The position numbers and the translations under genes were made by a program. The notes under the pieces are model-generated. The model worked only from the letters and a program-made list of their open reading frames with translations. It was not told where the DNA came from and ran no database searches. Source: Thermofilaceae archaeon (GTDB taxonomy: Archaea > Thermoproteota > Thermoprotei > Thermofilales > Thermofilaceae). Taken from it: DNA of 64,000 bases. This document shows, one piece after another, positions 1-64,000 of this stretch (position 1 is its first letter; each line of letters opens with the position of its first letter). Location: positions 96,001 to 160,000 of the forward strand of contig JAWCCZ010000004.1 of assembly GCA_038861545.1 (NCBI GenBank), in the 5' to 3' direction.

Positions 1-1203
1 GTCTCAGCTGGTAGGGAGAGAACTTGTCTGCTGGCTGATGAGTTAAATGGTGCAGTGCATGATTTCTGTAAATACATGAGATACCGGTGTCCTTATGCGA
101 GATTCCCTCCATCCTACTCTCTCCCCCTTATCGCTTTCTCTTACATAGAAGTGGTAACAAGAGGGAAGGGAGAAGGATGGTGCCCTTATTACGCTCAGGA
201 TTTTGTAGAGGCTGACATCTGCATTCAAAATTATTTCAAAAGACCAGCTCAAACTAAGTGTATCGTCATTGATGAAGCGCATAACCTACTAATGCCTAGA
301 GAAACACGTATCCCCCTCTCCAAGCTCGTCGAAGGAGTAACTGTACTAAGAGAAATTGGCGTTAGTAGTAAATTGTTGCATGCAGCTGAATCTCTGATAA
401 GGTACATTACAGTTAAAGATGGTGCTCTTGAAATTAATCTTTTCTTAAATGAAAACGAGTTAAACGAGTTAAAGGAGCTATACCTCGAAAGATTAAAGGA
501 GGGGGATCCTCGACTGCGCTCCTTTTTAGAACTCAGTAGAGGAGTCACGTACATTGAGGGCGAAAAAGTGTTAGTGTTTAAACCAGAGAGTTTACCCAAT
601 TTTAGACCTTGCATATTGGTCAGTGCCACTATACCAGAAATCGGAGGAAATATTCTCCAAGTTGACGCAGAAATAAAGATTCCCTGGACTAGAAAATTAA
701 GGGCAACAATAGTGGAGGATGTTACAACTAAGTTTGATGAGTTTGATACGAACATGGTCCTGCGCTATAAGGGATTACTGATTAGTGTAGCAAGTGATTA
801 CAAGCGTGTCTTAGTTTTTGCAGCAAGTGAAAGGGTTGCAAAAGAATTACTCTCGCTTGCTACATACTATGAAACAGAGCCTCCTCCAAATTGGGAGGGA
901 TTATTATTATTAAAGGCTAGGGGAAGGTTTAGTGAGGGGGTCGACCTCCCCGCGGACGCCGTAGTTATAGCTGGTGCACCTTTCCTTCCCCCCGAGGTTA
1001 GTGATCGCTTAGCAAAAATGTACAGAGTGGTTGGAATGCATGCTCCTTTAAAAGCTGCGGTAGATATTCCAATGCTAATTGCAACGCTCCAGTGCATCGG
1101 CCGTGCTTGGCGAAGACCCAACACTGAAACAATAGTTTTTCTCGCAGATTCAAGATTCTCAAAATATATTAAAGACCTAGGAAGTTATTTAGAAATTCAG
1201 TAG
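1..1203 (+). CDS. xpd: XPD/Rad3-family Fe-S DNA helicase (5' truncated by window edge)
   Basis: Frame open from base 1. Fe-S Cys pattern GRERTC..FC..RC..WCPYY, motif II DEAHNL, motif V RGRFSEGVDLP, motif VI QCIGRAWR. Confidence 0.85.
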   Translation, partial: VSAGRERTCLLADELNGAVHDFCKYMRYRCPYARFPPSYSLPLIAFSYIEVVTRGKGEGWCPYYAQDFVEADICIQNYFKRPAQTKCIVIDEAHNLLMPRETRIPLSKLVEGVTVLREIGVSSKLLHAAESLIRYITVKDGALEINLFLNENELNELKELYLERLKEGDPRLRSFLELSRGVTYIEGEKVLVFKPESLPNFRPCILVSATIPEIGGNILQVDAEIKIPWTRKLRATIVEDVTTKFDEFDTNMVLRYKGLLISVASDYKRVLVFAASERVAKELLSLATYYETEPPPNWEGLLLLKARGRFSEGVDLPADAVVIAGAPFLPPEVSDRLAKMYRVVGMHAPLKAAVDIPMLIATLQCIGRAWRRPNTETIVFLADSRFSKYIKDLGSYLEIQ

Positions 1204-1214
1204 AGTTTAAAAAA

Positions 1215-2015
1215 TCAAGCTACCCTCTTGGCACCAGCTTCCAAAGTCCTAAAATACACTTCAAACCCAGAACCCCGCAGGAAATATGCTACTTCTTTAG
1301 CGCATTCTTCTAGATAATCATATGGTGTAGGCGAAGCATGAGCATAGTCATCTTTAACCCCTTTATATGGTATAAACTGTTGGAGCACATAAACTCGGCG
1401 CCCTGTTGTTTTAGGGATCGAGGCTAAATCTTCTTTGGCTATCTGAACTACGTCTTTACATGAAAGGAGTCCCGGAACCAGCGTAGTCCTGAGCTCAAGA
1501 AATTGTGTATAAGCTGCTGCTATTTCAATACTGGATTTAACTCTTTTAACTAACTCGATACCGGCGTCCTCCTCGACGCCGGTTACTCTAGCATATAACG
1601 CAGGGTTACCTAGAGGTGCTTTAACATCTATAGCTATGTGTTGAGCATACTTCAATAACTCACTTATTGCAAATGGTATGGTACCATTAGTATCAAAGCT
1701 CAGCAGGAGCTCGCTCTCCTCTCGAAGCTTCGAAAACATAACTTTCACAGCTTCTAGTTGCAATGTTGGTTCACCCCCAGTAACGTGAAAGTAGTCTACA
1801 AAAGTCTCTGCTTCTTTCACTTTTTCAATAATTTCCGGTATGCTTACCTCCTTACCTATCAATCCTTTGGCTAAGTCACAGTTCGAACACCAAGGACACT
1901 TCAAATTACATCCACTTAACCATAGAGTAAAGGATACATGTCCGAGCACATCAACTAAGCTAACTTCTTTCCATCCACCTACTATCACATACTTCTCTTC
2001 AACTCCTATTGGCAC
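1215..2015 (-). CDS. nrdG: Anaerobic ribonucleotide reductase activating enzyme (radical SAM)
   Basis: CNLKCPWC (CxxxCxxC), TGGEPT, DTNGT, ELRTT; directly downstream of nrdD; GGAGG SD before the GTG. Confidence 0.9.
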   Translation of the reverse strand: MPIGVEEKYVIVGGWKEVSLVDVLGHVSFTLWLSGCNLKCPWCSNCDLAKGLIGKEVSIPEIIEKVKEAETFVDYFHVTGGEPTLQLEAVKVMFSKLREESELLLSFDTNGTIPFAISELLKYAQHIAIDVKAPLGNPALYARVTGVEEDAGIELVKRVKSSIEIAAAYTQFLELRTTLVPGLLSCKDVVQIAKEDLASIPKTTGRRVYVLQQFIPYKGVKDDYAHASPTPYDYLEECAKEVAYFLRGSGFEVYFRTLEAGAKRVA

Positions 2016-2114
2016 AAGTTACCTCCTCCTTTAATCCCCTCAAAAGTACTGTCCTAAAAGGTACATAAATACAAGTGTATCCAAAACATCTGTCAGCTTT
2101 CACCAGGGTTAAAA

Positions 2115-4025
2115 TTAGTAACCTTCTATTTCGGTTGCAGTATAGTGTTTTCTTAACCGGAATTCTGTTTTCTTTCCTGGGTTCCATTGTTTTACCGGCC
2201 TGTAATATCCAACGATCCTACTCCAAACTTCAGCTTCCCTTTCACACTTTAAACACTGCCAGTGAGTACCTACACTACTCCAACCGCACCATCTGCAAAC
2301 GGAAATCGTTGGTGTAATGGAGAAATAGACAATGCCTGTATTCTCTATAATTCTGCGAACCAACTTCTTTAATGCTTCTACGTCAGGCTGCTCTTCGAGG
2401 AAAAGATGCATCATCACGCCACCAGTGAACTCCCCTTGCACACGACCTTCTAGCGCGGCCCTCTCATACAATGACACAGGAGCATAGTAGGGGACAATCG
2501 AGTTGCTATAGAATGGCGAGTCACCACCAGGAATCAAAACATCACTTCTACCTTTGAAAAGCTCTCGATCTAAAACTGCTAAACGGTAACCCGTACTTTC
2601 ACCAGGAACCTCCTCCACGTTGTACAGGCAACCGTCAACACCTTCGCACTCCAGCGCGTACTTTCGGATGAGCTCTACCATTCGTCGCTCAATATCGACT
2701 AGACCCTGCAAATCGCCGTTAAACCAAGCACTTGGATCTCGAACAAAATTCGCCGCGGCTTCAGGCATACCGATCAAACCGAATGTAGCGAAGTGATGGT
2801 TAAAGTGACCTAGATAAGCTTTCGATACAGGCATAAGACCTACTTTAAGGCTTCGTTCATACCTTTCTCTCCAAGTCTTTAAGACTTCTCTTGCGTTTTT
2901 AAGCCGTTCCTGTAGCAGTTCTTCAAACACACTCCACTCTCCTTTACTTAAAGCCGCTATCCTCGGCAAGTTAACCGTAACCACACCGATACTACCCGTC
3001 GCGTCGGGAAGAGCCCAAGTCCCGTAAGCTTTTCCCCCCTCCCTCGCTTTAAGGAAACTCTCATAGACATCTTCAGCGTCCGCGTAGCTAAGCTTTAAGC
3101 CGCCACCGTTATTTAACGCGTGATTAACATCGATCGTTAATCTGCAACACATTGCGTATAACGCTTCAACGTTGCTCGCGTAACCGTTTAGTAGGTAAGC
3201 ACTCCCCCTCCTTGCTAATGTTTCAAAAATTAAGTCGGTGAGTTCTCCCCATCTACCACCACTCCAATCAAAACTTTTTGTAAGCATTAACGTGGGAATA
3301 GGGAACGTGAACGGCTGGCCGATGGCGTCCCCCTCTAGGTACAGCTCAAACAAGCACCGAGCAACTGTAATAGCCTCACTAACGAATTCGCCTAATAACC
3401 CACATCTCTTCCCGTTTACGATCGCTGGTCCCTCAAGGAAGCCGGGGCTTGTATCCAGCACTAAAGTTATATTGGTAAAGGGGGATTGATATCCGGCCCT
3501 AGCAGGGTAATTAAGCTCGAAAAGCATGCTTTGGAGAGCTTGCTTAATCCTAGCGCGCTCCAGATTATCGTTTGAGATGAAAGGCGCTGTGTATAAATCG
3601 AAGGCGCTAGTCGCCTGCGCGCCTGTAAATTCCTGAGCGCCCATAAAGAAGAAGTTTACGAGATGCGATACCGCTGTATCAAAATGCTTAGCGGGGCTGC
3701 TGACTATACCGGGTGTCCTTAAACCAGATTCTAAGACTTTTCGGTAACTCCACCCAGTACAGTACGGTATCCAAAGGCTATCAGGTAGCTTGTGTATGTG
3801 AATATCACCGTTGAAGTGCATTCCAACGGACTCGGGGGGAAGGTAGGAAGCTATCACATTCCCGCTTTTAACCAGTTTTTCGAAAAGATAATTCCTGAAG
3901 TTACTGTAGCTAAAATTAGTATTGGCGTTTTCTCTGACCTCCCAATCCGCGCGCCTTAAGTAAGCCTCTTCAAGCTCGCGCAGAATATCGGCTCTGTTTT
4001 TAACTAAAGCTTCGCTCAACGACAT
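2115..4025 (-). CDS. nrdD: Class III anaerobic ribonucleoside-triphosphate reductase (no N-terminal ATP-cone)
   Basis: GDIHIH, FTFPIPT, MCCRL, GSIGVVTVNLPR, C-terminal CxxC..CxxC and glycyl-radical loop SRIVGYY. Confidence 0.95.
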   Translation of the reverse strand: MSLSEALVKNRADILRELEEAYLRRADWEVRENANTNFSYSNFRNYLFEKLVKSGNVIASYLPPESVGMHFNGDIHIHKLPDSLWIPYCTGWSYRKVLESGLRTPGIVSSPAKHFDTAVSHLVNFFFMGAQEFTGAQATSAFDLYTAPFISNDNLERARIKQALQSMLFELNYPARAGYQSPFTNITLVLDTSPGFLEGPAIVNGKRCGLLGEFVSEAITVARCLFELYLEGDAIGQPFTFPIPTLMLTKSFDWSGGRWGELTDLIFETLARRGSAYLLNGYASNVEALYAMCCRLTIDVNHALNNGGGLKLSYADAEDVYESFLKAREGGKAYGTWALPDATGSIGVVTVNLPRIAALSKGEWSVFEELLQERLKNAREVLKTWRERYERSLKVGLMPVSKAYLGHFNHHFATFGLIGMPEAAANFVRDPSAWFNGDLQGLVDIERRMVELIRKYALECEGVDGCLYNVEEVPGESTGYRLAVLDRELFKGRSDVLIPGGDSPFYSNSIVPYYAPVSLYERAALEGRVQGEFTGGVMMHLFLEEQPDVEALKKLVRRIIENTGIVYFSITPTISVCRWCGWSSVGTHWQCLKCEREAEVWSRIVGYYRPVKQWNPGKKTEFRLRKHYTATEIEGY

Positions 4026-4470
4026 GATTTCAACCTAGAAGAATCTAATTAACATCAGTGTTATAAGAGAAAGGGAAAGTGAAGCGAAAGTATTACAAGC
4101 GAACTCTTATTCGAATAACCATGGAATGACATTTACCCTCACCCTATCTTTATCCGGCACAGTTCAAGTTTTCGGGTCGAAAATTTTCCCTTACCGCAGT
4201 CTAATTCGTGAAAATAATGAATCAGGTCAACACTGGCTCTCTCACTGGAGGTTTACTAGCTCTACGGCCTCCCCTCAGCTCTAGCTTCTAATCCTTCCTT
4301 AACGTGATGCTGAGCACCTCTACCGCACCCGTCCAAGGTATGATAAGTTAAAAGGATATGCACTCTCTGCCTACTTCTATGAAATTTATTGTTACAATGT
4401 TTAAAGTGCGTGGCTCCCAGCTGGTGCGGAGCTGATAAGGATTTATATGACCGGCGTAGAGGCTGGCCCG

Positions 4471-5133
4471 ATGCAAACATTAGAAAAGGTATATAACTCA
4501 ATTAAAAGTAAGTTCCTAGAATTCGACTTCGATAGCGTAAAAAAGCTTGTACGTGAGGCGCTAGATAATGGAGCGTCTCCTAATGATGTAATCGAACGTT
4601 CACTAAGACCTGCTATGGAAGAAGCGGGCGGGAGATTTGAGAAAGGCGAGTTTTTCCTCGCAGAACTTGTAGTTGCAGGAGATCTTTTCAAAGAAGTTAT
4701 GGATGAAATCCTGATTCCGGAAATTCAAAGAAGAGGAGGATCTACAAGTGCCTTGGGTACAGTAGTTATCGGTACCGTTAGAGGGGACTTGCACGATATA
4801 GGGAAAAGCATAGTGGCTACTATGCTCAGAGCCGCAGGATTTAATGTGATCGACCTCGGGGTAGATGTACCACCCGAGAAATTTGTCGAAGCCGCAGTGC
4901 AAAACAAGGCTAACATCATTGGAATGTCGGCTCTCCTTACTACAACTATGCTCGAAATGAAAAATGTAATAGAGGCGCTGAAGCAGGCTGGAATTAGGGA
5001 TAAGGTAAAAGTCGTTGTGGGAGGGGCAGCTGTAACCGAGGAATACGCTAAAAGTATAGGAGCGGACGCTTACGGTGAAGATGCCGTAAAAGCAGTTAAG
5101 ATCTGCAAAGAGCTGTTAGGTATAAAAACATAA
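4471..5133 (+). CDS. Corrinoid (B12-binding) methyltransferase protein, MtaC/MttC-like
   Basis: Cap domain plus GDLHDIGK (DxHxxG), DLGVDVP, SALLTTTM, VGGAAV. Start moved from 4447 to the ATG at 4471 because a TATA-like ATTTATA lies at 4441-4447. Confidence 0.92.
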   Translation: MQTLEKVYNSIKSKFLEFDFDSVKKLVREALDNGASPNDVIERSLRPAMEEAGGRFEKGEFFLAELVVAGDLFKEVMDEILIPEIQRRGGSTSALGTVVIGTVRGDLHDIGKSIVATMLRAAGFNVIDLGVDVPPEKFVEAAVQNKANIIGMSALLTTTMLEMKNVIEALKQAGIRDKVKVVVGGAAVTEEYAKSIGADAYGEDAVKAVKICKELLGIKT

Positions 5134-5177
5134 ATCCTGAAAGGAAGGTTTTTACGGTATCCTCAACGAGCTCAGCC

Positions 5178-6905
5178 GTGCCTAGATTAGAGATTGAGGG
5201 CTTTGGTAGCTTCAACGTCAGCGAGGGTTCTAACCTCCTTGAAATTTTAAGGGAGAAAGGGGTCCCCATAGCAGCTGGTTGTGGAGGACTTGGATTATGC
5301 GGGTTATGCAAGCTTAAGGTGAAATCCAGCAGGCTCAGCGAACCCACTGAACGGGAGAAAAAGTTGCTGGGGGATATGCTTCGCGATGGATGGAGATTGG
5401 CATGCCAAGTTTACGTAATGGATGACACATCGGTTGAATTAATGATCAAGAAAAAGGGATTTAAGTTTAGGATCAGACCTAGCGTAAAGGTCGCAAACCC
5501 CCTGCTTCTAGTCCCTGTGAACGTATCTAACGAGGGAGAATCCATTGAAGAAGAGCTGTTCACAACCTTGCAGAAGCTAGGAGCTGAGGTAAACCGCTCT
5601 ACAACTTTAGCTCTGAATAAGATGGCTTTAACCGCTTCGAGGGAGGGGGTTAGTAAAGTAGCTGTTATAGCTGAGAAAGAATTGCTTGATCTTGCTGAGG
5701 ATTGCAGAGGTTATGGGCTAGCTGTTGACGTAGGAACAACTAGTATTGCAGTTTCGTTAGTGGACTTAACCAGTGGGGAGCTGATAGATGAACGGGCTAC
5801 CCTAAACTCTCAGATTCGGTTCGGTTCAGACGTAATCTCTAGAATACAGTATTCGTTAGTGCACCACAACGGGGTTAAGCAACTTCAGGAAAGCGTCATC
5901 AGCACAGTTAACCAGCTTGTAAACGAAATAGGGGTTCCAGCTACCAGCGTCTACAAAGTTACTGTCTCTGGAAACTCGGTAATGCTTCACCTTTTTTACG
6001 GAGTAACTCCGAAAACACTTGGTTTTCTTCCCTTTAAACCAGTCTATAGGAGAGGGCTTATAGCAAGAGCTGGTGAGCTAGGCCTTAAGGCACACCCTTG
6101 CGCTAAGGTTGAGTCTTTGCCTATTCTTGGAGGATACGTTGGGGGCGACGTGGTCGGAGATGTCTTGGCTGCAGAATTATTCGAGTATAGAACCGCTATG
6201 CTAATCGATGTAGGAACTAACGGTGAGGTTGTTATAAAAAAGAATGACCAGTATGTTGCAGCCTCTACTCCGGCCGGTCCAGCTTTTGAAGGTGTAGGTC
6301 TTTACTCGGGTATGATGGCCATAGAGGGGGCCATAGAAAAAGTGGGGGTAGAACCCGATGGTAAAACCGCGTACGAGGTTATAGGCGAGGGCCCGCCTCG
6401 GGGGATATGCGGGTCAGGCTACGTGGATCTTTTAGCTGAACTTTTAAGAAAGGGTTTACTCACCCGAGAGGGGCGCTTACTCAGTGGGCCTGGTGTAAGA
6501 GAAGTGAATGGGGTTACCGCATTCCTGGTTGACGAGGAACATGGAATTTTGTTAACTCAACCCGATGTACGTAAACTTCAGCTGGCCGTAGCTGCCGTGA
6601 AGTTGACGGCAAAATTTGCAATGGAGCAACTAGGTGTAGAACTTTGTAAACTAGAGAAAGTTATAGTGGCTGGCGACTTTGGATACCATCTAGATCCGTG
6701 CAACGCGATAGAAATAGGACTCTTACCTAAAGTAGACCGCGTAATCGTAGAGTTCATAGGCAACGGTTCACTAACGGGCGCAGAGCTATACATGGTATCG
6801 AATGAGGCTAGGCAGAAAGTGTGGGAGCTGCTAGGTAAATGTAGAGTACTAGACGTTCCGAGAGATGAAAAAGCTTTCATCAATGAACTCAAGCTCGGTT
6901 GGTGA
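5178..6905 (+). CDS. Reductive activator of corrinoid proteins (RACo/RamA-like, 2Fe-2S + ASKHA ATPase)
   Basis: N-terminal CGGLGLCGLC..RLACQ ferredoxin; DVGTTS, GSDVISRI, DVGTNGE, GPAFEG, GICGSG; adjacent to the corrinoid protein. Confidence 0.9.
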   Translation: MPRLEIEGFGSFNVSEGSNLLEILREKGVPIAAGCGGLGLCGLCKLKVKSSRLSEPTEREKKLLGDMLRDGWRLACQVYVMDDTSVELMIKKKGFKFRIRPSVKVANPLLLVPVNVSNEGESIEEELFTTLQKLGAEVNRSTTLALNKMALTASREGVSKVAVIAEKELLDLAEDCRGYGLAVDVGTTSIAVSLVDLTSGELIDERATLNSQIRFGSDVISRIQYSLVHHNGVKQLQESVISTVNQLVNEIGVPATSVYKVTVSGNSVMLHLFYGVTPKTLGFLPFKPVYRRGLIARAGELGLKAHPCAKVESLPILGGYVGGDVVGDVLAAELFEYRTAMLIDVGTNGEVVIKKNDQYVAASTPAGPAFEGVGLYSGMMAIEGAIEKVGVEPDGKTAYEVIGEGPPRGICGSGYVDLLAELLRKGLLTREGRLLSGPGVREVNGVTAFLVDEEHGILLTQPDVRKLQLAVAAVKLTAKFAMEQLGVELCKLEKVIVAGDFGYHLDPCNAIEIGLLPKVDRVIVEFIGNGSLTGAELYMVSNEARQKVWELLGKCRVLDVPRDEKAFINELKLGW

Positions 6906-7340
6906 GCTGAGCCTAGCAAGCTTCGAAAGAGCCTCCGCTACAGTCCTCGCAGTGGTGACAACCCGCTCGCTTGGCGGTTTACCTAGATCAAGGTTCTCAA
7001 CAGGCATGCCCACTATGTAAACTCTTGATAAATCGAAACCAACAGCACCGAAGAGAATGGAGAGTGAAAGAGCATGCGTCGTAGCTGGCAACGCCTCCCC
7101 AGTCTCGGAAAGCCTAAAAACCTTCACGCCTGAACCCCTACACAGCAAGGCGTCAACTACAATTACGATCGCCGGCTTCAGCTTACCTATTTTGCCAACA
7201 AAGTTTTCGGGAACGCTGCCAGCGTAGATCGCGGGAACCCCCCTCATCTGGAGCTCTTTATACACTAGGAAACCAAAAGCGTCGTCGCCTCGTAGTGGGT
7301 TCCCAACGCAAAGTATCAGTATACTGCCGCGTCTCATCAT
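6849..7340 (-). CDS. Hydrogenase maturation protease (HycI/HybD family)
   Basis: GNPLRGDDAFG, VVDA, TTHALSL. Confidence 0.85.
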   Translation of the reverse strand: MMRRGSILILCVGNPLRGDDAFGFLVYKELQMRGVPAIYAGSVPENFVGKIGKLKPAIVIVVDALLCRGSGVKVFRLSETGEALPATTHALSLSILFGAVGFDLSRVYIVGMPVENLDLGKPPSERVVTTARTVAEALSKLARLSSPTELEFIDESFFISRNV

Positions 7341-7431
7341 GCAATACTAATATATCACCCGTATATATCTGGTTACATCTGTAGAACGGGTTACGTAAAT
7401 AAACATTAAAGGGCTTGAAAAGATTTTTTAT

Positions 7432-7965
7432 GTGTCACAAATGAGTCCAGAAGGGAGAATACTCTTAGATTACCCGTTAAGCGCAAAATCAGTTACTCTA
7501 AGGTTCTGCGTATCCGCGGTTGTTTCCTGCCTCTACCTGTATTTAGCGTTCCAAACGAACGAAAGCCTCTTTAACATAGGATTCCTAGTATCCTTCACCT
7601 TTCTCTTATTGTTTAGCCTTGTTTACAGAATTATAAACTTCTTAACAATTTATAAAACGATTATACTAAAAGGTGAATACCGAAAAGAGAAAAAAGGTGG
7701 ATGCATTGAATTACTTTATAATATTCTGTTATTTATTTCTCCATTCTTTTTATTTATTTTTATAAATTCTGTTTTAGCCTTAGGAATTTTATTTGGAGTT
7801 ATTTCGGCAGTAGGCATCTTAGATTCTTTATTTTACCTCTACGTGAAAAATAGGGAAGCTCATCTCGGTGGCCACTTCAAAGCTTTCATAGAAAAAGGGA
7901 ATAAACCTGGCTGCTATGTATGGGGTCTCAGCTTACATTCTGAGGACGAAATCGATAGGAGTTAA
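7432..7965 (+). CDS. Hypothetical membrane protein (~4 TM)
   Basis: 177-aa ORF with hydrophobic segments; no recognised motif. Confidence 0.6.
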   Translation: MSQMSPEGRILLDYPLSAKSVTLRFCVSAVVSCLYLYLAFQTNESLFNIGFLVSFTFLLLFSLVYRIINFLTIYKTIILKGEYRKEKKGGCIELLYNILLFISPFFLFIFINSVLALGILFGVISAVGILDSLFYLYVKNREAHLGGHFKAFIEKGNKPGCYVWGLSLHSEDEIDRS

Positions 7966-8754
7966 CCCAAACCTAGTTCCTACCATTACTTGGAGATGAA
8001 TCCTGCATGTGTTCTCCAGAAAGCATTCGAAAGTAGTATCTCCTGGTAGTTCTATAGCTTTGGTTAAATTTACACCGTCTTGGAATATTTTCAATCCAGA
8101 TGGGTAGTTATCAGCTACAAATCTAATGAGCTTAGACCCCTTATACACATAGTATCTTGTGAAAAACGCTGTTAAACCTTTTTTACTTTGCGTGTAAAGA
8201 TTTAACTTTAAATGAATAAATGATTTAGAATCCCTCAGAAAGTTGACTTCTATGAGTTTCACCGAGAAAGATTTTACGGCATATACTTCATAATACCAGT
8301 TTAGACATGAATTAATCGTAACCGGTAATGATAACAGCAAGAGAATAGTAGATAATTGAAACACTAGTTTCTTCGTCTTCGGCTTACTTTCTGCGATATA
8401 GCTGCTCATTACCAAAGTTATTACAGAAATAGGTGCTGCATATACCAAGTTGAATAAAATTACATTCTTAGTGATTACTAACGTTGCGAGGTCGCCTGAA
8501 ACGCTTCCCAGTAGTATATCGATAGGCAGTTTAGCTAACATCAAGGCTACAATTATGGAAAGGACTTGCGTTACGAAGTATATGGCAAAAGACTTCGTTA
8601 AATTTTCAGCAACCCAGCCTATAATTAGACTTGCAACTATAACCGGAATTAAGTACTCCGGCTGAGTGGATAACCCAGTGAAAGCCGACTGGAAAAAAGA
8701 CAAGAGATAAATGAAAAACGAGGATAAAGTTAATAGAACTACCTTAGATTTCAC
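7933..8754 (-). CDS. Hypothetical membrane protein (~5 TM + soluble C-terminal domain)
   Basis: Start overlaps the stop of the upstream permease, so probably co-transcribed with the ABC cluster. Confidence 0.65.
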   Translation of the reverse strand: MKSKVVLLTLSSFFIYLLSFFQSAFTGLSTQPEYLIPVIVASLIIGWVAENLTKSFAIYFVTQVLSIIVALMLAKLPIDILLGSVSGDLATLVITKNVILFNLVYAAPISVITLVMSSYIAESKPKTKKLVFQLSTILLLLSLPVTINSCLNWYYEVYAVKSFSVKLIEVNFLRDSKSFIHLKLNLYTQSKKGLTAFFTRYYVYKGSKLIRFVADNYPSGLKIFQDGVNLTKAIELPGDTTFECFLENTCRIHLQVMVGTRFGLTPIDFVLRM

Positions 8755-10178
8755 GTTAAACGCCTTGCCCTCAGTTTCGGGTTGAAAACCTCATCCAGGG
8801 TCTGCCCAATAAGAACAAAGCTCATAGCTAGCAACGTTATCATAACACCAGGCGGTACTACCCACCACCAGAGCATCCTGGAAAAAGCTCCGCTATAGCG
8901 GGCATTGTATAACATCCTTCCCCAAGATGGAACTCTCGGATCACCTAAATTCAAGAAACTGAGTGAGGATTCAAGCAGGATAGCGCCGGGTACATTTAGA
9001 ACAAGCGTGATGTAGACTATAGGCGTTAACTGGGGTAAGATGTGCTTAAAAAGTATATATACGTCACTTGCTCCTAAAGCTCGAGCTGCTTCTACAAAAA
9101 GCCTCTCCCTTAAGGACATTACGTAAGCTCTGCAATTCCTAGCAAATCCCATCCAGCTGAACAGCGCGATCAGGAATATTGTAATGTATAAACTTTTACC
9201 TATGAACACGCTTACAGCAATAAGTAAGGGAATCAAAGGTAGAAACATCAAAGTATCTGTAAAAAACATCAATATTTGGTCAACTAAGCCACCTTTATAC
9301 CCTGCTACAATTCCTACAACAAGTCCTAGTAGGACTGATACAACTGACGCTAGTATACCTACAATTAAGCTGACGCGTGTACCATGTATCAAATTCGAGA
9401 AAAGATCTCCTCCCAAGTTATCAGTCCCGAGAACACCGTAGGCTAATCCCGGTATCTTGAAGTATAATGGACTGACGGCTATTTTCACGTAGTTGTCTTC
9501 CCTGATCCTCGAGTAGATAACAATCTTTAGCTTGTATAGTCCCTTTTCAGCAAAGAGTTTCTCACCTAGATCGTCATAAGGCGAGAAACCTAAGGCTAGC
9601 TTAAGCGGTACATCTCTGGCATCAAAACGAGCAGATGGTTCAATGCGAGTTAAGTTGTATGATATTGCACCGCTATCATATATTTGATAGCTCTTTCCGT
9701 TAGGCACATCTAAGTAGAGCCTGATCCTCGCCGTCGAACCAAGCCCTCCAGCTACGGTTATGTTATAAGCGATTTCACCGTAAAAACCCTTGGGTGGGGA
9801 GTATGGGTATTCGAAGGAATAAATTAACGAGAGCTCTACTCTTCGCTCATCACTTTCCGGCGTAAATTCGCATAAAATCCAATCGTCTACGACGGTTAAC
9901 CTAGAGCAATTTCCTTCAACTTTCCATCTACTACCTACAATTTTCAACTCTATATTCTCAGGTAAATCCCTATATTGTGGGAAAGCTTTAAACCAGAATG
10001 GAACTGCGTAACCTTCCGCTAGGTTTATTTCATCGGGTTTGTGTGTCGCTATAAAATCAGCGAATATGCTTATTAATATAAACGTCAAAAGCAGGAAAAG
10101 ACCAAGCACACCCTTCTTGTACCTAGTAATACTTTTTATAATTTCGATTATGTTATGAAAAGTACTTGAGGTGCTCAC
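8751..10178 (-). CDS. oppC: Peptide ABC transporter permease (OppC/DppC) with large extracellular insert
   Basis: LGTDNLGGDLFS, EAA loop FVEAARALGAS, SFLNLG..SWGRML. Confidence 0.92.
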   Translation of the reverse strand: MSTSSTFHNIIEIIKSITRYKKGVLGLFLLLTFILISIFADFIATHKPDEINLAEGYAVPFWFKAFPQYRDLPENIELKIVGSRWKVEGNCSRLTVVDDWILCEFTPESDERRVELSLIYSFEYPYSPPKGFYGEIAYNITVAGGLGSTARIRLYLDVPNGKSYQIYDSGAISYNLTRIEPSARFDARDVPLKLALGFSPYDDLGEKLFAEKGLYKLKIVIYSRIREDNYVKIAVSPLYFKIPGLAYGVLGTDNLGGDLFSNLIHGTRVSLIVGILASVVSVLLGLVVGIVAGYKGGLVDQILMFFTDTLMFLPLIPLLIAVSVFIGKSLYITIFLIALFSWMGFARNCRAYVMSLRERLFVEAARALGASDVYILFKHILPQLTPIVYITLVLNVPGAILLESSLSFLNLGDPRVPSWGRMLYNARYSGAFSRMLWWWVVPPGVMITLLAMSFVLIGQTLDEVFNPKLRARRLT

Positions 10179-11161
10179 CTCAGCCTCACCCTTGGATCTG
10201 CAAGAGCTATCAAAAGATCAGCTATGTAAAGGGATACAACTGTTAAGAAAATACTTATAAACAGAACACCTTGAACTACAGGGTAATCAAATTGCGTACT
10301 TGCCTCGAACAACCACCTACCTACACCATACCATGAGAAAATAGTCTCGGTAATTACGGCTCCTGACACTATACCCGGTAACGCGAGCGCTACAATTGTA
10401 ATGACAGGGGGAAGCACGTTCTTTAACACGTGTTTCACCATAATTTCTTTTTCATCGAGACCCTTAGCCCTCGCGGTGATAATGTAGTCCTCACCAAGCT
10501 GTGTTATAAACAAGCTTCTTATCAAAAGTGCGTAACCTCCTACCCCCACTATGATCAGGGTTAAGAGAGGCAAGGTCATGTGCCACAGAAAATCGGCTAT
10601 GTATAGAACAGGGTCCAATGGAGGTGGTCTACTGACACTTCCTGCTAGTGGAAATAACCTTAGATAAAATCCGAACACTAAGAGTAAGAGGAGGCCAAGG
10701 TAGAACGTTGGAAACGAGTTTAGAAGGACGCTGGTACCAATGAACGCTGTATCTATTTTTGTCCCTCTCTTCATAGCCAGCGTTAGACCAATAGCTAAAC
10801 CGAAGATTATTGTCAACACTGTTGAGGCTCCCAGCAGTATAACTGTGTTAGGCAACCTCTCCACTAATTCTGCTATAACGGGCCTACGAGTGTAGAAAGA
10901 GTAGCCAAGGTTACCAGTGAATAGGGCTAGTACGTACTTTACGAACTGCGCGTGTAAGGGCTCATCTAAACCGAACGCCTTTCTTATTAGTTCTTTCTGC
11001 TCGTTTGTTAAATTAGGATTCATAAAAAAGAACGATGGATCTATACCTAACACATAATAAGGTAAAACCCTTAAAAGAGCGAATTGCAGCACAAGGGCTA
11101 CGAAGAGGACCATTGCTCTATCTAGGGCTCTTTTCGCCATATACCTAGCTAAACCAGCCAA
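10175..11161 (-). CDS. oppB: Peptide ABC transporter permease (OppB/DppB)
   Basis: GNLGYSF, ERLPNT, DYIITARAKGL, ITETIFSWYGVG, DPRVR. Confidence 0.93.
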   Translation of the reverse strand: MAGLARYMAKRALDRAMVLFVALVLQFALLRVLPYYVLGIDPSFFFMNPNLTNEQKELIRKAFGLDEPLHAQFVKYVLALFTGNLGYSFYTRRPVIAELVERLPNTVILLGASTVLTIIFGLAIGLTLAMKRGTKIDTAFIGTSVLLNSFPTFYLGLLLLLVFGFYLRLFPLAGSVSRPPPLDPVLYIADFLWHMTLPLLTLIIVGVGGYALLIRSLFITQLGEDYIITARAKGLDEKEIMVKHVLKNVLPPVITIVALALPGIVSGAVITETIFSWYGVGRWLFEASTQFDYPVVQGVLFISIFLTVVSLYIADLLIALADPRVRLR

Positions 11162-11212
11162 CTACACCACCAGTAGAAAATTCCACAAAAAGTAAACAAT
11201 TAATCTAAAAGG

Positions 11213-13363
11213 TTATCCGCTAGATTTGCTTTTTTTCCTTCTAGTTAAGTAGAGAACGGCGATGATCACTACCGCAATGCCTATTGCTCCTAACGCTATA
11301 TAGGGTAGGTAGCGTTCCCAAGCCGGTCTGATAGTAATCGACACCGGTACTTCTTTTTCAAAGCTAGTTCCAGCTATTACAGCTGAACTGCGCACGAGTG
11401 CTTTGAAGCTTCCGCTAAGACCAGCTGTATCGAGAGACGCTTCATAAACTCCTCCTCCTTTATGGGCGGCTGAAACACTTTTCACAACGTTGTCATCACT
11501 AATCAATTGTAGAGATACAGTAGCATTTGTTAACGCGGTACCTGTGTAATCTGTTAACTTCACGGTAATTTGAAGGGAATCGCCCTCGTAAAGTGTAGTT
11601 TTCTGTAGAGTGTACTCTAACGTTAAAGTTTTAGCAGGATGCTTCTTCCAGTAGCCAGCATACCACTTTAGCAGGATATACTCACCAGGCTTCCTATCAG
11701 CAAATATGAAAGGCCCTGTCCCTATCAAGCACGTCAAACCACTTTTTGTAGGATGTGGAACTTTGCTTGGATCCCATTTCTCCCATCCGCCGTACTGCTC
11801 GAGTAGCGATTCGTTACCCCAGATGTGTGCGGGTACTAGTGCAACGTTAATGTCATAAAGATAGGTCCAGCTTGTGCCATTTATGTATGCAATAATTGTA
11901 TAGTCATCGGGTAGCTCGGTTTCTATCAACTCCTCGAAAACCTTGGCATATTGTTGAGTCGGTTTGTTTAACTTTATAAACCACCAAGTGAAGTTAACGT
12001 CTCTTGCTGTGAATTTTACGCCATCGTGCCATGTAACATTATTGTTTAAGTAAAATGTGATCTTAGTACTTGGATGACCCCCAATCTCCACTTCCTCCAT
12101 TTTCCATGATTTAGCCAACCAAGGCAAGTTATCTGAAACTTGATCGGGATGAGCTATGAAAAGTGACTCCAATACGTTGTTCATAACTGCCCACTCATCT
12201 CCGCTGATCGCCGTAAACGGGTTAAGAGTCCGTGGATCAGAGCCTAACGGCGTCTTATATGCTCCTCCAAATAACATGTTAGTGTGGTGCACATTTAATG
12301 TGGTGATGTAGGATTGCCCCCCAACAGGTTTTGAAAGAACAATTCCGGCTATATCAGTTCGGAATCCTACGTTAGCGATACCCATGTAAATCGGTATGTA
12401 GGGGAGGAGGTCAGCTACCTTCTCTTGAACTTTCCAGAGAGCTTGCTTAGCCTTGGATATATCCGCTGTATAATAGAACTGCTCCAGTAATTTATCAAGC
12501 TCGGGATCACTTATTCCCCAGAAATTCCAGCTACCGTCGGTCCTGAAAAGCTCGTATGCCAGTGTGGGAACCCTATCCCAACCTAAATATAAAATAAACG
12601 ACTTGAAGGTCTTGGAGTATATCTGGGCTACTAGAGCTTGAAACTCTATGGCTTCTATTTCAATCGGTAAACCTACGCTACGACCCTCTTCAATTATGTG
12701 CTGAGCTTCTTGATACAACCATGGAGCTTGCTCTTGAGGAGGAACCTGAATAATTATTTTTCCAAGCTCCCTACCGTTAGGTTCATACCACTTACCGGTT
12801 TTTTCATCAAATATAAAACCGGCGTCTAGCAATACCTTTTTAGATAATTCCCTGCTGAATGGATAACTAGGTACATCCGGGTTAGACCAATCCCCGAAAG
12901 CTGGAGGTATAGCGGCCTCCACTGGTACGCCGAAACCATTGAAAACATTTCTGATAATCCAATCTCTATCAATAAGGTGGGCTACAGCCTTTCTAACAGC
13001 TGTATAGTTCCACGGATATTGCTGACAGTTTATTCCGAGAAATTGTAGATTAAAGGTTTGATATGATAATAGGTATATGTTTGGATCATCTTTAACCTCT
13101 GAAATCCTTGCTGGCTGGACAAAACATGTATCCAAGTCGCCTTTCTTGAAAGCCATTAATCGAGCATCGTAGTCTAAAATCACGGGCATTAAAGTTTCAT
13201 CGACACGTGGACCATAGGGTTCCCAGCTCCATGTCTCCTGCTCGGGAGGGATTGGCGCTGGGCAGACAGTTGTTACCGAAATAAGTGTCAAAATAATTAC
13301 CAGCGTTGATAAGAGTTTCCCGTCATTTAAACTAGTTTTTTTGATAATTTTGCCTCTCTTCAT
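11213..13363 (-). CDS. oppA: Peptide ABC transporter substrate-binding protein (family 5), C-terminal TM anchor
   Basis: Signal-like N-terminus, VRKAVAHLIDR, TWHDGVKFTARDV, IGTGPF, C-terminal hydrophobic helix with basic tail. Confidence 0.9.
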   Translation of the reverse strand: MKRGKIIKKTSLNDGKLLSTLVIILTLISVTTVCPAPIPPEQETWSWEPYGPRVDETLMPVILDYDARLMAFKKGDLDTCFVQPARISEVKDDPNIYLLSYQTFNLQFLGINCQQYPWNYTAVRKAVAHLIDRDWIIRNVFNGFGVPVEAAIPPAFGDWSNPDVPSYPFSRELSKKVLLDAGFIFDEKTGKWYEPNGRELGKIIIQVPPQEQAPWLYQEAQHIIEEGRSVGLPIEIEAIEFQALVAQIYSKTFKSFILYLGWDRVPTLAYELFRTDGSWNFWGISDPELDKLLEQFYYTADISKAKQALWKVQEKVADLLPYIPIYMGIANVGFRTDIAGIVLSKPVGGQSYITTLNVHHTNMLFGGAYKTPLGSDPRTLNPFTAISGDEWAVMNNVLESLFIAHPDQVSDNLPWLAKSWKMEEVEIGGHPSTKITFYLNNNVTWHDGVKFTARDVNFTWWFIKLNKPTQQYAKVFEELIETELPDDYTIIAYINGTSWTYLYDINVALVPAHIWGNESLLEQYGGWEKWDPSKVPHPTKSGLTCLIGTGPFIFADRKPGEYILLKWYAGYWKKHPAKTLTLEYTLQKTTLYEGDSLQITVKLTDYTGTALTNATVSLQLISDDNVVKSVSAAHKGGGVYEASLDTAGLSGSFKALVRSSAVIAGTSFEKEVPVSITIRPAWERYLPYIALGAIGIAVVIIAVLYLTRRKKSKSSG

Positions 13364-13427
13364 TGCTCTAGCCTTAAAGAAAACCTATATATAAACCTTA
13401 TTTCATTAAATTCTTTGAACTGGTTTG

Positions 13428-14417
13428 TTAACGTAACAAGTGGCAGGCTGCGAAATGCTCCTTCTCAACTTCAACGCTGGGGGGCTCCTCACTACGACAA
13501 ACATCCATAACGTAAGGACACCGAGGATGAAAACGACAACCAGAAGGAGGATTAATTGGCGACGCTACTTCTCCTATTATAGGGATTTCTCCTATTTTAA
13601 CGCGGGGGTCAGGTGTTGGAATTGCTGTGATAAGGGCTTTTGTGTAGGGGTGAGCTGGACTATCTATCACCTGCTGCGAGCCCCCTATTTCAACAATCTT
13701 TCCGAGGTACATGACCGCTATTCTATCGCTAATGTGTTTAGCTAAAGCTAAGTCATGAGTTATAAATAGGTAAGCTACCCTGTGTTTTTCCCGTATGTCC
13801 AGTAATAACTTCAAGATACTGGCGCGAATTGACATATCTAACATAGAGACCGGTTCATCAGCTACTATGAAATTCGGCCTGAGGATTATCGCTCTTGCGA
13901 TAGCAACTCTCTGTCGCTGACCACCGCTAAGCTCATGTGGGTACCTATTTAAAAAGTTCTCAGGAGGAGTTAACGCCACTTCTTCTAGAGCTTTGATGAC
14001 CATTTCGACTTTCTCCTCCTTGCCGTTAAGGTTGCCATGTATGGCTAGAGGTTCGGCAACGATATCTATGATTCGCATCAAGGGATTTAGAGATTCATAA
14101 GGGTCTTGAAAAATTATCTGTGCTTTCCTCCTAAATTCTTTTAGTTCAACACCTTGAACCGTGGTAACGTCTCTGCCCTCAAAGAGTATTTTACCGCTAT
14201 CAGGTTCCTCTAACCTTATACTCAGACGGCCTGTGGTAGTCTTACCGCAACCAGATTCACCTGCTAGGCAAAATATCTCCCCAGCTTTAACATCAAAGCT
14301 TATACCATCGACGGCCTTAAGGTATACTAGTGTTCTCCTACTTAATATGTCACTTAAACCGCGTCTCATAGGAAACCATTTCCTAATATTTACAACTTTA
14401 ATTAGTGGCTCACTCAT
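13428..14417 (-). CDS. oppF: Peptide ABC transporter ATPase (OppF/DppF)
   Basis: [50 protein letters not shown]. Confidence 0.93.
13440..13556. repeat. Direct repeat copy 1 (3' end of oppF)
   Basis: 117 bp identical to 14435-14551; 89-bp core (13468-13556) also identical to 16379-16467. Confidence 0.95.
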
Positions 14418-15388
14418 GCGTACTCACCAAGTAGGTGGCAGGCTGCGAAATGCTCCTTCTCAACTTCAACGCTGGGGGGCTCCTCACTACGACAAACATC
14501 CATAACGTAAGGACACCGAGGATGAAAACGACAACCAGAAGGAGGATTAATCAAGCTAGGCGGCTGCCCAACTATGTACTTGAATGTCTTCTTCGGTTCT
14601 TTAATGCTGGGAACGGCGCTAATTAAAGCTTGAGTGTAAGGGTGACTGGGGTTTAAAAAAACAGCCTCTGTACTACCACTTTCCACGAACTTGCCAGCAT
14701 ACATGATAGCCACTTTATTGCTTACTTCCGAAATAACCGAGACATCGTGGGAAATAAACACTATTGAGAGCCTTAGTCTTTCCTTTAACTCCTTTAGAAG
14801 CTTAAGTATTTGAGCCTGAACTATCACATCAAGTGCCGTAGTGGGTTCATCTGCTATTAAAACCCTAGGATTTAGAGCTAAGGCCATGGCTATAACCGCT
14901 CTTTGGCGCTGCCCTCCGCTAAGTTCAAAGGGGTATCTCTTAAGGGTCGACCTATCTAACCCCACCATTTCCAGCAAGTCAGCCGCCTTCTCCAGAGCTT
15001 CCTTCTTCGCAATCCCATCTACATGAACGATTATGGCTTCAGCTATTTGCTCTCCAACCTTGATTACAGGGTTAAGCGCGTTCATGCTACCTTGGAAAAC
15101 CATCGATACCTTTCTCCAGCGGATCTCTCTTCTCAGCTTATCCTCCGGTAAACCTACTATATCCATGCCGTCAAGTACTATTCTCCCACTCACAATCCGC
15201 GCGTTTGAGGGTAGGATCTTTAGTAAGGTCATCGCCAAGCTCGATTTTCCGCAACCGGACTCACCAACTATTCCTAACGACTCTGCTTCGCCCAATGAAA
15301 AGTCAACTCCATCAACTGCTTTTACAGTCTCACCATCAACACCGTAGTACATCTTCAGGTTCTCGACAGCCAACAACATCCTAGGCAC
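14414..15388 (-). CDS. oppD: Peptide ABC transporter ATPase (OppD/DppD)
   Basis: [46 protein letters not shown]. Confidence 0.93.
14435..14563. repeat. Direct repeat copy 2 (3' end of first oppD)
   Basis: 14435-14551 = 13440-13556; 14463-14563 = 16379-16479. Confidence 0.95.
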
Positions 15389-15791
15389 CTTTAACTAGAA
15401 TCTGGGGTAAACTTAAAGGAATTATAAACTTTTAGCGAACCTTCTATGAATACTTTTAATATAATCTTATGTACCTTCATGGATAAAAGTAAATCCTCAG
15501 TTAAAAACTCTATGCAGGAACTAGCCTTTTAGAGTTGTAAAAGCATGGCTTGACTATTCGGTTCAACCATCAATTAATATCATTGGCCTTTAGTTAAGGT
15601 CCCATTCCTTGTTGAACTTGTAGATGGAGCCTGAGCACAAAGTTAGAGAAAACTGATGGCGGTAATCCTTTCTTCTCTAATTGATTGGTTTATGCTGAGC
15701 AGCTTCGTGGCCTACTTTAGCAATGATAATGGTCGCTCTGAAATAATGGTAGAACTTTCGGCTTCTATCTCACAGTTTAAAAAGCAATGAA

Positions 15792-16364
15792 CTATGGTTT
15801 GAAATCCCTCTCTAAGCTTCGCTGAGGTGATGACCGGATATGGTAAATTAGCGCATAAGATCCGTACATGAGCGATATGAGCCCGGCAAGTGATAAGACT
15901 AAAGTAGCTATGTCAAGCATTAGTAGTCTATCGTAATCTACGCTGAAATATCTCACAGAGACAACGCCGTTCACCTCACAGGAAACACATTGCAATATCA
16001 GTAGCGCCTTCTCTGGGGCTTCACTTAGCAATAGACTTCCTTCCTTAAGTAACCTGGTTCCTGTGCCAGCATTTAATAAGCCAACCGTGCTATTATCGCG
16101 CATAAACTTTATCGTAGCGTTAAGAAGCCCGGTTGATGAAAAGTTTAAAAAATAGAATACCCTCTCGCTAGTCGCACCCGGTAGCTGTAAAATAACGCTC
16201 CTTTCGCCCTCTAAACTGAGATTAAAGCTTTCCTCGTTCAATTGATGAGGAGAAACGTAGTATGAGGTATAAAACGAAATAATTAACCCTATAGTTACGA
16301 ATACTATTCCAGTCACAGCCATGAAAACATACTTACTTTTTCGCATAGAGCCAGCATTTAACAT
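15792..16364 (-). CDS. Hypothetical membrane protein (2 TM flanking an extracellular domain)
   Basis: 190-aa ORF overlapping the 3' end of the second oppD. Confidence 0.6.
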   Translation of the reverse strand: MLNAGSMRKSKYVFMAVTGIVFVTIGLIISFYTSYYVSPHQLNEESFNLSLEGERSVILQLPGATSERVFYFLNFSSTGLLNATIKFMRDNSTVGLLNAGTGTRLLKEGSLLLSEAPEKALLILQCVSCEVNGVVSVRYFSVDYDRLLMLDIATLVLSLAGLISLMYGSYALIYHIRSSPQRSLERDFKP

Positions 16365-17298
16365 AGTGTCCAGGTTTCACTTCAACGCTGGGGGGCTCCT
16401 CACTACGACAAACATCCATAACGTAAGGACACCGAGGATGAAAACGACAACCAGAAGGAGGATTAATCAAGCTAGGCGGTGTACCAGGGATAAACTCAAG
16501 CTTTTTATCGGCTCTAAGCGTTGGCACGCTAGCCATCAACTTCTGAGCATAGGGATGCTTCGGACTGGTGTAGAACTCTTCGCTTTCCGTAAACTCTATA
16601 ATCTCTCCGGCGTACATAACAGCCACCTTGTCAGCTAACTCGCTTGAGAGAGCTACATCATGAGTTATAAAGATGTAATTTACACCGGTTTCAGATTTAA
16701 CTGACTTCAGTAAGTTCATTATATTCGCTTGAGTTATTACATCGAGAGCAGAGGTAGGTTCATCCAGTATAATGACATCGGGCTTCATTATAAGCGCCAT
16801 AGCTATTACAGCCCTCTGCTTCATACCACCGCTTAGCTCAAACGGGTAACGCTCGGCAAAGCTTTCATGGACGCCAACCATCCTAAGGTACTTCTTAGCT
16901 TCTGAAAGAGCTTCCTCCTTGGATATACCGTTGTGGATCATAAGGGGCTCAGCTATCTGGAACCCAATTTTCAAAACCGGGTTTAACGAATTCTGGGCGG
17001 CTTGAAAAACAATAGAAATTTTTCTCCATCGAATTTCTTTACGAAACTCTTCTTCATCTAGTTCCATGAGATCCTGACCGTTAAGGAAGAGCTGCCCGTC
17101 AAAGGTATGGATATTGCGTGGAAGTAAGCGTATGATCGCCCTAGCCAGCGATGTTTTTCCACATCCGGACTCGCCGACTATCGCTAAGCTTTCACCCCTG
17201 TATAAATCAAAACTAACCTTATCGACTGCTCTTACTATCCCCTTTCTTGTAGCATAGTAGAGGCGTAGATCTTTGATACTTAAAATAGTTTCAGGCAT
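16333..17298 (-). CDS. oppD: Peptide ABC transporter ATPase (OppD/DppD), second cluster
   Basis: [38 protein letters not shown]. Confidence 0.93.
   Translation of the reverse strand: MPETILSIKDLRLYYATRKGIVRAVDKVSFDLYRGESLAIVGESGCGKTSLARAIIRLLPRNIHTFDGQLFLNGQDLMELDEEEFRKEIRWRKISIVFQAAQNSLNPVLKIGFQIAEPLMIHNGISKEEALSEAKKYLRMVGVHESFAERYPFELSGGMKQRAVIAMALIMKPDVIILDEPTSALDVITQANIMNLLKSVKSETGVNYIFITHDVALSSELADKVAVMYAGEIIEFTESEEFYTSPKHPYAQKLMASVPTLRADKKLEFIPGTPPSLINPPSGCRFHPRCPYVMDVCRSEEPPSVEVKPGHYVKCWLYAKK
16379..16479. repeat. Direct repeat copy 3 (3' end of second oppD)
   Basis: 101 bp identical to 14463-14563. Confidence 0.95.
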
Positions 17299-17308
17299 GC
17301 AACCACCC

Positions 17309-18748
17309 TTACATCTCTCTTAGCCTCGGGTTAACTATCTTATCCAAGGCAAACCCTAAGAAAGCAAAAGCAAATGAAGTAATCATTAACATTATAGCTG
17401 GTTCGAGCACCCAGTAGTATAGACCTCGATAAAGTGCACCGTTAGTGTTAGCATCATTTAGGACTTTACCCCATGTTGGAAGGAATGGATCCCCAAGCCC
17501 AAGAAATGATAATGAAGCTTCGAGGAAAACATACCCAGGAACAGCTGATACTAAGCCGGGTATTACTGGCGGAAGGATTTTAGGAATTATGTAGAAAAGT
17601 ATGATCCTAAAATCGGAGGCACCATAGGCCTGAGCGGCTTCAATATAGGGGTACTCTTTTATCTGCATAACGAGAGCTCTTGTACCCTTAATCCCACCCC
17701 CGAAGATACTTAAAACTATTACCACCGCAAGAATAACCCAAATATCTAATTTATAGAAAACAGAAATCATTATGAGGAATGGCAGGAACGGCAACACCAT
17801 GTAAACCTCGGTTATCCTCTGGATAAGAGAATCTACCCACCCACCGTACCAGCCGCTTATCGTCGCGATTAATAACTGGATGAACGTTGTAAGTAGAGAT
17901 GCTGTTAAACCAAAAGCTAAGGCGATTGGAGCCCCCCAAAGTAAAGGTATTTCTAGCGGCCTTCTAAGGTGATCAGTTCCAGCTGGTCCGTGAACCGTAC
18001 CGTAGACCACCGCCCTAGCGTCAAAGCCCGTTTGCGCGCCGAAAACCACTGCCTCGATCACTAACTTATAAGTCCCTTTCTCCACTTCGAATTCGCCGCC
18101 TTCAAGCGAGGTTTCATCAACTTTTCCGAAAAGAAGTTTAAGTACAGTAAGCCTTTCACTAGTGTTTACCGAGTATTTTTCACTATAGAAGCTGGTTAAA
18201 GTCTTGAGTATATTATTACTTATTGAAATATATAGCTTATCATCGGGGGCCCCTAAACCATACTTCACTATAGTGATACTGTCACCGCTAGGTTTTATCC
18301 AATTGATTGTCACTAAAGGCGCTCCAACCCCTGAAAAGTTTGAAAAGAGGAAAACATTGAACTCGCTCGGCAGCTCGTCAAAATCGTATGTAAACCTGAA
18401 CTCTAAAACTATTTTTTTCATATCTAGACCTGGTATCTCTATTTCAGCTTTACTTACATAAGGCGAACGAACACGTGAATCAAGTAAGATAGTTTTAGGG
18501 AGCCTTTTACTGGAGAAAAACTGGATCCACTCCGGTGCTGCTGTGCGTGGATTATCGATCCACATAGCTTCCTGACCTCTCCACATCCTGATAGCCTTGT
18601 CGTAAGGTATTACTAGGATCGTGTATATGGATAAAAAAACTAAGAATATAAGTATCCCTATACCTATTGCCCCTGATTTATAAGATAAGACTTCCTTGAT
18701 AATGCCCTTGCCCCTTCCCTCCCTGGTAGAGCTCATACTCTCACCCAA
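17309..18748 (-). CDS. oppC: Peptide ABC transporter permease (OppC/DppC), second cluster
   Basis: GTDHLRR, YIEAAQAYGAS, SFLGLGDP..TWGK. Confidence 0.92.
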   Translation of the reverse strand: MGESMSSTREGRGKGIIKEVLSYKSGAIGIGILIFLVFLSIYTILVIPYDKAIRMWRGQEAMWIDNPRTAAPEWIQFFSSKRLPKTILLDSRVRSPYVSKAEIEIPGLDMKKIVLEFRFTYDFDELPSEFNVFLFSNFSGVGAPLVTINWIKPSGDSITIVKYGLGAPDDKLYISISNNILKTLTSFYSEKYSVNTSERLTVLKLLFGKVDETSLEGGEFEVEKGTYKLVIEAVVFGAQTGFDARAVVYGTVHGPAGTDHLRRPLEIPLLWGAPIALAFGLTASLLTTFIQLLIATISGWYGGWVDSLIQRITEVYMVLPFLPFLIMISVFYKLDIWVILAVVIVLSIFGGGIKGTRALVMQIKEYPYIEAAQAYGASDFRIILFYIIPKILPPVIPGLVSAVPGYVFLEASLSFLGLGDPFLPTWGKVLNDANTNGALYRGLYYWVLEPAIMLMITSFAFAFLGFALDKIVNPRLREM

Positions 18749-19805
18749 ACTGAGCCTTTATCCTAGGATCAAGAAGACCATATGTTAGATCGAGTATTAA
18801 GACCGTTGCCATTAGAAGATAAGCGTAAATTACGGTTATACCTAGTATCACAGGTGTGTCAAAGTACTGTATTGCCCTCATGGTCACTAGCCCTAAACCT
18901 GGCCACTCGAAAACGGTTTCTGTAATTATCGCACCACCCCACGAGCCAATAAGACCTAAAGCTAAACCTGTCACTATAGGTGGCAATGAAGGTCTAAGTA
19001 TATATCTGGTCTCTATTAGCCTAGGTGGGAGACCCTTCGCTTTTGCAGCCTCAACGTAGTCCTCGGTCGAGAAAATCAAGAAAAAAGTGCGGTTACTATA
19101 TACACCAAGGAAAAACCCAGAAATTATCCATGAAAGCATCGGTAAAACCATATGTTTTAACACGCTGAATGCATACAGTATCGGATCCTTTGGGGGAGGG
19201 GTATCTACAAACCCTCCGGGTGGCAGAAGGTAAAGCCAAGAATAAAATATCAATATGAGAAATATACCGTAAAACCAGCCAGGAATAACAGACGTTGGTG
19301 CCAGCGATATAACCAGCTTATCGAATCGGCTTCCATGATGTCTGGAAAGGTATAATCCCAAGAAAAGGTGTAGAAAGAAATTGATTAGTGTAACAGTCGT
19401 GAAAAGTATAACTGTTGCAGGCAGCCTTTCTAGGATTATGTTTTTAACTAGGCGTGAACCTGCATCGCTAGTCATGAAAAGCGCCCGTCCTAAATTTAGG
19501 CTTAACGCATCACGCAGGTAAGCTACACTCCTAATTAAGAAAGGTTGATCATAACCAAGTCTTTTTATTTCGTTTTGATAAACTTGTTCTACTATTTTAT
19601 CTCTCTCAGCACCGGATAGAACCCTATATGCGGGGTTCCTGTTTATACTATCTTGGATACTGGTTCGCAAATCAGCCTTAATCAATTCGTCAACTTTGCC
19701 GCCCATATTTGCAACTAGGATAGTCAAATAAGTTGCTATAATCATAGTAATGAACAACGTTACTCCTCTTTTGATTATATATTTCATTAAACCCTTTACA
19801 GCCAT
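18741..19805 (-). CDS. oppB: Peptide ABC transporter permease (OppB/DppB), second cluster
   Basis: ERLPAT, DYVEAAKAKGL, ITETVFEWPGLG, LDPRI. Confidence 0.92.
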   Translation of the reverse strand: MAVKGLMKYIIKRGVTLFITMIIATYLTILVANMGGKVDELIKADLRTSIQDSINRNPAYRVLSGAERDKIVEQVYQNEIKRLGYDQPFLIRSVAYLRDALSLNLGRALFMTSDAGSRLVKNIILERLPATVILFTTVTLINFFLHLFLGLYLSRHHGSRFDKLVISLAPTSVIPGWFYGIFLILIFYSWLYLLPPGGFVDTPPPKDPILYAFSVLKHMVLPMLSWIISGFFLGVYSNRTFFLIFSTEDYVEAAKAKGLPPRLIETRYILRPSLPPIVTGLALGLIGSWGGAIITETVFEWPGLGLVTMRAIQYFDTPVILGITVIYAYLLMATVLILDLTYGLLDPRIKAQFG

Positions 19806-20074
19806 ATATTCTTAGCCCTCTTTAAGGGCTAATATAAAAACCTTTATCCGGATAAGGCCATACCACAGCTGGCACCTGCCTACGCCAGTCTAATCTGTAT
19901 ATAATAAATATTTTTTAATTTATTGCAGTAATTCATTAAAAATTATTTAATTAACTAAAGTTATGTAAGCCAAACAGACTGAAAAGTACATGCTATCCTG
20001 TTGAACTATACTTTTATTATCGAAATACTTCAGAAGATTAAAAATTAGTTTGAAAAACAAAAATAAAATACTGT

Positions 20075-22741
20075 TTAAGTCTTTGGTTTCCTGATCATCG
20101 GTAACGCAAGAGATGAGATAGCTAGAATTATGGCTAGGACGGCTAAAGCCATAAGGAGACTTGCATTAGACTCCAGTGATTCGACCCGGTTTTCAATGCT
20201 TTCGAGCCTGGATGTGACGCTTTGCTCTAGGCTATTGATTTTTGCTTCACTACGTCCGAGTACTGTCATCAGGTAAGCTAATTGCGGGATAGTTATGAAA
20301 GAGGCCTCAGTCGTAGCTGGCATGGCGACATCTTTGCTTAAAGCGAATGTTAGCACACGGTACGTGCCTGGAGCCAACTTCCCGGTTTCTAAGCTGCCTA
20401 GCGTGACGCTCCAAACACCATCGGCTTTTGCAGTAGCATCCCCTTTAGCTATTACGTTGCCTTCGCTATCTAGTACCATATACTTAATAAATTCTATCTT
20501 GTTAACAGGGTAGGGCTGTCCCTTATAACTAACCCTAAACGTTATCGTAGCCTCAAGGCCTGGCACAACGTTCTCTGGAACCTCTACCTTCACCTCTGGA
20601 ATTGGGGGTTCAGCTAGCCAAGCCCATCTATCGGCCTTGTCTGGATAGTTTCTAAAGGCTTTGTGAACAGCTGTGTGCGCCGTGTAGTCGACACTATCTA
20701 GGTAGAATGGTCCATCGCCAACCCAGAAGTGTTTATGGGCCTCGTACCAAGATTTTAATGTTTGGTACCTTGCTTTTGCCTCATCCTGTGTTATGTATTG
20801 AGAGTTAAACTCTGGGAATGGTATGTACCCAGTTGTAATGGCTTCCTCTAACATTTCAGATAAAATATCTAACGAGGGCCCACCTATGTAGTTCATCCAC
20901 TCAACCTTCATTTTATCTGCCTTATCTGCGCTAAATGCTAACAGTCCTTTCTCTTCCGCTTTAACACCAATAGCCGTTATATGCCACGGGTGATTTGGCC
21001 AGCCTGCAAAAGAGGAAACAATAAACTCTGCTTCAGGGTTTGTGTAATTTACATAATACTCAACTATAAATGGTGACGTACTTACAACCCTCCAAGCCAC
21101 GAAGTACTGCCTCCATGAAGTAAAGCCAGGCAGTGCGGATTCATCGTAAAGTGGGCTGTCAGGATCAACCCTGTAGAACGTTAAAGGCCAACTCCAGACC
21201 CAATCCGCTAAAGTTAAGGTGGTACCATCGTGATACTTAATCTTACCCAGTATGTCACCATAATTACAAATAATTCTAGCCAAAGCGGCCTTCGCTCCAG
21301 CCTCATCTGCAGTAACGACTTTTTTAGCCTTTGTATCATAAGCGTACCAAGCATCAGCTGGCACTTCAATTTTATCGACAAAAGTTAGTTTTAACCAGTC
21401 ACTGGAAGCTATAGTGGAAACATCTTTGGAAACATATAGTTCAGCCTTCACTAGTCTTTCCGGCATTGGCATACCAGTATATGGATTTATGAGAAAAGCA
21501 TAGGATTCAGTTGGCGTTATAAGGACACTATCATAGGCCCAGTTTGTTCCTGCAACCGTGTTCCAAGGATCAACTAAGACTTCTCTATTGCCAGCTCTAA
21601 AAGTACCTCCTACCTTATCGATAAACCTGGCGGTCCTAGACCACAGAGCTGCAGAGAAACCACCACTTAAGTCGGCTGCTATGGTAACGTCTTTCCTGTA
21701 AAGATAAGGTACAATTTGGTCAACAAGCCAAATTCGAACAGAATCTTTGAGAGCCAGCTCGGCAGCCTTTGCCATTAACTCTTGCCTTTCTTCAATAGAA
21801 GTGAAACCCCTTTCCCAAAGCTTTTGTGCTACCTCATAAAATATCGGATCTGGCTTGTACGCCTGCCATAAGGGCTCGGGTCTACCAAGCGGTGTGTAGA
21901 AATAACCCCATACATCAGCATCATCTCTGCTCACGGCTGAGGTAATCCAGCCTCCAGTGTAAAAATGCCATTGACCGTCAGCTAGATTACCCCTAAGCCA
22001 TATTGGGGAAGCCTCTCTCGAAGTCTTATACATGCGCTCAACAGTAAAGCCCAGCTTCTCCAATTGATCGGATACGTAGTCGCCGATCTGCCTCCTCTGA
22101 TCCTCAGTCCTAATCAATGCTTTAAGAGTAATCGGCTTACCTTTATAATACCATTTCCCTTCCCTAAACTCACAGCCCATTTTAACAAGTTCCTCGAATA
22201 TAACCGTCTTAGCTCTCTCTGGGTTATAGGAGTAAGTTGCTTCCAGCGTTTTCACGACGTCAGCGAGTTTAGCATAGTCGGGGAAAGCTGAAACTAAAGG
22301 TAGCCACTTGGGTTTAGCGAAGCCGAGCATTATTTCATCGGTTACATATTTCCTATCAATAAGCCAGTTCATAGCTTCCCTGATCTTTGGATTAGAAAAC
22401 GGGTTGAAACTACCGTCTTTAAACTCGGGACCTACAGGGTTAAAAGTTATTTCAAAGTATAGGCCGAACGCGTACTTGTAGCCTAAGTTTGGATCAGTTT
22501 TTATTCTTTCAACTAACTTCGGATCGGCACGTACATCGATAAAGTAGGCATGAATATCACCTTTACTAATCATATCTACGACTTTCGCCGGCTCACTTTC
22601 TTTAACCCAGACCACTTCATCAAGCCACGGTCCATAGGGAACTTCTGCCTCAGGAGCAGCCGAGACAGGGATTAAAAAAGCGAAAGTACTTGCGATTATT
22701 ATCAAAGCCAGCATTAAAGCTTTCGTTTTTTTGTTTCTCAT
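20075..22741 (-). CDS. oppA: Peptide ABC transporter substrate-binding protein, second cluster
   Basis: Signal peptide, IREAMNWLIDR, YHDGT, GDGPFYL, C-terminal short coiled coil + TM anchor. Confidence 0.88.
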   Translation of the reverse strand: MRNKKTKALMLALIIIASTFAFLIPVSAAPEAEVPYGPWLDEVVWVKESEPAKVVDMISKGDIHAYFIDVRADPKLVERIKTDPNLGYKYAFGLYFEITFNPVGPEFKDGSFNPFSNPKIREAMNWLIDRKYVTDEIMLGFAKPKWLPLVSAFPDYAKLADVVKTLEATYSYNPERAKTVIFEELVKMGCEFREGKWYYKGKPITLKALIRTEDQRRQIGDYVSDQLEKLGFTVERMYKTSREASPIWLRGNLADGQWHFYTGGWITSAVSRDDADVWGYFYTPLGRPEPLWQAYKPDPIFYEVAQKLWERGFTSIEERQELMAKAAELALKDSVRIWLVDQIVPYLYRKDVTIAADLSGGFSAALWSRTARFIDKVGGTFRAGNREVLVDPWNTVAGTNWAYDSVLITPTESYAFLINPYTGMPMPERLVKAELYVSKDVSTIASSDWLKLTFVDKIEVPADAWYAYDTKAKKVVTADEAGAKAALARIICNYGDILGKIKYHDGTTLTLADWVWSWPLTFYRVDPDSPLYDESALPGFTSWRQYFVAWRVVSTSPFIVEYYVNYTNPEAEFIVSSFAGWPNHPWHITAIGVKAEEKGLLAFSADKADKMKVEWMNYIGGPSLDILSEMLEEAITTGYIPFPEFNSQYITQDEAKARYQTLKSWYEAHKHFWVGDGPFYLDSVDYTAHTAVHKAFRNYPDKADRWAWLAEPPIPEVKVEVPENVVPGLEATITFRVSYKGQPYPVNKIEFIKYMVLDSEGNVIAKGDATAKADGVWSVTLGSLETGKLAPGTYRVLTFALSKDVAMPATTEASFITIPQLAYLMTVLGRSEAKINSLEQSVTSRLESIENRVESLESNASLLMALAVLAIILAISSLALPMIRKPKT

Positions 22742-22847
22742 CGTAATCCTTTCTTAAAAGAGCTTTATATTTCTTACTTTATTTAACTTGAGGAGTTTAA
22801 CATGTAAAGCCAACTACTTATTAATAAGAGTCGTAGAGACAGGCACT

Positions 22848-24275
22848 GTGCGCGGAACCATGGCGTTAATTATTATTATACTATTGCTTCTAGCAACCTC
22901 TGTTAGCCAGCCTGCTCAATTGAGCTTTAAGGGAGCTAGGGTAACCGCTAACGGTCAATTGCTTGCATACGGCCAAGCCGAGTTAGATGGAATGCTTCAC
23001 CCTCTTTTAGTTTTAATTGACATTAGTCGCGGTACGGTGTTCTCTGCTTATCTCGAACTTGATACAAAAGGGGTTTTTCTGGATGCAGTTGAAGACAACT
23101 TAAGTATAGTTTCTGTTGGATATTTTCAGGATTCGCCCTTCAGCCGCTCAATGCTATTTGCTGAGTTTCGCAGTAATGAATCAAGCTATGAGATAACTCG
23201 TGTGTTGAAGTTAAGCTCCGGTTTCGGAGATATAGCTAAGTCGGTAGCTTTCTTACGCAATGGCTGCGTCATCGCTGGTTTAAGCCAGAACCCGGATACC
23301 GGTGTAAGCGATCTGGCGGTTATTACCCTCAAAGGAAACGGTGAAGTTAGCGAAGCAACTTCTTTTGGCGTACCTTACTACCATAGCTTCGTGGAGAAAG
23401 CATATGTAGTAAATGAGGGATTACTACTTGTCGGCGCTACATGGAGCTATAATGTGTCAATGTCGGATGTCCTAGTAGTATACGTTAATGGTTCTAGAAT
23501 AATCCATGCCTTAACCTTGGGTGGAGCCGATGTGGATGAAGGATTAGCTGCTTTACATGACTTCAATGAAGCAATAGTGTTAGTTGGATCGACGAGAAGC
23601 TCCTCAAAAGGCTACAGTGATAGTTTTTACGCTGTTACGAGTAAAGATAGCATTAGAGTCGTGGCTTTCGGAACTCCCAGCTATGATGGCTTTATCGACC
23701 TTCTACCTTTTAACGGTAAGCTGTACCTTCTAGGCTACACTGTCTCAAAGGAGCGAGAAATCGGTGTAATTCTTCTAGTAAAAGAAAGTAAACCTCTCAA
23801 GGCTGTTGCGGTGACCTGCGACCGAGACCTTGTACCTTTAGCTATCGGTCAACGCGAAGGCCATATAGTTGCAGTTTTTAACAGTGAAAACTCACTGTTA
23901 ATTTTAACGCTCGATGAAGAGCTGAAACCGTTGAATGCATCATTGATAGGCTATGCTGCTATTGAATGCATCAATGTACTTGAGTTAAATGATCTCGAAG
24001 ACCACTGCGAAGATCTGACCAATAAATATATCATACGCGGTCAGTCCTTGGTTTCGAGAAATATTCCCCTGACTGTGGGAGAACTTAAAGCATCGATAGG
24101 GAAAGTAGATTTACCGGTTAAAAACTTAAAAATAGTAGCTGGTAAGTTCGAGGAAAAGGAGCCATTTCTAGAAGTCATTGTGAAAGTTATCGAGGGGAAT
24201 ATCCCTCTTCTCGTGGCGCTACTCCCACTAGTTGCTATTTTAATTGCACTCATAATGGCTAAGCATAGAAGGTGA
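22848..24275 (+). CDS. Secreted/membrane-anchored beta-strand repeat (propeller-like) protein
   Basis: Signal peptide, ~50-aa repeats (VIAG/LVG..S..DhhVh..GG..D), C-terminal TM. Start moved to GTG 22848 (or ATG 22860) downstream of a TATA-like TTATTAATA. Confidence 0.65.
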   Translation: MRGTMALIIIILLLLATSVSQPAQLSFKGARVTANGQLLAYGQAELDGMLHPLLVLIDISRGTVFSAYLELDTKGVFLDAVEDNLSIVSVGYFQDSPFSRSMLFAEFRSNESSYEITRVLKLSSGFGDIAKSVAFLRNGCVIAGLSQNPDTGVSDLAVITLKGNGEVSEATSFGVPYYHSFVEKAYVVNEGLLLVGATWSYNVSMSDVLVVYVNGSRIIHALTLGGADVDEGLAALHDFNEAIVLVGSTRSSSKGYSDSFYAVTSKDSIRVVAFGTPSYDGFIDLLPFNGKLYLLGYTVSKEREIGVILLVKESKPLKAVAVTCDRDLVPLAIGQREGHIVAVFNSENSLLILTLDEELKPLNASLIGYAAIECINVLELNDLEDHCEDLTNKYIIRGQSLVSRNIPLTVGELKASIGKVDLPVKNLKIVAGKFEEKEPFLEVIVKVIEGNIPLLVALLPLVAILIALIMAKHRR

Positions 24276-24401
24276 GATTCTATATCTGAGAGAGCGTTAC
24301 GTATGGTTTCTCTAGAAATGAGCGCGATAAATTACCGTATACTAAGATGGCTTTGCTCCTAACGTAAGTTATTTAAACCGTGATAGATAGAACCGAACGG
24401 C

Positions 24402-24513
24402 GCCCCGGTCGTATAGCCCGGTCAAGTAAGCCTTTTTCGGCCTTGATTGCCGGCCTCTCGAGCCGGAGAGGGGAAACCCACGGAAAACCCGGGTTCAAAT
24501 CCCGGCCGGGGCA
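24402..24513 (+). tRNA. tRNA-Glu(CUC) with two non-canonical introns (24/25 and 45/46)
   Basis: Acceptor GCCCCGG/CCGGGGC, anticodon arm CCGGC-CT CTC GA-GCCGG, T arm CCGGG TTCAAAT CCCGG. Introns ~24429-24447 and ~24469-24485 with BHB-like ends; TATA-like TTTAAA upstream. Confidence 0.9.
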
Positions 24514-24562
24514 CCTGTTAGGCAAAGGAAATTTATAGGGTTAGAGGAGCACCTCTTAATTC

Positions 24563-27500
24563 ATGGGACGTAAGGAGGTTTACGCGATTTTAATGCTACT
24601 GCTAGCGGCTCAAATAGCCGTTTCAGCCCCTCTAGAGTTAAGCTTCGAAGTAGCGGTTGTCGACTCTTTGGGGAAGCCGGTTGAAGGAGCAATTGTGGTG
24701 TTTATCAACGCGAGAACGTTGGGAGCTGCTTATATGGGTAGAACCGATTCCTCTGGGAGGCTGGAGGGATTCGTACAATCTGGCGAATACTACCTTTTAT
24801 ATGTAGTTAAGGTGGAGGAGGGCAGGTTAACTCACTTACCCGTTAAGGTGGATTTGACTGGCTATCCTAGGGCGCAGAACTTAGAAGTCAGAGCAGTGCT
24901 GTACCCTGCGGCACGTATTAACGTAACCGGTAGAATAGTGTATATAGGCGAGGCGTATGCTGGTAGGGTGAGGGTTCAAATCCTAGACAAGTATGGCGTT
25001 CCTCTTTCTAAGTCGCTGAAAGGTGGCGAAGTAGTAGTACAGGATGATAGTAAAATAACTAAGATGAACTCCACTGTAGTTGATTTATACGGAGCCACTC
25101 TGGATTATACTGCGCTTAAAAGAGGATTAGGTTACGCTCCTTTAAAAGAGACTGAAGCCCTTATTCCAATCGACTATCCCGTTGTAGCTAGGGTTAACTA
25201 CCTTTTAGTTATGCTGCGCGAATCGACGCTTAAAGACTTATTCATAGATTTCGGTTCTTTTGAAAACCCTTTGGTTCTTAGCTCGAGCCAGGATGTTTTC
25301 ACTGTTGACCTGCTAAAGACAAGCCTTGAAGGCCAAATCCGTTCGGTTAAAATGGATTTGGATTCTGCGAGGGCTCTGATTCACGGGTTCGAAACCCTGG
25401 GTTTCTATATTCCTGAGATGAATGACCTTTTGAAAAGAGGAGAAGAATATGTACAGGCAGCGGAGGAGCGGTTTGCTCGAGGAGGTAGGCCTGAGGAGAT
25501 CCTGCCTCTACTGGAAGCCAGTAGCGCTTTAGCTAACGATCAGATTCCCAAGCAACTTGGATTTATTCGCGATGTAGCAAAAGCCGGAGCTGTGATCATG
25601 CCCAGCTTCATAGCCGTATTCGCGGCCGTCTTAGCATTTTACTTTTTCGATAGGGAGCGAGCTAAGGTTATCGGTTTCTCGATCGTTTACATGCTTTTCG
25701 TTGTAGCATTCGCATATCTTTACCCGGGATTCAGGTTACTGTGGTCCCTAGATCGATCGTTGTTCCTCTTAACGGTTGGAGGAGCTTACGCATTATTTGT
25801 TATTGCTGTTTTTGCGCTTCCTAGGATAATAAAAGAACCAGAGTTGCCGAGCGAAATCGCGCTGGGTGGATTGATCGCCGTTGCGTTCACCCTCGGTAAA
25901 AGGTACTCGAAAATCAGGGTCTTCCGAACAGTTATTATGATTTTCAGCATTGCTGCGTTTATATGGGCATTTACTGTATTGGCCACTTTCGGTACCGTGT
26001 ATGCTAAGATTGAAGAGAAAGATTTTGCTACCTACCCTGAGAACGTACTTACGATTAAAAGAGCTGTTAACGGTGTTCCGCAACCGTTGAACCCGGACCT
26101 AGATGCATTGCTTTTTGAGGGGCGTAAAGATATTGCTTACCCCTACTTTATAGTTTACAATAGGCCTGATGAAAGACTGGAGATAATAGTATCCTATGCT
26201 GGGCTTGAACGTATTGTGCACTTTGCTGTAGGAGTCGATAGAGAGGAGTTTAGGCTTAATCCACTCTTCCTTAACGCGGTTACTCTTTACAAGGCTTTCG
26301 ATAACAATAGCGTGATCCTCCCATCCTCTATCTGGACTTCTCTCGGTTTAAAAGGCGGAGAACCTGTTTACATATTAGTCAAAGGGGAAAGGCTACAGCT
26401 GAAGGCTGCTGGCTACTTTGATGAATCACTGATCAACGAGTGGAGTAACCCGGATGGTTCACCTTTAAAGCCCTTTATAATTCGAGAAGGTAAACCAGTT
26501 TATGCAAACAGCTCCGACTTTTTAATAGCGCACTACTCTCTACTTATGCGTTTACTGCCGCAATTCGAGGGTGGATACTCAAGCATATTTCTACCTTACC
26601 AGATCTCAGCGGAGCCTCTAGGCGAGGAACAAGGCTGGCTCTTCGCCAATGAGGTAGTTGATAGGAGAGGTGAAAATTACATCGCTATTACATGCTATGG
26701 AAGTAAATGCTCAAGGGTGTATTATGGAACTCGGGTTGAAAGCATTTTCCAGAAAGAGGCAACTTTCCTGGTACCGCTAGTAATAGTTATCATCAATGTA
26801 CTAATGAGCATGTTAAGCATCATTAGAGAACGTAAAAGAGAGATATTTATCTTCATGACCGTCGGTTTTAACCCAAGGCATATAGCCTTAGTGTTTCTCG
26901 CCGAAGCTATCATCTACGGACTCCTGAGCGGCGGTTTTGGTTACGTAGCTGGGCTCACCACCTTTAGGGCTCTCAGTATTTTTGCCCAAGGGCAGAACTT
27001 GATGGTAAGGGAGAAGATTGAATGGTATTGGAGCTACATCGCTATCGCACTAGCGGTTGCCGTCTCCGTGATTGGTGCAATTAAGCCTTCAATGGATGCA
27101 GCTTACACGTTTGCGCCCACGGAAATCAGGAGGCGTAGAATCGCGGAGAGGAGAGAAAAAGTTAAACGAGAGGAGTTTTATCTAAGAACCGGTGCTGCGA
27201 AAACTTTCTCGATACCCGGCGAGATTATAGCTGATGAGGCAGAAGCCGCGTTCTCTTACATTTATTCGAAGCTAACTGAGCTGAGCTATGGAGAACTGGA
27301 ATCTGTTGAAAGATTACAGGATCTGCCAATGGAAATCCGCTCCGATGGAACTAGAATTAAAAGGTTCCAGTTCAACTATGTTAGCACTACAGAGAGCGGT
27401 TTAAAGATAACTATGGAATGCGAGCTGCGGTTCGTGTTGAATCCGGGTGCTGAAGCTTACAGAGTAGAGCTTGACTCAAAACCGGTGGGCCATGCCCCTA

Positions 27501-27589
27501 TAAGCCATATGGATTACGCAGCAGATCTAGCTAAAAGAATTGTGGGCGACTGGATGAGGGAAAGGGAAAAGTTACTGCAACCCGGCTAG
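24563..27589 (+). CDS. Large FtsX/MacB-like permease-family membrane protein with extracellular Ig-like domain
   Basis: Signal peptide, VVDSLGKPVEGA..GRTDSSG domain, many TMs, FtsX-like signature SIIRERKREIFIFMTVGFNP..FLAEA. Confidence 0.75.
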   Translation: MGRKEVYAILMLLLAAQIAVSAPLELSFEVAVVDSLGKPVEGAIVVFINARTLGAAYMGRTDSSGRLEGFVQSGEYYLLYVVKVEEGRLTHLPVKVDLTGYPRAQNLEVRAVLYPAARINVTGRIVYIGEAYAGRVRVQILDKYGVPLSKSLKGGEVVVQDDSKITKMNSTVVDLYGATLDYTALKRGLGYAPLKETEALIPIDYPVVARVNYLLVMLRESTLKDLFIDFGSFENPLVLSSSQDVFTVDLLKTSLEGQIRSVKMDLDSARALIHGFETLGFYIPEMNDLLKRGEEYVQAAEERFARGGRPEEILPLLEASSALANDQIPKQLGFIRDVAKAGAVIMPSFIAVFAAVLAFYFFDRERAKVIGFSIVYMLFVVAFAYLYPGFRLLWSLDRSLFLLTVGGAYALFVIAVFALPRIIKEPELPSEIALGGLIAVAFTLGKRYSKIRVFRTVIMIFSIAAFIWAFTVLATFGTVYAKIEEKDFATYPENVLTIKRAVNGVPQPLNPDLDALLFEGRKDIAYPYFIVYNRPDERLEIIVSYAGLERIVHFAVGVDREEFRLNPLFLNAVTLYKAFDNNSVILPSSIWTSLGLKGGEPVYILVKGERLQLKAAGYFDESLINEWSNPDGSPLKPFIIREGKPVYANSSDFLIAHYSLLMRLLPQFEGGYSSIFLPYQISAEPLGEEQGWLFANEVVDRRGENYIAITCYGSKCSRVYYGTRVESIFQKEATFLVPLVIVIINVLMSMLSIIRERKREIFIFMTVGFNPRHIALVFLAEAIIYGLLSGGFGYVAGLTTFRALSIFAQGQNLMVREKIEWYWSYIAIALAVAVSVIGAIKPSMDAAYTFAPTEIRRRRIAERREKVKREEFYLRTGAAKTFSIPGEIIADEAEAAFSYIYSKLTELSYGELESVERLQDLPMEIRSDGTRIKRFQFNYVSTTESGLKITMECELRFVLNPGAEAYRVELDSKPVGHAPISHMDYAADLAKRIVGDWMREREKLLQPG

Positions 27590-27933
27590 CTGAGTTTTTC
27601 CTCAACCCATTTAACCGGCTTAGGCTTAAGGTATTCAATCCTTCTCTTCACTTCCTCTAACTCCCTTTCTGCCCCTCTTAGCTTCATTTCAGTTTCCTTA
27701 AGTTTTTCCTCAATAGCTTTCCTTTTACCGCTTATCTGGTAATATTTCAGCTCGAGAGACATAAGCTCCTCTTGGCTCTTCGCTTTCCTCATGGCCTCAT
27801 AGGCTTCGTCTTCAAGCTTTTTCGCTTTCTCATAGAGATCTTTTAACTTTCTCTCTTCTTCTTTTAATTTTTCGGTTTCCTTTATCAGCTCCTCTCGTTT
27901 CCTTTCTAACGCTTCTAAACTAAGAGACTCCAT
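27586..27933 (-). CDS. Hypothetical coiled-coil protein
   Basis: 115 aa, E/K/L heptads; overlaps the PRTase stop. Confidence 0.65.
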   Translation of the reverse strand: MESLSLEALERKREELIKETEKLKEEERKLKDLYEKAKKLEDEAYEAMRKAKSQEELMSLELKYYQISGKRKAIEEKLKETEMKLRGAERELEEVKRRIEYLKPKPVKWVEEKLS

Positions 27934-28556
27934 CGACTCCCCCTAAACCCTTCGAGATCCTCTAGATTAGCTTTCCGTCCTGCTACCATCCTAGCCAGGC
28001 GCTCCAGAACAGCTGGCTCCAGTCCAATTTTCATTAAATCTTCCATAGAATACCCCTGTTTAAACAAAGCTACTGCTGTTTCAAAATGCTCATATGGGAA
28101 AACAACCCATCGATTAACTACTCTCGAATAATAGTCTGGAGTGAATTGGCTCCACGGCTTTAAGTACACTGATAACGTTAGCAGCTTCTTGAACCCTCTT
28201 CTACGAAGGTAATTTAACGCGAGCTGCATAGTTTTCCCAGTATCTACAATATCGTCTACAACGATAACCTGCGTTGCCCCTATCGGTTGACTAAATTCCT
28301 CTTTGAGATGTGGTTCAGAACCACGCGAGTTAGGGCCAGTGTAGTACTCGACATGCAAACTGTAGATCTTCTTCACAGCAGTTAGATCTGAAAGTAGTCT
28401 GGCGATTACTAGCCCCCCTCTAGCTATTGCTATAATAGCATCGAATTCGATCTCTTGAAACTTATACGCCAAATTGATGACGTCTTTTAGGAATTCATTC
28501 CAAGTTAAAACTTCGAAACCTGGGACTGGGTCCTTTTCAGTCAAATGTTTACCCAC
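27915..28556 (-). CDS. Type I purine phosphoribosyltransferase (Hpt/Gpt-like)
   Basis: AIARGG, PRPP motif VIVVDDIVDTGKT, WVVFPYE. Start shortened to GTG 28556 to remove overlap with the divergent gene. Confidence 0.85.
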   Translation of the reverse strand: MGKHLTEKDPVPGFEVLTWNEFLKDVINLAYKFQEIEFDAIIAIARGGLVIARLLSDLTAVKKIYSLHVEYYTGPNSRGSEPHLKEEFSQPIGATQVIVVDDIVDTGKTMQLALNYLRRRGFKKLLTLSVYLKPWSQFTPDYYSRVVNRWVVFPYEHFETAVALFKQGYSMEDLMKIGLEPAVLERLARMVAGRKANLEDLEGFRGSRWSLLV

Positions 28557-28608
28557 CGAGTCATTACTAATACCCTTTAAATCTCTCACCTCTAAAGCAA
28601 AACTTGCG

Positions 28609-29181
28609 GTGAGTACTTTGCCGATAATTTTCATCGGTGGAACACCAGGTGTAGGTAAAACAACTGTCGCTAAGGAGCTAGCAAGAAAAATTGGAATCAG
28701 TTTCCTAAGCCTCGGAGAGCTGGTTCAAGAGGAGGGTTTTTACACAGGTTATGACGTAGAGAAAGGCGCGTACATAGTTGACATGGAAGCTGTTAAACGA
28801 AAGCTTGAGACTTTGGTTAAGGGAAGAAGAATGATTGTGGAAGCACACATAGCTAGCGGTTTACCTTCCGAACAAGTTGAAGTAGCGGTGATCCTGAGAT
28901 TAGATCCACGGGTTTTGGAAAAACGGCTTAAAGAACGCGGTTACCCATGGGCTAAGGTGGTTGAAAATGTTCAAGCGGAAATCCTTGACTCATGTTTGAT
29001 CGAAGCCGTGGAAAACTTCGGAGTCGACAAGGTTTTCGAAGTGGACACTACAGAGAAAACTGTTGAATCAGTGGTTGACGAAGTGTTGGCTATTATAAGG
29101 GAACGAAAAGGGAGCAAACCGGGTAGCGTAAACTGGCTTGAAAAATTGGGGGAAAAAGCACTCGAATACCTAGAAGCGTAG
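28609..29181 (+). CDS. Atypical adenylate kinase / Fap7 (AK6) family
   Basis: GTPGVGKTT, IVEAH, RLKERGY..KVVENVQAE. Start reassigned to GTG 28609. Confidence 0.88.
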   Translation: MSTLPIIFIGGTPGVGKTTVAKELARKIGISFLSLGELVQEEGFYTGYDVEKGAYIVDMEAVKRKLETLVKGRRMIVEAHIASGLPSEQVEVAVILRLDPRVLEKRLKERGYPWAKVVENVQAEILDSCLIEAVENFGVDKVFEVDTTEKTVESVVDEVLAIIRERKGSKPGSVNWLEKLGEKALEYLEA

Positions 29182-29212
29182 AAACAGCTTTAAGGTAGAT
29201 ATATACTCCGAG

Positions 29213-29959
29213 TTGATGTCAAAGCGATTCCAGACAGTGTTGGTGCTAGTTACGCTGGCTGCAGGGTTTCTATTGGCTACCATATACCCATCTTATAGAT
29301 TTGAGAACTCAGAGTTTAAGGAATTAAAAGCGAGAGGTGGGCCATTCACTCCAGTTGCTTTCATTTTAGATAATACTCCTCTTGAAGGAGTCAATGTATC
29401 AGTGTTAACCTCAAGCTATTTGTTCCTTGAAGGTGAGGAAGCTCTAGTGTGGCTAGGCCAATATAAACTTTCCCAGACGAGAACATACTTCAGCTCTAGC
29501 TACACTGTAATTGTCTTAGTGCTGGAAAATGGTGGCCAAGGTGAAGCGCTTCTTTTCGATAACTTGAGAGAGGGGATGGAGGTCTACGCTTTCATACCGG
29601 AGAGAGATGATTACCAAGTAGTGCCTTTGCTAAGGGTAATCAGCAATAAAAGCCTAGTTGAAATTTATGGTAAAGCCCATGGTATTGATTCTGTGCGTGT
29701 TTACGCGTACGCATACCCCGAGGACTTTAACGCATCCATGAAGCCTAGTAGTAATCTCCTAGTTGGAGAGAGCAGAGTAGTTAACAGCAGGTATTTACTT
29801 AGACTTGAGCGAGGTAGTGGACCGCTAACCTCCAGTGGTAGGCCTCTTATTGAAGTTAACAGTACTTTAGTGATTTACGCTGAGTGTGCATATCACTTCA
29901 TAGACCTCCTCAATGTTTCTGATTGGCGAATCCGTCTGGATTTCAACTGCGGTGGATAA
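29213..29959 (+). CDS. Hypothetical exported protein
   Basis: N-terminal hydrophobic anchor; 248-aa ORF. Confidence 0.6.
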   Translation: MMSKRFQTVLVLVTLAAGFLLATIYPSYRFENSEFKELKARGGPFTPVAFILDNTPLEGVNVSVLTSSYLFLEGEEALVWLGQYKLSQTRTYFSSSYTVIVLVLENGGQGEALLFDNLREGMEVYAFIPERDDYQVVPLLRVISNKSLVEIYGKAHGIDSVRVYAYAYPEDFNASMKPSSNLLVGESRVVNSRYLLRLERGSGPLTSSGRPLIEVNSTLVIYAECAYHFIDLLNVSDWRIRLDFNCGG

Positions 29960-31277
29960 GGGTTGAAGCGATACTTTTAACCTTTGCAGCGAATTTTTCT
30001 GCGAAATTTTTAGCGTCTTCCATTTTCACAGCTTCACTAGTAACCCTGATAACAGGCTCAGTGTTTGAAGGCCTCACAAGCACCCACCCTTTCTCCAGCT
30101 TAACTTTTACACCGTCGATTAATTCAACAGTATAACTTGAGATAAGCTCTTCCTTTAAGATTTTCATAACCTTCTCTTTGTGTTCATCTGGAACCTCAAC
30201 TTTAACCCTGTATGTAGGATATAGGGGAGGTACCGCTTGGGATACTCTACCCAGCTGCGATACCGCCTTAGCAAAATAAAGCAGTGAGAGTAGCCCATCA
30301 TCCAGGTTGCAGCCATTCCAAGTTACGTAGTGTCCACTGCTCTCAACCCCTAAAATTGCACCCTTGCTTACCACTTCCCGTACAACGAACGTCCTCCCTA
30401 CAGGAACCCTGTACACCTTATACCCTTTCATGCTCACTAGTTCCTCTATAACCATTGAACAATCAACATTCGCTACTACGTCGCCAAACCCCACACCTTC
30501 AAGCATTACTGCTGCAGCCTGCTCAGCGCTTAGCACTCTCCCCTTCTCATCGACGAAAACTACTCTATCACCATCACCGTCTAGTGCTACGCCGAAATGA
30601 GCTTTCCTTTTAACGACTTCTTCTCTCAGCTCAGCTAAGCATTCTGGAGTGGGTTCCGAGCCTCTCCCCGGAAAGCGTGGATCGGGATCCGCGTTTAACG
30701 CGTAAACTTCGAATCCAGCATCCCTTAGCAGGCGAGGCGCAACGAGCGAGGCTGCTCCATTGCCGCAGTCGACCACTACTTTAAGATTTGAGAAGGGGGC
30801 TTTCGATAGGAGAAACTCTTCATACTCTGGAAGCACTTCATGTCTCGCATACCAGCCCGGTTTTCTACACTCTAACTGTGAAAAGAAAAGGTGCTTAATT
30901 TTGAAAATATCTTCGCCCACCATGGGATCCCCTCCACGCCTAAATAGCTTGACGCCATTCCATTCTGCTGGCAGATGAGAAGCTGAAATATACGCGGCTG
31001 CGTAACCCCTGTGGATTGACATATATATTACAGCTCCAATAGGTACAGCTCCTATATCGATAGCGTCTGAGCCTCCTGATAGCAAGCCTGAAAGTAGAGC
31101 TAACCGGAGAAGGGGTGAGCTAACCCTAAGATCCATCCCTACAGCGTAGCTACTCTGAAAGTAATGTGAGACGGCTAGCCCGATTCGAGACACGACATCA
31201 GGCGTGATTTCTCGACCGTAGATGCCCCGAATATCGTATAATCTGAATATATTTTCGATACCTTTAGGTAGCATCAT
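29943..31277 (-). CDS. Phosphomannomutase/phosphoglucomutase
   Basis: FRLYDIRG, catalytic ISASH, metal loop DGDGDR, ESSGH, RPSNTEP. Confidence 0.93.
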   Translation of the reverse strand: MMLPKGIENIFRLYDIRGIYGREITPDVVSRIGLAVSHYFQSSYAVGMDLRVSSPLLRLALLSGLLSGGSDAIDIGAVPIGAVIYMSIHRGYAAAYISASHLPAEWNGVKLFRRGGDPMVGEDIFKIKHLFFSQLECRKPGWYARHEVLPEYEEFLLSKAPFSNLKVVVDCGNGAASLVAPRLLRDAGFEVYALNADPDPRFPGRGSEPTPECLAELREEVVKRKAHFGVALDGDGDRVVFVDEKGRVLSAEQAAAVMLEGVGFGDVVANVDCSMVIEELVSMKGYKVYRVPVGRTFVVREVVSKGAILGVESSGHYVTWNGCNLDDGLLSLLYFAKAVSQLGRVSQAVPPLYPTYRVKVEVPDEHKEKVMKILKEELISSYTVELIDGVKVKLEKGWVLVRPSNTEPVIRVTSEAVKMEDAKNFAEKFAAKVKSIASTLIHRS

Positions 31278-31437
31278 TTCCTAACCCTCATTTGTTTTTA
31301 TAAAAATTTAGGCCTAGCCCAATTTCTTTGGAGATGAAGGAATATTATGTTTGAAGAAGTAGAAAAGTGGTGGGAACTCTAAAGGAGTCCACGTTCCTCC
31401 TCATTTTCTTTTAACCAAAAAATCATGTAACCATATG

Positions 31438-32014
31438 TTAAGTTCTATCTTTATCTTCCCTTTTCAAAAATCCAATAGAAACTCCTTTATGATCTATCCT
31501 TTTAAGTTTATTTGCTATTCCTTTGGGCAGTAAGTCACCAATCTATTCCACCAGTTTTAGCCTAAAAATGTTTATGAATTTTAAAGCTTTGAGTATATCA
31601 CTATAAGTGTAGAATATTATTTTCCTTCAGGCTTGCATACTTTTAAAATTTTGTTGATCGTACGCTCCATATCATCTGGGTGGACATCATATGGATCGAA
31701 AAATTATGAAGTTAAAGAAAACTGGACTTAAATCTACGTCCACTATGTTTCCAACCTTGAAATTCTCAGCGTATTCTGGCAATACCAACTCTTTTGCCTG
31801 CCTAATCGACTCTTCAATAAAGTCTACACCGTAAGGTGTAGGTTTATATTTTTGTAACAAGGTAGCGAAGCATTAATCCATTGCCGCAGCCTAAACCAAT
31901 AACCCGCCTGTCAGAGTCTATCGGGCTCAAGAATAGGCCGTAAATCTCATCTGGGTAAACGTTAAAGCCGTTAGGCCTTAAAACATCTGCCCCGTTATTG
32001 CTTTTCCAGTACAT
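31438..32014 (-). pseudogene. Disrupted class I SAM-dependent methyltransferase
   Basis: Manual minus-strand translation: RRVIGLGCGNGLMLRYL / YGVDFIEESIRQAK / KILKVCKPEGK / IIFYTY, split by ~3 frameshifts and an in-frame TAG. Confidence 0.75.
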
Positions 32015-32072
32015 TTTCCACAAACTCTCTTTCCTTTTTTATAATGACGCTTCCATGGGTTTGAAGTATGAT

Positions 32073-32930
32073 TCAGGGGTCGATGGGCAAAACATTAGCG
32101 TCTATACACACCTTGTAAACACGCGGTGCGTACTCTGATACCTTTCGTGCGCCATGGATTATTACTCGCATGCCGCGTAGTGCTGCTTCATGCTCGAGTA
32201 GGAAGTAAGCCTCTGTGAAGAGGTCGTTTTCAGGAGCCCAGTAGTAGAAGTGTACCATACCGCCCTCTGGCTTAAGGCACTGGAATGCACAGTCAAGGTA
32301 CTCGTAAGCGCCTTTCGGAAGCGGCATAACAACCCTATCGCAGCATTTATACCAGCAGCTTGCTTTTAAGCGGACGTCGCCAAGCACTGGTATAACCTTA
32401 TCCTCCAGCTTATTGAGCCTGACATTCTCCTGCATGTACCTAAAGGCCTCTGGATTGAGCTCTATCGCCACAACTTTCTCCACCAGGGGTTGTTTCCTAG
32501 CGATCATTAAGGCATAGGGTCCAACACCCGCGAACATCACCATTACGAGCTCACCTGGCTTTACCTGTTTGGATATTCTAAGCCTCTCTGTCGCCTCCCT
32601 TGGAGAAAAGTACACCTTAGTTATGTCCAGCTTTAACTTCACCCCGTGCTCTACGTGTATAACTTCTGTGCCCCCCTCGCCAGCGATTACCTCATATTCC
32701 CTTAACCTAAAAGCTCCCTCCCTGCCCGAGGTTTTGGCTAAAACAAGTTTTACATTTCTATGAAGTTTCATTAATGTTTCCCCAACTATTCTCTTGACTG
32801 TTTCAGGTGCCTCAGGGGAAAACTCAACCACGGCGATAGCCCTTTCTCTCGATCCTATAATATCGAAGCTCGATGGCACGTACTTAACGTCTTCGCATAA
32901 AGTTTCAGCTAGGATTCTTTTCAAACTCAT
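32073..32930 (-). CDS. trm5: Trm5-family tRNA (m1G37) methyltransferase
   Basis: FDIIG, HVEHG..KVYFSPR..ERLR, MFAGVGPYAL, ELNPEA, RVVMPLP. Confidence 0.85.
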   Translation of the reverse strand: MSLKRILAETLCEDVKYVPSSFDIIGSRERAIAVVEFSPEAPETVKRIVGETLMKLHRNVKLVLAKTSGREGAFRLREYEVIAGEGGTEVIHVEHGVKLKLDITKVYFSPREATERLRISKQVKPGELVMVMFAGVGPYALMIARKQPLVEKVVAIELNPEAFRYMQENVRLNKLEDKVIPVLGDVRLKASCWYKCCDRVVMPLPKGAYEYLDCAFQCLKPEGGMVHFYYWAPENDLFTEAYFLLEHEAALRGMRVIIHGARKVSEYAPRVYKVCIDANVLPIDP

Positions 32931-32981
32931 ACGCGTTTATAACACGGAGCCCTTAAATACCGTCTGCTTAAACAATGCTGT

Positions 32982-34247
32982 ATGAAAACGTCACGTATAC
33001 CCAGTTTCTATAAACTGAGTATTGATGAGCGTTTGAAGGCTGTCGCGGAGTTCGCGGGGCTTACAGGCGAGGAAATTCAGCTTTTAAAACAATTCGGTAA
33101 TCTTGATTCCAGCATTGCCGATAGGATGATCGAGAACGTGATAGGAGCAATGAGCTACCCGCTAGCTGTTGCTGTGAACTTCTTGATCAACGGTAAGGAC
33201 TACGTCGTCCCGATGGTTATAGAGGAAGCTAGCGTAGTGGCAGCGGCAAGTAATGCGGCTCGTTTAATGCGCAGGGATCAAGGGATTAAATCCATGGCTA
33301 CAGCACCCGTAATGATTGGACAGATTCAGGTCATTGGTTTGAAGGATCCCTGGTACAAGCGCATGGAGGTTCTCGAGCGCAAAGATGAAATTATACAGAA
33401 AGCGAATGAAGCGGACCCTGTTCTAGTGAAGTACGGTGGTGGAGCTCGTGATGTTGAAGCAAGAGTTGCTGAAGGCCCTACCGGTCCGATGCTTATCGTG
33501 CATTTACTAGTTGACGTGTGCGACGCAATGGGGGCAAATGCGGTTAACACTATGGCGGAAAGGGTGACTCCACTAATTGAGGGAATCACCGGGGGTAAAG
33601 CTCATCTTAGGATTATTTCCAATTTGGCTGATCGAAGACTTGTGCGTTCTTGGGTCAAGGTTTACAAGGAGGACCTTGGTGGTGAAAACATTGTCGATGC
33701 AATAGTCGATGCATGGGCTTTTGCTGCAGCCGACCCGTACCGCGCAGCAACGCATAACAAGGGCATAATGAACGGCGTGATAGCGGTGGCGTTAGCTACC
33801 GCTCAAGATCACAGAGCGATCGAGGCGGGGGCACATGCCTATGCAGCTAGAACCGGAAAGTACTTGCCGCTCACTGTTTGGGAAAGGGACCCGGAGGGTA
33901 ACCTGGTTGGCTCTCTTGAGATGCCAATGGCTGTAGGTATAATAGGGGGCGCAACCAAGGTACACCCGGTAGCCAGAATAGCTTTAAAGATTCTCGGAGT
34001 AAAAACAGCCAACGAACTCGCTGAAGTTATGGGAGCTGTTGGCTTAGCGCAGAACTTCGCAGCTCTTCGAGCGCTGGCGACTGAAGGTATTCAGAGAGGA
34101 CACATGGAGCTGCATGCACGTAACCTAGCTATAATGGCTGGCGCTACTGGAGAACTAGTCGACAAAATCGCTGAAGCTATGGTTAAAGAGGGGAACATTC
34201 GTTTCGATAGGGCTAAGGAACTCCTAGAGGAATTCTCTAAAAAGTGA
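32982..34247 (+). CDS. mvaA: HMG-CoA reductase, class II
   Basis: MIENVIG, EEASVVAA, DAMGANAVNT, RAATHNKGIMNG, EGIQRGHM. Confidence 0.95.
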   Translation: MKTSRIPSFYKLSIDERLKAVAEFAGLTGEEIQLLKQFGNLDSSIADRMIENVIGAMSYPLAVAVNFLINGKDYVVPMVIEEASVVAAASNAARLMRRDQGIKSMATAPVMIGQIQVIGLKDPWYKRMEVLERKDEIIQKANEADPVLVKYGGGARDVEARVAEGPTGPMLIVHLLVDVCDAMGANAVNTMAERVTPLIEGITGGKAHLRIISNLADRRLVRSWVKVYKEDLGGENIVDAIVDAWAFAAADPYRAATHNKGIMNGVIAVALATAQDHRAIEAGAHAYAARTGKYLPLTVWERDPEGNLVGSLEMPMAVGIIGGATKVHPVARIALKILGVKTANELAEVMGAVGLAQNFAALRALATEGIQRGHMELHARNLAIMAGATGELVDKIAEAMVKEGNIRFDRAKELLEEFSKK

Positions 34248-34294
34248 GCAGTCAAAAACTTAAACCGGCTTGGGTGAGAGGAGGGGGGCGAGGG

Positions 34295-35765
34295 ATGAGC
34301 TTTCCCTAAGGAGGAAAAAGGTTACGAGCTAGGTATTACTGCAGGCAAGCGAGAGGATTTTTCAGAATGGTTCACACAGGTGTTAACAAAGGCTGAGTTA
34401 GTTGATACGAGGTACGGGGTTCAAGGTTTCGTCGTTCATAAACCTTGGGCGATGCGAATCATACGTGAAATATATCGAATGTTTGAAGAAGAGCTTGAAA
34501 AAAGCGGCCACGAGCCAGTCCTCTTTCCACTTCTTATACCAGAGGAATATTTTGAGAGAGAGAAAGAGCATGTTAAAGGATTTAAACCCGAGGTTTTCTG
34601 GGTTACCGAGGGGGGCGATGAAAAGCTTGAACGTAGGCTCGCATTGAGACCTACCTCAGAAACGGCTTTTTACTCGATGTACTCTCTTTGGATACAAGGC
34701 TGGAGAGACTTACCGTTGAAGTTGTACCAGAGCGTATGCGTTTATAGGTACGAGAAAACCACTAGGCCTTTCATAAGGGGTAGAGAATTTCTATGGATCG
34801 AGGCTCACTGCGCTTTCGCGACTCGAGACGAAGCCTTAAATCAAGTAAAAGAGGATATGGAAAACCTGAGGAAAGTTGTGTGGGATAGGCTTGCTATACC
34901 GTTCATTTTCCTAAGGAGACCACCTTGGGATAAATTTGCCGGTGCTGAAGATACTTACGCGGCTGATACTCTCATGCCGGATGGCAGGGTACTGCAGATA
35001 GCGTCTACGCATGATCTGGGTAAGCGATTCTCTGAGGCTTTTAACATAGCTTTCGTAGATAAAGACGGTCAGTGGAAGCAAGTGTACCAGACCTGCTACG
35101 GTCCCGGCGTTTGGAGGATAATAGCGGCCTTAATAGCTATACACGGCGACAACAAAGGATTGGTACTACCGTTCGATGTAGCCCCGGTGCAGGTAGTAAT
35201 AATCCCCATATTCTACAGCGATGATGAGAAGGAGAAAGTGGTAACCAAGTGCAGGTTAACTAGAGAAAAACTAGCTGGAGCCGGTTACAGGGTGCTGGTT
35301 GACTTTAGAGAAAAAACCCCTGGCTGGAAATTCAATGATTGGGAGCTTAAAGGTGTACCTCTCAGGATTGAGATTGGTAAAAAAGAAGTTGAAAGCGGCT
35401 CTTTAACCGTGTTCCGAAGAGATATTCGAAAAAGGGTGCCCGTTAAAGAGGAAGAGCTTCTCCAGAAGATAGAAGAACTAAGGTATTTGATCCTAGAAGA
35501 ATTAAAGAAAAGAGCTAGAGAATTCTTTAACTCTAGGATAGTCAATACAACAGATAGAGAGAACCTGCTTCGAGCTGTAAGGAACGGTATGGTTGCAGTA
35601 GCTCCGTTCTGCGGGCGAGAAGAATGCGCTGAGGACATGAGGACTCAGGTGGAGGGTCTTAGAGTCAGAGGTACCGAGCTAGACCATGTAGAGGGAGATT
35701 ACGGAAAATGTATCTGGTGCGGCTCTCCAGCTAGGCAGCAGGTTTACATTGCCAGAGCATACTAA
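34295..35765 (+). CDS. proS: Prolyl-tRNA synthetase (archaeal/eukaryotic type); 5' end requires +1 frameshift or has a 1-nt error
   Basis: LRPTSET, RYE..PFIRGREFLWIEAH, QTCYG, WELKGVPLRIEIG, C-terminal ARAY. Conserved GITAGKREDFSEWF lies upstream of the called GTG (34380) and is reached from ATG 34295 only by a +1 shift. Confidence 0.93.
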
Positions 35766-37894
35766 GGCTTTGAAAACTGAAGCCCGTAGGTTCTAGCTGT
35801 CTCAACGGATAATTTGACGTATTCTGCTCTAGCTTTTTCGAGGAACTCTTCCCTACTCTCGTAAGATCCTGACTTGTAGTTTTCGATTATGTTGCACATT
35901 TTCTCATAAACTGTAGATGCGATCTCAAGCGCGGCTTTAACCTCCCTAACATCGAATAACTTAAAAACGGATCTAGACCTTGAAAGAGCTTCCTCTATCG
36001 TATTTTCAGCAATAACCTCGTAAACCTTGGCTATCTTTCCTGGCGTCCAGCGTAAAACTCTACCCAACCTTTGCACCATTTGTCTAGTCTGCCCTGAACC
36101 TGAAAGTACTACTGCAACGTCAGCATCTGGAACATCGATTCCCTCATCCAATACAGTCGTTGTAACTATAACACGTGCGATACCCTTTCTAAAGGCCTCA
36201 AAGGCTTTTAGCCTTTCCCCCTTTTGAGTGGACCCAGTTATCAGCACGCATCTAGGCTCTACACTCTTTACAGTCTCAAATGCAACTTGGGCTTGGTCTA
36301 AATACTGGCAAAAAACTATTGTTTTTCCACCTTCACTCTCAATAATTTTCTTCAAGACTTCTAGCTTGGCTTTAGCTTTAGATGCTATCTTTATAAGTTC
36401 TGAGGCTTTTCTGAGATCCTGAGGACTTAGTTTTTCAGCAAGTTGCATGTATTCTTTTGCTTCGTCGTGGCCAAGTTTTACATAGATCTTTTCTACTTGG
36501 AAAGGAGCAAGCACCCCTTTAAGCACTAGTTGGTAGTAGGATGTCTTGTATACAGGTTCTCCAGCAGCTCTGTAGATCAATACCTCATTTTTATCAGCCC
36601 TATTTGGAGTAGCTGAAAGCACCATGGAACACTTAGCTTTTAACTTAAAGGCTATTTCTTTAAACGTCTCTGCTGGTAGATGATGCCCTTCATCGTAAAT
36701 TATAAAACAGAATTTATCGAAAATTTCATAAATGTTTTTAGCAGCGCTATGATAGGTAGCTACTGTAATATCAAGTATTCTTTTATCCCCACCCGTGAGA
36801 AAACCAGTTTTAACATTCAAACATTCCCTTATTCTCTTACTCCATTGTCTGGCTAACTCTACAGTCGTAACACATATGAGCGTTGGAACCCTAAGTATCG
36901 AGATAGCTGCGATAGCTACATACGTTTTACCAGCACCGGTCGGCATAACAATAGTGCCTCGCATGCCAGCCTTTAACCATGCATTAAGTGCCTCTTCTTG
37001 GAACTTGTATAGTGAAGGGGGGTTACCTAGAACCTCTATATTCTTAGTACACCAATTTACCTCATCCAGCACTTTAAGTCCTATAGATTCGAGAAGCTCT
37101 TTCAGAGTTGGTACAGCAAAATAAGGTATCTGGAGAACTTTATCGTTAAGCTTCCTGATTACGTTTAGCTTGGACTGCGATAATTCAACCTTACCCTCTA
37201 GGATCCTCGGCTTATAGTACTCGATCATAGCTTTGCTTTCGAGGAATACTTCATCTTCGCGGGAAAGTGAATGCGGCAATAGAACTATTGCTCCATCAAC
37301 TCCGATTTCCCGTATGGTAACGCAATCTGTGGGACTAACTAGTAGAGCGGAAGCTCTTTTGACCGCTTCAACCTGCTCATCTGTGATCGCTGGATCTATT
37401 GCCTGAAGGAGGTTAAGCAAGGTTTCGACAAGTTCTTCTGGACTGATTCCTTGTTTAAGTAGAATTCTAAAGGCTTTACCTAGATCCATCAAGTAGTACT
37501 GCAAGTCCATCCCGGCAATATTCTTCGCACTTACTACACTGGATTCCTTCAGGATCCTCCAAGCTGTGTAATCTCTAATGTATTTGCCGGGCAATAATAG
37601 AAGCTTTCCCCTTTGGGCTTCTATTGCTCTACATCTTCTGTCCTCAGCTAACAGTCGATCAATAATTTCCCTACCTGATTGCCCAAAGGCATCTGTTAGG
37701 ATTGCTCTAGCTAAGTTTGAGTACCTGATGATATCCTCGATCCGCGCGGCCCAGCATTTCTCATCTGCTTTCCAGTTACAAAACTGCTTGACTGAATCCT
37801 TCAAGCGTGAGACATCTTTCCATGGCAGATCTTTTGATAAAATGACATCGCCGATTTTAACTTTAAAGCTTAGAGAACTTCTTCCGCTGTGCAC
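35762..37894 (-). CDS. xpb: XPB/Rad25-family SF2 helicase with long N-terminal extension
   Basis: LYKFQEEA, MPTGAGKT, DEGHH, LSATP, DEGIDVPDA, QRLGRVLR. Confidence 0.85.
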   Translation of the reverse strand: MHSGRSSLSFKVKIGDVILSKDLPWKDVSRLKDSVKQFCNWKADEKCWAARIEDIIRYSNLARAILTDAFGQSGREIIDRLLAEDRRCRAIEAQRGKLLLLPGKYIRDYTAWRILKESSVVSAKNIAGMDLQYYLMDLGKAFRILLKQGISPEELVETLLNLLQAIDPAITDEQVEAVKRASALLVSPTDCVTIREIGVDGAIVLLPHSLSREDEVFLESKAMIEYYKPRILEGKVELSQSKLNVIRKLNDKVLQIPYFAVPTLKELLESIGLKVLDEVNWCTKNIEVLGNPPSLYKFQEEALNAWLKAGMRGTIVMPTGAGKTYVAIAAISILRVPTLICVTTVELARQWSKRIRECLNVKTGFLTGGDKRILDITVATYHSAAKNIYEIFDKFCFIIYDEGHHLPAETFKEIAFKLKAKCSMVLSATPNRADKNEVLIYRAAGEPVYKTSYYQLVLKGVLAPFQVEKIYVKLGHDEAKEYMQLAEKLSPQDLRKASELIKIASKAKAKLEVLKKIIESEGGKTIVFCQYLDQAQVAFETVKSVEPRCVLITGSTQKGERLKAFEAFRKGIARVIVTTTVLDEGIDVPDADVAVVLSGSGQTRQMVQRLGRVLRWTPGKIAKVYEVIAENTIEEALSRSRSVFKLFDVREVKAALEIASTVYEKMCNIIENYKSGSYESREEFLEKARAEYVKLSVETARTYGLQFSKP

Positions 37895-38030
37895 TTAGCG
37901 CACCCTGTAGGTAGTGGTATGTATCAGACTTTAAAGTAATCGTAAGCGATAACCTAAGACTTATTTTTAGCTGGAGTATTGTCAGCCAGCGCCAAAAAAC
38001 ACATATTGGTGAGTTATTAAACGCGTCACT

Positions 38031-38615
38031 GTGGAGATAAACTGGAAGCTGGATATGTTAAAGGAGATGGGGGTGACGCCTATAAACTTGAGACCTAGAG
38101 ATTGGGTGTTACTTTTACTTCACGTGGGTGGACGTAACCCTATTAAAGGCGAAGAAAGTTTCCATACCACACTATTCATGATGCAGTGCCCCCCAGTTGT
38201 TTTCAAAACTCTACTACTATCGGTGTTTTCGCCGGAGATCCATCAAGCTATCGAACACCTCATAGAGGAAGGCTTGATTAAGAGAGAGTACAAGTATGAA
38301 GGCAGTAAACTTATCGAAATCTATAGCCTCTCCCCGCTGGGTGTTGAAGAAGCATCTAGGCTGGCTGAAAAGGCAAGTGGCTCATACATGTTCATTGGAG
38401 GAGCTGCGATAAGAAAGGGGGATGACGTGTTAAGCGAGCTTGAGGCTTTGAAAAAGACGTATAATGGGAGGGGGTTAAAAGAGGGGTTAAAGCTAATATT
38501 GGATAAACTCGGATCAAAGGTATCCGATTTTGAAAGCCCACTAGAGGCGTTCTGCGATTCAAGTGAGTTAGATTATATGAAAAAACTGTTCAAGATTTAC
38601 CGAGAAGAGTTTTGA
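38031..38615 (+). CDS. Hypothetical winged-helix protein
   Basis: SPEI..AIEHLIEEGLI...YSLSPLG resembles a wHTH recognition helix and wing. Confidence 0.55.
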   Translation: MEINWKLDMLKEMGVTPINLRPRDWVLLLLHVGGRNPIKGEESFHTTLFMMQCPPVVFKTLLLSVFSPEIHQAIEHLIEEGLIKREYKYEGSKLIEIYSLSPLGVEEASRLAEKASGSYMFIGGAAIRKGDDVLSELEALKKTYNGRGLKEGLKLILDKLGSKVSDFESPLEAFCDSSELDYMKKLFKIYREEF

Positions 38616-38621
38616 AAAATA

Positions 38622-39806
38622 ATGACCATAGTCGTAGCTGGTTCAGGACCTGCTGGATTGACTTATGCTCTAAGGTTAATAGAATTTCGAGCTAACGCCG
38701 ACATTACTCTGTTGGAAGAACATCGACAGCTTGGCTACCCTCCTCATTGTACAGGACTGGTTAGCCTAAGCACATTGCAAAGAGAATACCCTAAACTCTG
38801 GAAAAAAGTATCTCAAACCCTCATTGAAGGCGCTAATATTAAAACCCGACACGGTGTGGAATTATATATAGACATTGGTAAACCGATAGCTGCAGTACTG
38901 GATAGAAGGCTTTTCGAAGAACTTTTGGGCAAAGCTGTAGAAAACTCAGGAGTTAAGGTCAAACTCGATGCTCAGGTAAAAAGCGTAAACCCTAGTCGAA
39001 GGAAAGGTATGCTGAGGGGGGGTGAAACGTTCAACTATGATATCTTAGTCCTGGCTACAGGTGCGACAGCCCCCTTAAACACATCAGTTGGACTAGACCG
39101 ACCAAAGGGACTTCTGCCGGCTGTGAACGCTGAATACCAGCTTGAGCATGCTATAGACTCTAGATACGTACATGTGTACTTTGACTCAAGAGTTGCTCCG
39201 GGCTTCTTCGCCTGGATCGTTCCATTGAATGAGTACAAGGTTAGAGTCGGGCTTGGAGCAACCTCCAAGCCCATAGAGCGTTTAAAATTCTTTGAAAAGC
39301 TCGATCCATTCAATATTAACTTAGCGCAGGCGCGGCGTTTACAGGTTTACAGCGGGCTCATACTGACGGGGGGCCCTTTGAGAAAATATTATTCTGGCAG
39401 AGTAGTAGTAATAGGCGACTCGGCGGGTCATACTAAACCTACGACAGGCGGAGGAATAGCTTTCACATCTATAGCGGCTAGGTTACTTGCCCAAGTATCA
39501 GCTTTGGCTGATACTTGGGATAACGTGGGTTCCTTCTTTCAAGCTAGGTATAATAAAGTGATCCAGCGTGAAGTTAAGTTCATGCTATTAGCCAGGCGCC
39601 TGGCTAATAGCATGGATGACGTTCAAATCTCGAATTTACTGGACACCGTCCAAAGGAGCGGTATAGTGGATGAGGTAGCTAAGAGTCATATGGACTTTCA
39701 TGGCGGAGCACTTATTGCTCTTGCTAAAAAGTCACTAGAAACTAAACCCATAGTAACAGTCACTACTCTACTTCAAGCTTTACTGAGAGTTTTCCTCCTA
39801 AGCTAA
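38622..39806 (+). CDS. Geranylgeranyl reductase-family FAD oxidoreductase
   Basis: VAGSGPAG, PPHCTGL, LDRRLFE, FAWIVP, IGDSAGHTKPTTGGGI. Confidence 0.88.
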   Translation: MTIVVAGSGPAGLTYALRLIEFRANADITLLEEHRQLGYPPHCTGLVSLSTLQREYPKLWKKVSQTLIEGANIKTRHGVELYIDIGKPIAAVLDRRLFEELLGKAVENSGVKVKLDAQVKSVNPSRRKGMLRGGETFNYDILVLATGATAPLNTSVGLDRPKGLLPAVNAEYQLEHAIDSRYVHVYFDSRVAPGFFAWIVPLNEYKVRVGLGATSKPIERLKFFEKLDPFNINLAQARRLQVYSGLILTGGPLRKYYSGRVVVIGDSAGHTKPTTGGGIAFTSIAARLLAQVSALADTWDNVGSFFQARYNKVIQREVKFMLLARRLANSMDDVQISNLLDTVQRSGIVDEVAKSHMDFHGGALIALAKKSLETKPIVTVTTLLQALLRVFLLS

Positions 39807-39860
39807 CTTGACTGGTTAGTCTAACGGGATGACTCGTATTGATCCTGAGAATATTATTTA

Positions 39861-40892
39861 TCAAATCGATAAACTGTTGAGCTTCTCTAGTGCCTTCTCT
39901 ACTGGCTCTAGGCTCCAACTCTCTTCTTCTAAGCCTAAGTGAGCCGTTAAACCATGATATACTTCGCTTTCAGCTTCCATGAAAGCTAATAGCTCGCAAT
40001 GTACGACTCCATCGATCTGAAGCAAAGATGAATGCATGCGCATTATATCTTCGAGCGAAGCTTCTAAAACTAGGAATATTGTCCTCTCATTACCCTGTAA
40101 AGCAAAGCCATCTATTAACCAAGGTATTTGAGAGAAACACCATAGTAACGATAAAGCAGTTCCTGGGTTTGCTGTTTCCACCCTATAAATCACTGGCACA
40201 TTGGTAATCTTTGGCTCTATACAGTTCCCTCTCCATAAAGGTCTTACATGTACCCGGTAGTGATAAGATAAAAGCTGCTGAGAAAGCCCAAGTTTTTTTG
40301 CCATCCCGCTTAGGCTTGAGAACACAAACTTTTCTTTCTCTCTTATTATGAGAAGATCCACTTTATCCACTTTCATCGGCTTGCTAGTGCTCCACAACAA
40401 CCTAGTTTTCCCTAGTATAGATGGTAAACTCGCCCATTCTACGGATAAGCCGTTACCAGTAAATTTAGTTAAACCCTCACCCTGAGGCAGATACTTAACC
40501 TCCCACTCTTTAACCCATACATCGGTTAGGTTAAACGGTAACATGTAAGCGAAATTCTTCTCTAATCCTGAAGGAGGACACGCTTCGATCAACATTTTAG
40601 AGCCATGCCAATCCCATATTTTTGTAACGCGTTTGATATATGGAATCTCGTAGTTCGATAAAAGCTTATCCGCTTCTCTATCGTAGTGTACAACTAAATA
40701 CATTGGTGAAAGTCCTAAAGCTTTATAATCTACCAAAAATCTAATCCAAGTTTCTTTGCATATTTTTTTAACTTTAGAATTAACATATGAGGGTGAAAGC
40801 ATAGCTTTTTTAGCTACATCTGAGCATGTCAAAGCATAAGGGAGTGCTGTGAGAACCCTATACTCTACTGGAGTTAACTTTCTCCAAAACAT
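39861..40892 (-). CDS. Tandem HTH (Lrp/AsnC-like) regulator
   Basis: Two HTH-like segments (SDVAKKAMLSPSYV..; SGMAKKLGLSQQLLSYH) and VDYKALGL linker; probable ATG at 40892. Confidence 0.6.
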   Translation of the reverse strand: MFWRKLTPVEYRVLTALPYALTCSDVAKKAMLSPSYVNSKVKKICKETWIRFLVDYKALGLSPMYLVVHYDREADKLLSNYEIPYIKRVTKIWDWHGSKMLIEACPPSGLEKNFAYMLPFNLTDVWVKEWEVKYLPQGEGLTKFTGNGLSVEWASLPSILGKTRLLWSTSKPMKVDKVDLLIIREKEKFVFSSLSGMAKKLGLSQQLLSYHYRVHVRPLWRGNCIEPKITNVPVIYRVETANPGTALSLLWCFSQIPWLIDGFALQGNERTIFLVLEASLEDIMRMHSSLLQIDGVVHCELLAFMEAESEVYHGLTAHLGLEEESWSLEPVEKALEKLNSLSI

Positions 40893-41028
40893 CAGGCAAG
40901 TAGATACGGCTACTAAATTAATGCTTCTACCAGTAGTAGCTAATTTCAAGAAGATTCATTAAAGCTCTGAATTTAGTTAGCACGCTAAGCTATTAAACCC
41001 CTTTTTTGCATACCTTATCGGTGAACAG

Positions 41029-41166
41029 ATGAAAGGCAGAACTTTCAAGTTTGAAGAAGAGGAAGAAGAATGGGAAGAAGAACTGGAAGAAGAGTGGGAG
41101 GAAGAAGAAGAGGAAGAAGAATGGGAAGAAGAAGAGTGGGAAGAGGAGGAAGAAGAAGAGTGGTAA
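41029..41166 (+). CDS. 45-aa Glu/Trp-rich acidic micro-protein (below ORF-track cutoff)
   Basis: MKGRTFKF-E6-W-E3-L-E3-W-E8-W-E4-W-E7-W-stop; GGTGA SD at 41020-41024; TATTAAA at 40991; synonymous GAA/GAG mixing. Confidence 0.8.
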   Translation: MKGRTFKFEEEEEEWEEELEEEWEEEEEEEEWEEEEWEEEEEEEW

Positions 41167-41273
41167 GTTTTAAAATATATTGAAAATAAATAAACTTTTT
41201 AATATTTCCAGGAATTTTATCAGTAGAATTAGGAACCATAAGCTATACTTGTATGCGGCTTTTAGTGTATCAA

Positions 41274-42131
41274 CTAAGTTAGCTCGGTGATGTCGAAAAC
41301 AAGCCTAGCTATTCTATTGAGTGAAGTCCATGCATTACCTAACTTTTGAACTTTTAGAAATTGTAATATGTTGGTGCATTGCACATTTCGGTGGGTTTCT
41401 AGAAAGCTGTATAGCGCGGCTTCTTGGCATTTGGCAAGCACCTCGGCTGTTGGAAGCAAACCCTTCACTGGCTTTGCCTGCGACATACGTTCAGCTTCAT
41501 CGCCTATCTCTTCGAGGATCTTAGCCACCAGCCTAGCATCCACCAAAAATACCCTTTCCTGGTTATTAAGAGAAGGCGAGCTCGCTAAACTTCTTATTAA
41601 ACGCACAGCTAAGAAATAAAGTCGATCCAATCTATCATCTCGACTCCGTACTGATTCTAATAATTCTGCATCTCCTTCCTCTAAACCCTTGGCAGCATCC
41701 AGGTACATACTTCTGGATACCGCATCCATCCGATATAGTACACTGCGTACATCGTACCCCTCTTTTACAAAGCATTGAAGCATTATGTGCTCTTTGTTTT
41801 CTTCAACTATTTCTAACCCGACTAATAGGTTTAAGAGTTTATGAAGCGATTCTGTAAAGTCTTTTGTCGGCTTTGTTACTTCTATTAATTCGTAACCTGA
41901 TAAGTATGCGGAAATTACATCTCTTGCCGTAGCCGAACCTAATGACTTCGCCTTAACCTGTACCTGCCCTTTGCCACTAACCGGCTTTATTAGCAGTCCT
42001 TCATCAAGTTGCTCTACCGAAAGCAGACCTCCCTGTTCAAGCCCTCTATCCTCAACCCATTTCTTGGGAAGAGATACATACGAGCTGTTTCCTATCTTTA
42101 CTATCCTTCTATAACTGGATTTCCTCTCCAT
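41274..42131 (-). CDS. AbrB-PhoU family phosphate uptake regulator
   Basis: RRIVKIGNSSYVSLPKKWV AbrB domain; SAYLSGY, GLEIVEE, DDRLDRLY, LEEIGD. Confidence 0.85.
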   Translation of the reverse strand: MERKSSYRRIVKIGNSSYVSLPKKWVEDRGLEQGGLLSVEQLDEGLLIKPVSGKGQVQVKAKSLGSATARDVISAYLSGYELIEVTKPTKDFTESLHKLLNLLVGLEIVEENKEHIMLQCFVKEGYDVRSVLYRMDAVSRSMYLDAAKGLEEGDAELLESVRSRDDRLDRLYFLAVRLIRSLASSPSLNNQERVFLVDARLVAKILEEIGDEAERMSQAKPVKGLLPTAEVLAKCQEAALYSFLETHRNVQCTNILQFLKVQKLGNAWTSLNRIARLVFDITELT

Positions 42132-42174
42132 CTCGGCAAGAAGCCACTCGAATACTTAAAAAGGCACTGTGATA

Positions 42175-43188
42175 CTATGTAATTCCATGCTGCCATACTT
42201 TATAGATCTCATCAGCTACGTAAACTTTTTTCAATCTCTCTACACAGCCGTCCACTCTGTGAAGCTCTACTAAACATCCCCTATAATTTTCTACTCTTCC
42301 TATGATTCCAGCCGGTATACCCTCCTTTTTTAAAGTTTCAACCGCTTCGTCGGCAAGGTGCGCTGGAACAGTGGCGATGAGAGCGCCTGAACTGATTAAC
42401 CGTAGAGGATCAATGCTTAAGGCTCTTGTTACAGTAGCAGTCTCCTCCGCTACTGGTATAGCGACTTCGTCTATTATTATAGTTTTACCAGAAGAATACG
42501 CTACCTCGGCTAAACCGCCTAAAAGTCCACCTTCTGTCGGATCATGCATCGCTGTAGCGAATCTTTTCTCAGCAAGGATCAGCGCCTCTTTTACCACACT
42601 TACTTCCTTTAAGAAGCCCATACCAACCTTTAAAACTTGCTCGGGTACACCCTTACTCTTTAAGATACCAGCAAAGTCAGTACAGAGTATAGCGGTGCCT
42701 TCAATGGCTGCACTTTTAGTCATTATTACAAAATCTCCGGCTTTCGCCCCGCGAGTCGAAACTATCAGCTCTCGATCTACAATGCCTATAGCTGTTGTTC
42801 CAGCAATTGGCCTATCAACTCCAGGTGTTACCTCCGTGTGCCCGCCAACAATTGCTATTCCCAACTCCTTTGCAGCATTATCAACCTGCGTCGCTATCTT
42901 CTCAATCACATCAGAAGCCTCTCTAGGGAGAAATAGTGTCATAAGGAACCAGCTTGGCCGAGCACCTGTAACGGCCACGTCATTAGCTACAATGTTAACT
43001 GCTAACCAACCCAGGGTCTCTACAGCACCGGTAATTGCATCATTGTGAACAACCAAAACCTTTCCGCAACCTATATCTATTACTGCGGCATCTTCACCTA
43101 AAGCCGGGCCTATTAGGACACGTGGATCATTCACTCCTAGTTTCTTGAACACATACTGCTCCATTAGCTCAGGCGGTAGCTTACCCAT
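42175..43188 (-). CDS. AIR synthase-related (HypE/ThiL-like) protein
   Basis: GEDAAV, NDVAVTGA, IVGGHTE, MHDPTEGG. Confidence 0.85.
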   Translation of the reverse strand: MGKLPPELMEQYVFKKLGVNDPRVLIGPALGEDAAVIDIGCGKVLVVHNDAITGAVETLGWLAVNIVANDVAVTGARPSWFLMTLFLPREASDVIEKIATQVDNAAKELGIAIVGGHTEVTPGVDRPIAGTTAIGIVDRELIVSTRGAKAGDFVIMTKSAAIEGTAILCTDFAGILKSKGVPEQVLKVGMGFLKEVSVVKEALILAEKRFATAMHDPTEGGLLGGLAEVAYSSGKTIIIDEVAIPVAEETATVTRALSIDPLRLISSGALIATVPAHLADEAVETLKKEGIPAGIIGRVENYRGCLVELHRVDGCVERLKKVYVADEIYKVWQHGIT

Positions 43189-43230
43189 CAGGGAATTGTA
43201 AGAACTGATTCTAAAAAACTATTGATGAAA

Positions 43231-43412
43231 GGCCCACTCCCTTCGAACCGGGGGCCTACCGGTTCACACCCGGCCTTTACCGGTGTCGACCGGCTACCGC
43301 GGTATCATTCAGCGCACAGCGCAGTCTCCGCGGGCAACCAGCTACAGCCGGCCGCTCTACCGCTGAGCTACGCGGGGCTTGGTCCCCGCGCCCGGAATCC
43401 CGGGAGCAGGCC
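43231..43412 (-). tRNA. Circularly permuted tRNA-Tyr(GUA), split at 59/60, with 78-nt insert at 37/38
   Basis: Order on the minus strand: leader (43412-43397), 3' piece TCCGGGCGCGGGGACCA (43396-43380), AG linker, 5' piece CCCCGCG..CTGTAG[43341-43264]ACCGGT..TTCGAA (43377-43242), trailer (43241-43231). Leader and trailer form a BHB; C1-G72/A73 Tyr identity. Confidence 0.92.
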
Positions 43413-43490
43413 ATTTCCCTTTAATTGAAAGGGGTATATAAGTTATAACTTGTACGAGCAGGCCTTCAGACTCTACCTCCATGAACTGTG

Positions 43491-44582
43491 TTACACGGAA
43501 GAACGTGTATAACACCCCACTTTTTTAACCAGATCTGAGAAAAATCGATAGCTACTTAATGATACATCAGGAGGTACCGAATGGTCAGAGCCAGCTATGT
43601 AACCTCCACCCCTAGCTGCGATGGGTACCTTTCTATTTACTTCTTCGCTTATTTTATCTGGACCAGCTGCAAGCGCCCTCGCGTCAATATTACCTATAAA
43701 AGCCAGTTTGTCACCATAGAGCTCTTTAAGCTCTCTCACATCCATGTTAGCCTTAACTTCCAATGGTTGGAGAGCCGTGAAACCTGCTTCGATGAAGTAG
43801 GGTATTAACGGTTTCACGTTGCCATCCGTATGCAGAATTGCTGGCTTCCCCGCCCTTCGAAAAGTGCTAATAACTCGGGCATGTTGCGGCATAACAAGTT
43901 CTTTGTAATGGTTGGGAGAAATGAAAGGACCACCCTTATATGCTAAATCATCCCAGACCCATATACTATCTAACCCTATGTCTTCAAGCGTCTCTGCGAC
44001 TTTAGATAGGAAACGCCCGATTCTCTCGAACATATAAATTAGCATTCGCTGATCCCTATAAAGTAACTTTAGAATCCTATCTATGCTCTCCCCAACAATA
44101 TGTCTTACATACTCGAAAGGTCCTAAAATGCTTGCAACGACGAAAAAGTCATGCTGAAGCTTTTCAACGGCCTTCTCCAAATCTCCCCTGAAGGGATAAT
44201 TTCTACTGCTGGCTCGGAATGGAAGCTCCGGATCGAGTAGAGGTTCTATGTATTCCTTAAAGTCGTCAAGCGTTTTTATAGCTGGCTCCACGGGCTGAGG
44301 CGTCCCGCTTTTCTCCCTCCACGACTTAACCATAACACCATAGGAATCGCGATAGATCAGCCATTCATTCCCCTCTTCAATTACTATGGAATCAAATTTA
44401 GGTGAAACATCGACGCCGAAATGGTAAATGTCGAAACCGAAGTACTTGTGAATAGAGACTGTGCGGGGCAGCCCTTCTTGTCTCCACCTTTCTATAGTTT
44501 CAGGCCAAGGAAAATCTATAAGCCCGACTCTATCCGCTTCCTCTAGGCGCAATAAACTGTAAATTCTCTCTCTCGAATCCAT
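43491..44582 (-). CDS. UroD/MtaA-family protein (probable corrinoid-dependent methyltransferase II-like)
   Basis: WDDLAYKGGPFISP, LHTDGN, LQPLE, FIGNID, GSDHSVP. Confidence 0.8.
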   Translation of the reverse strand: MDSRERIYSLLRLEEADRVGLIDFPWPETIERWRQEGLPRTVSIHKYFGFDIYHFGVDVSPKFDSIVIEEGNEWLIYRDSYGVMVKSWREKSGTPQPVEPAIKTLDDFKEYIEPLLDPELPFRASSRNYPFRGDLEKAVEKLQHDFFVVASILGPFEYVRHIVGESIDRILKLLYRDQRMLIYMFERIGRFLSKVAETLEDIGLDSIWVWDDLAYKGGPFISPNHYKELVMPQHARVISTFRRAGKPAILHTDGNVKPLIPYFIEAGFTALQPLEVKANMDVRELKELYGDKLAFIGNIDARALAAGPDKISEEVNRKVPIAARGGGYIAGSDHSVPPDVSLSSYRFFSDLVKKVGCYTRSSV

Positions 44583-44609
44583 AGAGGGATAAGGATCCTA
44601 GCCTCTATT

Positions 44610-46454
44610 TTAGGGTGATGCGTCTTCCTCGAAGTCTATGACCTCTATGCTGTTTCCTCTACTCTTTCTCAATTTTGTAATCGCTAACGCTGCAACGCAT
44701 AGGACTGTAGCACATCCCGCTAGTAGTATATCAGATGACACAACAGTGAGGGTCAAGTACTCTCCCCCGCTCCTTATGTTTAATTCTTGCGAAAGTCCTA
44801 GGTTAGTTACGCTTAAGACGTACCTACCGGGTATCAAATCCAAGTATGCTATCCCGTCAGACCCCGTTATCACCGAGTACTCGATAGGCCCTTTTACGTC
44901 AATCTTCATGTTCGGTAGAGGTCTTCCCAGGAGATCTACTAGCTTGATGTAAACTTTGCTTAGGTTGGCTACTACCACGTAACTGTTCCTGTCCCATTCC
45001 ACTTTAATAGTCCCGGAGTAGAGTAATGCTCCCTCACGAATAACTGTGCAATTGTAAACGCCGGGGGGCAAATCCTCAAACCTAATGACTCCCCCTCTTT
45101 CATATGTGTGTCTTATAATCTCCCCGGCGTTTAGCGTAAGCTGGTAGTTTCTCAACTTTTCCCCATTCGGATAAATCACGGCTATACTTACATCGACTAA
45201 GCTGGTTTTTATGAAAACATAAGTATCGCTATTTTCAACAGTGACTGTGCCACTCCCAACCTCAATACCATTTGAGAAAACCCTTACAGTATACTTCCCT
45301 GGTGGAATATGATCAAATTCGCAGCTACCCTTGACTATAGGTACGCTGTCATGAATCGCGTTGCTCTCACTATGTAAGACTGCTGTTAAGTTTTCTACAG
45401 GTTCTCCTTTGTAATCTACTGCACTAACCGCTACCCTAAACCCGAACTCCGGTAACTTAATTAGAGGGGCAAATCCGTATATTTCGGCGTCATACGCTAG
45501 CACGCTATTCCTGTAGGCTTGGGCGATAAGCTTACCAGTGGAAGTTGAAACTGATATGGAGACTTTTGACCCTTTACTCACAATTAAACCTTGGATAACG
45601 TAATTAAACCAACCTTCAGCGCTCACTTTAACCGGGCAAGAGAAGGATAAGCTGGTTCTATTAGAAGTCTTTGGCCAAGGTAGGCTAGAATTTAGTAAAC
45701 CATCAATAATACCTAGAGTCACTTTGTACTCATCATGCTCGCCACAAGTAGAGGGGATGTTGACATAGTTAAATGTAAGCCGCAAACCGTTAATGCTATA
45801 ATCTGAATAGTAGAGAGGAGTAACTCTTAGCTCTACTGAATCATTTCTTAACTTATTGACTAAAGGCTCGGGGGCATCGCCAGATACTATTATTACCAGC
45901 TCTTGGAAAGTTGTTTCACCTATAACGGAGGATATACGGATTTCTTTTTCTTCTATAATGGTGGCTTTAACGCGTATATCATCGATGTGAACCACGTTCC
46001 TCAATAAAGCTTCAATAAGGCATCCCCAGTATTTTTTTCCATTTAAGCTATCAGCTACTGTATAGACTGGAGGCTTAGCCTCGTATTCGTGAAACCAGAT
46101 TGACACCATTTTCGGCTTAGTCTCAAATCGAGTTAAGTTAACCATAGCGAAATCCTCGATAATTGCTATACCTTGATTTAAGCGTGGAAATACAATTTTC
46201 CCATCAATAGCGATCGTGTGGGGTTTAAAAGGCGTGGTCGAATCGACTCTTAATACCATCCAGGAAGCATCTTTGGGGGGTGTCACATCTAACCTACAGT
46301 GATCATCCCAGAATAGTAAGAAATAGTCCCGGCTTACGGTACCGTTATCCAATAGATAAGTGACCTCAGCTACAAAAAGCCTTAATGGTTGAGCTATTGC
46401 AAGGCAAACTGATAGCGCTACTAGGATTACTACTAAGGCTACGTAAACCCTCAC
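44610..46454 (-). CDS. Surface protein with repeated carboxypeptidase-regulatory/Ig-like domains
   Basis: Signal peptide; repeats VDYKGEPV..PPGKYTV, YPNGEKL..PPGVY, VDLLGRPL..IPGRY; C-terminal TM. Confidence 0.7.
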   Translation of the reverse strand: MRVYVALVVILVALSVCLAIAQPLRLFVAEVTYLLDNGTVSRDYFLLFWDDHCRLDVTPPKDASWMVLRVDSTTPFKPHTIAIDGKIVFPRLNQGIAIIEDFAMVNLTRFETKPKMVSIWFHEYEAKPPVYTVADSLNGKKYWGCLIEALLRNVVHIDDIRVKATIIEEKEIRISSVIGETTFQELVIIVSGDAPEPLVNKLRNDSVELRVTPLYYSDYSINGLRLTFNYVNIPSTCGEHDEYKVTLGIIDGLLNSSLPWPKTSNRTSLSFSCPVKVSAEGWFNYVIQGLIVSKGSKVSISVSTSTGKLIAQAYRNSVLAYDAEIYGFAPLIKLPEFGFRVAVSAVDYKGEPVENLTAVLHSESNAIHDSVPIVKGSCEFDHIPPGKYTVRVFSNGIEVGSGTVTVENSDTYVFIKTSLVDVSIAVIYPNGEKLRNYQLTLNAGEIIRHTYERGGVIRFEDLPPGVYNCTVIREGALLYSGTIKVEWDRNSYVVVANLSKVYIKLVDLLGRPLPNMKIDVKGPIEYSVITGSDGIAYLDLIPGRYVLSVTNLGLSQELNIRSGGEYLTLTVVSSDILLAGCATVLCVAALAITKLRKSRGNSIEVIDFEEDASP

Positions 46455-46582
46455 ATAACAAGTTTAGGTAAAGGGAATCGTATTAGTGACAGACTTTCAA
46501 TAAAGCTAAGACAGGGGTATTACGCGTGTAAGCTGCTAAATATGATGGAATACCCGCAACCCTTTAATGTTAGCACCTTAGA

Positions 46583-46915
46583 TTGTGTGTGATGAGTAGA
46601 GAAAGTGAGAAACCCAGTAAAGTACTTGTATTCCTAGTAAGTATACCAGCTCTTCTGCTGATTCTCATATGGTTTTTAACTGAGGGATTCAAAGTACAGC
46701 CTTCCTTGCCCCACCTCTTCTCTAGAATAGTTCCTTTAGCATTAGCTGTAGTAGCATCCGTTATAGCATTGCTGGCATACGGAACAGCAAAGGATGAGGA
46801 ACCTGAATGGGAAGAGACTTTCATTTTTAAAATAATAGAGGGGGTAGCATTAGTTTACATAGTCTTGGCTGCCCTCTTCTCCGCTATTATAGTCTTCACC
46901 TATTTTATTACCTAG
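46583..46915 (+). CDS. Small 3-TM membrane protein
   Basis: Three hydrophobic helices. Confidence 0.65.
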   Translation: MCVMSRESEKPSKVLVFLVSIPALLLILIWFLTEGFKVQPSLPHLFSRIVPLALAVVASVIALLAYGTAKDEEPEWEETFIFKIIEGVALVYIVLAALFSAIIVFTYFIT

Positions 46916-48358
46916 CTACTCGAGTAGACTTCTCAACGCCTTTAATTCCTCCTCTCTCTTAGCTAGTTCTTCTTTAAGCCTTTTATTTTCACTCTCAAGC
47001 TCTTTAACTCTGGCTTCCAATACTGTTAACGTCTTCAGCTTTGATGCGAGTTCAGCTTCCTTAGATTTAAGTTCGGCTTCCTTAGCCTCGATTCTCTCTC
47101 TTAATTCATTCAATAAGTTTTCTTTAGTTAAAAGAGAACGTTGATAACCAATTAATTCTTTTTCTTTATCTAAAAGTCTCCTTTCCCAATCTTTAAGCTT
47201 ATTTTCCCGTTCAGTGATATCTTTTAACGGTTTTAATTTTTCTTCAAGACCTTCCTTGTCTTTTTTAATTTGTTCTTCAAACTCTCTTAACTTTACTTCC
47301 TTATCTTCAACCTCTTTTCTTAGAATTTCATACCTATTAAGTAACCTATTTAACCTGGATTCCCTCTCTACAAGCTCTTTTTCCCATTCAACCATTTTAT
47401 TCCAGCGTGCAGCTAACTCATCATCCTTCCTCCTCAATCCATCTTCTCTAATTTTTAGCTGCTCCTCTAACTCTCTCAGTCTTGCTTCTTTCTCCCCGAG
47501 CTCGCGTGTAAGTTTTTCAAGCTCAATTCTAGCTGTTGATACCTTCTCGCTTTCTACAGTAAGCGATGCTTTGAATTTCTCCAGTTCTATCTCTTTCGTC
47601 GAGATTTCTCTTGACTTTTCATCGAATTCCTTAATAATTTGCATTAAATTATCATACATTTCTTTTAACGTATGAGCTAACTCCGGTAATGGTTCAATAT
47701 TTCTTGCATTGTTAAGAGTTACTTTCAGCATTTCTTCATAGCTTTTTAATCTCTCTTCCCATTCCTTGATTGTAATTTCTTTTTTCTCTAACTCTTTGGA
47801 TTTCTTATCTAATTCACGGATGTTCACTATTAAATTTGCATATTCGTCAATAGCCTTAGTGTATCGCTCCGCGGCTTCCACTAGTGATTTCATTGTGGTG
47901 GTAAGGGTATCTCCGATGGATACATTTTTTTCTTCTAAATTTTTAGTCAATTCTATTAACTTATCCATAGCATCTTTAACCGCTTGTAAGGTCGGATTTA
48001 CCTTTGTGTCGAGTTGATTTAGGTTTTCAGAGAATATCTTTAAACTTTCACTTAAACCGGCTAAAGTACCTTCCAGTTGAGCACTGATATTCGAAAACCT
48101 TGTAACAGCATCTTCAAGTTTAGCTCTAGACCCTTCTATGTCGCCTCTTTGCCTTTGCAACAGGTCAACTAGGTCAGCCAGTATGGCCCTTTGTTCCTCC
48201 AATAGAGCTACCAATTGAGCTTGTAACACTCTAAACTGTTCAGAAAGGCGAGACCCTATTAGTTCAGCCTGTTTCGAAAGGGCTGCATCTATTGCTTTAC
48301 TCTGTTCCTCTAGTCTGCCGAGGATTTCGGTTAACGCATCTTCCCTTCTCCTTAGCAT
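46916..48358 (-). CDS. Long coiled-coil protein
   Basis: 480 aa almost entirely heptad repeats; no Walker motifs or TM. Confidence 0.75.
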   Translation of the reverse strand: MLRRREDALTEILGRLEEQSKAIDAALSKQAELIGSRLSEQFRVLQAQLVALLEEQRAILADLVDLLQRQRGDIEGSRAKLEDAVTRFSNISAQLEGTLAGLSESLKIFSENLNQLDTKVNPTLQAVKDAMDKLIELTKNLEEKNVSIGDTLTTTMKSLVEAAERYTKAIDEYANLIVNIRELDKKSKELEKKEITIKEWEERLKSYEEMLKVTLNNARNIEPLPELAHTLKEMYDNLMQIIKEFDEKSREISTKEIELEKFKASLTVESEKVSTARIELEKLTRELGEKEARLRELEEQLKIREDGLRRKDDELAARWNKMVEWEKELVERESRLNRLLNRYEILRKEVEDKEVKLREFEEQIKKDKEGLEEKLKPLKDITERENKLKDWERRLLDKEKELIGYQRSLLTKENLLNELRERIEAKEAELKSKEAELASKLKTLTVLEARVKELESENKRLKEELAKREEELKALRSLLE

Positions 48359-48410
48359 ACCTCTAACCTGAATATAGTATTTAGGAAAGAGGCTTTAATA
48401 CTATCGTTGC

Positions 48411-49031
48411 TTATTCCTGTTTATCCTTGCTCTCTTCCTTGCTACTTTTCAGTGTTAGCGATAAATCTGTCAGTAATACACCCAAGTCATTTACCTTTGC
48501 CGCCATACCTTCCTCTAAGCACTTTACCCGCATTTCCAAATCATAAATGAGAATACTAAATTCCTCTAGCTTTGATTTCAGCCCGTAGATTTCCTCTCTC
48601 ATGACGGCTACTTGGTTGATCAACTCGTTAACCCTATTTTTATTTTCTAATTTAAAAGCTTGAATATCCTGATCGATTAAATCAACTTTTGAAGTTAGGC
48701 TACTAAGCCTACTTGCAATACCGCCTAACCCTAAATCCAGCATTGCCTTCACATCCCTATCAAGTCTATCAAGCAAGTTCTCAAACGTCTTTACAATACC
48801 CTCAGATTGCTCAAGCAACCTACGTCTCTCCTCCTCAAGAGTTCTCCTATCGGCTTCTAATAGCTCTCTGAGCTTTGAACTCTCATCCCGTAAAGCCGAT
48901 ATATGTTCGCTAATATTTTCTAGGTACACTTTCAAAGCATTTACACCGTCACTTAACCTTCTCACACCTACCGTTAACGCCGGCAGCAGTTCTTCCTCTA
49001 ATTCAACGTATTCTATTTCACTGCCACTCAT
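48411..49031 (-). CDS. Coiled-coil protein
   Basis: 206 aa, heptad pattern. Confidence 0.7.
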   Translation of the reverse strand: MSGSEIEYVELEEELLPALTVGVRRLSDGVNALKVYLENISEHISALRDESSKLRELLEADRRTLEEERRRLLEQSEGIVKTFENLLDRLDRDVKAMLDLGLGGIASRLSSLTSKVDLIDQDIQAFKLENKNRVNELINQVAVMREEIYGLKSKLEEFSILIYDLEMRVKCLEEGMAAKVNDLGVLLTDLSLTLKSSKEESKDKQE

Positions 49032-49075
49032 ATGTAAAAGATTTAGTACCTAGGATATATATCAACCGCGTAGAA

Positions 49076-49339
49076 TTAGTATTCCTCTAAACCTTCCTCT
49101 GATTCACTACCTTCAAGATCTTTTGAAATTTTTATCTCAAAGATTATTAGCGCGGCGAATATTGCTGTTAACACTAAGCCTAATGAGATAAAAGTGCTTC
49201 TAGCTTGCTCTGTAGGAGCTATCCAGGGATAACCTCCTAAGATCACCATTTCATCGCCGGAACCCAGTTTAATGGGAACCCAGTATAAGATCAAGGCCAG
49301 TGATAGCAATGTTATTACTATTATGGCGCTAAACCTCAT
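49076..49339 (-). CDS. Small 2-TM membrane protein
   Basis: GAGGTG SD, two TMs, acidic tail. Confidence 0.7.
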   Translation of the reverse strand: MRFSAIIVITLLSLALILYWVPIKLGSGDEMVILGGYPWIAPTEQARSTFISLGLVLTAIFAALIIFEIKISKDLEGSESEEGLEEY

Positions 49340-49357
49340 TTAACCACCTCGTAAATT

Positions 49358-49416
49358 GGTCAGCTCGTCGCGAGACGATCACCTCTCACGCACCCCTGGG
49401 ACGGCTTCTTCATCCC
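49358..49416 (-). ncRNA. Probable C/D-box methylation guide sRNA
   Basis: Minus strand ggg-ATGAAGA(C)..GTGA(D')..GTGATCG-like(C')..GTCTCGCGACGag-CTGA(D)-cc; 54 nt C-to-D. D guide is complementary to CGUCGCGAGAC (23S H93 region, recalled from memory). Confidence 0.65.
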
Positions 49417-49667
49417 GAGAGAGGAAAACAGCTAAGCTAAAAGGGTTACGCCTCTAAGTCCAAATGCACTCTAGGTCTCTCTAGATAAGTTATCTACTCT
49501 AAATTCTATTATGATTATTTCTGTTAATACTTCCTTAGAAAATTTAATAAATCTTTAAATATTTTCGTTCAAAAAATTAAACTCCTTCGGTAAGCCAAGT
49601 ATGAAAACTTTCGAGTTACTATTAGCTAGGTGCCTTTTTCCCTAGGTTACAGTAATGTGCTCCAGAC

Positions 49668-50831
49668 ATGCCAACAGTATTCATAGACAAAGAGAAGCTT
49701 TCCAGCAGGTATGTTCCACCCAAGTTACCGCACAGAGGTCAGCAACTCAGAATCCTTGAAAATATAGTAATAGATGTAATAGGCGGAATGGCTGCCTCTC
49801 GTGTTGCCTTGCTGACAGGTCCCGTTGGAACTGGGAAAACATCTAGTGTCATACTATTGCACAGCTCTTTATGCGATAGATGCTCAGAACACATATTCGC
49901 CTATATGAATATGAGATTTTGCGGGGAAACTCCTTTCACTTTCTTTTCATCTTTCTATGAAAAAGTTACTAATCTGCCAGCTTCGCGGAGTCTAGGGGCC
50001 GGGGAGATCCTAAGAGAAATACTGAAAGCCTTAGAAAAGAGAGGTAAACCAACACTACTTGTGTTAGATGAAGCCGAGCACCACGCTAGAAGCTCTCTTA
50101 GAACAGTTATATATACGCTGACAAGGCTACACGAAGTTGAACAATCCTTGTCCATAGCTGTCCTTTTTATATCCCGAAACCTGGAATGGCTAAAGTTACT
50201 TGATCCAGCTGAACGATCAACATTAGGGAACCTGGTAATCCATTATTCACCCTATTCCACTGAGCAGCTTTATGACATTCTATCCTATAGAGCGTCTGAA
50301 GCTTTTAAGGTTGGAGCGGTCAATGATGAAACATTAAAATGGTTAGCAGAGTATACCCACCTATATATGTGCAGTGACGTACGAAGGGCCTTAGACACGC
50401 TTCTTTATGCGGGGATCTTAGCCGAGCAGGAGAATTATGGAAAAGTTACGAAGGACCATGTAATAACAGCTCTAAGAGGTATGGAAGCCTTCATAGCTCC
50501 AGCCGAGGTAGAGCGTTTAAACGTTCATGAGAAGCTAGTGCTTTACGCTACGCTGAGACTAACAGAACACTCCTCTAAACCCTACGTAAAAATTAGTGAG
50601 TTATGGGATGAATTTAACTTGCTTCTCGAGCAGTTCAGAGTAAGGCAGATTAATTTTAACGAGTTTGAAAACATTGTTCAAAAGCTCAGCGACTTAGGAG
50701 CTTTGCTTAGTGAGGGCCCAGCTAGGATATCTGCATCGTCTACGTTAAATTTAGAATTGATAGAGGCTACTCTTAAATCCGTTCAACAAGAGTATCGAGG
50801 AGAGAGGAGGAGATTCAATGATAATAGCTGA
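49668..50831 (+). CDS. cdc6: Cdc6/Orc1-family AAA+ initiator protein
   Basis: LSSRYVPPKLPHR, GPVGTGKT, LVLDEAE, PYSTEQLYDILSYR, DVRRALD, C-terminal wHTH. Confidence 0.88.
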   Translation: MPTVFIDKEKLSSRYVPPKLPHRGQQLRILENIVIDVIGGMAASRVALLTGPVGTGKTSSVILLHSSLCDRCSEHIFAYMNMRFCGETPFTFFSSFYEKVTNLPASRSLGAGEILREILKALEKRGKPTLLVLDEAEHHARSSLRTVIYTLTRLHEVEQSLSIAVLFISRNLEWLKLLDPAERSTLGNLVIHYSPYSTEQLYDILSYRASEAFKVGAVNDETLKWLAEYTHLYMCSDVRRALDTLLYAGILAEQENYGKVTKDHVITALRGMEAFIAPAEVERLNVHEKLVLYATLRLTEHSSKPYVKISELWDEFNLLLEQFRVRQINFNEFENIVQKLSDLGALLSEGPARISASSTLNLELIEATLKSVQQEYRGERRRFNDNS

Positions 50832-51498
50832 TTACCGGGAAGAAAAAAGCGGAGTCATCGATGAGTTGAAAAAACTGGGAGCGCCCATTAGGCTTGAGCA
50901 TCTAGAAGTAGGAGATTACATAATCGGGACAGAAGTCTGCGTCGAGAGAAAAACATGTAATGACTTAGTTTCCTCTATAATAGATAAACGACTGTTCGAG
51001 CAGATCCACTACATTGCCAGGATTTACGGCAAACCTATACTAGTTGTGGAGGGTGATCTGAATTGGACCATCCAGTACAGGAAAGTCGGTTATCCACAAA
51101 TTTACGGTGCTCTAGCGGCATTGGTTGACATGGGCATTAGTATACTTCGCACCTCCTCGCCTAAAGAAACCGCATACGCAATATACTATTTGTATAGACG
51201 TAAGGCTGAAGATTCTGGGAAAGAATACCTTCCACCGGCTAAAATTCATGTGGTGAAAAGAGCAGAGAGTTTAGAAGTAATACAGCTAAACCTCCTTTCT
51301 ATCCTACCAGGCGTAAGCAGAAAAACGGCGCATCGAATACTAATGTACTTTAAAACTCCGAGGAAGTTCTTTAAAGCCAGTCCCTCTGAGCTCCGAATAA
51401 TTGAGGGACTTGGTAGCTCTCGAATAGCGAAAATTACGGAAGTGCTTGACACGATATACCCTCCCGCTTCCCACAGCTCAGGCGAACAGAATGAATGA
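50818..51498 (+). CDS. xpf: Short (crenarchaeal-type) XPF/ERCC4 nuclease
   Basis: ADYRE, GDY..VERKT..D..S..DKRLFEQ, tandem HhH (LPGVS, IEGLG). Confidence 0.9.
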   Translation: MIIADYREEKSGVIDELKKLGAPIRLEHLEVGDYIIGTEVCVERKTCNDLVSSIIDKRLFEQIHYIARIYGKPILVVEGDLNWTIQYRKVGYPQIYGALAALVDMGISILRTSSPKETAYAIYYLYRRKAEDSGKEYLPPAKIHVVKRAESLEVIQLNLLSILPGVSRKTAHRILMYFKTPRKFFKASPSELRIIEGLGSSRIAKITEVLDTIYPPASHSSGEQNE

Positions 51499-52057
51499 AT
51501 GCAACGCTAATGCGGTTTACGAAACCAGCGAGGATACAGTATTTCTATTGCGAGGGGCCGAGCATTTAATACCTGTGCAAGGGTTAATGTGTGAAATCGG
51601 TTGCGGTAAAGGATTAATTTCAGCAATACTTTCAGAATATGGTGAAATTTTAGCAACTGATGTGAATTTGAGTGCTGCGCGAGAAACGCTAGCTAGGGTT
51701 AGAAGAAATAATGCCACTCTCCATGTAATCTGCTGTGACCGATTGGAACCTATTCGAGAGGGAAGGGTGTTCAGTTTAGCTGTCTTTAACCCCCCTTACC
51801 TACCGGATGAATCTTTCGACCCACGTTGGTACGGTGGTCCTACCGGTGTCGAAGTGCCCTTACTGTTTATAGAATCTATTTTCAAGCGTTTAGCTAATGG
51901 AGGGTTTATACTGTTTCTCCTGAGCAGCCTTTCTGCTTGGAAAACTGCGTTGAAAATGATTGGTGAAAAGGGGCTACGCGTTAGCATAATCAGAACTTTT
52001 AAAATAGGATTATACGAAGACCTATTAATGGTGCTCGCCGCTAAACCGAGCGTTTAA
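51491..52057 (+). CDS. HemK2/Mtq2 release-factor glutamine methyltransferase family
   Basis: VYETSEDT, EIGCGKG, FNPPYLP, W.GG..G. Confidence 0.85.
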   Translation: MNECNANAVYETSEDTVFLLRGAEHLIPVQGLMCEIGCGKGLISAILSEYGEILATDVNLSAARETLARVRRNNATLHVICCDRLEPIREGRVFSLAVFNPPYLPDESFDPRWYGGPTGVEVPLLFIESIFKRLANGGFILFLLSSLSAWKTALKMIGEKGLRVSIIRTFKIGLYEDLLMVLAAKPSV

Positions 52058-55000
52058 TGCCTACTTTAACGGTAAATTCTTCTACCTCCCAATCCTGTAC
52101 TAACTCGCCTTGTACGAGGTACTCATACTCTACAAGCGTTAACTGGCTGATCCTGGCTTCAGTAGCTATGAAGCTCTTCCGCGACTCGAGCATTTCCAGC
52201 GCCTCATATGGCGCGTAAATCGTTACGTTAATGTATTCATCTACAGGCAACCTCATGAGCTTACGCATGAACTGTATCCTTCTTAATACGTCTCTTGCGA
52301 GGCCCTCCGCCCTTTCCTCGGCCCCCATTCTCGTATCTAGGATGATTAGATTTCCATTCATATCTTCGGCTGCAAAGCCTTCTAGCAAAGTTTCCTCAAA
52401 GTTTATCATCTCACTCGTCACTTCATATGTTGCACCATCCTCAGAAATCAGAGCAATTCTGCCCTCGCTTTTTAACCGCTGTTTTAACCGATATGGATCC
52501 AACTTCTCTATGAGTTTGATCACTTTTTGAGATTCAGTCTTGAACACTGGACCTAAAACCCTGTAAACAGGTATTGCCTTAACTCTGAAGAATTGTTGCC
52601 TCTGAGAGAGGGGCAGCGTCTCTACTTTTCTTACGTTTGCCTGAGAGGAGATAACTGCCTCCATCTCCTTTAAAGTTGTAATCAATGATGGATCTTCTGT
52701 AAGCATGTAAAGCGTTGGCAATGGCATTCGCAGCTTAACGCCAGCTTTCATTCTTGCAGCTACAGCCCGCTCAACAATCCTCCTAGCCAGATCCATCCGC
52801 TTCTCCAGTTCATCATTGATTAACTCTAACTTACTTTCTGGCCAAGGTAACATGTGTATACTCTCCGGATCCTTGCTTTGCCTGAATGATTGACGATAAA
52901 CTTCTTCCGCAAAAAAGGGCGTAAAGGGTGCTAGCAGTATTAGGAATTTCCTCAAGGCGTAGTGTAGGACAGCATATGCTGTTAGCTTATTGATGTTGTT
53001 TTCCTCAACCCATACTCTTGGTCGTGTAAGCCTTACATACCACCTACTTACATCCTCTACGATGAAATCTCTTAGAGCCCTTGCAGCCCTATGCAACTCG
53101 TAATTTTCTATCCACTCCGTAACATCGCGAGTTAGCCTTTCAACTTTAGAGAGAAGCCATTTATCCTCTACCCTAAGTATCCCCCCATACTTTTCAAGCG
53201 GATGCTCGATTGGGTTATATCGATCTAGGCCCATGTAAGTTGTCGCGAAAACGAACGTATTCCAAGCAATATTCAAGTCGTCGTAAACTTCAGCTAAGCT
53301 TCTCCATGAGAACTTTAAGTCTTCCCATACCATATTCTTAAGGACGTACCATCTAAACGCATCTCTGCAACTCTTCTCATACTCTAGAACTTGCTGGGGT
53401 GAGACGTAGTTTCCCAAGGATTTATGCATCTCTTTACCCTTTTCATCGAGCGCGAAACCGTGCATAAGCACAGTCTTATATGGTGTGTGACCAAAGGCTA
53501 TTATACCGCACCTGAGCAATGAAAAGAACCAGCCAGCTATCTGATCATGACCCTCAACTATTATATCTGCTAGCCTTAATTCAACTTCCTCCAGCGGATA
53601 ACCCAAAGATGCATAAAAAGAAATCCCCGAGTCAAGCCAAACATCTAGCACGTCTTCAACTCTCCGAGCTATTCCCCCACATCTCGGGCAACTGAATTCT
53701 ATACTATCTACCCACGGTCTATGCAGATCCTTAAGGTCTAGCTTCTTCCCGGTTAACAATTCCAGCTCAGCTAAGCTGCCGACAATAATTTTATGACTAC
53801 AGGAACTACAGACCCATATCGGTGCAGGCGTGCCCCAATACCTCTGCCTTGATATAACCCAATCCCTTAAACCTTCTAACCAGTTTTTGAAACGGGCGTA
53901 GCCAGCCCATTCAGGCACCCACTTAACTTTAGCGGCTTCTTGAAGGAACTTCTCCTTCATGTGAGATACACGTATGTACCACTGTGGTACAGCCCTCAGT
54001 ACTAGAGGAGTCTTACATCTCCAGCACACGGGATACCTGTGAGTTACTTCACCTTCGTGGAAAATCATTCCTTTACCTCTCAGATCACTTATAATCGCGC
54101 CATTGGCTTCCCTCACCGTTTTACCCGCATACTTGCCGGCATCCTCAGTGAAAATCCCCTTCTCGTTAACTGGAACTGTAACTGGGAGACCATACTCTAA
54201 GCCTACTTGAAAATCTTCCTCGCCGTGTCCAGGGGCACAGTGTACAAGTCCTGTACCCTCTTCTCCACTCACATAAGCTTCCGATAGAACTACTTTGTGG
54301 TATGGTTCAAGTTTCTCTTGTACTTTAACTTCATCGGCAAGCGGGTGTAAATACTCTAGATCTTTAAGGTCCTTACCTTCAACTTCACTGACCACTCTGT
54401 AGTAGCCAACCCCAGCCTCGCCCATAACCTCCTCAAGCCTGGAGCGGGAAAGTAGTAGTATGTCTCCGTTAACGTCAACCCAAACATACCTCAGGTTTGG
54501 ATTAGCCATAATAGCGACATTCGCTGGAAGCGTCCACGGCGTTGTGGTCCACACTAATAGGTAACGTCCCGGGTTGTTCTTCACGGGGAACTTCACATAG
54601 ATAGAGGGGTCGGTGAGATCCCTGTACTCGGTTACTTCGTAATCAGCAAGAGTGGTCTCGCACCTTGGACACCAATGGACAACCTTCACTCCGCGCTCCA
54701 GAAGCCCTTCCTCCTCTGCGCGTTTAATCAACCACCAAGCTGATTGCACGTAAGAGGAACTGAGAGTTAGGTAAGGGTCATTCCACGCCATGGAAACCCC
54801 GAACTCTTCGAAATGCCGGGTCATCGAAGACGCGTTACGTAATGCAAAATCCCTGCACCTTTGGACGAATTTATCCACTCCAAAGCTTTCAATGTCTTTC
54901 TTGCTTGTGAAGCCTAGCTCTTGTTCAACCTTGACCTCGATAGGTAATCCGTGACAATCGTAGCCCGGACGGTCAACCACACTATAGCCTCTCGCTCTTT

Positions 55001-55223
55001 TGAACCTAATTATCGCATCCTTTAGTATCTTATTCCACAGAGTCCCCACATGGGGGGTATCCGATGAGGGATAAGGTGGACCATCAAGGAAGTAGAAAAC
55101 CGGCTTATCTTTCGAGTTCTCCCTAATTTTTTCATAAATTCGTTCCTTCCTCCAGAATTCAAGTATCCTGGGTTCAAATTCCTTTGGCTTATACTCTTGA
55201 CTAAGTGGTCTTACGCAATCCAT
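52041..55223 (-). CDS. ileS: Isoleucyl-tRNA synthetase
   Basis: DGPPY..HVGT, WTTTPWTLP, GTGLVH, DWVISRQRYWG, EMHKSLGN. Confidence 0.97.
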   Translation of the reverse strand: MDCVRPLSQEYKPKEFEPRILEFWRKERIYEKIRENSKDKPVFYFLDGPPYPSSDTPHVGTLWNKILKDAIIRFKRARGYSVVDRPGYDCHGLPIEVKVEQELGFTSKKDIESFGVDKFVQRCRDFALRNASSMTRHFEEFGVSMAWNDPYLTLSSSYVQSAWWLIKRAEEEGLLERGVKVVHWCPRCETTLADYEVTEYRDLTDPSIYVKFPVKNNPGRYLLVWTTTPWTLPANVAIMANPNLRYVWVDVNGDILLLSRSRLEEVMGEAGVGYYRVVSEVEGKDLKDLEYLHPLADEVKVQEKLEPYHKVVLSEAYVSGEEGTGLVHCAPGHGEEDFQVGLEYGLPVTVPVNEKGIFTEDAGKYAGKTVREANGAIISDLRGKGMIFHEGEVTHRYPVCWRCKTPLVLRAVPQWYIRVSHMKEKFLQEAAKVKWVPEWAGYARFKNWLEGLRDWVISRQRYWGTPAPIWVCSSCSHKIIVGSLAELELLTGKKLDLKDLHRPWVDSIEFSCPRCGGIARRVEDVLDVWLDSGISFYASLGYPLEEVELRLADIIVEGHDQIAGWFFSLLRCGIIAFGHTPYKTVLMHGFALDEKGKEMHKSLGNYVSPQQVLEYEKSCRDAFRWYVLKNMVWEDLKFSWRSLAEVYDDLNIAWNTFVFATTYMGLDRYNPIEHPLEKYGGILRVEDKWLLSKVERLTRDVTEWIENYELHRAARALRDFIVEDVSRWYVRLTRPRVWVEENNINKLTAYAVLHYALRKFLILLAPFTPFFAEEVYRQSFRQSKDPESIHMLPWPESKLELINDELEKRMDLARRIVERAVAARMKAGVKLRMPLPTLYMLTEDPSLITTLKEMEAVISSQANVRKVETLPLSQRQQFFRVKAIPVYRVLGPVFKTESQKVIKLIEKLDPYRLKQRLKSEGRIALISEDGATYEVTSEMINFEETLLEGFAAEDMNGNLIILDTRMGAEERAEGLARDVLRRIQFMRKLMRLPVDEYINVTIYAPYEALEMLESRKSFIATEARISQLTLVEYEYLVQGELVQDWEVEEFTVKVGIKRSV

Positions 55224-55393
55224 AGCTACACCCCCAGCTATGCTAGAAAAGTTCTCCGGCTCTTTAACCGGATATGCTAGCGGGGATAATATCGTTCACC
55301 GAGCATGTGCTAAATTCACGATATATAAATTTTTACTATTCAACCCTGGGTGTAAAGAAAACTTTAAAGAAGTTAACCCCCTACCGCCAAACT

Positions 55394-55490
55394 GGGCCGG
55401 TAGATCAGGCTGGGAGATCGCCCGCTTCGCAAGCTGTACTATGGCAGTCGAGCACGCGGGAGGTCCCGGGTTCAAGTCCCGGCCGGTCCA
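55394..55490 (+). tRNA. tRNA-Ala(CGC) with 23-nt intron at 37/38
   Basis: G3-U70 acceptor GGGCCGG/CCGGTCC; intron 55432-55454 with BHB (TTCG/CGAG helix). Confidence 0.95.
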
Positions 55491-55534
55491 CTTTTTACTA
55501 GAGCACGGGTTTATAGCAGTGCTTAGAATTTGTT

Positions 55535-56608
55535 GTGATGTCGGTGATGATCGCGGCTGTACATATACCGACTAAAGTTTACCTTGGCTTTGGAGTATCG
55601 AATCTTCTCGGCGCCGAGCTCGTTGCCGCAGGAGTTAAAAATGCTTTGATAATAGCCGATGAGGCTGTAGACGCCAATCTTTTAAATGCTTTAAAGACCC
55701 GTGTTACTTCATTCAATGTATTAGTCTCAGTTCAAAGCTTAAATTTCCCTGAAGTAACTTTAGACAATATAAAGGAGCTGGCCAAGCTGATGGATAGGTG
55801 GGAAGCCGTTATAGCTGTTGGAAAAGGCGTTACTCTAGATTTAGTTAAGTCTGCCGCAGGTAGAAAGGCATCTTTAATTACTATACCCACCCCTCCTGGC
55901 ATAGAAAATGCAATAACGAGAAGCACTCTTCCTCCGATGGGACTCAGGAAAATGAAGACACAGAATGTTTATCCGTATTTAGCACTGCTGGACCCGAATT
56001 TGGCAGTCAGGCTAGACGCCTTTAGCGTAGCCGCATCCATTATCGAGACATTAGCCAACTCGCTAGAAATCTTTGCTAGCCGGAAAACCAATCTTTTCTC
56101 GCTAACCTTGGCCGAAGCCGCCTTAAGGGAAGTAGCATCTGTGAAACTAAGCGGTGAGCGAGTTGAAGAACTTGAAGGGTTACAAGCCTATACTGCAGCT
56201 CTTTACGCAGGTTTAGCCAATGACCAGGTAGGTGGCGCGGCATTAAAGGCATTGACCCATGCATTCTATGCTCTATATGGTTTACCTCCTTACAAAACCC
56301 TTGCTACTCTACTGATCCCTTGGTTGAAAAGACTCCACGAAGTCTCCAGTGAGCAGGGCAGCAGGGTATTTCATCCCAGTTTTACTCCAAGTTTTACTGA
56401 AAACCTCGTAGAATGGATTGAAAAGTTACTCATAGAGTATAACTTCGTAACAACCTTAAGGGAGCTCGGGGTAAAACCCAAGACCCTTGACCTCGTAGTT
56501 GAATACGCATGGACGTATGAGTACTATCTAGTCTTGAACGACGTGACTGTAGCTGACAAGTACTCCCTTAGAGAAATCTTGGAAGCAGCTAGCGGCAAAT
56601 CGGCCTAG
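55535..56608 (+). CDS. Divergent iron-containing alcohol dehydrogenase-fold protein
   Basis: IPTKVYLGFG, AVGKG..D..K, ITIPT, LLDP, LRELGV; canonical metal ligands are altered. Confidence 0.7.
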   Translation: MMSVMIAAVHIPTKVYLGFGVSNLLGAELVAAGVKNALIIADEAVDANLLNALKTRVTSFNVLVSVQSLNFPEVTLDNIKELAKLMDRWEAVIAVGKGVTLDLVKSAAGRKASLITIPTPPGIENAITRSTLPPMGLRKMKTQNVYPYLALLDPNLAVRLDAFSVAASIIETLANSLEIFASRKTNLFSLTLAEAALREVASVKLSGERVEELEGLQAYTAALYAGLANDQVGGAALKALTHAFYALYGLPPYKTLATLLIPWLKRLHEVSSEQGSRVFHPSFTPSFTENLVEWIEKLLIEYNFVTTLRELGVKPKTLDLVVEYAWTYEYYLVLNDVTVADKYSLREILEAASGKSA

Positions 56609-57395
56609 AAGGGTCTCGAACAGTAACTCTATAAAGGACGCACCTGTTGTCAATCTCGCTATAAAAAATACAGTTTCCACAAGTTTTCCTAAGTGTCGAT
56701 TGTACTTGCTTAACTTGTACTTGCGGGCTCCTCGTCTGAGTAGCCTTTTCCAGTTTCAATTCTTCAACATCGAGGGGGGGCTGTGCAATATTAGGCGTTT
56801 TAGAAAGGGTTCTTGCTTCACCGCTAGCTTCAGCGGGAGAATTAGCCGGTGTTGTGGGTAAGGGGGCTGGTTTTCCAGCCTGTTCCGACTTGCCCGGTAA
56901 AACATGTTCTGTCAACTCTATTAGAGCCCCGGTTTTTGCTTCTTCTTTACGCTGTAAGCCGTCTGCCTGCTTGGAAAGTCTCTGCTGCGCCTGAAGAGAA
57001 GGTACTGTTATTGTGAGCTGCACTCTACCATGCTGCCTTGCGGTCGGCGCTGGTTTCGGCTCTCGACGTGTCACCTTAATCCCTTCATATGCCAATGCTT
57101 CCTCTAACTCTTCTTTAGTCGGAACCTTCCCTTGAAGAATAGCTTTACCTTTGTAAACGATAGCCGGGAGGCTTTTAATACCATATTTTCGGAATTCAGC
57201 CGTAGCGATACCTCCAAAAATCTCCTCTAGCTGAGCCACATAGGATGGAAAATCGTTAGGATCTCTTAGTTTATGCCTTACAACCTTTAGCTTTGGTTTA
57301 TTGCCTTTAACCGTAGAAAGGACTTCGTCTAGTATGCTCAACAGCTTCTCATGCTCTGGATTTCTACACATGTATACTCTAAGCTCTCCAACCAC
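56589..57395 (-). CDS. Hypothetical: thioredoxin-like domain + low-complexity linker + 4-Cys C-terminal module
   Basis: YGIKSLPAIV..GKVPTKEEL; C-terminal C-x2-C-x9-C-x14-C. Confidence 0.6.
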   Translation of the reverse strand: MVGELRVYMCRNPEHEKLLSILDEVLSTVKGNKPKLKVVRHKLRDPNDFPSYVAQLEEIFGGIATAEFRKYGIKSLPAIVYKGKAILQGKVPTKEELEEALAYEGIKVTRREPKPAPTARQHGRVQLTITVPSLQAQQRLSKQADGLQRKEEAKTGALIELTEHVLPGKSEQAGKPAPLPTTPANSPAEASGEARTLSKTPNIAQPPLDVEELKLEKATQTRSPQVQVKQVQSTLRKTCGNCIFYSEIDNRCVLYRVTVRDPSRPICR

Positions 57396-57483
57396 AGAAT
57401 TACAATGGCAATGGGGTATTATATATTATCTTTTTAACAGAAAACGATTATAAAAGCAGGCTGGGAAAGATCAGGGAGCAGGC

Positions 57484-58461
57484 TTGAAGTACGTCTTGGG
57501 GGTAGATATAGGCGCGACTTACACTAGAGTGGTTTTAGCAGATAGTGATGCTAATTTCCTTGGTAGGGTTAAGTTTGAAACACCCAAAACGTATGACAGC
57601 TATGCAGTTGCAAGATCCATAATTGAAAATTCTAGAGGATTGTTATATGCACATGGAGTCTCTGAACGAGAATTAATGGGAGTTGGTGTGGGCTCGATAG
57701 GTCCGCTAGATATGAGAAAAGGTATCCTAATTAAACCTGCGAATCTACCGGTTGAAAATGTACTTATAGTCGAACCTATAAAATCTGAATTCGGTGCTCC
57801 GACATACCTTGTTAACGACTGCGTAGCAGCGGTGATAGGTGAGAAGCATTTCGGATTAGGACGCGGCTACGATGACTTGGTCTATGTGACTATTAGTACA
57901 GGTATTGGTGGTGGAGTCTACGCAAACGGGAATCTTCTCCTAGGTAAGGATGGAAACGCCCACGAAATTGGCCATATGGTGGTAGATGAGGAGGGAAAAA
58001 TAATTTGCGGCTGTGGAAAGAAAGGGCACTGGGAAGCTTACTCCTCCGGTAGCGGAATACCTAAGCTTGCCCAGCTTATTGCAGCAAAGGAACAAAGCCG
58101 CTACGAGGACAGTAAACTCTACAGGCTTTCTATGAGCGACCCCTCCTTATCGTCAAAAGACATCTACGATGCAGCCAAATCTGGTGATGCATTTGCTTTG
58201 AAGGTTGTCGAAGAAGCCGGCCGCTACAACGCAATCGGTATAGCAAACGTGGTTAACGTTTATGATCCATCGCTTATAACGGTGGGGGGATCGGTAGCGC
58301 TGAATAACGTTGAGCTCGTTCTGGAACCTATAATTAGGATGACGCCTAATTACGCAATAAATAGAATGCCGCGGATAGAAATCACACCATTGGGTGACGA
58401 CGCAGGGCTTTACGGTGCAGTGGCCCTAGCGCTCGGTCTTGAAAAATACTTCTTAAAGTAA
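57484..58461 (+). CDS. ROK-family sugar kinase (glucokinase)
   Basis: [36 protein letters not shown]. Confidence 0.92.
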
Positions 58462-59871
58462 TCTCCAGGTAGTTTCTCCCCCTCGATCATGCAACCTTAT
58501 ACCAAGCTTCATTAACTGCTCCCTAATCCAATCAGCAAACATGTAATCTCCAGCAAACCTTAACTTTTTCCTGATCTCGATAACCAGCTCGATTAATTTC
58601 TCAACAGGTATCTGTGGACTTTCAGCGAAGCACCTGTCTAATACACCTAGCACTCTGTTAAATTCTTCGAATAAGGTATAAGTTTTCAACGCCACAACGA
58701 CCTCTATTTGGTTTCTCTCAAGACTGGAGAAAACCAGACTGGAGAGTTCATACACATAGCTGAAAGCCTTGCTTGTGTTAAAATCGTCCTGCATTGCCGC
58801 ATGAAAGCCAGCCCTAATCTTGAGCAACCTAGCTAGTTCCTGTTTTCCAGAAGCACTTAACTTGAAATCATAATCCTCTTTCCTTAAAGCGTCGCGGAGG
58901 GACTGAACAGCGTTGACTAACCTCTCATAGTTCTTTTGTGCTTGGTGCAACGTATCTTCAGAGAAATCGACTATACTCCTATAATGAACTGTAGCTAACC
59001 AAAGCCTAACAATTTCCGGTTCCCATTTCGTGAAAACTTCTTTAAGAGTAACTATGTTCCCTAAGCTTTTAGACATCTTCTCCCCTTTTACGTTAAGCAT
59101 TCCTGTGTGTAACCAATACCTGACCCATGGTCTACGGTTAAACGCCGCCTCGCTTTGAGCTCTCTCGTTTTCGTGATGCGGAAATACGAGGTCGCTGCCT
59201 CCACCGTGTATGTCAAAAGATTCTCCTAAGTATAGACTTGACATCGCGCTGCATTCTATATGCCACCCTGGTCTACCAGGACCCCATGGACTTTCCCACC
59301 ACGGCTCATTGGGTTTCGCCGCTTTCCAAAGCGCAAAATCGTAAGGGTTCCTCTTCTCCTTGGCAAATTCTTGCTCCTGTCCCCATTCCTCCTTTAACAG
59401 CTTTCCACTTAGTTTCCCATAATCATCATAACAGTCAACATTGAAGTAAACGCTGCCGCTCGGCGCTACATAGGCATAACCCTTCTCGATAAGTGTACTA
59501 ACGAAGTTTATAATCTCGGATATATGTTCAGTTACTCGTGGATGAATATCGACTTTTATTTTAAGTTTTGATAAAGCTTCCAAGTAATCTTTTGTGTAGT
59601 AATCAGCTATCTCCCTCCAATCCCTGCCTTCATCCCTAGACCGACGAATAATTTTATCGTCTATATCCGTGATATTTTGGGTATGAAATACATCGAAACC
59701 TAACAATTTTAAGTATCGTTTCACTACATCGAAAGCAACATACGTGCGGGCGTGTCCAAGATGCGTAAAGTCATAAACAGTGGGACCGCAGACATACATT
59801 GAAACACTGTCAGGTTTAACCGGTTCGAAAGGCTCAATTTTTTTGCTCAAAGTATTATAAATCCGTAACAC
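58453..59871 (-). CDS. cysS: Cysteinyl-tRNA synthetase
   Basis: [37 protein letters not shown]. Confidence 0.97.
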
Positions 59872-59941
59872 AAAGCTCTGCCACCAGCCGTCACGGATTC
59901 TAGCTATTTAAATTTCTTACTATTCATTACATTACAAGCGG

Positions 59942-61633
59942 CTAACCTTCAACACTTCTCTTATCGCGCCTCGCCTCGTGTGCAGCTCTGACGAAGGCCA
60001 AGTAGACTGGCGATGGGGATGAAGCTCTACTTTTAAACTCTGGGTGGAATTGGACACCCACTATCCATCTTTTTTCGGAGAACTCTATAGCGTTTATTAC
60101 ATTTCCCGATGCATCGGTCGCAGATACCGTTAGACCCTTCTTCCTCCCAAGTTCAGTGTATTTTCTGATAATATGGTAGCGATGCCTAAACCTTTCTTTC
60201 ACGATTTCCCTGCCGTAGGCGCTGTAAAGATGGGTATCTTTAATTAAGAACACTTCATGTGCTCCTAGTCTCATAGTTCCTCCTTTAGCGGTAATACTTC
60301 TCTGCTCTGGTAAAAGATCAACGACGGGGTAGGGTGTGTGGGGATTTATTTCTGTTGAGTGAGCTGAGTTCAAGCCCATTACATACCTGCAGAATGCTAT
60401 AAAGAGAAGTTGAGCCCCAAAGCATATTCCCAGGAAAACCTTGTCGCTTTCTATGGCGTAACGGGCAGCTTGTATCATACCCTCTACTCCTCTCGATCCA
60501 AAACCGGGGGTTAAAAGTATCCCATCAGCTTTAGACAGAGTTGACTCTACCGTCCCTGGATCCTCTTCGAATCTACACGAATCAACGAGTTCGATTTTAA
60601 CACCTAAACCTAAACTTGCAGCTGCATGCTTAAGTGCCTCATTGATACTTATGTAGCTATCCTGAATGCTTGTATATTTACCTGGCATGGCGATAGTCAC
60701 CGTATCGCTTGGATACGCATATCTAGCAACTACGTTTTCCCACTCGCTTATCAAATGCCGCTGGGGCTCGCATTCATTAAGTTGAAGTAACCTAGCCAAG
60801 TATTTGCCTAAACCTTGCCGCTCGAAAACTAACGGAAGCTCATATACTACGCTGATATCGGGATCCGAAACCACCGCTTCTACTGGTACGTTACAGTATA
60901 GTGCGATCTTTCGTTGAACATCTTCTGTCAAATAGTTACTTGATCTACCAACTATTACATCAGGCTGCAGTCCCATGCTTTGAAGCTGCCTTACGCTATG
61001 TTGAGTGGGTTTTGTCTTCTGTTGACCAACGGTTTCCAGGTAAGGAATAAGAGTAACATGCACTAATGCGGTATGACCTGGAGGCATCTCTAGCCTAAAC
61101 TGCCTTATAGCCTCCAGGAAAGGCATGGCCTCTATGTCCCCTACAGTTCCCCCAATTTCCACTACCATTACATCTGAAGCACTTCTCTTCGCTGCAAGCT
61201 GCATCCTTCGCTTTATCTCATCTGTAACGTGCGGTATAACTTGGATTGTCTTACCTAAGTATTCGCCTATTCTCTCGCGTAGGATGACCGTTAAGTAAAC
61301 TTGCCCCGACGTAATGTTGTTAGAGGGGTGCATGTTTATTCCGACGAACCGTTCATAAGTACCGAAATCCTGGTCCAATTCAGCTATTGGGAAACTGTAG
61401 CCAGGTGCTGGTTCGAATACCCATACATCTTCACATACGAAGACCTCGCCGTGCTCTATGGGGTTCAAGGTGCCTGGGTCAACGTTTAAGTATGGATCAA
61501 TCTTTATCATGTCCACTTTATAGCCTCGGAACTGGAAGAGTTTTGCAATCGACGCCGATACAACACCCTTACCAATACCGCTGAGTACACCACCTGTTAC
61601 GAACACAAACCTAGTTCCCTTAGCTTTATCCAC
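59942..61633 (-). CDS. pyrG: CTP synthase
   Basis: GGVLSGIGKG, KIDPYLN, KTKPTQHSV, GICFG, RHRY, QFHPE. Confidence 0.97.
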   Translation of the reverse strand: MDKAKGTRFVFVTGGVLSGIGKGVVSASIAKLFQFRGYKVDMIKIDPYLNVDPGTLNPIEHGEVFVCEDVWVFEPAPGYSFPIAELDQDFGTYERFVGINMHPSNNITSGQVYLTVILRERIGEYLGKTIQVIPHVTDEIKRRMQLAAKRSASDVMVVEIGGTVGDIEAMPFLEAIRQFRLEMPPGHTALVHVTLIPYLETVGQQKTKPTQHSVRQLQSMGLQPDVIVGRSSNYLTEDVQRKIALYCNVPVEAVVSDPDISVVYELPLVFERQGLGKYLARLLQLNECEPQRHLISEWENVVARYAYPSDTVTIAMPGKYTSIQDSYISINEALKHAAASLGLGVKIELVDSCRFEEDPGTVESTLSKADGILLTPGFGSRGVEGMIQAARYAIESDKVFLGICFGAQLLFIAFCRYVMGLNSAHSTEINPHTPYPVVDLLPEQRSITAKGGTMRLGAHEVFLIKDTHLYSAYGREIVKERFRHRYHIIRKYTELGRKKGLTVSATDASGNVINAIEFSEKRWIVGVQFHPEFKSRASSPSPVYLAFVRAAHEARRDKRSVEG

Positions 61634-61635
61634 GA

Positions 61636-62880
61636 TTACCCCCTTACCATGTTTTTAACAAATTCCTTCAAGAGAAACAAGTCTCTAATGTAGACAAACT
61701 CGTTTTCCGAGTGAACGTTGCAATCTGATCTTATAGCCCCGAAGGCTACTACGGGTATTCCAGCTTCGAAAAAAAACGTTCCGTCATTACCCCCTAGTTC
61801 AGCTGCTGTCGGAACTTTGTACTCTAACCCTCCGGCGGCGTAGGATTTCTGTGCAGCTTCGACAGCCTCGTCTACTAAGTCTTTATCCAGCGTGTACCAA
61901 CCCCTTTGTCCCCAGGCTTTGATCTCGGCTTCAATTGCTAATCGTGCTGTGGCCCGCGAAAAGTATGAGTACAATTCAGTTAATGCTTCTTCCATATCTT
62001 CCTCTGGGAGAAGTCTAACGTCGAAACCTAGCAGAACCTCCGAGGGTACACGATTATGTTTTTCGGGTTCGCCAGGCCCTAGTTTAGTTATAGTGATGCT
62101 AAAACGCCCCCACACTTTTTGAAACGGTGAGTCTGGTGGAGAATTGTAACGTGAAATCTTTGAAAAACGAACTGATTTGTACTCTTCTAGGAGGATGTTA
62201 GCGAGTTTAACAGCAGCTTCAACAGGGTTAACGGTTTTATGCGGGTATCCTGCGTGCCCAGATCTGCCCTTCACTTTAATCCATCCATGAATTACGCCGC
62301 TAGCACCCACTGAAACATACTCGGCTCCAGCGTCAAGTATCACTGCTTTATCCCATCGATACCCTTCCTCTAAGACTGCCCTAACCCCGTAACCACCGAC
62401 TTCCTCATCGCCAGTCACCACTATGCAGGGTCTATACCTGAGCTTATCGCCGGCATTAGCGAGTTCGGCGAACGCTGCAATACTTGCTACTATTGCGGAT
62501 TTATCGTCTGCAGCTCCTCGACCATACACCCTATCTTTACATACAAAAGGCTCGTAAGGGTCTACTGAATGTCCTTCAACATACCATGGCCCACGAGTTG
62601 GGACAACATCGTAGTGACTTACTAGTGCTAAAGTCCTGCCGCTACCTTCAACCTCAATGAAAACCGTAGGTATAATGCCACCTCTATATTCAAGTTTAAT
62701 GAGTTCCGCGCTTAATCCGACTCTTTCTGCTAACCCAACTACCGCCTCAGCAGCTTCCATGTAGCTACTTCGTATAACATCCCCCTTATCTGATACCGAG
62801 ACTTCTGAGCGAATCCTAACCAATCGGCAGAGCTCTTCAACTAAATCGATATTCACGCATCCGAGAGTACGGTGAGTCAT
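61636..62880 (-). CDS. M20-family metallohydrolase (ArgE/DapE-like)
   Basis: SHYDVVP, GRGAADDK, DEEVG, GHAGYP, HSENE. Confidence 0.9.
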   Translation of the reverse strand: MTHRTLGCVNIDLVEELCRLVRIRSEVSVSDKGDVIRSSYMEAAEAVVGLAERVGLSAELIKLEYRGGIIPTVFIEVEGSGRTLALVSHYDVVPTRGPWYVEGHSVDPYEPFVCKDRVYGRGAADDKSAIVASIAAFAELANAGDKLRYRPCIVVTGDEEVGGYGVRAVLEEGYRWDKAVILDAGAEYVSVGASGVIHGWIKVKGRSGHAGYPHKTVNPVEAAVKLANILLEEYKSVRFSKISRYNSPPDSPFQKVWGRFSITITKLGPGEPEKHNRVPSEVLLGFDVRLLPEEDMEEALTELYSYFSRATARLAIEAEIKAWGQRGWYTLDKDLVDEAVEAAQKSYAAGGLEYKVPTAAELGGNDGTFFFEAGIPVVAFGAIRSDCNVHSENEFVYIRDLFLLKEFVKNMVRG

Positions 62881-62952
62881 GCTTAAATGTTACGCTGTAA
62901 CAGGCTATTAACTCGAGAAAAAGTTAAGAGTACCATTAACCGTAACTCTTTC

Positions 62953-63046
62953 GGGCCGGTAGATCAGGCTGGGAGATCGCCCGCCTTGCAAGCACTTTAA
63001 CAACCAAGTACGCGGGAGGTCCCGGGTTCAAGTCCCGGCCGGTCCA
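62953..63046 (+). tRNA. tRNA-Ala(UGC) with 20-nt intron at 37/38
   Basis: Exons nearly identical to tRNA-Ala(CGC); intron 62991-63010, central helix CTTG/CAAG. Confidence 0.95.
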
Positions 63047-63322
63047 CTTTTTCAACCTCTCAGCGATAACCTACACGCCGACTTGTAGTATATGTAATTG
63101 CCTACGAAAATGTCAGTGAAATACTCGCGTTTACCTTTAACTGTGGAACTTGTTAACCAAGGTTAACTAATGCAGCCTAGGAATTTTGGTTTAAGTCTTA
63201 ACTGTTAGAGCCTCATGTCTTAGCAACCTTTATGTTAATGGGCTCCGTGAAGATTACATGGTATATTTCTGTCTTCTATTAGGATTAGGAATTCTTTAAT
63301 TATAGTATAGTGTACATGACAT

Positions 63323-63955
63323 GTGGTTCAAGCCGGGGTCGACGAAGCCGGTAGAGGACCAGTAATCGGTCCTATGGTAATTGCCTGCGTAGTGCTTAAC
63401 TCGAACAGCGTAAAACTACTCAAGAGGGTTGCGAAGGATTCTAAGAAACTATCTCCACGATCTCGTGAAAAAGTTTACCGAACGATTCTCGAAGTTGCAA
63501 ATGAAGTTAAAATTCGCGTTGTAGAGCCTCTGGAGATCGATGCTGCAGTAGCTGTAAGGGGACTGAATCGCTTGGAGGCCCGCGTAACAGCGGAGCTCTT
63601 AGGCCAACTAACATCGAATATTGATTTAGTTTTTGTAGATTCGCCTGATCCCCAGCCTGACAGGTATGCTGCTCTGGTTAAAGGTTTCTTAACACGCCAC
63701 GAAATAAATATTATAGCAGCGAACCATGCTGAGCTCTTATACCCGCACGTCGCCGCAGCCTCTATCGTTGCTAAAGTTGAGAGAGATAACCTCGTGACTA
63801 AACTCAAGGACACCTATGGCGACTTTGGTTCAGGTTACCCTTCAGATCCAAAAACCATAGCGTTTCTGCGAAAATTTATGGAGAGTGGAGTTAAATACCC
63901 TCCAATAGTAAGGAGGAGTTGGAGAACATTATTAAAAATGAACAAGATAATTTAA
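63323..63955 (+). CDS. rnhB: Ribonuclease HII
   Basis: GVDEAGRGPVIGP, KDSKKL, AAASIVAKVERD, GSGYPSDP. Confidence 0.97.
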   Translation: MVQAGVDEAGRGPVIGPMVIACVVLNSNSVKLLKRVAKDSKKLSPRSREKVYRTILEVANEVKIRVVEPLEIDAAVAVRGLNRLEARVTAELLGQLTSNIDLVFVDSPDPQPDRYAALVKGFLTRHEINIIAANHAELLYPHVAAASIVAKVERDNLVTKLKDTYGDFGSGYPSDPKTIAFLRKFMESGVKYPPIVRRSWRTLLKMNKII

Positions 63956-64000
63956 CAATTTAATTTCACAGCTGTTCTATTCACGAACAAGTTTAGCGTC

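Follow-up and report, generated by a model that had tools for sequence, protein, structure and literature searches.

In Escherichia coli, the phenylalanyl-tRNA synthetase genes are controlled by the pheM-pheST leader-peptide attenuator, in which a tiny upstream open reading frame (ORF) with the cognate codon senses the charged tRNA. To our knowledge, it is largely unexplained how archaeal cells adjust synthetase levels to tRNA charging, and we know of neither T-boxes nor classical attenuators that would account for it. A different type of control is found at the prfB frameshift site, where the slippery codon is CTT, with TTT as the exception, and a Shine-Dalgarno (SD)-like hexamer is located 3 nt upstream (PMC12421855). 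Slow decoding in the A site drives +1 shifts also elsewhere, with the Ty1 site CUU-AGG-C reaching about 40% (PMC5009743). Few archaeal cases have been described: a 2021 review of archaeal recoding gives one tested case, fucA1 (-1) (PMC8211752), to which a 2016 review adds chlD (-1) and the halovirus HSTV-2 (+1) (PMC5009743). A published synthetase gated by a frameshift was not found in the literature that we searched, the coverage of which is incomplete.

The prolyl-tRNA synthetase gene (proS, encoding ProRS) of a Thermofilaceae archaeon has a 5' end that can be compared with these systems. The window, i.e., the whole stretch of DNA that was analysed, comprises 64,000 nt, and positions below refer to it and to its forward strand unless indicated otherwise. 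Positions 34295-34309 read ATG AGC TTT CCC TAA, which is a mini-ORF in frame 0 encoding M-S-F-P-stop (M-S/G/C-L-P-x-(x)-stop in relatives), and its ATG is found 47 nt past the stop codon of hmgA. Relative to this ATG, the ProRS frame is shifted by +1. It is closed by TGA 34296-34298, is open from 34299 to the stop codon at 35763-35765, and has as its first ATG, GTG or TTG a GTG at 34380-34382, which is residue 28 of the open frame. The predicted coding frame after a +1 shift extends from 34305 to 35765, with a computed product of 489 amino acids and an N-terminus MSFPKEEKGYELG. The open frame belongs to the archaeal/eukaryote-like ProRS family, as it matches TIGR00408 with 531 bits (curated cut-off 437), beginning at residue 15. 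No second proS was found in the source genome, which is 92% complete and has Thermofilaceae MAGs as its closest named relatives. The sequence-only reading that preceded this work had described the closing TGA, the open frame from about 34299, the first start at GTG 34380, and an ATG about 30 nt past a CTTAAA reading M-S-F-P-stop, and all of this agrees with the DNA.

The CTTAAA at 34259-34264, 30 nt upstream of ATG 34295, is part of a putative archaeal BRE and TATA-like promoter in the hmgA-proS gap (34253-34266). A similar TTAAA-containing element is located 30-36 nt upstream of the ATG in the motif-bearing relatives described below. An SD-like tract (34279-34288, with a G at -10 in 19 of 20 motif regions) gives ATG 34295 a calculated duplex energy with the 3' end of the genome's own 16S rRNA of -10.6 kcal/mol vs -2.9 kcal/mol for GTG 34380. 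An estimate based on the TATA-like element positions the transcription start 5-12 nt upstream of ATG 34295, and the SD-like tract may lie upstream of this predicted start.

An unusual start of this kind could be due to a single extra T or C from sequencing or assembly, as had been proposed earlier as the simpler alternative. Logan contigs of X1, which is probably the source run, and of X5 (covering 33749-34817) and X7 (34147-34412), both from a second study, showed 0 differences and 0 gaps to the window; contigs were compared, so rare variants are invisible. Because the contigs from the probable source and from the second study agree, a consensus indel error is excluded, and the conservation of the site in 20 distinct 5' regions also refutes it. 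Gene callers place the start at GTG 34380, but this is most likely an internal Val codon, since it is GTG, GTA, GTC or GTT in motif-bearing relatives and its use as start would cut off the FSEW segment that is matched by TIGR00408 and by all homologues in the PDB. Alignments to ProRS homologues in the PDB begin at open-frame residues 7-20, i.e., upstream of GTG 34380. An assembly indel or a true start at GTG 34380 is thus extremely unlikely. The annotated products from gene callers are scattered, with lengths of 443-475 amino acids vs about 482-488 in other relatives, and a +1 start, if true, accounts for public ProRS annotations being 10-40 residues short. No in-frame start is conserved: many motif regions have none before the conserved Trp, and in one (L063) the first canonical start is 22 codons past it.

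Three other ways to produce the protein were considered and rejected. Read-through of TGA 34296 would need a start upstream in frame, of which there is none, and three relatives that have TGG or TGT at this position keep the ATG motif. For transcriptional slippage, a long homopolymer is absent, and relatives read CCTTCC. An archaeal bulge-helix-bulge intron that would restore the frame was not found in the 20 sequences, using a strict motif with G-U pairs allowed.

To describe the conservation of the site, relatives were gathered from related genomes, metagenomes and protein-encoding contigs. The motif GGG ATG NGC YTT CCN, with a stop 0-2 codons on, was found ahead of proS in 20 distinct 5' regions. 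These are from three Thermofilaceae genera, g1 (the source genome G000 and G001), g9 (five genomes) and g7 (G007), and from metagenomes. The 14-letter pattern occurs once genome-wide, which argues against a chance match. Invariant positions are -3 to +2, +4, +5 and +7 to +10. The second codon is AGC, GGC or TGC, varying between A, G and T at its first base, the third is CTT (18 of 20) or TTT (2 of 20), and the fourth is CCT (16), CCC (2) or CCG (2), varying at base 3 only. The sequence-only reading had proposed to look for a conserved out-of-frame start with a CCC-stop; the out-of-frame start is conserved in all 20 regions, and the CCC-stop arrangement is found in two.

The frame relation is conserved as well. 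Distances from the ATG to the Trp codon are 70, 73, 76, 79 or 82 nt in the 20 regions, all 1 mod 3, i.e., all linker indels preserve the +1 relation of the ATG to the ProRS frame. No stop occurs in the ProRS frame past the motif in any of the 20, whereas in the ATG frame a stop is reached at codon 5-7 each time. For 13 linkers of equal length, the ratio of synonymous to non-synonymous pair differences (pairs are not independent) was 125:106 in the ProRS frame vs 73:201 and 34:218 in the other frames. For the E-L-G segment it was 107:36 in the ProRS frame, again with non-independent pairs. Judged by these ratios, the stretch from the motif to the conserved core changes in the manner of a protein-coding sequence in the ProRS frame. 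The AR of the mini-ORF stop is preceded by T irrespective of whether the overlying codon is Ser, Ala, Gly, Asn or Pro. The motif sequences are kin, with about four independent lineages and few independent events, i.e., about three indels in the linker and two changes at wobble positions. Direct observations are the layout and how it is conserved, the frame relation, and the linker's coding signature. The earlier proposal that proS may need a +1 shift from ATG 34295 gains from finding the layout kept in 20 distinct 5' regions. The site is real and conserved, and we consider it highly probable that it is a recoding site.

To localize the slip, +1 re-pairing was examined for every mini-ORF codon in 17 sequences. 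Only codon 3 can pair at all three positions in all of them, with UUU re-pairing to UUC and CUU to UUC with one G-U pair. This identifies 34301-34304 as the predicted +1 slippery site, of which TTCC is invariant in 20 of 20 regions, and the tRNAs needed for the slip are all present in the genome. In the earlier proposal, the +1 shift would occur on the Pro codon while the stop occupies the A site (CCC to CCU), and the m1G37 status of tRNA-Pro would tune it. Such a shift agrees with the good re-pairing of CCC-UAA in G000 and G001 and with G37 being present in the three tRNA-Pro, tRNA-Leu(GAG) and tRNA-Phe(GAA). Listeria phage PSA has a +1 site made up of a Pro codon and a stop (PMC5009743), and in E. 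coli prolylation is impaired when m1G37 is lost (PMC8643618). However, the mini-ORF stop (34307-34309) directly follows the Pro codon in this genus only. CCC directly before the stop occurs in 2 of 20 regions; the remaining 18 have CCT or CCG as Pro codon, which re-pair poorly in +1, and a stop 1-2 codons further. Among the 17 sequences, the Pro codon fully re-pairs in +1 only in this genus, and in L006 with a wobble in the middle. A slip at the Pro codon is therefore improbable as the general mechanism; it would at most be an added route in this genus, where the CCC-stop site may contribute locally. The tRNA-Pro(GGG) gene of the source genome (G000:C1:192127, + strand) has an intron and is miscalled by ARAGORN as tRNA-Ser; many tRNAs of this genome carry introns and are miscalled.

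The Pro codon itself (34304-34306) is a putative sensor codon. Whereas the slip needs only the first C past YTT, the second C is invariant too and the third base varies between C, T and G, which is what selection for keeping a Pro codon would produce. A likely explanation for these features, based on the layout, is that this Thermofilaceae branch uses a programmed +1 shift at codon 3 to express proS, and that this shift senses charged tRNA-Pro. Ribosomes would initiate at ATG 34295 and read two further codons, which would bring tRNA-Phe (in relatives tRNA-Leu with anticodon GAG) to the P site on YUU and the Pro codon to the A site. With ample Pro-tRNA, the Pro codon would be read, and termination 0-2 codons on would release a peptide of 4-6 residues. 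With scarce Pro-tRNA, ribosomes would pause, and the P-site tRNA would re-pair on UUC and enter the ProRS frame, so that more enzyme is made. This would be a negative feedback akin to that of RF2, with charged tRNA as the signal. The sequence-only reading had suggested that ProRS synthesis could be under feedback by tRNA-Pro or m1G37 status, and feedback via tRNA-Pro is the most likely purpose of the layout. For this genus, the codon that directly follows the shift is also Pro (CCU), and CCC-UAA would offer a second slip to the same protein; the feedback may therefore be flatter here.

The Pro codon could also be incidental, with a constitutive YUU-C shift at a fixed ratio setting the ProRS level. 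The Pro codon that is present in both frames after the slip in this genus fits such a shift, as does the frequency of Pro codons in the genome (usage of CCT 0.31, CCC 0.21 and CCG 0.22, with three tRNA-Pro genes). An incidental codon does not explain why the second C is invariant though unneeded for the slip, with the third base varying, nor why the leaders of other synthetase genes bear their own cognate codons, and we regard a constitutive shift as rather improbable. Since Pro codons are common in the genome, the basal efficiency of a Pro-sensing shift must come from another source.

The GGG preceding the ATG is present at -3 to -1 in 20 of 20 motif regions and precedes just 5 of 182 other SD-led ATG genes of the genome, which indicates that it is separately constrained. 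Together with the start codon it forms GGGATG (34292-34297), invariant in 20 of 20 and located 3 nt upstream of the slippery codon. This hexamer could make 5 of 6 pairs with the anti-SD, and other registers give -4.6 to -8.5 kcal/mol; it overlaps the start codon. We infer from the sequence that initiation occurs at ATG 34295, that the ribosome slips, that the slip depends on Pro-tRNA, and that pairing of GGGAUG with 16S rRNA would stimulate it. What speaks against the codon-3 model is that there are few precedents for SD stimulation so close to the start, at the third codon. A weak hairpin is an alternative reason for the GGG constraint. The conserved letters could form an RNA hairpin in which GGA and UCC close a 7-nt loop, or a protein-binding site, with the ATG being incidental; such a fold is predicted in several sequences and one A-U/C-G change is seen. 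The calculated stability is about -0.5 to -0.7 kcal/mol at 75 °C, though, with competing folds being common, and the element has no Pro anticodon in its loop and supplies no start codon. This makes a hairpin or protein site very unlikely as the function of the motif, and a hairpin could coexist with the shift as a modulator. An anticodon-loop mimic was rejected for the same lack of a Pro anticodon in the loop, and a K-turn fits few g9 sequences by eye and is not conserved.

The proposed site shares several features with prfB (RF2). In both, an essential translation gene is interrupted near its 5' end, a P-site CUU (rarely UUU) can re-pair in +1, a purine-rich hexamer, which in proS is a candidate internal SD, is located 3 nt upstream, and the product relieves the pause, which is a prediction for proS (PMC12421855). 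The slippery YUU-Y is CTT-C in 18 and TTT-C in 2 of 20 regions. In contrast to prfB, which has UGA in the A site and a release factor as the signal, proS has a sense Pro codon and aminoacyl-tRNA as the signal. Instead of an RF2-specific stop in a release-factor gene there is a CCN codon in a ProRS gene. Furthermore, the proS site is at codon 3, its hexamer includes the start codon, and the host is an archaeon. The proS site thus probably operates in the manner of prfB without belonging to the prfB type. The Ty1, ABP140 and EST3 sites (CUU-AGG-C, CUU-AGU-U) also combine a P-site CUU with a slow sense codon in the A site (PMC5009743), as proS would. In these, the tRNA is constitutively rare and no synthetase feedback is known, whereas the proS codon is cognate to the product and common, as judged by codon usage and tRNA gene count. 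Listeria phage PSA has CCC followed by a stop, as in G000 and G001 (PMC5009743), but this is absent in 18 of 20 relatives, and the PSA shift makes a C-terminal extension and gates no enzyme.

With pheM-pheST, the proS element shares a tiny ORF bearing the cognate codon. It differs in having a single such codon and mostly no separate start, and in that the mini-ORF provides the N-terminus of the enzyme. A bacterial-type scan found no terminator-like site downstream of the leader, and a conserved downstream start is present only in g7. Like fucA1, chlD and HSTV-2, proS would be a case of archaeal frameshift-dependent expression. The reviews of these contain no chromosomal +1 case and no autoregulatory archaeal case (PMC8211752, PMC5009743). 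If the proposal is correct, the literature searched has no earlier archaeal frameshift that is either chromosomal and +1 or autoregulatory, nor an earlier synthetase that is gated by a hungry codon for its own amino acid. A switch of 15 nt close to the start would be a minimal solution to the matching of synthetase and tRNA charging in archaea, and it is small enough for a direct test in archaeal cell-free systems.

The distribution of the motif gives some insight into its history. In ProRS trees, the motif-bearing sequences form one group, or one group plus a motif-less member near g7, corresponding to 1-2 changes; L088 was omitted from the second tree because of an assembly break downstream. 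Other Thermofilales examined have ordinary in-frame proS starts, typically MSELG. Nothing consistent was found when 27 non-motif Thermofilales were inspected for Pro-codon mini-ORFs ahead of proS, and the YTT-CCN motif was not seen among those examined of 40 further genomes of the same class. In g9, the ancestral S-E-L-G is retained and the Met ahead of it is replaced, whereas in g7 the motif coexists with an in-frame GTG that is led by an SD. This suggests that the leader arose first and became obligatory once the old start was lost. The +1 shift is not obligatory in g7, due to this GTG, nor in L057, due to an in-frame ATG. In L057, the motif has GGC as codon 2, and the in-frame ATG, a possible second start, is two codons past the slip site. 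A second, divergent ProRS with about 38% identity is present in G003 (L051, G003:C97).

The GTG of g7 also agrees with a mini-ORF that acts as a Pro-sensing leader peptide, with ProRS begun separately by re-initiation or at an in-frame non-AUG codon (AUH at -11, CUG past the motif, GUG in g7). Conserved SD-led ATT/TTT starts at leuS and at the proS genes of f14, and the valS and ileS leaders that precede ordinary starts (all described below), point in the same direction. On the other hand, no near-cognate codon is kept: other sequences have CTC, CTA, CCT, CGA or CGG in place of the CTG, and L360 has GTT in place of the Ile codon. The SD ahead of ATT 34335 is weak (-3.8), and both the E-L-G segment and the linker upstream of it are under selection in the ProRS frame, with linker indels keeping the +1 relation. 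A separate start is unlikely on these grounds; we do not rate it lower because leuS and the f14 proS genes suggest unusual initiation.

A Trm5-family methyltransferase gene (32073-32930, - strand), the genome's only homologue, with Trm5b as best match but below the curated cut-off, is located near proS, and the sequence-only reading had cited its position two genes upstream in support of m1G37 control. The gene is near proS in all motif genomes checked. However, the same pgm-trm5-hmgA-proS order is present in L369 (also L361/L362), which has an ordinary in-frame ATG and no motif. The synteny is therefore not evidence for the switch, and it does not favor a Pro-stop slip either; the co-occurrence of trm5 and motif, although matched, represents one clade and is broken by L369. 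L369 groups weakly with g7 (82/89) and possibly represents loss of the motif or a pre-motif state. In E. coli, tRNA-Pro lacking m1G37 is poorly charged (PMC8643618), and by analogy an m1G37 input to the proS switch is plausible. The gene between trm5 and proS (32982-34247) encodes a class II HMG-CoA reductase of the degradative type (TIGR00532); an HMG-CoA reductase gene is found at this position in g1 and g7, not in g9.

Conserved 5' elements with their own cognate codon are also present at ileS, valS and leuS of Thermofilales, which appears to support the reading of the Pro codon as a sensor. The ileS leader (window 55299-55264, - strand; loci L292-L321), ahead of the ileS ATG at 55223, consists of GGTGA, 5 nt and ATT ATC, and reads V-N-D-I-I-P... 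from its GTG. The IleRS frame is +1 and open from the leader in 8 of 8 g1, g7 and g9 genomes, and elsewhere in Thermofilales either the same SD with ATT ATY or an M-x-R-Q-I-stop mini-ORF is found. Upstream of valS (L322-L351; G000:C4 near 203870, - strand) there is an SD-led mini-ORF M-P-E-V-(x)-stop, which is M-H-R-G-V here, with GTA as Val codon. The ValRS frame is -1 to the mini-ORF and open in 9 of 10 close relatives and in frame in G019, and several have a T-rich tract 30-45 nt downstream of the mini-ORF.

For leuS (L410-L439; G000:C6 near 26140, - strand), the element is an SD with (A/T) TTG CTA/CTC across Thermofilales, including Thermofilum pendens (G014). The TTG start and Leu codon are one base off the LeuRS frame (-1), which reads ATT/TTT GCT, and about eight genomes are without a canonical in-frame start nearby. 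This would require either a -1 slip at the start codon or initiation at AUU/UUU. That proS (+1, obligatory in two genera) and the parallel leuS, ileS and valS elements form an undescribed archaeal class, in which synthetase genes of Thermofilales sense their own charged tRNA by a frame switch at an early cognate codon, is a proposal to which we give about even chances. In family f14, which is of the same class as the source organism, proS (L383, L386, L390, L392, L394-L403) has a conserved SD with ATT GCC A/G in the ProRS frame. Read out of frame, the same letters give TTG followed by a Pro codon (TTG-CCR), and five of these genes are without a canonical in-frame start. The arrangement resembles the leuS design with the codon switched to Pro, and non-standard initiation may occur in this class.
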